Origin: Oikopleura dioica
Lineage: Eukaryota > Animalia > Chordata
Direction: 5' to 3'
Assembly: GCA_907165135.1 (NCBI GenBank)
Contig: OU015566.1
Location: forward strand, 8,990,001 to 9,054,000
DNA: 64,000 nucleotides
Shown here: piece by piece, positions 1 through 64,000 of the stretch
Position numbering within the stretch: the stretch's first letter is position 1
How the letters are laid out: the number at the start of each line of letters is the position of its first letter
Translations under genes and position numbers: made by a program
Notes under the pieces: model-generated
What the model was told of the DNA's origin: nothing
The model's database searches: none
The model's input: only the letters and a program-made list of their open reading frames with translations

Positions 1-288
1 GCAACGGAAGACGCCACCGAATTTAACATCTTCACCGAAAACGATAGTGGATTCATCCCGAGCGAGCTGGATATCTAGAGCAAGAGTTGACTCCTTGAAG
101 AGTTGATGGAATGAATTACCGATAGCGCTTTTGATTGCGTTGCACATATTAGTCTTTTCCGTAGCTCCCAGCTCTGCTGGAGCATCGTCCGGCTGGAATT
201 TAAAGTGCATGTGAGTTCGGACACTGGCAGTAGCATTGACTCCCCGGCTGAGCATCGCTCGTGCCGTCTTTCGGGTAACGCCAATCAT
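1..288 (-). CDS. BCKDHB: Branched-chain alpha-keto acid dehydrogenase E1 beta subunit, 5' part (runs off window edge)
   Basis: Spliced translation MIGVTRKTARAMLSRG...MHFKFQPDDAPAELGATEKTNMCNAIKSAI|DIQLARDESTIVFGEDVKFGGVFRC matches the BCKDHB HFTFQPD and FGEDVAFGGVFRC motifs; mitochondrial presequence-like N-terminus; one short GT-AG intron. Confidence 0.92.
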   Translation of the reverse strand, partial: MIGVTRKTARAMLSRGVNATASVRTHMHFKFQPDDAPAELGATEKTNMCNAIKSAIGNSFHQLFKESTLALDIQLARDESTIVFGEDVKFGGVFRC

Positions 289-443
289 TCTAGCAAAGAG
301 ACACGGTTTGAATGAACTGTAGTTGTTTATTTTTTCTCATGTTTCATGTTATTTATAGTCGAATTCGCAGAACATGGGCGGTTCAATAAATAGGGGGTTT
401 GGTTGGGTTGATTTCGCCGTTGTTTTGCCACAGAAATGTGAAT

Positions 444-1147
444 TTAGTGGCTGAGTGGGTGGAGTCGGTTGCCCTGCTTGTCGTATCGGCCGTGGAAATG
501 CTTCTCGAGGATGTATTCGAATTCGGCGTCACCAATCTGGTGCTGGGCTCGGTATTCGGGGTCTGATTTATTCCTTTAATTTTCTGCGAAAGAATGAAAA
601 TTCGTACCGAAGACTCCAGCGCCGGGTCGAGGACCAGGGAAACTACCCTCGAATGATCGCCAGAAGAAACCAGGGTGGGGGTAGAGATCGTACTATATTG
701 ATGATTGATAAAGATTTTCATCAAGTTTTCTTACCTCGTTGTCACCGTCAACGTAGCCAGGACCAGCGGCGTTGAAGTGGTCGTTGTGGAAACCAGACTT
801 CATGCCAGAAGAGAAGGGCATCTTGGTCTTTCGGCCGTTACCGTTTCCGAGGAGCTCGTGGAAGCTAAAGTTATGATTGAATGTATCTTCCAGAGAAGTT
901 TTTTGTTCACTTACGCCTTGGTGTCGACCTTGGTTTCATAGGGGTTGACGGCGATTCGCTTGTCGCAGTTGAGGATGGCACCGATGACGAAGACGGTTCC
1001 GACGAAGAAGGAGGTCTAAATATTCATAAATCTTCTGGAGGTAAGTAGAAAGGTTACATCTCGCCAGAATCGGGCAGTAGTTTCGGTGAAGTAGTGACCG
1101 AATCGGACGGGGGCGGCGACAACGGGTCTTGCAAGCTTGGAAAGCAT
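444..1147 (-). CDS. COX6A: Cytochrome c oxidase subunit 6A-like with C-terminal extension (5 exons)
   Basis: MLSKLARPVVAAPVRF presequence; ARFWRDTSFFVGTVFVIGAILNC aligns with the COX6A TM helix ([23 protein letters not shown]); KMPFSSGMKSGFHNDHFNAAGPGYVD aligns with [27 protein letters not shown]; four short GT-AG introns keep frame. Confidence 0.65.
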
Positions 1148-1252
1148 TCTAGAATACTCTTGATTGAACCCTTTTTGTTTTCTATCATTATGCGTGTTTT
1201 TACAGGGGACTCGGCAGATCGGGCAGTTATAATTGAGCGAATAAAGAAATGG

Positions 1253-1701
1253 TTAGTTTGGCTTTTGCGGGCGACAACCGTCCGGGACTGGGAATTTGTC
1301 TGGATGAGTTATTTCCATGAGCTTTTTTATTCTCAGATTCGCTGATCCTTGAGCCGTCGCCATTTGCTCCATTTCTTTCAGCTGGCCGTAAACGGAGCCC
1401 TCGTGAGTTGTGCTGCAGGTGACCTAGAATCGGTGATGATTCCAATTGGACAAACGAGTTTAGAGCGAACCTGGCTGAGATAATGAATTTGGTTCGTCAA
1501 GGCACCTTCGACTTCGTCAATCTCCTTGAGAAACTTGTCGGTCAGTTTGACAGCATTCTTTTCCGATATCTTTTCAGTGCCAAGCTCGCCAATGACTTGT
1601 CCACAGTTCTTGATCGCACTGACAAGCTGCTTCTCAATTTGGTCAAGCGCTTTCAACTTGCCCTCTGTGTCAAGTGATGATATAGCTTCTCTCTTCGCCA
1701 T
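1253..1701 (-). CDS. MED11: Mediator complex subunit 11 (2 exons)
   Basis: KLKALDQIEKQLVSAIKNCGQVIGELGTEK...EVEGALTNQIHYLSQ|VTCSTTHEGSVYG matches MED11 (RLRALEDIE...[23 protein letters not shown]). Confidence 0.9.
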
Positions 1702-1763
1702 TCTAGAAAATCCGCTCTGTATCAAAAAGGTTGAATATGAATTATCGAATTTGAGTATTGATG

Positions 1764-3599
1764 TCAAACATCAGAGAACATTTGAAGCTGAGTGTGAGGC
1801 ATGGCGATGTGAGATGATCCGATGTAAATATCGGAAGTAAATGAACAAGTATTTTTAGATGTAAACCAGCTCGAAGAAGCCTTGAAAGTTTGATTTGAAA
1901 GCTCGTATGCTGCGCGCATCTCAGAAGGAGCAACTCCTCCGAGGATAAAAACAACTGTCTTTCGCTTTTGAGTTCCAGATTTTAAACTAAATTTCAAAGT
2001 AGAGAAGAGCACTTGAAAAAAAGATTCACCTTGACATCTTGGGCTTGACTGATTGAATTTTATTGAAAATCCTCTCATCAAGTTCTCCCACCTGCGCGAA
2101 ATGGATCAAATCGGTGATTCGCGATATGTATCTGGAGTCTGTGAATTTTATGTCTTCCTCGTTCTGTTTTCTTTTCGGCATCTTTGTTACGATTGGCAGG
2201 TCTTTATCGATAACAGTTGCATTGAAATATCGCATGTTCTTGACGATCTTCCACTTTTCTTCATGGATACCAGCATTTTTCAGCAATTGATTGATCTTTT
2301 CTTCCTCGAGGCCTTTCTTATTATGGCAAAGGAGAAGAATGAGACGCATCTTCATCTCTTCTGATAATTCCTTGTTTAAAATCCAAGGAATTACAGCTTT
2401 AATCGGCTTATCTGCTGAATCGCAAGCAAGATCTTGCTCCGCATCGCACAAATCATCAATCCACGAATCATAATTTCGATCGAGCACCTCTGAGATAGAA
2501 ATGTGCCGTTCAAGTTCTTGAATTTGCTTCTGAAAATGCGGAAGGCGGCGCATCAAGTTTGCGAGAGATTTAGTCGAGCCATCAGACTTGTTCAATCCAC
2601 GCTGTCTAGCCATGAGGTCATCGTATTTATTAGCTAATTTTTTCATCACATCTGCCATGTGTAAATGCCTGAGGCTTGCCCATGTCTTGTCCTCGGTTTC
2701 ATCAAGAAGTAGTTGTCTATCTTCAACTGTGACGATGTCTCCATCAGCTCGGAGGACATCGTAAGCCATCGCCTGATAAGTGAGTTCGTGAAGAAGAGGC
2801 GCGAAGGGATCGTAACTTCTGTCAACAATTATCAAATCGCCGATAGTGGAGGCAAGTCTTCCATTCTGGTTCAACTTCTTTCTGGTCAATGAAGCCAGGT
2901 CAACGCAATTGCATATTTGAGACTGAAAGTACATGTCGAAATCGCCACCAAGGGCGATGGCAACGGTATTGAGTTGCTCGGCCAGCCTCTCTAGTTTCCT
3001 CTGACGATAAGAGTCATCGATTATTCGTTTGTAAAATTTAGGCTCGTCCAGAAGAAAGACGCGGGACTCAAAGGGCAGGAACGCAACATCTATTTCGCGT
3101 AATGAGGAAATCTTCTTTCCAGCTCGAGATGTTGCGATGAAGGAGAAAAGATAATCCGGAAGGCGATCAGTGAGATAGAGATGAATGCCTATACGAAAAC
3201 CAAAAGTGAGTCTTCCATGATTTCACAAAGGAGCACACTCGTTTTAGTTTTTTCACACATTCACTCTTCAATTACATTTATACTGGTCTCTCTTCACGAA
3301 ATCATCAACAACGATGCTCAGGGACATTCTTGTTGGAGTGATGAAGTAAATCGCGTCGACGTCTGGCATCGGCCGCCTTTTTTTATTCAAGTCCTCGACA
3401 ATTACGATCTTTTCTTTCAACAAATCGCTCATCTTTGTCGACTGCGAAAGGATCTTCGTTGTCATCGAGTCAAGAACAAGGACTTTCCAGTTGTCATCCC
3501 TCTCCAGCTCGAAGATGTCCTTGTAAACTCCTCAATTGAGTTGAAATTTTATCCTCGATACAGTTAGTACGTACTGTTGGCGACATAATCAACGAGCAT
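1764..3599 (-). CDS. Divergent Sec1/Munc18 (STXBP) paralog, tandem duplicate
   Basis: [83 protein letters not shown] and IGSSHI motifs; frame intact across 3 introns. Confidence 0.9.
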
Positions 3600-3998
3600 A
3601 TTTTCCCGAGCGATTTACTTCTCTAAAGGTCAACTAGTCAACGCCTTCTATTTTTGATTGCACACATTTTTTGCATGTATGAATGTCTGTAATTTTGTTG
3701 TCACAAATGTTTAGAATATTTTTTGTGATTATATAAGAAGTTATAGGGCTTAGTTTACGACATTCAGCAGTATATTTAAATAGTATTTATGTTAAGACGA
3801 GAAGAATATATCCGTAAAGTGATGACGTAATCGTGCAAGGTACGAAAGAACGAAATGTTAAAATTGGCTTTTTGAAGAATAGGGTTTGAAGCGAATGAAA
3901 TAGTCAGAAATGGTATTTTACCGAATAATTGGAAAAATAAAGGAAGTGTTTTATGTTTGTTTTACGAAGAATTTCTCAAATAGGAGCGACTTAAGGTA

Positions 3999-6989
3999 TC
4001 AGCCGTATTTAGCAAAGGCTGGGTTGGAATATGCGTTTGAATTTTGATTTGTGTTGCGGTTGATGGTGGCCAGAAATGGATCTAAAGAAAAATATCTTTT
4101 TTCTCTCGTTTTAAAGGCGATCGTGTTACCATATTTTTGAGCATCGTCTAATGTCGATAGGTCATGAAGGAAACTAGAAGGGGTGATCATCTTATGGGAC
4201 CCTAAAAAGGTTGAGTTTCTGCTGTATAGTTTTGTACATGCAAATTATGTGACGAGTAATTTCTTGTTGGCTTTTCTACAATTAGTAAGACATTTTATGA
4301 GACTGACAAATGGGATAAAAAAGCTTGAGCGATAAATCGACAACATCTAGTCACCTATTCTCCGTAATCATTGAAGCTAACTTCTGTGACTCGGGTCAAA
4401 TCGCCCGTCATATTTAGAAAATCTCTCGGTCGAACCAGGTGCGTTGATCCTTTGTTTGTGCAATTAGTTTTTTGAAAAGACAAAATTGTTTTTGAATTTA
4501 ATTATCGAAGACTTACCGACGAGAACTTCCCACTTCTCTCTGGCTTGATTATTTCCGCGGCCACCACTTCTCTATAACAAGGTTACTATGAGTAAACAAT
4601 TGCTAAGAGGCCAAGGTTTGGCTCTAGAGTTACTAATGCCGAAGAGCGACTAATGCGTAGGCGCAGCTCTGGGCACACAAAGTGAATGAAAAGGCTGGCG
4701 AATTTTTACCTGAGGGACGTAATCGCGGGATACTTCGTACGCGCACCGCATTTCAGAGCACGTCAATCCGCCAAGAACGAAGAGGATGATTCGAGGCCCC
4801 GATTTCGCCTCAAGCTTGTCGCCATCTTTTTTATGCCAGTGATAACGCGCGCTAGAAAAATCTTTTTAAAACAGTTATTCAAGCAAGCTAGACTCCTGGT
4901 GAATCAAATTCTGGCTACATAAATTGTATGATCAGTGTGATAAATGAGATTTAAATCATAATTGAATCAGATAATTGCGGTTCTAAAAGATACCTCGCGC
5001 CTTGCGCTTGCTGACGCGCACTTTTTGCTTCGCCACTAGAATAAAAATGCTTTTTACTTGACCTTCTTCTTTGGGATTTGTCTCTTTTGCGAGCCAGTTA
5101 GTTTTAAGTTAGGTCCTTTAGTTAATTTTTATCTGATACCCTGCGCTGTAAAACCGTCGACGAGCCTCTTTATTCCTTTCAAAACGGAGCATTCGAAAGA
5201 AATCTGCGCTCACAGACTTTCTTCAAGAAGAGTACATCCTTTTATCTACAAAAAAAAAAAACGTACCTTCTCACACCACCAGTAGACACCATCGGACGAG
5301 TTCCCGCGAGAAATTGGAAAACACGGTCGTCAAGTTTACCGTCTATCGCATACTTGCAAAATTTATTGACTTCGTTTCAAAAATATTGTTGTAAAGTACC
5401 TCCATAACGTCCTTTATACTAGGGATAAATCGGGAGAGCTGATATTTGACTGATGCTGAGCGATCTTTTCTGTTGATAGTTGGTGGCTTTTTGCGACCAG
5501 AGTCCATGGTAATAGGGACGTTGAGTTTCGCCATGTTTCGGATGATGCACTCATCCTTTTCCATGATTTGAGCGTGAGACACGAGCTTTGAAAGGTTCTC
5601 TTCTGTGATGCCGCCCTTGTTGTAGATGTACAGGAGGATAATTCTGATTTTATCGAGAGCATCGACGTTTCTAAAAAGCTAGTTGGAGCTTGACTCAACG
5701 AAAGACTTTCGTCGAAAGTCAACAAACTTACGAATCTAGTAGGATCGGAATGATGTTCTTCATGGGTTCTTTCAAGCGTTCACGATCACTAGTCTCACCA
5801 GTTGCCAGATCTTGCTCCACCTTGCACAACTTCTCCACGTTCTTCGAGTACTGCTTTTGACAGGCCTCAACAATGTGCATATGATTCAGATATGCTTGGA
5901 TCTCCTTTTGGTACTGTGGCATCGCCTGCATCATCTTTGACAAGTCCTTGATCGAGGCGTTTTCGGAGGTCTTGTGTCGCTTTTCCTTCGCGAAGTTCTT
6001 GAATCGTTCCGGGATGGTTCTCATGCAGTCAGCGATGTGGTTGTGGCGGAACTCGTTCCACAGAGCATCATTTTCATCGAGGATGACTTCCTTTTGCGTT
6101 GTCTGGCCTCGGTCATTCGTCGTTTCGTATCGCATCACATCGTTGTCGATATCAAGCAGATCTTGTGCCATAGCTTGGTAGGTGAGTTCGTGAACGAGAG
6201 GAGTAACAGGATCGAAGCTTCGGTCGATGATGATCAGTTGAGTTTGATCCTTGAACGCACCCTCGCCCATTTTGGGATTATCAGCTTTAAAGCCATTCAG
6301 CTTTGCTTGTAAAATATTCGCGAGTTCCACTGCATTCTCGGACCAGCTCTGATGGCGAATGGAAGGGTACTCTCCAAGCAAGCTACACAATGTAGCCAAC
6401 TGTTCGGCATAACGCTCGAGGGTTTCGACACGCGCAGCTGGATCGCTCGAGTTGTAGATCCGCTTGAAAGATTTTTCATTGTCAAGCATGTAAACTTGTG
6501 ATTCATAAGGTAAAAAGGCGATGTTGATTTCTTTGAAGGTTCTGATGAATTTGATGACCCGGGAGCTTTTGAGCTCGTCCATGTGGTAGTCAGGGACGGT
6601 ATCAGTGAAGTAGAGATGAACGCCAGTGTAGGTGTTGCGCGTTTTAAAGTCATTGATGAGCTTCGTTATGGACTCGTCGCAAGGAGAGATGAAGTAAATT
6701 GCTTCCATGTTGGTCATCGGCTGACGGGTCTTCGTCAGATCTTCAATCAATGTGATTCGCTCTTGCATAACGTCCGTCATTTTGCAACAGGAAGACAAGA
6801 TTCTTGTGGATAGACGGTCCAGCACAAGGATTTTCCATTTGTCTTCTTCTCTTTGGTCCCGGATGACATCTTGCAAGATTTCTTGAAAAAAAAGGGTAAG
6901 TTTGAGTACTCTTCCATGATTTCAAAATTGTGACAAATTAACTCTAAAGTAGACTACTTACTTTGCCCGACAAGCTGTTTCAACGCCAT
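3999..6989 (-). CDS. STXBP1: Munc18-1/STXBP1 ortholog with probable alternative exons
   Basis: [10 protein letters not shown]|ILQDVI...[80 protein letters not shown]; terminal exons at 4355-4449 and 3999-4201. Confidence 0.95.
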
Positions 6990-7635
6990 TTTACGCGAAT
7001 CCGAATATTCTCTCTTTATCTTAAAATTATCTTCTCAAACACTTAAAATATATATTTTGACTTGCTAGCTGCTTGTAGCGATTGTTGTATTTGGAAAGTA
7101 TCGATTTCTGACATAGAAAGGCCGTCCTGCCATAGCTAGATGGCGCATCGATCTACTCATTTATTACAGAATCGATCAGTTAATTAAAAAACCTACAGTC
7201 ACGTCAGCAGGGATCAGTTGTAACTCTCTGAGTATTCTGATCGACACGTACACATATTAATGACTCAAAGGTTCGCGATTAATTGTTAAACGTAAGTCAT
7301 AGCCATTAAATCTAGCAATAAATACACATTTATGTTATCAAACTTGTTTTCATTTGGGGCAAGATATCAGAGAAAAGGACACGACAACAATATCGTGAGG
7401 GAAAAACATGTTCTCTTGTAGTAAATTTAAGAACTGGAACGGACAAAGATATCTGTAATGGGAGGGAAACGAAGAAGGGCAGTATAAAGGTACAATTAAA
7501 AAAGGCTAAGCAACAGAGAGGGCTAGAGCTAACTGGTTTATCGTCGGTAGTCGTCATACTTGGGTGGGGATCGTCCACTTCGTCGTGGAGGAGATCTGAG
7601 CGAAATTTGTTATTTCGACGATTCGGGAATCCGGG

Positions 7636-12035
<4,400 letters not shown>

Positions 12036-12734
12036 TCTACAACAATTAAGTTTATATTGAAAATATATTTGCAAAATAGTAAAACACGGACTGTAAGACT
12101 TATTAAAACTAAAAAAGAACTTTCGAGAAGTCCTAAAAATCTGGAAAAGTTTCGTCACTTTCTCGGTGTCCAATAAGGTGCCTTATTTTTTGACAATTTT
12201 TTCGAATGACTTTCTCTACTGGTAAATCGTAAGAAGACGACAAGAAGACGTGAAATACTCGAATTCCCCGGTTTTTGTGTCAACGCGAGAAAAAATGACA
12301 ATTACGAAAGAAGGCTTCGATTGGCCGCGCCGATCCAGAGTTCGATGACTCACGCGACGAGAATTATGCGACGTTAGAATTTACTCTCTTATCAGCTTCC
12401 TCCTGTAACAGGAGTGCTGTTGCAGTGAGACTATGGAAATTATTTATTAAAATGAATCGTATGCCCATATTGTAGGTAGGATACTATGGATCTCGCTTTA
12501 TTTGTAAAAAATGATTTTACTAAAATCTTAAAAAAAATCTTGCATCCCTCTTATCACTTTCTGCCTGTTACTAAGAGACTCTCAAAATATCAATATTTAT
12601 TACAATGAAACTGAACACATGTCCAGAAGTGTAGTTGCTAGCTCTGAAACTTGTCTAAAATATTCAAGAATAATGTTGAAATGTCGATTTCTGATATTAA
12701 TTCTTGATTTTAACCCACAAGAAATTGCCTTAGA
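12036..12734. promoter_or_regulatory. Divergent (bidirectional) promoter region DDX5 / ATAD3
   Basis: Head-to-head starts 700 bp apart; both ATGs preceded by AG|A acceptors. Confidence 0.55.
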
Positions 12735-15026
12735 ATGGGTTGGAATCCTTTTGCCGCCAAGTCGAACAACCCCCTCGACAATGTCGAGCTTCCCGCCGAC
12801 GCAGCAGTTCCCGACGCCCCTCAACAGCCTGGTGGAGTCAAAGAAGTCGAAAAAGCCGCAAAACAGAGCGGATCCGGCGGCGCTCAGAATATTGCTGCTC
12901 TTTCTGCTTCATTTTCGGACATGGGAAACTCCATGGCCGAGTTTTCCAACATTGTCAGCGATTTGAAAAGAAGTGGTCAATGGAACGAAGCGATCAAGGT
13001 TCACCTTCCCTACTTCAAATCACAATTTAAAACCTTCTTTAGATCATGAGCCAACACGAAGCCACCCAGCAAGAAAAGTACAAAGCGCAGTCTGAAGAAC
13101 ACAAGCTCCAGATCGAACAGCTCAAAGCTGGAGCTTTGAGAGAGCAAAACCAGGCCGAACTTGAGCGAAGAAAACATCAACACGAAATGGACATGAAAAA
13201 GGTCCAATATCAAGGTAAAAACAGGCTCTATCGACGAAAGGCTGAATGAAATCTTTTAGATCAACTGGCGCAGAAAAGAAAGGAAAAAGAAATGGCCATG
13301 GAATTAGAAAAGCAAAGACTAGCGGAGGAGCAGAGATTGGCTTCCTTGGAAAAAGAAGAGTCCATCAGAAGACGTAAAATACGCTTTATCGGGCCATCTT
13401 TACTCACGTTTTTTAGAAACGATCTTATGGCAGCAAGAAGAAGAGCTGAAAAAAGAAGGCCAAAAGGCAAAAATCCACGCTAGGGCAATGGCCGAAGTTG
13501 AGCGAGAAAACCACGACCTTCGGATGGAACAGAAACGCCTCGAAGCCAAAGAGCGAGGCAAAGCAGACGCTGAAGTTGGAAAGGAATCTGCGAAATTGCG
13601 AATGGAGTTGTTCAAGAGATTGATGCAGAATCAGGATGGTATGCTGACGAACGCGGCTATTTCTGGCGCGGGATTGATTTGCGCCTTCTTTGCGTTTAAA
13701 AATGCCTTTGGATTTGGATTCAGACATTTGGAAGCGATCACTACCAAACCTAATCTAGGTACCAGCTTCATAACATTCTCATTTTACCCGTTTTCTAGTG
13801 CAAGAAACGTCGCGAAAAGCCTGGAACACAGTCATCCCCAGTCTCATAAAACAAATGCGAGGGCAAACGGTGAAACGGCCCAATTATATTTTCAGCGAAA
13901 AAGTCCAAGCTAAAGTCGAAGACATCAAATTAGTTACAAGGTATAAAGCATCAGTTAGGAGCATCGTATTAGAAGTTAATCGCTTTAGAAACGCGTTGAT
14001 CAATAAACAAGCGCATCGAAATGTATTACTGTATGGACCTCCTGGGACGGGAAAGACGTTGTATGCAAAATCGCTGGCTACTGATGCTAATATGCAGTAT
14101 GCGATCATGTCTGGCGGTGATGTGGCTCCTCTTGGCGCTCAAGCGACTTATGAACTCAACAAATGTAAGTATAAGACTGTTATTAGACGATCATCGGGGT
14201 AAATAATTATTGTTGTTGGTTAGTAAGACCTTTTTAATTAGTATTTAACTGGGCTGACAAGTCAAAGAAGGGCCTGGTCTTGTTTATTGACGAAGCGGAA
14301 GCGTTTTTGCGACCAAGAGATGAAAACATGTCCCCAGAGTTGCGATCAGTCATCAACACCTTCCTCGCGCGAACTGGTGAACCAAGCAACAAGTAAGAAT
14401 ATTGAATCAGTTGCTCGTTTTATCATTATTATTTCAGAATGCAAATCGTCCTTGCAACGAACCAGGTTAACCAGCTTGACTCGGCCGTGTTAGATCGAAT
14501 GAATGAGCTTCTCGAAATCCCCCTTCCAGAGTTTCCCGAGCGTGAAGCCATGCTCAAACAATACATTTTGCGACGGGGCACCAAATCTCTCTCGAACAAA
14601 AGGCTCTTCTCATAAAATTTTTTTCAAATTTGAAATTTTCAAAGTGCGGAGTCAATAAACAATAATCCTCCTTTTCGTACCCCTAATAAAGTCGAAAGTC
14701 ATTGAGCCAGCGTCGATGAAGGACCAGCGTGTTAGTCTTTCCGAGGACGTCATTCCCAACTTTAACGATATCTGCAACGATTTGGCGAAAATTACCGAGG
14801 GAATGAGCGGCCGAGAGATTGAGAAAATGTGCAGCAATGTTTACGTAAGCATTAAGTTTTCCTTTCGTCTTTTGAAAGTTGATTCTTTCAGGCATCTGCA
14901 GTTTCGAAAGAAGAGGCTGTTATCGACCGGGCAGAGCTAGAAACAGCTGCGAAAGAATACAAGAGCCAGAGCGACGAGAAAGCTAGAATCAGAGAGTATC
15001 AGCTCAAACGAGCCATGACGATTTAG
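12735..15026 (+). CDS. ATAD3: ATAD3 mitochondrial AAA+ ATPase
   Basis: Coiled-coil N-region and TM segment; KPNL|VQETSR; Walker A YGPPGTGKT; AIMSGGDVAPLG; LFIDEAEAFLR; VLATNQ; EGMSGREI. Confidence 0.93.
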
Positions 15027-15418
15027 GAAAATTATTGAAAGAAAAAATCGAAATATTTTATGATCCAAAAAGAAAAAAATCCTCTTCAAATGTGCCCTGC
15101 CCTGATTTCTATACTTTATTTATTTATTGATTCATCTCTTGTTGGTTGACAAAGAAAAGCTCAAATCTTAAATTCAAGAGTTTTGAGTTTTCATTTCATT
15201 CTCTAATTTATTTATTTCCTCACTGTATATATTGTGAGAGCGAAAAAACTCTGGCTGTTTCTTTTGATGCTACTTGAGATGATTGATCCTAGAATATTAA
15301 CTTTCCCTCACACATTTTTGAATGAATTCAATTCCGAAATTGAAGAATTGAACTTTGGAACAAGTTCACAATTTTAAATCAGGATCTCAAAGTTTCTGAA
15401 CACAAGTCTTTTTAGACA

Positions 15419-16573
15419 ATGGAATATGACAAGGACCCATCGTATGTTCAACTAGTTACTGACATTGCAGATAAATTTAGCGAGTATGCAGCTTCACTAA
15501 CAGTAAGTTCCCTTTGTATCCAACCCTTATAATGTTTTCAAGGCAAATGATTTGACGATTTCCTCGATCACCAAAACAGTCCTGTACCACTGGAACTTCT
15601 CCGCTGCCGATCTCATCTTTCCCCTCATCGCTGCCTTAGTAATATTTTTGCTGAAACAAATCATCGTAGGGATTCTCAATGCCATCGATCTCTCAAACTT
15701 TCAACCCGTCGACGCCAAAAAACTCCCCGAGTCAGTCTTTCAACTTATTATGTACAGGTATGTGTGCGCTTATTAGATCATTTTGCTTACTTTTTAGTGG
15801 CCTGTGGATTCTGGAGACGAAGATAGTACTCGACCACGATTTCCTTGTTAGCCCATCGAAGACTTTTCACAACTGGTCTGAAAAGCGAGAAGAACCACTG
15901 CCCTTTGATGCATACTGGCTGTATGTTACTGTTATTGGATTCTATATACAGGCGCTTGTCTGCTGCATTCTGATAGGTAACGAAATAAATTTCATAAATC
16001 AAGCCTTAATTAATTTTATTGAAAAGATGAGCGAAGAAAAGACACGAACGTCATGATTCTCCATCACATCGCCACCTTATTCCTCGTTGTTTTCTCCTTT
16101 GGAATGCGTTTCTGGGCGATTGGCTGCCTCGTCCTCTTCTGCCACGACATTTGCGACATATTCCTCGATGTTTCGAAGCTTTTCCTCTACTTTCAAAACC
16201 GAAAAGTGTGCTCAAAGCCGACTTGGTATATTTGCGAGGTTACGAAGTCAATCTCCTTCGGATTTTTTGTCCTGAGCTGGATTTGGTTCCGGTTTAATTT
16301 GTATCCAAGAAAGGCAATTTATGGCGCTGCCTATCACAGGTTTGAATACCTCCTTCTATTTTTTTATTAACTGTTTATTTATTAAGCATGGTTGAAATCA
16401 AAGGCGGCCCTCCAGTATATCCCTTTTACAGCTTCCTGCTAATGTCGATTCAAGTCATGCATATTTACTGGTTCTTCTTCATTTTCAAGCTTCTTCTGAA
16501 AATCCTTACTGGCGCCAAGTTGGACCGAGACACACGAGAATACGAGGAATCAAACGAAAAGAAGACCGACTAG
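15419..16573 (+). CDS. CERS1: Ceramide synthase (TLC/Lag1 domain, CerS1-like, no homeodomain)
   Basis: RRKDTNVMILHHIATLFLVVFS...GCLVLFCHDICDIFLDVSK Lag1p motif; multiple TM segments; C-terminal DRDTREYEE. Confidence 0.85.
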
Positions 16574-16759
16574 TCACTAGTTCTGATGCTTATAATTTCT
16601 TTCTTGAGCCATTTTACCAGATTATTCTTCAATTATTCCCTGCTGATGAAATACTATCTTTATATAGTGTAAATAACCATACCACATATATTCATTTTGC
16701 ACTTTTATAGTTCCAAAATAAAGGTCTCATAGTGAAAAATCAAGCAGTTTCATCAGAAA

Positions 16760-17161
16760 TCACACTTCTTTCGTGCCGCTTATTGATTCTGATGAAATAC
16801 ACGGACTCTCCATCATTCGGTTATTCCAAAGAGTCAGGATCCTTCTTGACAATCTATCGCTCCGCTTTCGAATTTGGTCTTGTCGAAACTTTTTACTGCA
16901 GGCAAGAAGCACGACTACCATGTACATGATCATGTAAACCACGCATCCAACAACAATCCTTAAGTAGAATCGTTACAGTTCGATGGAAATTTACGGTTCA
17001 ATGCATATTTTTCTCATTGCAGGTAAGAAAAAGCGTGAGTGGGGTCGTGAAATATTAAAATTTGTCCGCTTGGGTCAAGAATTTTAGAAATCAAGCTCAT
17101 TGTTAGTATGAACTCACCATTCATAATGCTCAATAAACCAGTAGACAGAGTCTTCGGCTTT
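16760..17161 (-). CDS. Last two exons of a small single-pass membrane protein (5' end unresolved)
   Basis: Splice-compatible exons KAEDSVYWFIEHYEW|IVVGCVVYMIMYMVVVLLACSKKFRQ...: hydrophobic helix followed by a basic stop-transfer stretch. Confidence 0.4.
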
Positions 17162-17595
17162 CTAGGGATGATCTTACGAAAAAAAATTTATTTGAATACT
17201 CTTAGAGTTGCTAGACTCTAGCAATTCCGAGTTGAAAAGTCTTCAACCCTGACTGTTTCTGAAAGATAGATTTCGTCTAGAATAATCGTTATATTCTTCA
17301 AATCAATGGTCATCGGTACCAATTTCTCTCTTTTCTGATAAAACCGCAATAAATTCAAATCGAATGAATAGAACAAACCAACATGTTTCCAAAGCAAATT
17401 GCTGAATTATTGATTAAACTTGAGCCTCCGATAAAGCTCACAAAAGCTCGATCGAACCGCGAGTGATGCGAAAATTCGCTTTTAGAAATATATTTATTAA
17501 CAATGTGTGTCTGTTACAAATGAAAATAAGTGCAGAATTGGTTTCTTCGGGCATTGGATCTTCACGCATTTTTGGAAGAAATTATTAAATAAAAT

Positions 17596-19658
17596 CTAAT
17601 CTTCATCGCTATCTGGCGGTTTCGAGAGCCCTCGACGGACGATTTTCATCCTCTTCACCTAAAAGAAGGCTAGTAAGTCGACCACGTCCCCGGATGACAT
17701 TCGCTGTCGTTTCAGCTAAACAAGATCATTTATCTAACGGGGCATCCAGTGGTTCGAAAATAGAGGATATCTCTTCTTAATATATGTTATCTTACCGATG
17801 GCTGTCCATTTGGGGGAGTCATTGGTCCACCAGGAGGCATGCTTGACGATGATGTTCCCGAATCAGTAGAGTCTGAGATAAATATTAATGGCCATACTTA
17901 TCCGGTTTTCTGGCTTACGTGGTCTTGGGGGACCAGGACTCACAACAGGACTTCGTATGTGAGGCGAGCGGACTCCATGCGGCTGTGGATGATTAGGGTG
18001 AGGCTGCTGTTGACTTATTTGCATTTGGTGGTTTTGCAGCGCGGCTAGTTGGGCTGGATTTAAGGCTGCTGGTGGAGCTCCCTGGCGTTGAATGTGTGGT
18101 ACACTGGTAGGCGGATGCATTGGGGGCATTCTGTTTTGCACTGGCAATCTAGGTCTAAACAGACAAGTTAGAGGTTAGATCCATGAAATCAAAAGTTTGT
18201 CAGTTGATTGTTTATTTAAAACTTTTTGTTTGAAGCACAGAAAAACAACACCTCACCTTTGATGATGCATTGGCATCTGATGCTGAGGCGGAACTGTTCT
18301 CTCAAAAACAATATCTCCCAGCTTCTGAGCCGCAAAACCGCGAATGAATTGTTGTCCCCGATGATTAAACTGTATGTTTGTGTTGCAGTGCCTCAGATTC
18401 TGCTCTGTTGGTGCTGGCTCCCGGAGAATAAGGTTGAAATAGTCCTTCACCAAGCGACGGGCGTACAGTAACCCCTTCGTCTTTGAAGGATCGGAAATGT
18501 ACTCGATGAAGTTTTCCGAATGCCGAATCGCATTGAGCAGCTTTTTGGAAGTGTTCACCATCGATGAAGCTTCGCGTTTTCGCTGACCACAGATGTTTCG
18601 AACTTGAACTTGAAGCTCTTGTTGTTTCGTCTTGACTAAATTGGTGATCTCAGCAAAGTAGCTTTCTATTTGTTTGTTCAGCACTTCTTCTTGCTTGTGA
18701 AGATCAGCGAGACGAGCCTGTCCCATGTTCATGAAGTTTTGTAGGTTGGCCTTTTTCTGGACAAGCTCTGGGAACGCAAGTTGAAGTAGTTTTCGCTCTT
18801 TAATTCCTGCGTCTGCCACAAAGTCGTATCTATGCTCTTTGTGGTGCTGGAGTTGACAGTCTCTACAGGTCATCATGTCGCAACTTTCACAGAACAACTG
18901 CAAGGGCTCACTTGGATGTTCTTTGCAGTACTTAGTTTCGTTTTCTACAACTGGCGCTTCATCGACAAGCTGGTGATTTTTCGTGATCTTGACTCTTTTG
19001 TGCGCTGTCACGCAAATTTCACAAAGCCATTCGGCACACTCGACGCAAAATTTCACCCCATCGACATCTTCATCGCAGCAGCTGCATTTCTTTGACTGCG
19101 AGGTTGGACTTTGCTTGTCAACCTCTTCAGAGATAAAATGATTGTCCGATAGAAGTGTTCTTGGAGTCAGGCATCGACAAACTGGGCAGAGAATTTTCCC
19201 GTCGCTTGTTTGCGGCGCTGCTCTCTCTTTCTCCGATTTATCGAGGCATTCTGCGCAGAAGGTGTGAAGACAACCAAGCAGCTTTCCGTTTCCGCCGACT
19301 TTGTTGGAGCAAACGCCGCAGTTTTCAAATACATCGGTGGGATTAACTGGACTTGAATTCGCTTCCTCTTGCACTGAAAAAAAATTGATTTCGAGCACTT
19401 CTGGTCATCGATTTATTGATTTTGTAAATTATTCATTGAATAAATAGTTAATGATAAATAATCCTACTTTATTTTTTTTCTACGAGATTATATATTTGTA
19501 AATAATATATCAATTAATAAATACATTGTAAACATGCAGCTTACCATTTATTACTTGTACAGTCGGATCCTCAATTGCATTAGCTTCGTCATCGACCGGT
19601 TCCTCTTTCGCCAGCAACAGTGTAATTGGCGTATCATCGTCACCTTCATCTTGAATCC
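17596..19658 (-). CDS. TIF1-type TRIM protein (RING-Bbox1-Bbox2-coiled coil) with Pro/Gln tail; start codon unresolved
   Basis: RING CGVC...LLGCLHTFC..C...CPVC; B-box1 CSCCDE...FCVECAEWLCEICVTAHKRVKITKNH; B-box2 CKEHPSEPLQLFCESCDMMTCRDCQLQHHKEH; all typical of TRIM24/28/33/bonus. Confidence 0.85.
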
Positions 19659-20161
19659 CTGTAAGTTGCATTTTATAACTTCTCTTTTACTCGGCAAAAA
19701 AATGTTTGTGGGGAGCAGACCCGTTTTATAACGAGCAAATTGACATAAACCCACGCTTTTTGGAATCTAGCGCCACCTGGTACAATCCGGTTTGAACTGG
19801 TCCGTGCGTACTACACTCAGTGTGGTAATCTACTACACTTGGTTTGACAACTGTGGCGATTAAATTCGGCGATAAGTGAGTTTGTGTGGGTCAAAGGAAT
19901 TAGCGTGGGTTTGACATTTCGGAGCATCCCCGGGGCCGCGCTCGGTCTGGTGCGCCGTCTAGTAGCTACCACACTCGAGTGGAACGTATGAAATGTCATT
20001 GGCATTTGTTGGCAAGACCACTTGAGATACTTTGTGGTTTTTAATTCCCGCGGGGGTCGACGATAAGTGGCACCTGATTTTTGGCTTGAATTAATTTTAG
20101 TCAAAATAAACAGAGGTAGAATTTGTACCTCAAACAGACATTTATCGTATAAATGGTCGTA

Positions 20162-20251
20162 CAGTGGGGTCCCTCCCTTTCACCCCCCTAAATCGTTCCC
20201 TATTTTCACCCTCCCGCCGCGAAAAATGGGGTGAACGCGAGGGACCCACTG
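20162..20251. mobile_element. 90 bp Tc1/mariner-type MITE
   Basis: TA-CAGTGGGGTCCCTC...GAGGGACCCACTG-TA: 13-14 bp TIR (one G indel) with TA target duplication at 20160-61 and 20252-53. Confidence 0.75.
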
Positions 20252-20432
20252 TACCTCACAAGTTAGGGATGTGAGATCATCGGATTAGATGAAAGAGATT
20301 GTACGGTGCAGTGAATTTATAGAGTAACCCGTGGTCAAGCAGTGCTTTCTTAGATCCCAGACTGACAATCTTTTCCTTCTAATTGATATTATCGACTCAC
20401 TGATAATTGAAGTTATCAATCAAAGTTAGTTA

Positions 20433-21315
20433 TCAACCAAATTGGTTTATATTATTTGAATTAAACCCAAACGACAAATTAAACATACCTGCGTTGTCAG
20501 GACTGTCAGGATCGTCAAACGTCAACTCGAAGTCAGACAATTGTTTGTGATATCGAACCAAGTTGATGATTTTATTATCTGGAGGGAAATGCTCAAGGAA
20601 GAGTTGTTCTTTGAACTTTTCTAGCGCAAGCATCTTCAGATTTGCTCGTATTTCTGATTGTTTCATCTCTGGCTGGCTAAGAAAAGTGGTCATGCGTTAA
20701 ACTATAATTTTGCTTACTCTTTCAGTAAATTGTCGAGTTCTTGTTTGACAAATGTCCACATTTGTTGCTCGACGATGTCAGCTCCGTTGCAAATGTGATC
20801 TCCAGAAACTGAGTTGATGGTGTAGTTTTCAATATTAAAGAACTCATCATTTTTTACGATTGTCAGTTTGTTTTCGTTGAATTTGCTGATCTTCCCATTT
20901 GGTTGCTTTCGCTCTCTAGTGTAGCGGCCTTTCTTGCAGATTTTATCAGAAACTGTGACATTGTAAGTACGTTTGCAAGGATTTTCTCTTCCGTCGAACC
21001 AGAGCAGATGTATTTAAGACTTTTGCTAAACTTGATTTTCGCTGAAGGATGTATTCTCTATCGTTTTCGACCACTAACAGGTTTGGAAAGTTCTTTCCAT
21101 TTCTCAAAATTTGTTTGATCCTTGTGGTTGGGGCCCCCAACTTGGGGGATCCATTTTCGGAATGAGAGAAAATGCTTCTTCGCCGAGGAAAGGTTGGCAA
21201 GAAATGCTCGCGATGCTGATAGTAGGTCGAAAGGTAGCGATAGGAGACATTCACACAAGTCGGAATTTATTGGTAGAGAGGCTCCAAAGGAAATAGTTTT
21301 ATGAATCATGATCAA
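20433..21315 (-). CDS. Uncharacterised multi-exon protein (boundaries approximate)
   Basis: Chained open frames with splice signals (...EQPNGKISKFNENKLTIVKNDEFFNIENYTINSVSGDHICNGADIVEQQMW...; MTTFLSQPEMK...); no family recognised. Confidence 0.35.
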
Positions 21316-21819
21316 AGGCCCTTCTTTTGAGGGGTTTATAACAGTAAGTTTCAGTTTGATGACACTTTCAGTAGGTAAGTTAACTTTTACAGTAGTTGAT
21401 TTTGTATAAAGTCAGTTAATGATAGCAATATTTCGATAGTCACCCCTGAAGAAATTCTTAGTGTCTGCGTACACAGGTAAAGCTTTGAAAACCCCTCAAA
21501 TCGATCAGAGCTTACTGTAATCTCTTCGATTTCTAGCTGTTGCGCGGCGATTTTCGGTTGCACTCGCACTCCCCTCAGGGCAACCTGTGGTGGTGGATGA
21601 CAAATTCCATTTTCACTGGAAAGAGAAAACAAGTTTCCCAAATTCGTAAAGACCCGATCAGGCACCTCTGGGTTAGAGAAAGAGATTACCCTTTATGGTC
21701 CGCCCTAACCAGCCTCTTCTAACCCTGGCATGAGCGTTTTTGGCTACATTTTAGAAATTTCTTCACGGTTGATTCGGATAATAATGTGGTTACTTTTTGG
21801 CCGCATGAAGAGATGAAAA

Positions 21820-23390
21820 ACGACTTGCAGATGAGCCGCAACTGCTGACAGAAACAGAACCTGAAGCTGAGGAAGAACAGCGCGAAGAACGGGTAGATGA
21901 CTCGGACGTGGATTTGAATAATCCGGAAAATCTTGGCTACGGAACAGAGGACGATGCTGAGTGGCAGGTAATAAATGAAATGCACACGGAACATATTGAA
22001 TATTTTGAAAGGACGAAGACGAGCAGCGCTATGTGCAAAACCGATCCTCAGTCAAGCAAGTGGTCAGGCAGAAAGAAACGGTCCACTCAATCCAGCGGTT
22101 GAAGCTATTCTGGCCAAGTTCTAAAAGCGATTTTATTTATTGAAAATTTACAAATTTTGTATCGAACTCTGGCACAGGCCAAGTGTGGATCGTCATTTAG
22201 TCACTGAGGAAAATTCCTCCTCGACGCCGGATACGATGGTTGAAGGACCAGCATCAAGTAAAGCCCATAATTTATCCCCAAGCCGACTAATTTTAGATCC
22301 TCTGCCAACTGTTTTTCCCCGACAAACAAGCTCACTGGTCCCAACACCTGTTTCAAGAGGGTAAGAAATTATGAAAAAACATGTCTATCTTTCTATAGAA
22401 ACGATCTCGTCGATGATGTCTTCAGTGACAGACCCGGTGATCCTGAATCGCTCTTTGTTTATTCTGAGACGAAGCAAAGCAAAAAACACAAGTCAAAAAA
22501 CTTGCTGAAGTTTCAATCACCACCTCCTCCTCCAGCCAGTGGGGATGAAATAGCTATTGAAATGGAGAGAACTCAAAAGCAGAAGCCAGTTGATCGACTT
22601 CGAATAAAATCATCAAGGTCAAGGAATCCTTCTTCGACAACAACATGCAACGCTGATAGCCGGCGTAAACAGGACAGTTGCTCGTCAAGTGACATCGAGA
22701 GTGTCACAAGAATTGTTTTCAAGGTAAGAAGACGAGGTTAAGCTGTTAATAACCGATTTCTAAGCCCCCACATACGTCGACAGATATCAATCAAAATCGT
22801 TCTCAGCCGCCTCAGTCGCTTCCAGGACTCAAACTCGTGAAACCACCTCCGAAACGACCAAAACGAAATCGCAAGCCGAAAAAGTCGGAAGCATCTTCAA
22901 CCAACCCAAAGCCGCAGAAAGAGCCAGGATTGTTATCGAAATTCATGGACCAAGCGTGGTACTATGACACGAATATAAGTTGGTATTCGTTTCATGGAAA
23001 GGGTGCGGGCTGGATTCTAGTGCTTTTTCCATTCATAGTCCTTTTTGGACCGTTTTTGATGAGCTGTTATGTCTTCAATTTGCATCATCGAAGCAGGGTA
23101 AGTGAATGAAAACTGGCCTCTTTCTATTTCTTTTTCAGCGATGCTGGCATGAATGCTGGAAAGTCGATTTGAAATACGACTGGTTCAATTGCAAAGGCAA
23201 AGGAACTGGATGGTCCCTCTTGCTCATTATTTTATACATCATTCTTTCTCCTCTTCTCATTGTCTTCACCATGGTCACTTTTCTTGGACTTATTATCTGC
23301 TCAGTAGGTCAGGAAAGCCGACAGCTCTCTCCGATCCAAAGAAAACAAAAAGACCAAGATAAACCCAAAAACCCTTTCACTACTTCATGA
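21820..23390 (+). CDS. Orphan membrane protein: long disordered acidic/Pro-rich N-region and two C-terminal TM hairpin repeats
   Basis: Exons DEPQLLTETEPEAEEEQ..., FQSPPPPPASGDE..., then WYSFHGKGAGWILVLFPFIVLFGPFLM and WFNCKGKGTGWSLLLIILYIILSPLLI; stop at 23390; 5' end uncertain. Confidence 0.6.
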
Positions 23391-23537
23391 GACAAATATA
23401 AGAAACAAAAGCCGATTTATTGTCAGATCATGTTTATTTCATTGACAAATCTTGGGAATAACACTGTTTTGGAATGTTGTGAATAATTATCTGGTGAGCA
23501 GTTATTTGGCAGTGATGAAAAAATATAAATAAATAAT

Positions 23538-26047
<2,510 letters not shown>

Positions 26048-26405
26048 CTTCTCTCTATTTCGATTTTGCACGGAATGAAATGCGAAATGCAAAAAAATCT
26101 CAACGGGCGATTTTCCACTCGGCAGATTTTCGAGTTTTTCGGTTATCCAGATGCGAAAATCTGGCAATGAAGCTTCAGGCGCCGATTCTGAGTTTATTGT
26201 TGACTCAAGGTCGAGTGCGTTTTTCAAAAAATGCGGAATGTCTTCAGAATGGTGGTTTTTTCGTAAGGTGTCATAAAATTATTATTGACTTACTTTTATT
26301 GACTCTAACTGTAGATTTTTGATCGACAATAACGGTAAATAATTAAGGCTCTTTTTTCTAGAGATATATTTTTGCAGTCAGGCTAGAATTCCAGGTCAAT
26401 GATTG

Positions 26406-28550
26406 TCAGGAACTGTACAAGGTAAATTCATTCTTGTAATAGGGCTTGAGAATTTTGAAGGTAACAACTTCATCAGGAACATTTCTAAGACATGCATCCG
26501 CCGATCTGAATATTCGCAGCTCCGCAGCATCGACCGACCTTGGTAAAATTAGAATTATACTAAAGAATATGTCAGTTAACCATTTCTTATTCTTCTGAGG
26601 GATCCAAAGAAAGATGGACTCTGGCTTGCCAACATCATCATCTGTCAAAGTAAAAATGTCCGTTTCATAGGCATTGAACCGTTGAGAGGCTTGGGGATGT
26701 GGATTTGAATAGCCAAGATTCCAGCGATTGCTAAAAATATGAATTCTGAAATGTTTTGTGTATTTTCATGCCTTTTTCGAGAGCGTCCTGATATGATTAT
26801 CTGAACATCTTCCCTTAGCAATTCCATTCCTTTCTTTCCGGTGCTGAGGACGACATGAAACCGAGTCTTCTCTCGAGTTTGAAGCTTGTACTGAGGAAAT
26901 GTTTCTTACACCTATTAGATAGGGCACAACTTACAGAGTACTGGTCAAACCAGTCATTGAACGGAAATAATTGCCTTCCATATTGATTGCTCTTGATGCA
27001 GACGTAGTCCAAAAGCCAGACTCTGTCTGAGTTTGAATGTTTTATCACGACTTCTTTTGGCTTTCCTATTGCGTCAGTATCTTTTAGAGAGCATGTCCTG
27101 TTTTTGACAACCAACTCGCTGAAAGATAGATTAGAATCAATCTCCTGAATGTTCAAAGTACTTTGATTTTCTCCCGTTTGTGCCTGAGATTATAAGCCTC
27201 AGATCGCCAGAAGAGAGGGCCGAATCCGCTTCGTCCTGGAAGTGTCGATGAGGAACGATCATGATGTCGTATGTCACAGGTTTTAGTTGTTGTTTTGCAG
27301 GAATTTGCTTTTGTTGCTGCTTGAATTGGTACGGATTCGGCTGCTTTTTGATTGTATTGACTGATGCTTCAGTAAGGGTTGATTCTGTGTCGCAGTCAGT
27401 GTCCGTGACAGAAGAAATATCACTCAACGTTTTTTGACTTTTTGCGTCACAGAAGAGTGGCTTGAGAATGTCGACAATTTGGACGGCATCGTTATCGTTG
27501 AAGCAGTATCTTCCGTCATTGTCGATGTGAGTTCAGAAGTAATTGAGCTGAGCGAAGCTGCTGAGCTGATTTCTGAAGAGATTGAATCCGCTTTTTGATG
27601 AAGCTTTTTCTGAGGCGGCGGGAGTGGCCAGTTCGGACGAGTGATGCTTTTTGAGATACTTTGGCTCAGTTGACAGGAGACTGTCACTGGTCTAAAAGAA
27701 TTTTTAGGTCGAAAAGCGCAAATAGCCAGTTTACCGAGTCGGTTTTCTGTCTGGGAATTTTATTGTTGACAGATCTAAGGAGCTAACTCTAGTCAGATTC
27801 TCGTCCTCAAGCTTATTGAAGATTATTTCTTTATCATCAAAAGGAACTTGGAAGTTGATTATGTTTTCTTTTGGTTTTAGAATTCGCTGATGAATATTTC
27901 GAGGATCGAGAACAATTTCTAATGGCGAACCATCAGAAGACATCATGGCACTTGAAGTTTGGTTTGAATAGGGGTAATGGAAAAAGAGCTTTACCCAGTA
28001 AAATATCTTTTAAGCTCCTTTGGTCGAGGGTCGGTTATTGGAAGTGAGACAAAGCCAAGTCTCGATTCTTTACTGGTGCTGTATCGAAAAGCCAGACGAA
28101 TAAATCTTCCTGGAGCCAGATATTTTTCATAAGATTTGTATTCTATGTCGACACCAACTTGTACAGGCGATTTTCTCCCTGGGATCTTCGCGATCGAGAA
28201 ATTTTCCGCCAAAATTGTGATCAAGTTTCCCTCAGCATCGGAAATAACTGCTTGGCCGTCAAGTTTGCCAGAATGTTTGTTTGGTGGGACTGATATTTTA
28301 AGTTTGAAATCTCCGCGGTTCGCATTTAGCAGTGCAGTTGAAAGATTCTTGTTATCGTCTTTGATTTCAAGGAGCGATTCAGTAACGTCTTCATAGTTGA
28401 TTGAAGAATTCTAATCATAGTAAAATTATGAACCTGATTATAGCTCTGAAATTACCTGGGGATTACTGCGGACAGCTTTAGGCTGCTCAAAGAGTAATTG
28501 AAATGGGTTCTTCCGATAATTTATGGTTGTTCCATCTTCAGTATTTACCA
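26406..28550 (-). CDS. Orphan protein with a Ser/Thr-rich middle and two PLAT/LH2-like beta domains (boundaries approximate)
   Basis: Two repeats of IIISG...D.GKP..V.I/L...W.. (IGKPKEVVIKHSNSDRVWLLDYV...FPFNDW; VGKPESIFLW...KKWL); multi-exon. Confidence 0.5.
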
Positions 28551-28863
28551 TGTTTAGATGATCAACATAAAAATAGAAATTGTTAATTTTAGCTTTCCAG
28601 AACTCTTCAACGACTGGTTTCTTCAGTGAGTTTATAGCAAAGCGGTAAATAATGTGGAAATTAATAAATTAACTACAAAACTCTTCTTGAAATTATGAGA
28701 ATGAAAAGAGCATAAAATCTCTGATTTACAGCCAAAGATAAAGCAGGCACCAACAAGGGCAGCGACTCTTTCGAGACTGCCGAAAGAGTTAGCTAAAATT
28801 AAAATTCTGTTACGGTAACAGGTTAACTTCTCATTACACGGGCGCGCGACTAAGCGCTCAAAA

Positions 28864-29251
28864 CACGGGGTCCAATTATTGGACCACAATGCATTATCCA
28901 GCCCCGCGCGGCGCGCCAAATTCAGAGTGTGAAAAATAGCGCTCAGGACTTTTGGCTCTAATTGACGTTTCCGTCAAGTAAAAAAGCTCGTAAATTCATT
29001 GCTAGAAAGCTTGAACCTTCTTTTATAAAAATTTACAATTGCAAATCGAAAAATCAGCTCTGATTTTCCACCAAAGAGTGAAAGAGAAATCTGGCGCAAA
29101 ACGCCACCACTTTTGAGTTTTCATTCGAAATTTCTCACAGTGGTTCGTTTCCGTCTTGTCAACTCACATTACAAAATTCAGGTCAAAAAGATTACTAGAA
29201 TTGGAATTACAGGGGGTCAAAGTCGCCGTGGTCCAATGATTGGACCACGTG
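28864..29251. mobile_element. 388 bp MITE with self-palindromic TIRs
   Basis: ACACGGGGTCCAATTATTGGACCAC at 28863 matches the reverse complement of 29228-29252 at 23/25 positions; TA after the right end, AA at the left. Confidence 0.65.
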
Positions 29252-29324
29252 TATTGAGAAGTTAAGCTTTTAGGGTGTTAGCTTTCTGAGTTTTGTCTTC
29301 GTCATTCCATTGAAATAATTGCAA

Positions 29325-30300
29325 CTAACAAAGACATCCAAACTGGACGATATAATATCGTCGATATTGCGGTGTTTTTTTGGTGTATTCTAAGCTATTT
29401 TACTAACCATAACAATCATGACATGATATTGCATCTTGAGAATATTGAAAGACAGAGTTGTGGCTTCTATCCCTGTTCTTTGCTATCAAAAACTTGATGA
29501 ACTCGGCACTTCTACATATAGAGTGTCCACGCATATCATTAATTATCAGCTTCAAGAACTCTTCAGAGTTCTTTGAGACTTCGAACTCTTGAGTCTGAAC
29601 CAGAGCTGCTGATCCCGTCGGAATAACAATCTTTTCTTCTGTTACTGAATGTCCTTCGAAGATCACATAGAAGTCAATGGAGAATCGTGTCTCATTAACA
29701 AGGACTTTCGCGGTATATTTTCCAAGTTTGGCATCGCTTGGGATGGATATTCTTATCGTCGGAAAAGCAAGACTGCTACCAGGCATTGGCATAAGAATTT
29801 GGGAATGCCAAAGCACGTTGGTTTGCGTGGTTTCGTGAAAGATGACAACGTCCAATCCTTTTATCTCCTAAAAATTTCAATAAACGAACTACCAACTGGC
29901 AGCTTATTTAATTAGCTTACATCTTCGAGAGCAAGTTCTAGTGCTCCATTTTGTCTTAAAATAAGTTCTTCGCCTGAAAAATGCTCTGTTTCATTAAGCC
30001 TTCTATTGTGGCTTATATTTTTCGCTATTCTCATAATTCAAGGGTTCTTATTATGTTTTCTCTTGACTTTATGAAAGACACACTCGATGAAAATACCGGA
30101 TGATTATCATATCCACAATCCATGAAGGCATTTTTCCACGGTCGTAAATCTATTTAAAAGATCAACGATTCGGAAATTTTCTTCGGCTCTATTCGATGAT
30201 GATACAGTAGATTTTCACGCGAAACAGTATTCTGAAATTGCCCAGTTTGATGAATAAAGAATAGTTTAGCATGTCTGTTTGAAAGATTCATAGAGCCCTT
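29325..30300 (-). CDS. Truncated transglutaminase-like protein (N-terminal beta-sandwich, no intact catalytic core); 5' end approximate
   Basis: IRISIPSDAKLGKY...FYVIF...I.TGSA resembles the TGM N-domain (SPADAPIG.Y...F.LLFNPW...GS); no YGQCWVF motif before the stop. Confidence 0.45.
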
Positions 30301-30496
30301 GTCCGGAGAATCCTTCTACTTTTCAATCTAATATGAATGGGTGTCTTTGTTGTCACCTAAAGTAAGATAAAATAGTTTTAATACTATTTGAGAACTGTTT
30401 TTTAGTCAATCGGTGAGCAGATTAAAAAGAGCGGCAAGAGAGTACTGTCAATGGGGATGTGTTGATTCGTGTCTTCTGATTTGGTAAAGAAATGAT

Positions 30497-31212
30497 TTGA
30501 ATGAAAGAAAATCGCGAAATATTAGGTTTGGATGGAATGAACAAATGGACCCAGACGACTGCAGCAGGCTCAAATGCGATTTGCTATCCTGCTCGAAATT
30601 TCACTATACGGAAGCCATCAAGGAAGAGATCGAAAAAAGGGAATCACACGCTGTTTTGGCGAGAACTAACACGGCTTGGCGGCTTGAGCTCGAACGGCTC
30701 GAGCAAGAGTTGGAGTTGGAAGACGATGACGGTGATGATGAGAACGATGACAGCAACGATTATGTGCAGGTCGATGCAGACTTGTTTGATTATAACATGA
30801 GGTTGATATATTTTCAATATGATTAGAGCCTTAATTATGTTTTAAGAGGAGATGCAGAGGCAGAAGAAGATGACGAAGATGATTCGAGCTCAGGCTCCGG
30901 AGCATCTATGGAAGAGAATTCTTTAGGCGAAGAGAAAAACTTGGCTATCATAGAAAACGAAGAGGACGGATTCGACGATGATGATGACGGAGGAAGTTCT
31001 GATGGAAGTCGTGAATCCAGGTTTTTTTGACAAGAGAAAAAATAATAACTAACGATTTTATAAGTGGCAATCATACAATCATCAGCATAGATTGCTTCTT
31101 TCATTCCCGCTCAAATTCATTCCAAGACGACTTGAGGATCATTGACGACATGGAGTATTACTCCAAATACATCGACGATGAATTTTCATATGCACAACAC
31201 GACTATGTTTAG
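30497..31212 (+). CDS. Uncharacterised acidic (Asp/Glu-rich) protein, approx. 3 exons
   Basis: Open frames with D/E tracts joined by GT-AG-compatible short introns; start unresolved. Confidence 0.45.
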
Positions 31213-31549
31213 CTTGTCTGCTTATTTCCTTTTGACACTTGCACAAAATATATTATTTAAGTCAAAAAAGTCAGAAAGGTTATCTTTTAATTCATAAATT
31301 CTCTTTTTCATTTACCCTGGTTCTTTTCTGTTACTCTTCTGTAGCGGAATTGACTTTGTTTGTTTTATTTGTGTTGGTATTTAACTTGGCGAAGGTATCG
31401 AATTGACTAATTCTGGTGGGATTCTTGTAGATTCTTTTTGCCCTTTTTTGTATGAAGCAAAAGATATGATATTCAAACTACTTCTATTATTTATTTCTAT
31501 TTTTGCTGAGGTAATAATTTGATAAGATCCTTCATGCAAAAATTACTTG

Positions 31550-34500
31550 TAGAGATATGTTGTGGAACTCTCAGGTGAAGCAGAAGTCGAAAAGCTTCAA
31601 CAACTTGGCCTTACTGTAAAGAAGGCGAAATTTGAGAACTTTTACTTTGTTGAAAAATCGAGAGGCAGATCAAAAAGAGATGCGGAGTCTCTCGAAGAAA
31701 TTCTAGCGCGAGAGAAAGATGTGCTCGACTTTGACCTTGAAGAACCACTCATAAGAACGAAAAGAGGAGAGGAAAGAATTCTGACAGATCGAAAATATGG
31801 CCGAAGACCAGCTATGAGGAGAGTCAGCCGGGTCAATGGTAAGCTTTTGTTTTGTGTTTTATTTTACTCATTTTTTTCTTCTTAGAAGAAACTGAGATAA
31901 TCCCGAATAGTTTTACCGAGGGGCCAGTTGACTTGTTGGAGCAAGAAACGTTGTCGCCATATACGTATCCATTATACGATTCTAGTACTTTTCCACCAGA
32001 TGATCAAAGTAGCTGTACTCAGGACTCATTCATAAATCCTAAATAACCATAATTGCATCATAACGAATATATTTTGAATCCTGTATAATAGCATTGCGAT
32101 AATATAGCTGATCTTTACGAGCAAGTGCTCTGCATTTATACAGCTAAGTAAGTGCCCTAGAATAGAATTAAAATAGACGATTAAAACATAATTAAGTTGC
32201 TCTCCGAACGGAGATTACTCAACATCGAGTGTAGACACCACAGAGAATGAATACTGGCCGCGTCCTCCGCTCGAACAAGTCCACAATACAAGTAAAGTAA
32301 CAAGCCACGTATTCAGTGCGGTTAACCAGTCACAACTCTAAAGGCCTCTTCAACGATCCAAGCTTCAAGAATCAATGGAGAATCGGGCGCCACAACATCG
32401 AAGCTGCGTGGAAGAAAGGCTACACGTGAGTCAGGTAGGGTTAGAGCACTGATTTGGGACCGGATAGCTAGCTGCGAGCGCTGATCATCAAACACAGTAA
32501 TTATTTGACTTCTTAGTGGTAAAGGAGTCAAGGTAGTCGTTGCAGATGATGGTTTGGAACGAACTCATCACGATCTGGAACCAAACTACAGCCCTGGTAG
32601 ATTTCTTTTTTCCATTAAACAAAATGATGAAAATTAGAGATCTCGACCGATCTCAATGGCAACGACTCTGATCCTTCTCCCGAAATATTTGACAAATTCA
32701 ATGGAAACAAGTGCCCGATTTGTACTGATTCAAATAGCTGGATGTGCGACAGAAGAAATTGTCCAAATCATGGAACCAAATGTGCCGGAATTATCGCTGC
32801 CAAGGCTAATAATAACGAATGCATTGTCGGAGTTGCTCATGAGGCAAATATAGGAATCGAGTTAAGATCGTATATTTTTTTTCTTAAAAACCCTTCTCAA
32901 CTTTTAAAAGGTGGAATACGTATGTTAGACGGGACAATCAGGGACGAAACAGAAGCTGATGCTCTCACGCACCGACAAGACCTGGTTGATATTTACTCAA
33001 ACAGGACAGGGTCTTTCTCGCACTTTCTTAAAAAGGTTGTTAATTGATTACACGTTACGTGTGATTTGTTTTCCACTCTTCAGACTTTCTTTAATTTTAA
33101 AAGCCCTATTCAAGCTGGGGACCGGATGATACGGGTTACATGATGGATGGACCAAGAGTGCTCGGCAGTGCGGCTCTCGCTCAAGGAACCAGAGATGGTA
33201 GAGGAGGAAAAGGGTCGATATTCGTTTGGGGAAGTGGAAACGGCGCTGGAAGAGGGTAGTTTTTTAATCAAGAAATAGATTGGAATATTTGTAGCGACGA
33301 TTGTGGGGCAGATGGATACGCAGGATCCATGTACACGATCACATTTGCCGCGGCCACTCATTTTGGTCAGCCTCCTTCATATTCAGGTGGCATTTAAAGG
33401 TTCGCAAAGGTTGGAACATTCCTTTAGAAAAGTGTTCTGCGGTTATGAGCACGATCTACTCGAACACTGGTGACAATGGCCTTGCCGGCGCGACCGAAAT
33501 CTGCACCACTTCTATAAACAATACCTGCGAGCAAGATTTTGGCGGAACATCTGCTGTGGCACCATTTGGAGCAGGAATTATCGCGCTCGGGTTGCAAGCG
33601 AATCCAAGTCTTTCCTGGAGAGATGTTCAGCACATTGTTGTCAGAAGTTCAAAAAAGTCCATCGAATCGTCTGGACATCATTTTCGACTTGATGAAAGAA
33701 GTAATTACCATATTTTTATTGAAGACAAACCATAACCTTAATAAAATTTTTTGGCATATATGTTTTCTTAGCACGGATGCAGTGAAGAAACTAATCTATC
33801 CTCACTGCCATCTTGTTGAACGTACCCCGTATAAACCTAACCATATTTATCTTGTAACAACAACAAAATTCAGAAGTAAATTGGCAGCAAAATGACGCAG
33901 GCTTCTGGACATCCGAGTCATTTGGTTTCGGACTCTTAGATGCCTTAAAATTCATCGAAACCGCGGAGCGATGGCCTTCTGTAATTGGCGAACAGCGACA
34001 CTGTAAACTTGACTGGCCCCCAAAGAACACACCTTACAGTATGTCAGCCTTGACCATGATTTTTGATAGTTTAACAAACAACTGCGTCTAGACGCGACTG
34101 GAGAATTCGACAAAGATCCAAGGAGAAGGCCCAGGGAAGAGTTTACGGCGAAAACAACCCATTTATTTGTGACGGATCATATGTCCGATTGTCCCTTTTT
34201 CCTTGAACATGTGGTTGTGTCCGTCAAGGTTACACAAATGTTTTAAGTCTTCAACTCTTATTATTTTACTTAGATTCGATACCCATACAAAAGAGGAAAT
34301 CTGAAGATTGAACTCCGCTCACCTAGGGATAAGGTTGTTTCAACGCTCCTGGACTACAGACCGAATGACGAGGTAATGATGAGTGCGGAAAAAAATCTTG
34401 AAAGGGTATTTAGGCAGCGAATATTGGTCTTAAAAGCCAGCAGAATCGGCATTTGAATGGTTGGAAAATGAGTTCGGTTCAATTTTGGGGAGAACAACCG

Positions 34501-34642
34501 CGCGGGGCATGGATTCTTAGCATAAAAGAAAGACAAAAACTACCAAGAAAGTAAAGTATCTAAATCTAAGCAAACCTATAAAAATTTAGGAGATTCGCGA
34601 ACCACGGAACTCATCAAAATGGAGACCCGAAGAGAGAAATAA
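31550..34642 (+). CDS. Subtilisin/kexin proprotein convertase (furin/PC family); signal peptide exon and stop approximate
   Basis: Prodomain with RSKR and RTKR sites; catalytic VVADDG, HGTKCAG, SWGPDD...[34 protein letters not shown]; P-domain [11 protein letters not shown] and [10 protein letters not shown]. Confidence 0.92.
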
Positions 34643-34938
34643 TCTCATGGAGTCTAGATCTCTACGGAACGCACGAGCAGCCGCCTGTTAACCTTTAAAT
34701 TTTCGCTTTTAGAAAAAGACTTTGGCACTTTTCTGTACATTCTAGGCTTTAAGAATACACAATCCAATTTGAACATGTAAAAAGATGTGGGAAGAGGAAA
34801 ATCGACAATTAGCAAAAGCTTCTGGGAACTAAATCGAGCGTTACGAAACCTCTCTTTAGAACGTGGCGGCTGACATTTAGGCACTCAATAAAGTTTAGTC
34901 CGCGGTTAAAACATTTTCATTTCTTGGACATTCAAAAA

Positions 34939-36274
34939 ATGAAGATATTTTTACTCATTTTTGCTTTGATCAACGTAACTCGAGGCCAGGGTGGCCTCGG
35001 AGTCAACATAATGGATTTCATGGGCCCAAATGGAGTCGACTTAGTTGCCTTTCAGAAGGCGATGGAAGAAGCTGCAGCAAGACTAGCTCAGGAATCGGCT
35101 CAGGCAGCGGCTCAGGAAACGGTCTTGTGATTAGAGAGATTTCGTAGATAAGAGTTTTTCGGCTAAAAGCCCTGTAAAAGTTAGCTAGAGAGGAAGAGAG
35201 AAAAAGTAGCGAAGCCGCGATTGAGGAAGCCGAAAAGCGGACAAGAGAGCAAGCTGAAAGAGAGAAAGAAGAAGCTCTGAAGAAGGCAGAAGAAGAGAAA
35301 CAAGCTGCGCTTGAGGCGGAAAGACAGTCCGCACAAAAGGAAAAAGAAGCAGCACTTGAAGCTGAACGAAAAGAAGCCCGGCGACAACGAATCATTGCCA
35401 TCAGAAAAGCACGAAAAGAAGCGCGAGAAGCAGCCTTAGCAGCAAAAACAGCACCATCAACAACTACAACGACGTCAACTACAACTTCGACTACAACCTC
35501 AACAACTACGTCAACAACAACGACTACAACCAAATCGACAACAACAACAAAGCGACCAACTACAAGAGGCGCTCCAAGGACTACTCGTCCTCGTGTGACT
35601 CGGCCAGCTTTAGGTAATATAAGGCGAATTCTTCTTTTTAAATGAGTTAGTTAAACTTGATCCTGAAATCTTTGGAAAATATCGATACTGCCGAAAATGC
35701 GTTGGTGAAACTGCCGAGGACTGTATCAAAGCAAATCGTCTCGAAACTTGTCGAAATCCCTCAATGACATGTCACGTGAATTTCCGAAGAACTCATGGCG
35801 TAGCTATCTTCCGATCTGGTTGTATGAAGCTCGATGAGTGCCAGAATCACGAGCGTCAGAACATGGGCAGCGCTCACGGCGCACGAAATATTTACACCAT
35901 GCAATGCAGGTGAATGAAACTATCGTGCTTGGAACTTTAGCAAGAAATATTTTAGACCGGGTTGGGTTTTGCCAGGAAGACCAAGTACATGCACTTTCTG
36001 CCATAAGATGGGAACATGGGAAAAGTGAGTACCAAGTTTCTAACGCCTTGTTTAATTTTTTAGAACACATCTTCTATTTCAAAACGACACCATTGGGACT
36101 AATGATCCAAATGGTATTCTTGGCTACTCTTCCTTTGAGGTAAAAATTTGGAAAGTAACATCGATCAAAAATTTACTTTCCTAGGAAATCTTCGCTCATC
36201 CACTCAAAGAACTTCGACCAAACACCGCACTCTCTAAGCAAAAGTGGTACATGAATGCGCCACCATCTTACTGA
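34939..36274 (+). CDS. Secreted oikosin-like protein: signal peptide, charged alpha-helix, Thr-rich stalk, Cys-rich domain
   Basis: MKIFLLIFALINVTRG signal; E/A/K/R helix; poly-Thr; YCRKCVGETAEDC...TC...TC...SGC....EC...N...QC|RPG...STCTFC Cys pattern. Confidence 0.75.
35457..35551 (+). repeat. Degenerate ACA/ACN trinucleotide tract encoding a mucin-like poly-Thr stalk
   Basis: TTTTTSTTTSTTTSTTTSTTTTTTKSTTTT. Confidence 0.85.
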
Positions 36275-36369
36275 ACTATCTCAAACTATATTTCTCTGTA
36301 CCTAGATGACTCACTGTAAATACATTCCCGAAGTTTTTATTCAATATAAAAAATATCATTTTCTCCACA

Positions 36370-37850
36370 GTCAAGCCAGCCATTTTCAGCAATAAAGATG
36401 TTGTCGAGATCAACATTGTGGTTGATGACATGGAATCTCAGCTTTCCGATGAGATCTTTGGGGGTAAAGTTTGAGTAGTTGTCGATAGATGTTACCTAGA
36501 TAAAAACATAAAAAGATTACCAGCGAAATCTTACCATAAAGTCGAAATATCTATGGACAGTAGAGTCGGTAGCTTCGAGATAAAAGAACATCCATGCTCC
36601 ATTTTTCACATGTGGACTTGCTTTATCGTAAATGTACTGAAGGAATACATTTTGGTTTCTAAAGACTGGGTGGCCATCGGATTCAGCAATAACTTTTTGA
36701 CTTTCTGAGCCAAAAATTTCTTGATAGTCTTTGAAGGCAACCAGATCGTAGCGACCTTGATACAGGGGAAAGTCGTTTTGAATTCGTTTTCGACAGATGC
36801 TCTTTTCGTCAGTTTCATCGAGTATTGGATGCCTTCCCCTTATCAGTGAGCTCTGTTCATGATAGATGATTTGGATTCTAATACATGCTCACCTGCTGAG
36901 CGATGATATTCACAGAATCAATATCCTGCGAAGGTCGTATCAGGGGGAAGTGCTTTGGCGCACAGGAGGTTGTTTGAGTCCACGGTTGTGATCTCGTCTC
37001 TAATTAAAAAAGATAAAATTAATATTCAATAAGTACCTTGGCAATCAAGAAATTCTGACTTAATTGGATCCGACTCGTTGAAATTTCTTGGAAATAGAGT
37101 GATCGCTTCTATTTGCGTCTTGAAAAACTTCTTTCTCAAGATCTTCCATGTTTGATCTTCTGAGTTCTTATAGAAAAGTATTCGTCTCATATCCCGCTTT
37201 CTCCAAATGGTCATTTTCGCGTTTATTGAGTTCTTTCGTCTCTTTTCAAATTTTATATAAACTCCGTTGAAGAGCTTTCTGGTCCAAGGATCCTCAATTT
37301 TGAGATCGACTAGTATTCTTTCTGAAACTGGATATTTGATTCCACATTGATGAGCGCCGCAAAGAGTTGACGTTCTATCAAGGGCGTAGAATGTCAACCG
37401 GTTGGGGTCTTCCTTGATTTCAGCAGACTGAATCTAATGAAGACTGATATTTTAAACGAATTTACCGATCCACATAATTTTTCAGCATCGGTGAAAGATG
37501 AAAAGTTCCGAGGGACAACTCGGTAGTCAGTAATGAATCGATAAGAATCTTGTGCATAGAGCAGTCCATTCTGCATACAAAGCCGATTCCTCGACCGCTG
37601 ACATAGACCCTGCTTTACTGAACATGGTTCCCACCTCATCCATGCGCTGAAAACCGGCCTAGCTTCGCATTCGTAGCTAGTTTCTTTCACTGGATGTGAA
37701 CATCTCTCGGTGCATATTTCCTCGCGCGTTCTCTGCAATCTCTCCTCTTTCAAAAGCATGGCGTCCAAGCCGACCAAGATCTCACCTCTGCGGCTACGAG
37801 ACTGCACAAGAATACAAAAACAGATCTCATTTACATTCTCCAAAATCCAA
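36370..37850 (-). CDS. Uncharacterised protein with a thrombospondin type-1-like repeat (boundaries approximate; may be more than one gene)
   Basis: FSAWMRWEPCSVKQGLCQRSRNRLC TSP1-like motif; several spliced open frames. Confidence 0.5.
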
Positions 37851-38000
37851 ATCAGGTATCTTCGAGCTTATTTACATTTCCAATAAGATTTGAATTACAA
37901 ATTTTGAAAGATAGATCATCGTCTTTATTGAATTTGTACAGCTCTACACAGATTCTTTTTGTGCGCATCTGATTATGGATATCATGATTTTCGAATAGCT

Positions 38001-39602
38001 TTAGGATGTGCTGGGATTGTTGGCTTGGGTGACGTCCATAAGGTCGTGCTCGTGGATAGCTAAAGAAAATTTGAAAACAACAATCAATATAAAGTATATT
38101 TACTTGTCTTTTCACCGGTGGTTCGCTCTCGGATTCCGAAGATATCGTTATCTTTGCTGGAGATATGGCCCTCCTCGACAATTTTCTTGGCAGGGCGTTT
38201 CTGCACGGGACCTTCGGAAGGACTTGGATCCTCGTTAACATTCAAAACGTCAGTTGGAGTGGCGCGTTCAGCTCGGAACTTGGCTTTTGCCTCGGTCTCT
38301 TCAGAGTAGACATTGCTAAAAGATTTCTGTTTGGAAAGCGAGAACTTCTTAATCAGTGAAAGCAACCAACCACTTTCGAATTCTGGAAACGCAACGGCCG
38401 GTCCCAAGAACCCATGATTAGGGAAACTCGATGAAAAATGAGCTTTTTTTAGGGCTTAGTAGGGAGGAAGTATAATACAGTTTTAGAAAGCCCAGGAGCT
38501 GGGGATCATTTTGACTATTGATAGTAAGGGGTTTGACTCATGCCCTGGGGCACTTTTGGCCTTCCAAAGGGCCAAATTTCTGGTACTCTTCGGATAAGGG
38601 ACCATAACTTCTAGTATCCCGGGTCTATGGAAATAAAACTTATACTCGGTTGTAGAGGAGGCTCTGACGGTTCCGAATATGTATAGAAAACCACCGGGAC
38701 CCCCACCTCTAGAAGGCGCTAGAGGCTCTAGAAGTTGAGGAAGTCAACCAAAAATCGGTACTTTTTGCCTAAAAATGGCTGGAATTGTTGTATTTTCATT
38801 CGAAATCGATTATAAATAATTTCTAGCGATTTTGTGATATTCAAAAATTTCAGTTGAGGTCATTTGAGGTGAATTTTCAGCAAATTCTAGTTTTCGCTTT
38901 TGATGACCTAAAAGTGCCCAAAATTACCCCAAAACTTATTTTTAATCTAACAGAATCATCAAAAATGTAATTTTAATCGATTTCGAATGAAAATACAGCA
39001 TTTCCAGCACTTTTTGACAAAAAGTACCGATTTTTGGTTGACTTCCTCAACTTCTAGAGCCTCTAGCACCTTCTAGAGGTGGGGGTCCCGGTGGTTTTCT
39101 ATACATATTTGGAACCGTCAGAGCCTCCTCTACAACCGAGTATAAGTTTTATTTCCATAGACCGGGATACTAGAAGTTACGGTCCCTTATCCGAAGAGTA
39201 CCAGAAATTTGGCCCTTTGAAGGCCAAAAGTGCCCCAGGGCATGAGTCAAACCCCTTACTATCAATAGTCAAAATGATCCCCAGCTCCTGGGCTTTCTAA
39301 AACTGTATTATACTTCCTCCCTACTAAGCCCTAAAAAGCTCATTTTTCATCGAGTTTCCCTACCCATGATCTCCGAACGCCTTCACTTGAGATGCCGCGC
39401 GAAAGTGGAAAAAGAAGGGAAGCCTACCTCTTGCAAATTCGATGCGACATCTTCGCTTGCTACGAAATAACTGAGCTTTTGCCTGCATTTTGTCAACAAG
39501 TCCTACAAATGATTCTAGAACGCCTGCAATTCCAGTACGAATGCTCAGAACAATAATATCAAGATTTTGTTCAATGAAACCTTGAAATTTAATTGTATTC
39601 AT
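38001..39602 (-). CDS. Orphan gene whose exon is interrupted by the hAT element
   Basis: ORFs 39360-39602 and 38084-38407 fuse in frame (VKAFGDHG|FLGPAVAFPEF) when the element plus one TSD copy is removed. Confidence 0.6.
38419..39362. mobile_element. Non-autonomous hAT-type foldback element, 944 bp, about 390 bp inverted arms
   Basis: Ends TAGGGAAACTCG...CGAGTTTCCCTA; perfect 8 bp TSD CCCATGAT (38411-38418 and 39363-39370); arms approx. 38419-38812 and 38974-39362 with a handful of mismatches/indels; ~160 bp AT-rich spacer; no transposase. Confidence 0.93.
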
Positions 39603-39772
39603 ATTTCATTTGAAAGTTTTTGAACTGGTTATTTATTTATTTAGCGGTTCGGTTGAACTCAACAGATCCTTTACCACATACAGAAAGTATTTTAATTATA
39701 ACCTAATAGACAAACACCAATTATAACTCAGATAATCTGATGTTATAAAACTTAAAATCTCCTCAGAACAGC

Positions 39773-41799
39773 TCACTTCTGATTCTTTGCGCCACCACGT
39801 TTCTTTTCTTTCTTCCCAGATTTCTCTTCAACTATAAATCGGATGAATGGAAAGTAAAAGCTTCATGGCTTACTTTTAGGAGGGTCAGGGAAGTCGTACT
39901 TTAGCTTTCTAATCGCCCAGTAATCTTGAACCTTCTCTGGTGTCGCGTTTACTCTTCTTTCTTGATGTTCTTTTACCAATTCTTGAAGACAAGCGATGCA
40001 CTTTTGCTTGATCTCGCCGGTTAGCAGATTACCTGAAGACAGTTATTGTTGAAAAAATTAGAATATGAGTTGTTTACCCGCTCTGTAGTCCTTTTCAATC
40101 TGCGCGAGTTCTTCATCATCCTCGAGGAAGAATTTCAAATACTGGAATGACGTATCGATATCTGGATTTCCGCCCAATTTCCTATGCGTCTCCACATCGA
40201 CCTATCATTTTTATTACGTAAGCTTTTACCAAATTATAAAAATATATAATCGTCTACCCCTTTGAATAAATAAAAATCGTTACGTTATTTCATGCTTACC
40301 TGTCCGCCCGAGAAGGCATATTTATTAATCTTTTTCTTGATTTCATTTGGCGTGTCTGTCAGGAAAATCGATGTGGTCGCATCTGAGGCGGACATCTTTG
40401 TTTTCGAGCCTTGGAGAGCAGGGAAGAAGACGCTTATTAATAATAAGTTATTATGAACAAGGAATGATTTTAATTCGTAATCAACAAACCTGTGCAGCAA
40501 GGCTGGCTTTCGTAAACCTTTAGCACCCTTTGGGAGCCCTGGAGGCTTCAATTTCGGAGCGACATCTCTGGTCATTCGGAAGTAGGGATCTTGGTCGATC
40601 GCACAAGGGATGAGACAGGGAACATCTAAGTTTCCATTGAAGATCTGTGGAAAACTGCCGGAGAAACTAGAACAAGTGAGTTACATTCAAGACCGACAAA
40701 CATCTGGAAAAATCCCAGCCATCGCTATATTTGAGACGGCTATTTTTGAGTTTAGTCATGGGATTAGATCTTACCTGGGCGCAGCTTGAATGGCAGGGAA
40801 ACTAATCTTTCCCATAGCATCTGAATCTCCAAATCCGAAGATTCCCTTAATTTGGTTATAATTGACGGACTTCTCGATTCTCTTCATGTTCCAGTAGAAC
40901 GCTTTCGAAGATGGAATGTAGTTCAAATCCGAGAAGATGAAGGTCTTGTCTTCATCGAATCCACAAGCAATGATGTCTTTTGAGTTCTCCTTGGCAAGTT
41001 GCTCGCATTCCTCAAGCTCGAGGTTTTTCCACAAGAATTTTTCGTCATCAGTAAGTTGGATGACTAGTGGGACGTCAAATGTATCTTGAAGCCATTTGGT
41101 CATGATAAAGGGGACCAAATGCCCAAGATGCATGGCTTGACTAGAATCAGTTTCATCGTTGGATTCATCTTCAAAAAGTATTACCTTGAAGGACCTCGGC
41201 CAGTATAAAGATAGAATGGCTTCTTCTGCTCGTACAGATCGAGGATTTGCTCGAACTCCCGATGGGAGAAAAATATTCCACGTCGCAAAAATCGGTGCAC
41301 TTTCTTTCCAGTGAGACGCTCACACCTTTCCAATAGCTCAGGCGTAATCGGCGAGGAGCCAAATCGTTCAATAAGCTAATAAATTTCAACTAACGGAAAA
41401 CAATATGAAAATTTCATGCAAGCGGCAGATTTTGGTAAATTCTTCATGAAGAATATTCATTTCGAATTTACCTTATCATAATCGATTTCGTCGTCAGCAG
41501 CTTCTACGTCCCAAGGAGTAACAAGATCTTGCTTTGGTGCTGCAGCGGGTGCGCCGGAGGAATCTCCAGGAAGAACGTCTTATTTAAAAGTCTACATCTG
41601 TGGCTTATGCTTTGAGACATGCAAAAATCTCATTTAGAGACTATTCCTTTATTATATTCCTGGCCAGTTTGCGACTTGTATTCAATCTTTAGCTTTTGAG
41701 CTCATCAACGGCCGCCAAAACTTCTTCCTTAGCTGCTTTTGCCGCTTTCAGCTCTCTAACCTTGTCGCCTTGCGCCGTTACTTGGTTGTATATATCCAT
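39773..41799 (-). CDS. WARS1: Cytoplasmic tryptophanyl-tRNA synthetase with N-terminal WHEP domain
   Basis: [21 protein letters not shown]; [16 protein letters not shown]|[47 protein letters not shown]. Confidence 0.96.
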
Positions 41800-42618
41800 T
41801 CTATACGAAAGGCGTTTTACTGATGATGATTTTCAACTGGCAGTTTTTATACTCGACAATAACGAAATGACGAAAATAGAAGAAATGTTTGATCAATGAT
41901 CTAATGTCTGTAAAATGAATCATCGTCGATAGAATTAATCCTGCTGAAACAAGAGTACTGAAAATCCGATTCCTAAACAAGTAAAAGTAGGAACTCTTTT
42001 ACACGCTAAAGACCACAGCATGCCCTGAGTTTCTCACTCGGCTCCAGAGCCGTTTATCAATTCAATTGTCAACAACCAGTCTTACAATTGTAAGTGTCAG
42101 TATTCGTATTTTTTATTTATATAAAATATTTTCACTTGGAAGCAGAAAAGAGGATTTCCTTATTTTTTAGCGGACAATTTCATAAAAAGTTGTTTCAAAG
42201 ATGTTTCAACTTGTACGGTCAATAAAGGAATCGAGTAATGTAATAAAATACCAGTAGAATATCACATGTAAGGCATGATAAGGTGAAAATCTTGGGTTGG
42301 AAAGTGTTGGGAATTTCGTGTTTTTTTGTTTAGAATCTAAACTTTAGATGGAACTATACAGCAAGAATAAGAATATAATAAGAATGGAGCTATTCGGAGG
42401 GAAAGGAAAAATATGAGCGAGATTGAGATTGTCAAAAGGTATTCTTTTGATCAAGAATGGATTGATTGTGGAAGCACGCTAGAGTGAGAATTGAACGAAT
42501 GTTATTTGATAGATAACAAATTGCATACACTAGGAAGTGGGGACATATTTTAAGGCACTTGACTTCATATTTCGAGTCATAAATTATGACTCATAATTAA
42601 GGGAGGGCATTCACGTGA

Positions 42619-44972
<2,354 letters not shown>

Positions 44973-45359
44973 CTATTTACTCACTCACTTGTTTCTAAAA
45001 GAAGAAATATGTAAATCTCATATTTTGGCAAAGGAATCAGCTGATGAAGATTTAGGTCAATAACTGGTTGGAAACGTTGGGTCGTGTACAGTGCAAAAAG
45101 TGGGATTTGAAAGTAGGGAATCGAAAAATGTGAGAAAGAACAGTTCAGTGTGAAAAGAAAGAAACTTCTGATAAGAGTGGATTCATTTAGTTTTCTTTTT
45201 TTGATCATGCATAAGTTTGGATTGTTGAAGATACCGCTTACAAATGTCAATATTAGCTTAGAGGCGGTTCTGCTTGAGATAATTGCTCGGTTAATTAGCG
45301 TTTTTTTTGTTTGATAATGAAGATTTTTTATGTGTTAGTTGTGCCAAGGCGTGCTCACT

Positions 45360-48300
45360 TCAAGAATGCTCCTCAAAGTTTGCTCGGACTCGGCTCGGTC
45401 GGCTTCTGATGTTTTGTTCTTGTAGTGGAACATGTAGCCGCCAATGTACTCGTGAACGACTAAAAACGTGTTCAAAGCAATTCTCCTTGAAAGAAATTAC
45501 CTTGGAGCTTTCTTCTCTGCTCATACTCCTGCGTTTTTCTGTTTCCAGTTGGGTTTCTTTCGCTTGGAATGAAAAATGCAATGGCATTACTGTCTTCTCC
45601 GTTTTTCTCGGTTTGATTGCCACTGTCGAACAACAGGGTCACATGCTTAGGATCTGCGTACCAGTTGATCTTCCACTCTTTTAGATTTTGAAGCCACCAG
45701 GAGATGATGACTTTGCCCGAGTCGTCTAGCTTCATGATCTTTTCACTAAAAACGCAGTTAAAAAAGAGAGAATATCGTCCACAAATACCTAGAGAGAGCC
45801 AGATAAGTAGCTTTTTTAGAGTCTTTTCTGAAAGTAACATTGAAATACGCCCAGCCAGCATCTTCGATATGCTGCCAAGTGTTGATATAATAGCGTTTTG
45901 CAGTTGTGGAACAGTTCTTCACAGTTTTTGATATCGAATCTTGCTGGGAAAGAATATGCTGGGTGATTGCATCTGGGCCGAGCTTGCGCAGTAGTCTTCT
46001 AGGCACATAATACTTTGGATCGAAGTTTGGATGATCGCGAAGAGTGACTGGTCTTTGAAGGCTACTTGGTGTTTGGATTTTGATCACTTCTTTTAAATTA
46101 TCTAGAGGGGAAAATAGAATAAAGGCATTTCAACGTTAACTTACTAATTTCGAGACTGTAATTAGGCGAGGCCATGGTCTGGCCCTTGCATCCAAGTTTC
46201 AGGGCAGCGAACCATTTGCAGTAATCGTGGTCAGTTTCGAATTTCAGCCAAATCTCGTCGCTAAATCAACGTTAAAAATAACTGTAACATTTACTTTTCA
46301 ACACCATGAACGCCGTCCTTGACATTCTGTTTTCAAGGACATAAAATTTTCTAATAATCTTCTCTTTAGAAGTCTTTCTAGAGGCTATTACATAACAGGG
46401 ATGTTTTGCTGACAGAAATTCTAAGATGCAACTTTGAAACAGTTTACTCAAAGTCATAATGGTGGAGCTCAAGCTAGATGTAGTCAGTAGATTCGAAATT
46501 AAAATGGCGGTGGTATATTTTACATTGAAGATTATCGGCAAAATCATCAACAGGATAGGCTTGAAAGCAATTTTTCATTCGAAAAAGAAACAATCAAGTG
46601 AAAGCCTTTTAAAGATACCGAGATGAAGAAAACGCGCAGCTTTCTTATAGGGCCTCGGTGATGGAATGGGTCTACTTCTTTTGGAATGCAATTAACACGC
46701 CTATAAGCACCTTCTCAGAAATATATGTCCACTTATACAGAAAAGTTTACGTGCCCGTCGTCCGAAGATTTGTGCTTCAGGCTTGGTTTATTAATTTTCG
46801 TAACTCTTGCATGGACCACCATTTATACTATTTATATATCTTCAATATCAACCTCAAAAGCACATGCGACCGTTCATCGAAAATCAAGAGCGCTTTTGGC
46901 GAAATCCCGTCATGCTAGAAGTCTATTAAAAAACCTATCTCATCATCTTGCCACCGCCAAAATAAAATGATCTTTTTTACTTTCGATTCAGTATTAACCA
47001 GTCATTAATATTGAGTCTTTCACCAGACACCTAGTTTTTCACCAGGTGAACTTCACCCAGTATAGAGGCATTTACCGTAAGTTCTTATTTAAGTTTTTTA
47101 TACAGGAGGTAGTTTTCGAAAGACTATTAATGGTTAAATTCTAATCAAAATACTAAACATCTTCTTACCTTGTATGCGGCTTGATTTTTACAATAAACTT
47201 CTTCTCTTTGATTGAGACATCAGAAGTCAGCTCGGCTCTAGGAATATCAATCTTGAAAGCTTCCTTCTTTCTGTTAAACGCATCCTCTCGACTTTTGAAA
47301 GCGCAGAGTTCTGTTTTTTTCGTAGCTAATCCAGAATCGCTGTTTGAAGTTTTTCTGAAGAAGACGAGTAGGAAAGGCGATTTTGAGAGTGCCGTCTTGA
47401 AGAGTCGGCGTTTCGTTGTACTCCTGCTTTTGTTTTTGGTGGCTTGATCCTTCGAGATCTTGCTCTAAGGCTAAGAGCATCGCTTTGATCATATCATCTG
47501 ATGTCGATAGTGGCTCATTCTCTAAGCTGCCATGACGCGCAGCTTGCTTCGAATCCGGACCTTTGAATTCATCGATGAAGTATTGAATCGCACCTAGAGT
47601 CAGTGCTTGATCCTCGGACACCGGGGTATCATCAGTGAGGACAGTGTATTTAAGCTGTTCGTACATCTGGTGAATTCTGAACACATCTGACTTTTCACTC
47701 AAGCCAGAGAAACTGTAGTATTTGAATCGCAGCTTCACCAAGGAGTTTTCTTGAATTCCCTGCTCCATCAAGCTTTTCAGCGAGTCCAAGTAACGGCTTG
47801 TTTCTTCCGCTCTCTGGCGTAGATCTTTTGGTGCAGCCTGCACTGTTTCAGTATCAAGCTTCTGGCTTGGTGCAGAAAGTTTCTTGTAGTCTTCATCTGA
47901 AGTATTCTCTAGCACTGTTCCGCTAGAGAGCTTCTCATTCTTGGATCCGTGACGTGCTGGAGCGCGCATAGTACCGTACGTTTCCTGAGTGTTCTTGAGC
48001 TCAATAGTAGGTGATTGAGCACTATCGAGAGCTCCATCGCGTATCTGGAATAGTGAGCATGTGAACAATGATCGATTGGAATCAAGGAAGGCTCACCTGT
48101 TGACCGGTTTTGACGAGAGACATTTCTGTATGGTATCTGATTTCACAGAGGTAGCAAATGTCGCGAACAACGGATAAGACATCGATGCTGAAGTTTGCTT
48201 TGACTTTGAGGGTTTTGCGGTTCGGAAGTTCGACGAACAGGCTTTTGTTTCGCTTTGTGAATTCTAGCTCTGTATCTGCCTGAAAAAGCTTGAAAGCTTA

Positions 48301-48809
48301 TCGAAAAATGGTTAAATACCTGGATGTTGTATTTTTCGAGCATCCAGTGATGCTTGAGAAGCCATTTGCGCTGCGATGGCCACCAAAGCTCATACTCGGT
48401 CCAGTTCTCTTTTGGCTTATCTGCGTCATTTTCTATATTCGTAACAACTTTTTGAATGAGACCTCCTACATGGTTGATTTTCGTTTCTCCGCGAACGCGT
48501 ACGTATTGAGTCTTTTGCTGGCGCTAGAGTTCAAGACTTGTGGAGCTAGCTATTCACATTTTTTGCCTCGGGTAAGTGAGGGAGACTTTGTGGAACGGAT
48601 CTGATAGTTTTTACGTCATTTTTAATAGTAGCGTGTCTACTTCTTAGTTTTCCGCGCGCGCAGCCCTCTTGAACTCTTCCCTTTTCCCCGAGCTGGAGAT
48701 TTTCCCCTTTGAGGGTCACCTTAATCGTCCAACTCGAGTCAGCATCGATGTTGTGACTCTCATCTGTGCCACGCTTTACAGTTGTGATTTGATATTTCGT
48801 TTTACTCAT
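45360..48809 (-). CDS. FERMT: Kindlin/fermitin (FERM F0-F3 with inserted PH domain)
   Basis: ELWWPSQRKWLLKHHWMLEKYNIQ, LRFKYYSF...RIHQMYEQ, EIWLKFETDHDYCKWFAALKLGCKGQTMA, LKEWKINW, VHEYIGGYMF. Confidence 0.92.
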
Positions 48810-49004
48810 TCATTCATAATTTAATATCTCTAAATATGAATTTAAAGACCTTGAATTATAAAAATATTCTCTTTGGTTATCGGTTAGATAGGTATAAAAT
48901 GATAATCTGTGTGTGTTTTTGAATCAGTAGGAAAATATAGATATTGAAGAAGATACATGTTCGTGTCGTGGGTATATGTTTTTGATCATAATTAGCGGGT
49001 ACCG

Positions 49005-52739
<3,735 letters not shown>

Positions 52740-53168
52740 TTCGATTCCGAATTTCTAAGAAAAACCTGTAATCATCATTTTCAAAAGGATTGAAAAGGAA
52801 GTTTTACAATAATTGTAGTTGTATCTCGATTACAATCAATACGTAACAAAAAGTTTGTCAGACAGTTGGCAGTACAGAAAGTTGAGAAATTCTTCATCGT
52901 TCAAAAGTTAGTAAAATTCACTTTTTTTTATAAAGTTGAGAAAATAGCTGATAAATGAGATATCCGTTATTCATATGATATTATAAATAGATGAGGATAA
53001 AAAGGAAATTTTTGTCCAACCTGGACCTAAAAAATCAGCAGAAAGAAAAATTACAAATCATCAAATGAAATATAGCAGCTTTTGTATAAAAAAGATGAAA
53101 TGATGGATTTTCCTTTCTGATGATCAAATCAAAAGATAAATTCTAAGGCAGTAGATCAATTAACTCGT

Positions 53169-56100
53169 TCAATAAGGATTGTATCGCTGGTGGCCTCTGC
53201 CTCGATTATATCCGCCTTCATGTCCTCCTCGGTGGTTGTATCCGCCCGAGTGTCCTCCACGGTGCTGCTGATAGCCTCCTCCTCCGTGGTGCTGTCGATG
53301 GTGGTGGTGACCCCCGCGACCTCTATATCCTCCGCGATCTCCGTATCCTCCTCCTCTCGAGTATGCGTCCTGGGGTCGACCGTATCTATTCTAATCCCGG
53401 ATAGAAACGATAAAAAATAAATAAAGCTCTAGAAAGCAACCAATTTCAACCTCTTCAAAAAAGAAACACAATTTGAAAGACACATTGAAAAGCGTTGTTT
53501 ATCTGTTTTATTCTGAAGCTGAATGACGGCAGTATTCAGTATCCAATACCGAACAAGCCTGTCCTTGAATCGTTACTTTTATCCTTTGCCTGATGTGCAC
53601 TCTGTGGCATCGAGTGGTCGAGCATTCTGTGGCCGGCGTGATCGACGCGAGCGCCTGTTCTGTGGTTGTTTTTGCTCCAATCCTTAATGTTCAATTAGTC
53701 TAAGAGCTTTGAACCTACTACAGTTAGACAACACCTTAAACGATCAAACCAGTTCAAGAACACACAAAACAGTCGCTTTAAAATGGTTTGCAAGTTAATA
53801 ATTGTATTGCGAGGAGTTAATCAGAATCGGAGGAATAAGAATCAGAGTCGGAAGGATAGTAGTAATCAGAAGAATCAGAATCGGATGATTCCGAATAATC
53901 TGATTTTTCTCTGTTTCTCACCTGTGGGGCACGATTACTTCTGTTTCCCTTCTCTTTCAGTCTCGATTCGGGGAACTTTGCGCCTGGAAGAATTTTTGCA
54001 GGGAAGACGAATCCGGGTGGGAATTCGGGAAGATTATAAGTTGCAGAAATAGCGAAATTGTTTTTGATGTCTTCACAGAAGTCGCCGGGGGATTGGAGGA
54101 AGGTATCTTCAGGGTTGCACATGGGGTCGACTGAGAGGATGCCTTGGATTCCGTGGATTTCTTTGGCTTCAATATCTGCTCCTTCTTCCGCTAAAAAACG
54201 ATCGAATAAAACAGTGAAATGAAGTTGAATTCTTACCCATGTGAAATTCCTTCTTGTCAGACTCGTAGATGTCCCTGATCTTTCCATAGATCTTATTCCT
54301 TCTTCCAATGAAAAGTTTATCCTCTCCAACTCCGTTTCTTCTCTTTTCATCTTCTGTCAAATCGGAGTAAACAGTCGCCAAGGTCTTGTGTAGCCGAGCT
54401 TCGTCCAAGAATGGCAAAAGGGCGACTCCCATCCATTCGAATTTCTTCCCGTTGAGATCGACGACGAAATCGGTCGGGTAGAAGTCGATGATTTGGGAGA
54501 AAGGATCAGACATGAGTTTTCGCCAGGAAGGAGGCAAGAACTCGCCAGAAGCAGCTGGGAAGACGCACATAAGCTGTTCAAGAGGCTTTCTGAAGTAAAA
54601 ATAGTTCATAAATCTGGAAAAAATGAATGGGGAAATTACCTTGGCTTTGCATCTCTGTCCCACTTGATACTAATCGATTCCAAGTCGACGAAATCACTAG
54701 CGAAAGGAGCGTAATGGAACGGATAGTACCATCCCCAATCCAAGCAACCCTGGAAGTAGTAAGCGAAGACCCAGCAAAGCCCCTCAGTGTAAGCAGCAAC
54801 AACTTTACGCTTGAAAGAATGATCATCAGAAGAGACGTCGAACTTCGTCCTAAAGTAGCGATCCTTCCATCCATCTTCGAAGAGACGGACTTCGTCTTCG
54901 GCATCTAACGCGGCGTTGTCGTTTTGTCGGGCTTGCATAGCTCGTGCTTTTCTAAAAACAAGTTTAAATTTTAAACTTTAAAATAGTGAAACATAGAAGC
55001 AAGACTTACGCAAGTGCGCTGAGCGTAATTTGCTCCGTATCCTGATCCTCGAGTTTGGCTGCAGTGAGTCTCGCCTCGGCAGCTTCCTGTCGAATCTGAC
55101 GTGCAGTTTTATTCAGATCATGCGCTTTTGCTTGTCGCTGATGTTGATTCACCATTTTTGGCTCCATCACTCCTGATTTCGCGACCGCTAGAATTCCAGC
55201 TCATTTTTCTTTCTTTTCAATTTCGAACTTACGTGTTTCGTGGCCTTGATTTCTATTCAAGCGTTTATTTCTGTCATGATTTCTTCTTCGCTCGTCTCTT
55301 ATTCTTCTTTGGCACTCTTCTTGCCGTCGCTTCTTGAAAATCGCGTCTTCCATTCGACCGATACTTCTCATGACGAATTCTACCGCCTTGAGGTTAACTG
55401 TACCGTCCCTCGTCATGTAGGACTTCATTTCGCAAACAGTTCCTAGAATTTAAATAAGAAAAGGTTTTGAAAAACATGACTTACGTTTGTAGATTCCAAC
55501 GAGCTTGTCGATCGCACCCTCTCTGATCTCCAACGAGGGCAAGTGAGGCAAGAAATCGTTACCAACGAAGAAACACAATAGAATCCAATCATCTATTATA
55601 TTTTCCAAGTCCCAAGGAATCGGAATATTTGGAATTTGAAGCTCTTGGGCAATCCACTCGCGAACTAGAGCCTGTTTAGCTTTTGAAAGGGGAAAGTGCC
55701 GTACCTGTCGCTATTCTGATGAAAATATAATTTCCCTTGGAGAAAACAGGCGGCTCTTTGTCTTCCGCTCCTTCTGGAAGACCTTGGCAATCGATCAGCT
55801 CGTGGCCACATTGTCCACAGAGCGTACAAGGCTTCGGCTATAAAAGAAGGTTAGTTTCTGATGAATTTGCAGGAACTTACTTTTCCGTAAACAAACTCCT
55901 CTCTAACAATAGTGAAATTGGGCTCGTGCGTGGCCAAACCCAACATGATCAAATCAGCATCGGCACCCCAAATACAGTGGTGTGTATTGGGATCGTGGGT
56001 TGGCGTGTTACGCTGCTTTCGGATGTAGTCGATGATCTTGTGCTCTCCTTCGCCGGGAACAGAGGCGTCGGACAGGATCACATTCAACTCGTGCCAACCG

Positions 56101-56874
56101 GCTTCTTTATTCAGCCTTAAAAGTAGTGTGAAAAAAGAACTGATTCATGCTAGAAGTTTTACCTTTCCGAGATGTAGAATCTGAGCGCTTTGGCGAGACG
56201 GTCCATAAATTCTGTTCCAGGTGTGATACAGTTGGAATCGAATTTCTCCTTCTTTGGATCTGGTGGCGGTAACCTACCACCGTTCCGCTCGATCTCAAGC
56301 TTCTTTTCTGCTTTGAGATCGGCGAGCTGGATGGACTCCTTCGCGGCGCGGAAACGACGCGAACGCTGCTGGTTCATTTTCGCTCTTGGAGCGGGTCTAA
56401 AGAACAGGATCGTTAGCCACTTTTTTTGCAAAAATGACCTTACCCGTCAATCGCCAAATAAAGCAGCTTCCTTGGCCTGACAATGTTCATCATTCTGTCC
56501 AAAGCGTCGAAGATGCATTCGAAGATTTCTTCCTCGTTCCTCGGCGCGGGACGATCTTCAGGATGCGAACACGGGTGAATCACACCATTCATGTCAATGT
56601 ATAAATTGTCGAATTCTACACCGTTCGGATTCGGGCCAGATAAATCGACTAAAAGTATGAATAAGGAAATTTGACGCAAAAAGAGTTGACTTTATAAGGA
56701 AAAAATGATTTGTGAGATAACTTCTACTTTCAAATCCGAATCTTAGGAGAATCTAAAGGAAATCTTACTTGGCACTTGGACTCCATCAATTTCTTTTTGC
56801 GGTTCTTCAACACAGTTGATGACGATCGCGCCGCATCGGCGACTGAGCCATCGAAAAAACGCTGGAACGCCCAT
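53169..56874 (-). CDS. XRN2: 5'-3' exoribonuclease 2 (Rat1)
   Basis: [118 protein letters not shown]; RGG tail ending RYNPY. Confidence 0.97.
53391..53589 (-). other. Probable GC-AG intron before the XRN2 RGG exon
   Basis: CAG|gcaaag...gattag|AAT is the phase-0 join giving the RGG/PY frame; canonical GT donors nearby give a less plausible frame. Confidence 0.6.
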
Positions 56875-57586
56875 TTCGTAAACTTGAACAAAACTAACTG
56901 ACGAAAAACCGTAAAGTCTTCTTCAAAACACCTCGCAATCTAGAAAATCCCTTTCATTTTTGGTACTTTTTTGAAAAAAATAAAGAAATTATCATCTGAA
57001 GAGGAAAAATAACGTGAGTAATGCGCGAATAAGGCCGGAAATGCTGATTTTACAGAATGCCGTAATTAAGAAATTCAGTAAAACCGGGTTGGGAGATTTT
57101 TCGTTAACGGGAAAATAATTTTACATAACAAACGAATAATTATTATTTAAATATCCAACAGGAAGCGGGTTTTTGGCAAAAATAATATAAATTCATCCAG
57201 AATTAATGCTTCTTGAATATACCGTATATTGCCAGAATTTTCAATTACAAAACAAATGATTTCTTCGTAAAATTCTCTTTCCCATTTTTTTCGTAAAGCT
57301 CTGTTTTTTCGTCAATTTTCGTAAAGACTCTTCTTATTTCATTTAAAAAAATTATCAATTTGTTAAAATTCTTCTTCGCTGATAAGTTCTCTTTAGCCGA
57401 AAGTTCTGGATACTCTGGCAAGCTTCTTTCCTGTTGCGTCAAGATCTTTTCGAATCGAAAGGCGCGCGAAGGGTCCAATCAGGCCGCGCGCGAAATTTCC
57501 ATTTTCCTTTTTTTTCTTGCCTTTTTCCTACAAAAGTCGATTTTGTCGAATTTTATCGGTAGCAGGAGAAATAAGAGAAGGCCAAA
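56875..57586. promoter_or_regulatory. Divergent promoter region XRN2 / YTHDC2-like
   Basis: Head-to-head ATGs 713 bp apart. Confidence 0.55.
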
Positions 57587-60500
57587 ATGAGGGGTTACAT
57601 AAATCCGAACTTGGATAGAGAAATGAGGAAAAACTTGGAAAGTAAAATTGAAGATTTCATCGCTTCCGGAAAAGGTAAATTTCTGATAGTCATCATTTTA
57701 TGTTTAAATTGATTTAATTTGAACCATTCAAATAAAAATTTATTCAAATATGATAATTTATATTTACCGATTTTCGACTGGAATTGTGCGTCATTATTTT
57801 CAGCGAGAAATTTCAACAAGGGAAAATTGCATCATTTGGCGACTAAGAGAGCATAATTACGTTAAATTTACAGATGTACATTCAGATTCGTACACATTTC
57901 CGCCTGGAATGTTCAACTACGAGCGTCAATACGTCCATTCCCTGTGCAAAAAACAAGGTCTTTTGTCTGCAAGCCACGGCGCTGGCGAAAAACGACGACT
58001 AACAGTCAGCAGGAGATCAGATGATCAATTCAAAGAAGTTCTGCCGAAGCTGATTCCTGACGATAAGAAGCACATTGTGGATGCTTTGAGAAATTACAAG
58101 GAAAAGGGATGGCAGAATAACAAGAAACCGAAGCTGGAGCCGAAGTTTAGACTCGAGTTTCATTCAAAACCGTCACTGCCCACTGTAAGTTTTGTGCGTT
58201 TTCATCTGTTTGAGAATATTTTTAAGAGCCAATACAACAGGCCAACTCAGAAATTACAAGGAAGGGTTTATTTTTATCACAGAACTTATTTGAAGTGCAG
58301 GGTAGAATTTGTTCAAATTTACAATCGTTGATGTCATCATTTAATAATCTCCATGAAATTTTATAACCTCTGAAAAGCTTTCCGGGCTGCCCTGCCGATC
58401 GCCGAAAAGAAGCCTGAAATCGTCAATTCTATCGTCAACTCAAAAGTGACAATCATCATTGGAGAAACTGGCAGTGGAAAGACTACTCAAGTTCCACAGT
58501 TTATCTTGGAAGACGCAGAGGAAAGACTAAGGCCAACGAGGATTTACTTTTCCCAGCCTCGACGGCTGGCGACGGTAACATGTGCGAACAGAATTGCTGA
58601 AGAGCGAGGCTCAATGCTCGGGAAGGAAATTGGCTATCAGATAAGGATCGGATACTCCTCCATGATTTCTACATCGGAAAAGTTTGACGCTTTCGAAATG
58701 GACTGGTGTGTATCCTTAAAAGGCTTGATAACAGAATCTCGAACGACACCAACATGATCCTGTGTACACATGGCGTGCTACTTCGCACACTCGTAGGGTC
58801 AAAAAAGGAAAATAGGGAAAAGCTCAGGCATGGGATTTAAATCTAAGCCAACGGAAACTCTGATGCTACCGTATATGCAACATCCGGCGCTTTCTATTCC
58901 AATATTAGCACGATGGTCTCGCACGTAATTCTCGATGAGATCCATGAACGGGACAAAAATGCTGACTTTCTTCTTATCGAGCTGCGGGAAATGCTTAAAA
59001 CTGGCGAGCTGAATCGCTTGGTACTGATGTCTGCTACGATTGATGTGGATTTCTTCAAGGCGTATTTTGAAAAAGAAGGAATTCAAGCAGAAGCAGTTTT
59101 TGTTGAGGGAAGAACTGGCCAGATTATTGAAAAGAGCCTGGAAGATGTTTTGGAAGAATTCCCGCTAATCATGAAGAGCGTCGAGAATCACGTGCGAAAA
59201 AGAGCAAGAGAAGTCGAAATCATTGAGCAACTCGAGATGGAAGAAATTGAAGGCGACCCTGAGAGTACAGAAAGCTTTGAAGAAAGCCAAGAGCTTCCCT
59301 TTCCCGTTGATCTGGCAACTAAAGAACGAGTTCCGAATTGCCGCCGAAGATTTGACGCGACTTTATCAAGAATTTCTAGCGCGCTGCATCGAGGAGGAGC
59401 ACCTCGTCTTGAGCATGAGTTTAGAATTTTGGACAGGATGATTTGTGATCCTAAAAATGTTGAAACTAAGCAGTCTGAAGATCTGAAGCGTGCAAAAACT
59501 CCAAGAGGAGAAAATTTAGGACAGGGTCATTTTATTTAGGCTTTTATTTTAGAGGAAAATATTGTTATAGTAATAATTCCTTACTACTTCCAACAAAAAA
59601 GTTTCATTTATAAAATAGGTGGTGATTCTTCTATCGAAAGGGTTAAATAAGAGTCTGAGATAGACTCATTCTTCCGAATGACCTATTTCCATCGCCATAA
59701 TGACCCATATTCAGTGAATCTCGCAGCTCGAGCAGGTGCGTTAAAATATCTCGTCAAGTTCACAAATGAAAGCGACGATTTCTCCCTTCTTCGGGAAAAA
59801 GACAAGTCCGGACGCGATGCTGTCACTTGGGTAGAAGAACTTGTCGAAAAGGACCACGACAAGTTTGAAGAAATCATGGACTTTTTGTACGACCATGATC
59901 CCGGATTTGAATCTGATGATGATGAAGCGGATGATCCAAGGAAGGAGATCTGTAAAATCGCTGAAGGAAAGGATTGAAAAATGATTGCTTCTGAAATTTA
60001 TTAAGCAACTATAGTCATCCTTAGAAAGGCTACGAGAAACTGTTCTCTCGTACGATCGACAATATCCTTATCAAAATGCTCATTTCTGAATTGTGGCAAA
60101 AGAAAGACTTTTCAAATACTGGTTCAATTCTTGTCTTTCTCCCTGGCTTCAGTGAAATTAAATCCCTCGGGCTGGACCTGATTGAATATTTTCACGAGTG
60201 CAACTTAACTCCCCTTTATGATGATGAAAGTTCCGTTTCTCCTCAAAGTTCCTCCAGAAACCTTTTCTACCTTCACTCACAAATTAACCCAAGAAAACAA
60301 GCTGAAGCATTCAAAGTTGGAAAGAAGAAAATTATTTTGTCGACAAACATTGCAGAAACATCTGTTACAATTCCAGATGTTGACTTCATTGGTGAGATAT
60401 CTAAAAATATTCGAACTCTTTCAAATCGTATTAGTTGATTGCGGAAAACAAAGAATGAAATCATTCGAGCCAGGAAGTTCCGTGTCCATGTGGCTAACAA

Positions 60501-61998
60501 CTCTCATCTCCAAGTCATCGGCCCGGCAACGTGCTGGGCGATGCGGTCGTCTTCCCGGAACTACTGGCACTTGCTTTCATCTGTTTTCGCGAAAAACTTT
60601 CAACGAAATTATGCTGAATGAACAAGCCCCCGAACTTGTCCGTATTCCCATTCCAGAGTTGTGCCTTTCCGCAAAGATGCTCGGCGGTGACATTAAAATC
60701 GAAGAATTCCTCGGCAGAGCTCCTGATCCTCCTGCTCAAAACTATTCATAACGCTGTTGAAGAACTCAAAGCACTTGGAGCGATTGAAGCAAATGAAGAG
60801 CTTACACCTCTTGGGAGGCTGTTAGTCGATATGCCTCTCGAACCACGTCTTGGGAAAGCTGTGCTAGGTAAATATATCTCGCGTTAAAAAATTAGCATTC
60901 AAGACGCGCATCCGCTTATAAATTCGTTTCGTTGATTCGTTCCTAGCATCTGTCCTACTGGGCTGCTCCAGTCCTGTTATTACCATCGTTACATCACTTG
61001 GTTATCGAGACCCCTTCGTAATCTCCGCCAATGGCGACGACAATCACCTAACGAAGAAATTCAAAAGCGCCATGTCGGGTGGTGTTCAGTCTGATCATCA
61101 TCTCATCCTTCAAGCTTTCGGAGCCTGGGATACAGGGCGTAGCGGATCGTGGCCTGTCGGTAAAATCATGTCTATCCCTACATTGCAATACATCCGAGAT
61201 GTGAAAAGACAAATCATTGATCATCTTCACAAATGCAACTTGAAACCAAGTAAGGCTTTTTCATTCCAGCAAGAAGATAGATTCTTTCTAGGGGATCATA
61301 ATTCGAATGATTGGAATTTGATACGCGCCTGCCTGGGGATCGGCTCGTTCCCGAATGTTGGAAGAATGGCCAATCCAAGAGCTTCAGGCCGTCGACAGAA
61401 GATGCAGTTCAATGTGATTTCCGCCCCTGAGAGAAAAATATTCCAAGCAGCAAACTCATCAATGTACGTCGAAAACGGACATGGCGAGTCAGCGAATGAG
61501 TGGGTAATATTCGATGAAATGTACCAGATCGCACGTGGAGCCGTGCCAAATTTAAAGACCGTTACCGCCATTCCTGTCCTCCCAGTAGCACTGTTCGGTG
61601 GAATCGATCGTCCTGTGATCAGAACTGACGAAGATGAGGTGTATCTTCAGTGGAATCAAGTGAATTTGAAATTAGCCTGTCCGGACAAACATATCGCGCT
61701 GAAATTCGCCCATTTACATCGCGATTGGAACGCATTCTTCAATTACGCGCTAGAAACAAGAAACACTCAAGACGACGGACTTGTTCAAGTTATCACGACG
61801 CTCTTGAGTGCTGACGCCCAGGTTCCAATTTCTTTTACTGGTGGAAATCAAGGAGGAAGACATAGAGATGACAGAAACAGTGGGCGCTACTTCCGCGGTG
61901 CGTTCAATCGTGGAGGAGGTCGGGGAAGAGGCCGCGGACGAGGAGGCTTCAGAGGTGGGTACAGACAAAATGCTGCTAATTTTGCGAATTATTCCTGA
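57587..61998 (+). CDS. YTHDC2: YTHDC2/Bgcn-like DEAH helicase (R3H, RecA1, ankyrin insert, RecA2, HA2/OB) without YTH; one apparent frameshift near 60740
   Basis: R3H (ERQYVHSLC...SHGAGEKR); GETGSGKTTQVPQ, QPRRLA, DEIHER, MSAT; ankyrin-like insert; LVFLPG, STNIAETSVTI, QRAGRCGR; HA2 LTPLGRLLVDMPLEPRLGK; RGG tail. Confidence 0.85.
58646..58722 (+). other. GA-AG intron in YTHDC2-like gene
   Basis: ATAAG|gatcgg...aaaag|GCTT restores GYQIR-LDNRIS; no GT alternative gives this frame. Confidence 0.85.
58797..58847 (+). other. GG-AG intron in YTHDC2-like gene
   Basis: GTAG|ggtcaa...ctaag|CC restores LLRTLV-ANGN; the GT one codon upstream gives a stop-containing frame. Confidence 0.7.
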
Positions 61999-62202
61999 AG
62001 ACATTCTTTAATTTCTGTACGAAATACAGCAAACCAAAGTATTGATTCAAACAAAAACCGATCGCGTGTTATAAGATTTGTTATAACAAATAACCTCGCA
62101 AGGTCAAATTCATGGGAATTAATAACTATTTCTACATCTGTTGTAACTAATAGCAGGGCAACTGTTGTAGAATTCTATAAGTCAGCATAAGTCGGAAAAG
62201 AG

Positions 62203-62814
62203 ATGAAGATTTTGGGCATTACCTTGGCAGCGGTCAATGCTTTGAGTGACAGCGCTGCCAACTATCTTATGGTCAATGAACTCAACTTGTAAGGCTTAAG
62301 AAATATCAATATCTATAAGATTGAAGGTGTCATATGCGAGGACGAGGCCACCAAGAATGCATGGAACACATCCGAAGCCAATTTGAAAGCCTTCACGGTG
62401 TCACTGTAACTTGTGGCTTCACCACTGATGGCAAAAACGTCGCAGGCATGGCATTTTGGTTTGCCAGCATTGAAGAGTACGGTGCCGTCAGCTGCGGTGA
62501 GCTGACTTACAGTGGTATCAACTCTGCGTTCGTGGATAGAATCTTGGATAAAGATTAAATATTTTCCTAGTGCTCTTAAACGGGCATCCGATGACGCAGC
62601 CGCCTGGGGCTCGCCTTGCTATTCCGAGCATGGTCTGAAGTTCAACACTTGTGCTGGCATGTTTATCTCCCAGCGAGCCTCAGAGTGGTGCCCGAATTCG
62701 GATTCTCACAACATTATTGTCTCGGATCCAGCTTACATCTACGTCAGCGGCTACTCTTTTGACTTCACCTATCCGGGTGGACAGTATGGAATTGCTTACT
62801 GTATTAATCGATGA
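62203..62814 (+). CDS. Small secreted Cys-containing orphan protein (3 exons)
   Basis: MKILGITLAAVNALS signal peptide; open exons joined by short introns; stop at 62814. Confidence 0.65.
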
Positions 62815-62914
62815 GAATAAATGATATAAAGATCATATGAGCAAAGTTTCTAGAATCAATGTGTTTGTCAGAGATTATTTTCTCATTTTGTCAGTTTTCG
62901 GACACGGAATCGCC

Positions 62915-63850
62915 ATGACTCCTCTTGCTTTTAAGCTTCTCGTCGGGGCTATCGTCGGTTCATTATTCAGCGTAAGAAAATTGAAATCAAAAGCTTGTCA
63001 TATGCACACTTTTTTCTCTTAGTTTTTCTATAATTTTGTGTGGAGATCCGTTTTTCCACTGGAGACTGGTAATGAAGTTCCCGCATGCGGCGAGGGATTC
63101 TTCTTCGATTCAGAGGCAAATCAGTGTATCGTCGAGAAAACTGAGGAGCCGGCAACTGGTGCTTTGATTTCAGTAAGTCATGCTATCAAAAACTTATCTG
63201 TTCAAATTCTTTATTCGTAGTTATTCGGCAGCCTTCTGGGTTTCGTCCAGGGAGAGGAAGAAGTCAAGAGTGTTGTACCCTACTGCAATGAAGGTTTCGA
63301 ACTCAATGACGAAACCAACACCTGCGAAGAAATTGGTAAATTTAAATTGATTGCAAAGAAAAATCAATCATTCTTTAGAAACATTTCTTGATGCCACCGC
63401 AAAATGGCTTTATGAGCAGCACAGAGGTTTTGTCAATAGCTACACCGAGAGCGATTACATGACCAATCTCAACACTCTTGTTGGTCTCGCATGCTTGGTT
63501 TGTGCTGGCAGTTTCCTATTCACTGTTTCTCTCGGCTGGGTTTTCAAGCAATTCTTTTCCAAAGGTAAATAGTTTTTCTGCCTTCTCATTAATTTCCTCT
63601 TCTAGCTACAAAAAATAACATCGAAGAACATGAGGTGAACGAAAACGACGACGATTTTGTTGCAAACGATACTCCACGAAACGGTGAGTACTACGCGAAA
63701 ATCGCCCGGCGAATTCAGGAAGCTGAAGTTCCTCCACTCGCTGCTGGCGCTAACCAAGAAGGTCGAGTTCAAAATAATTCAATTTCAGACAAATACTTTG
63801 AGCATTATGACATCGAGAATGATATCAGACAAATTTTGAGCTCGTGCTAG
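62915..63850 (+). CDS. Orphan type-I membrane protein with two short C-x-EGF-x(6-7)-N-x-C repeats
   Basis: Signal-like MTPLAFKLLVGAIVGSLF; PACGEGFFFDSEANQC and PYCNEGFELNDETNTC; TM LVGLACLVCAGSFLFTVSLGWVF; acidic cytoplasmic tail. Confidence 0.7.
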
Positions 63851-64000
63851 TCGACACCGAGTGAAGACAAATACAGTTTACTATCCTTCAGCGTCAAAAG
63901 TTAATCTACACACCTGTATACTCTATATATCCATGCTTTCTTTAAATCCAATCTTTATCTTTTCAAATAAAATCTATCAATACTCGAGATTTCAAAAAGC

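Follow-up and report, generated by a model that had tools for sequence, protein, structure and literature searches.

The window, a 64,000-nt stretch of the Oikopleura dioica genome, carries a gene of the Sec1/Munc18 family on its minus strand. A profile search recovered the Pfam Sec1 domain (E=3.9e-93). Syntaxin-binding protein 1 was the best solved relative in a PDB search (E=5e-126), ahead of Vps45 (1e-24) and Sly1 (1e-19), and the top named homologues in a protein search were tunicate and vertebrate STXBP1. Having a Sec1 domain and being closer to STXBP1 than to Vps45 or Sly1, the gene belongs to the Munc18-1/STXBP1 orthology group. We conclude that it is the O. dioica orthologue of Munc18-1/STXBP1 and that a cassette exon determines which C-terminus it encodes. 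The features of the locus are collected in Table 1.

Table 1. Features of the Munc18/STXBP1 locus (window coordinates)
Feature	Position	Strand	Evidence
Large exon coding for 382 aa of the Munc18/STXBP1 orthologue	5731..6876	-	Pfam Sec1; PDB and named homologues
Final constitutive exon; coding sequence closes with ...KWEVLV and base 1 of a Gly codon (phase 1)	4517..4571	-	Sequence; RNA joints 4571>4710 and 4448>4516
67-nt intron between constitutive exon and exon A, gt..ag	4450..4516	-	Joint skipping 67 nt in RNA reads
Exon A, 95-nt cassette with the A tail, closed by a TAG of its own directly at the donor	4355..4449	-	Translation; P0150; contig L001
153-nt intron between exons A and B1, with one UGCAUG at 4237-4242	4202..4354	-	RNA reads; A-B joint in L001
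Exon B1, start of the B tail; untranslated if exon A is included	4130..4201	-	Translation; A-skipping reads; P0146
48-nt in-frame GT..AG intron between B1 and B2	4082..4129	-	Missing from L001, P0146, P0144, P0147 and P0156; splice sites in sequence
Coding part of exon B2, ...AFAKYG then TGA	3999..4081	-	Translation; L001; public proteins; X1 metatranscriptome contig covers 3882-4073
3'UTR common to both isoforms, at least this far	3802..3998	-	Aligns to L001 3'UTR; X1 contig reaches 3882

A preliminary description of this DNA had proposed two homologous C-terminal exons, the first a cassette carrying a stop, behind a phase-1 intron with two in-phase acceptors after KWEVLV-G. This layout was borne out by sequence and RNA. 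Exons A and B each supply the rest of the split Gly codon (phase 1) and code for G-S-x-x-x-x-x-P-x-x-F-L. Exon A has the proposed boundaries, its 95 nt consisting of 2 nt, 30 codons and the TAG (4357-4355), which is followed by gtgact. Two details needed correction. At the 3' boundary of the upstream exon (...GTCG|gtaagt), 4517 is the last exonic base and 4516 the first base of the intron, 3 nt away from the 4514 originally given. For exon B, proposed as a single exon at 4201-3999, the start (directly preceded by the acceptor tttttag) and the stop were right, but a 48-nt intron lies inside it. This intron is in frame and has no stop; reading through it gave 67 aa, but the B tail is 51 aa long (P0146:592-642). 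The complete protein has 622 aa with the A tail and 642 aa with the B tail. Pfam gave no domain match in either tail.

We examined splicing in three bulk RNA runs (X10, X11 and X12) from a sister lineage with 88-95% identity to the window; the window's own strain is represented by public annotation and by one contig over exon B2 only. The joint of the upstream exon to exon A, skipping 67 nt, was found in 6, 15 and 25 reads in the three runs, respectively. Reads ending at 4354 continued into the exon B start of the sister lineage (8, 12 and 19 reads). Skipping of exon A was seen as reads ending at 4516 that ran straight into the start of exon B (4 reads in X10) and as joints 4039>4516 (1, 4 and 1 reads). 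The skipping share differed by run, at roughly 5/11, 4/19 and 1/26, and A-containing junctions were the majority in all three. All three junctions of the switch are present in these reads, and the possibility raised beforehand that only one exon is ever spliced in does not hold. A metatranscriptome mRNA contig (L001) contains exon A, its stop and then exon B, with the 48-nt intron spliced out, and a contig from a 70%-identical species (L006) likewise runs through A and its stop into B. Thus, both splice forms exist. They are also present in the Okinawa annotation (OKI2018_I69), where g2402.t1 is P0146 with the B tail and g2402.t2 is P0150 with the A tail, both tails being identical to the window; as gene models, therefore, the isoforms are not new.

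The best explanation is as follows. When exon A is included, translation stops at the TAG formed by the last three bases of the exon, giving the A tail and leaving B1 and B2 as 3'UTR. When it is skipped, exon B1 completes the split Gly codon, giving a protein with the 51-aa B tail. The first ~18 residues of both tails (G-S-x-H-x-x-x-P-x-x-F-L-x-D-L...) rebuild the same structured C-terminal segment in domain 2, and the tails differ only in their distal, probably flexible end. In their full-length context, for which we used the public isoforms P0146 and P0150 rather than a joined model of the window exons, the A and B tails aligned to a structured C-terminal segment of solved Munc18-1/-2 (residues about 568-588). 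Searches of solved structures with the exon peptides alone were meaningless because the peptides are too short: exon A gave no match and exon B only chance doublecortin matches (E about 0.5).

A stop-carrying cassette might instead be noise, a non-productive exon whose premature stop lowers Munc18 output without making a functional tail. The exon A stop does lie upstream of two further exon junctions, with the B1|B2 junction 72 nt downstream of it. Under the vertebrate 50-55 nt rule, a junction farther downstream of a stop could invite nonsense-mediated decay. Against this, A-containing junctions predominate in every run, and 7/8 differences in exon A between the window and the mRNA of a diverged lineage fall at third codon positions (P=0.0026). 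The A tail protein is also conserved, both in lineages with 70-75% overall identity (z=10-15) and in Ciona. We regard a noise exon as highly improbable. Still a shade less credible is the converse, that exon B is only ever 3'UTR and the B-type models are annotation artefacts. Exon B is indeed untranslated in the A-included mRNA, but some reads run directly from the constitutive exon into it, and 13/17 of its differences in the same comparison are at third codon positions (P=0.00034), with inter-lineage indels in frame. In the 3'UTR, by contrast, the differences were spread evenly over the three positions (5/17 at third positions). The B tail retains the bilaterian TPxxFLxDLxxL consensus; B-tail proteins were found on independent metatranscriptome contigs (P0148, P0156), as were A-tail proteins, and in the Norwegian annotation. 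Coding constraint acts on both reading frames. The locus combines a phase-1 intron, two tandem homologous exons, a first cassette carrying a stop and expression of both isoforms, and we conclude that Oikopleura Munc18 has a real, conserved tail switch of the a/b type.

Two or three further appendicularian lineages have this exon pair, in the same order and behind the same phase-1 intron; a 70%-identical lineage has both tails, and a 75%-identical one has the A tail on record. The absence of an equivalent pair in Ciona had been named beforehand as evidence against an ancient switch, but the pair is there. The RefSeq models of STXBP1 in Ciona intestinalis and Clavelina lepadiformis comprise isoforms X1 and X2, and at both loci (L002 and L007, respectively) exon A is followed by exon B behind the same phase-1 intron as in Oikopleura. 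Their A tails give good alignments with that of Oikopleura (z about 5 for Ciona). Intron lengths in the two ascidians are 0.8-1.5 kb, compared with 67 and 153 nt in Oikopleura. Ascidian A exons also differ from that of Oikopleura in having, in the locus sequence, no donor directly after the stop; they may be alternative last exons, possibly with their own polyadenylation, rather than cassettes. With the pair found in every tunicate locus examined, this exon arrangement is conserved across tunicates.

We then compared the tunicate exons with a bird locus, where STXBP1 exons 19 and 20 follow the same phase-1 intron and each open with (G)STHILTP. The vertebrate tails that the preliminary description had quoted were correct, and the proposed mirror of the vertebrate a/b pair is exact in layout. 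The phase-1 intron itself has the same position and phase in Ciona, Clavelina, amphioxus, a hemichordate, Lingula and the bird. In O. dioica the exon A stop is flush with the donor, and in a second appendicularian it lies within 1-2 nt of the exon end. The included sequence in mammals is 110 bp long and carries the stop, with exon 20 becoming 3'UTR (PMC4583478, PMC4667524); as 2+35x3+3 = 110, the mammalian stop should likewise be flush with the exon end. As a universal rule a flush stop fails in the bird, whose exon 19 stop is separated by 14 nt from the nearest GT donor, as well as in Ciona and Clavelina.

The orthology comparison rests on distal tails of 15-25 residues, too short to prove one-to-one orthology. 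Within this limit, the distal A tail of O. dioica resembled bird exon 19 (z=4.0-4.2, shuffle P=0.0035) and Ciona A (z=4.9-5.3, P=0.0005), as opposed to bird exon 20 (z=-0.1) and Ciona B (z=0.9). B-B tail comparisons gave z of 2.7 or lower. The [VI]SFx[DE] form of the motif first noticed in exon A as VSF(N/E)D also occurs near the end of the first exon in the second appendicularian, Ciona and vertebrates. Since sea squirts carry this exon pair too, the switch probably predates vertebrates. We therefore lean towards shared ancestry of the tunicate pair with vertebrate STXBP1 exons 19/20 (Munc18-1a/b), which would place the switch before the tunicate-vertebrate split. The earlier suggestion of such an age is thus likely but unproven, given the shortness of the tails and the modest support for equating A with exon 19 (z about 4).

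The tunicate switch could also be real and yet have arisen separately from the vertebrate one, when the last exon was duplicated in tandem, with convergence on the layout favoured by a phase-1 intron before a short terminal exon. Several observations point this way. Pairs of terminal exons behind this intron also occur in amphioxus and in the brachiopod Lingula, with distal tails unrelated to A or B, so tandem duplication of the terminal exon may recur. Only one terminal exon was seen at the hemichordate locus. Bird exon 19 scored at noise level against the ascidian A tails (z=1.3 for Ciona, z=-0.5 for Clavelina), and Clavelina A matched bird exon 20 equally well (z=5.2, LN[RK]T). Lastly, the flush-stop cassette form is not found in the ascidian A exons. 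Set against these points are the common order in appendicularians, Ciona, Clavelina and the bird, with the derived, A-like exon first and the ancestral-like, B-like one second; the shared [VI]SFx[DE] motif; the stop at or ≤2 nt from the exon end in two appendicularians, and in mammals as calculated above; and the pair in all tunicate loci examined. We consider independent duplication a serious contender that is nonetheless clearly less probable than shared ancestry. The Lingula and amphioxus pairs mean that such pairs are either older still or have arisen repeatedly.

An Rbfox-type UGCAUG, observed post hoc (P=0.023), lies 113 nt downstream of exon A and may help its inclusion; in Ciona, a UGCAUG is found 101 nt downstream of the A exon. 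The alternative exon of mouse Stxbp1 has been reported as an RBFOX2 target, and SNAP-25 exon 5a/5b as Rbfox-regulated in mouse together with it (PMC10676425). Nova-type YCAY clusters showed no enrichment around exon A. The distal A motif may be the counterpart of the mammalian tail that holds phospho-Ser594 and is a candidate regulatory site. On a bolder reading, the switch would be among the oldest conserved alternative-splicing events in the synaptic fusion machinery, present in the chordate ancestor or, in view of the amphioxus and Lingula pairs behind the same intron, even in the bilaterian one, with a conserved phospho-serine motif ([VI]SFx[DE], mammalian Ser594) and an old downstream Rbfox-type element driving inclusion. 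Taken as a whole we think this rather unlikely.

For mammalian Munc18-1a and -1b, only subtle effects have been reported, concerning short-term plasticity, syntaxin-1 binding and localisation, and the splicing is described for mammals only (PMC4583478, PMC4667524). The functional difference between the two is still poorly understood. Our literature search found no description of a Munc18 tail switch before vertebrates. If it is true that the switch has been kept for >500 million years, the two tails must have distinct functions under selection, and Oikopleura and Ciona, with tiny introns, few neurons and fast genetics, would offer a simple system for tail functions. Most ancestral introns have been lost from the Oikopleura genome. 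The phase-1 intron, itself ancestral, may have escaped this loss because the switch needs it, which would be a concrete reason for its retention. The practical gain is modest, the isoforms being publicly annotated and this kind of mechanism already known.

The closest known system is vertebrate STXBP1, in which exons 19/20 distinguish Munc18-1a (M18L, 603 aa) from Munc18-1b (M18S, 594 aa). The genes are orthologous and share the phase-1 intron after KWEV[LI][IV]-G, followed by two tandem exons that each restart at (G)S-T-H...P..[FL]L. In both, the first exon is a stop-containing cassette whose tail bears [VI]SFx[DE], and the second becomes 3'UTR if the first is included (PMC4583478, PMC4667524). 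The tails differ in sequence and in length (A, 31 aa in Oikopleura and 36 in vertebrates; B, 51 aa and 27), and the Oikopleura B exon, unlike its vertebrate counterpart, is split by an intron. The two vertebrate exons agree in all of their first 8 residues, whereas the two Oikopleura exons have diverged there. For the mammalian Munc18-1 isoforms, brain-region specificity is known. A second likeness is with SNAP-25 exon 5a/5b, where a tandem-duplicated exon in a gene of the neuronal fusion machinery also yields two near-equivalent proteins. The SNAP-25 exons, however, are internal, equal in length and strictly mutually exclusive, while in Oikopleura a stop-carrying cassette decides whether the next exon is read.

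We used homology searches to place the gene, a Sec1/Munc18 gene on the minus strand. Its large coding exon matched Syntaxin-binding protein 1 in the solved-structure search, with the Vps45, Sly1 and Vps33 structures far worse, and the nearest named proteins were tunicate and vertebrate STXBP1. Alignment also revealed an insertion of about 14 residues in the loop before the KWEV motif, not found in rat Munc18-1; it spans the last constitutive intron (end of the exon at 4711-4851 and the exon at 4517-4571), which looks lineage-specific.

Two exons can follow the last constitutive exon: exon A, a cassette with its own stop, and exon B, which from 4201 also completes the split Gly codon. The preliminary description had ended the upstream exon at 4514, 3 nt off the true position, while its exon A, with TAG followed by a gt donor, was borne out by sequence and translation. 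Its exon B (4201-3999) had the correct start but missed a 48-nt intron, which is in frame and stop-free and hence invisible without RNA. This intron is missing from L001, a spliced metatranscriptome contig of a closely related O. dioica lineage, as well as from all B-type proteins on record, so that the B tail is 51 aa long (P0146:592-642). A transcript retaining this intron (4129-4082) would encode a B tail 16 residues longer and could represent a third isoform; no sign of such retention was seen.

Features of the locus and of the related loci (window positions unless a locus is named)
Feature	Position	Strand	Details
Sec1/Munc18 gene	3800-6900	minus	
Large coding exon	5731-6876	minus	Pfam Sec1 3.9e-93; solved Syntaxin-binding protein 1 5e-126
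Last constitutive exon, 3' end	last base 4517	minus	GTCG/gtaagt; one Gly-codon base left (phase 1)
Intron before exon A		minus	67 nt
Exon A	4449-4355	minus	95 nt (2 bases + 30 codons + TAG); gtgact straight after TAG
Intron, exon A to exon B		minus	153 nt; acceptor tttttag just before 4201
UGCAUG	4237-4242		113 nt downstream of exon A
Intron within exon B	4129-4082	minus	48 nt, GT..AG
RNA-covered block	3567-3603		37 nt, between both Sec1 genes
Downstream Sec1/Munc18-like gene	1764-3465	minus	
Its Sec1 match	3271-3465		Pfam Sec1 5.8e-13
Its 302-aa ORF	2026-2934 (queried as 2029-2934)		solved STXBP1 7e-39
Lingula second terminal exon, two copies	L008 31084-31146; 33873-33935		identical flanks, 2.8 kb apart
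NTF2-domain gene, Ciona	L002 7503-8950		adjoins STXBP1
NTF2-domain gene, Clavelina	L007 23432-25662		adjoins STXBP1

The RNA set comprised three bulk oligo-dT runs carrying the species name (X10-X12) and one plankton metatranscriptome. The bulk reads were only 88-95% identical to the window, pointing to a sister lineage as their source, and their exon B2 sequence was that of the Norwegian-type protein P0147. The joint from the upstream exon to exon A was found in 6, 15 and 25 reads of the three runs. In 8, 12 and 19 reads the match ended at 4354 and continued into sequence orthologous to the beginning of exon B (G-SHSMITPSSF), indicating that A is spliced to B. Skipping of exon A was evident from reads (four in X10) that ended their match at 4516 and continued with the exon B start, and from 4039>4516 joints (1, 4 and 1 reads); the proportion of skipping reads varied between the runs. 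Both inclusion (upstream>A, A>B) and skipping (upstream>B), as envisaged from the sequence, were thus seen in sister-lineage reads. The assembled mRNAs L001 and L006, the latter from a species about 70% identical, carried the A tail, its stop and then the B exon. Together with the junction reads, these contigs establish exon A as a true cassette and exon B as doubling as 3'UTR. The window's own strain is represented by metatranscriptome contig X1, which covers exon B2 and the UTR, and by the public Okinawa annotation described below. Five X12 reads continue past the exon A donor (4351-4354) into unspliced lineage-specific sequence, so that either the intron is retained or an alternative 3' end lies immediately downstream of exon A.

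Differences between the window and L001 were then sorted by codon position. Third positions accounted for 7 of 8 differences in exon A (P=0.0026) and 13 of 17 in exon B (P=0.00034), where indels were in frame; the 17 differences in the 3'UTR were spread 6/6/5. Both reading frames are under selection, which excludes that exon A is noise or that exon B serves only as UTR.

Exact protein look-up gave the genomic loci of other animals, in which we looked for the KWEV motif and terminal exons. A phase-1 intron after KWEV[LI][IV]-G was found at the identical position in all six. The pair sought in Ciona intestinalis was present behind this intron (L002; first exon ...LTKTISFRD*, second GSTHFWQPNELL...; RefSeq X1 and X2). 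Two terminal exons were likewise found in Clavelina lepadiformis (L007; ...RLNRTVVFEAD* and GAPNIWQPNLFL...; X2 and X1), Branchiostoma lanceolatum (L003) and Lingula anatina (L008), and only one in the hemichordate Glandiceps (L004). In the bird Cuculus canorus (L005) exon 19 precedes exon 20 and each starts (G)STHILTP; the prefix given in the preliminary description is in fact encoded twice, making the duplicated unit the same as in Oikopleura. Both tail types are expressed in the 70%-identical appendicularian lineage, and a 75%-identical one has the A tail alone on record. The second Lingula exon has an identical extra copy, which stems either from very recent duplication or from an artefact of the assembly. 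The NTF2-domain neighbour in both ascidians represents conserved microsynteny and could help anchor locus orthology.

To compare the tails, their distal parts (beyond the first 12 constrained residues) were scored against shuffles. O. dioica A matched Ciona A (z ~5, P 0.0005) and bird exon 19 (z ~4, P 0.0035), the latter through the VSF[NE]D motif already noticed as common to exon A and a vertebrate tail; scores with bird exon 20 (z -0.1) and Ciona B (z 0.9) were not significant. Ciona A also matched Clavelina A (z 7.4) and Styela (z 4.9), and on these scores the A tails of tunicates clearly group together. Ascidian A tails scored at noise level against exon 19 (Ciona 1.3, Clavelina -0.5), Clavelina A matched bird exon 20 (z 5.2) through LN[RK]T, and no pair of B tails exceeded z 2.7. 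Given these mixed scores, sequence alone lends modest support to exon A as the counterpart of vertebrate exon 19. The positional arguments are stronger: the same intron and phase, the same exon order, a stop in the first exon and its closeness to the exon end. In O. dioica the first exon ends exactly with its stop, and in a second appendicularian the two are within 1-2 nt of each other. In mammals the included sequence is 110 bp (PMC4583478, PMC4667524), or 2+35x3+3, which places the stop flush by arithmetic only. The nearest GT donor in the bird lies 14 nt past the exon 19 stop. No donor was found after the A-exon stop in the Ciona and Clavelina loci, suggesting that the A exon there may be an alternative last exon.

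Each of the three chordate subphyla has exon pairs, as do all of the approximately five tunicate species or lineages covered (two from ascidians and three or four from appendicularians). This distribution argues for a single origin no later than the tunicate-vertebrate ancestor. The distal tails of the amphioxus pair are unrelated, Lingula has a pair and the hemichordate a single exon, so that either the origin lies further back still, with later losses, or this short last exon, sitting behind a conserved intron, is readily duplicated. We consider common descent of the tunicate and vertebrate switches reasonably probable and their convergence less likely. The proposal that the duplicated-exon switch predates the tunicate/vertebrate split is supported by the presence and layout of the pair in tunicates and bird, with modest backing from the distal tails.

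Inclusion of exon A would end the protein with the A tail, and skipping would allow exon B to be read. Full-length database proteins with either tail can be aligned with rat Munc18-1 up to about residue 588, and also with Munc18-2, suggesting that the fold is kept and the distal end alone changes. Of the two, the B tail has kept the TPxxFLxDLxxL pattern general to bilaterians, and the A tail is derived. The Ser of mammalian RVSFED is Ser594, a listed phosphosite (PMC4583478). O. dioica, Ciona and one further appendicularian have a Ser in this motif, and Clavelina and the 70%-identical species do not; a regulatory phosphosite in the A tail is thus offered only as a hypothesis. A single UGCAUG lies downstream of exon A; the motif is rare in the window (P=0.023 for the intron holding it), and Ciona has one at +101 nt. 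Mouse Stxbp1 is a reported RBFOX2 splicing target (PMC10676425). Noticed post hoc, the UGCAUG is a lead to a possible regulatory element, not a result.

A further Sec1/Munc18-like gene, considerably more divergent, lies directly downstream. Its C-terminal exon is single, ends ...DIYIGSSHIAMPHTQLQMFSDV* and has neither the phase-1 intron nor a second tail, so that the intron is retained only in the switch-using copy. In the block at 3567-3603, X10 and X11 reads carry unrelated sequence on either side; the block resembles a small exon and might be the first exon of the downstream paralogue.

Alternative splicing of this gene is already on public record, the Okinawa annotation holding g2402.t1 (P0146, B tail) and g2402.t2 (P0150, A tail), with tails identical to the window. 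The Norwegian O. dioica annotation (P0144, P0147) holds a B-tail protein only, of 583 aa. Reads from the lineage with Norwegian-type exon B2 (X10-X12) were mostly of the A form, so isoform A is missing from that annotation. Oikopleura, Ciona, Clavelina, amphioxus and Lingula isoforms are all in public annotations, and searches of the open literature turned up no account of the switch in animals other than vertebrates. Mechanistically, this is the STXBP1 a/b switch already known from vertebrates.
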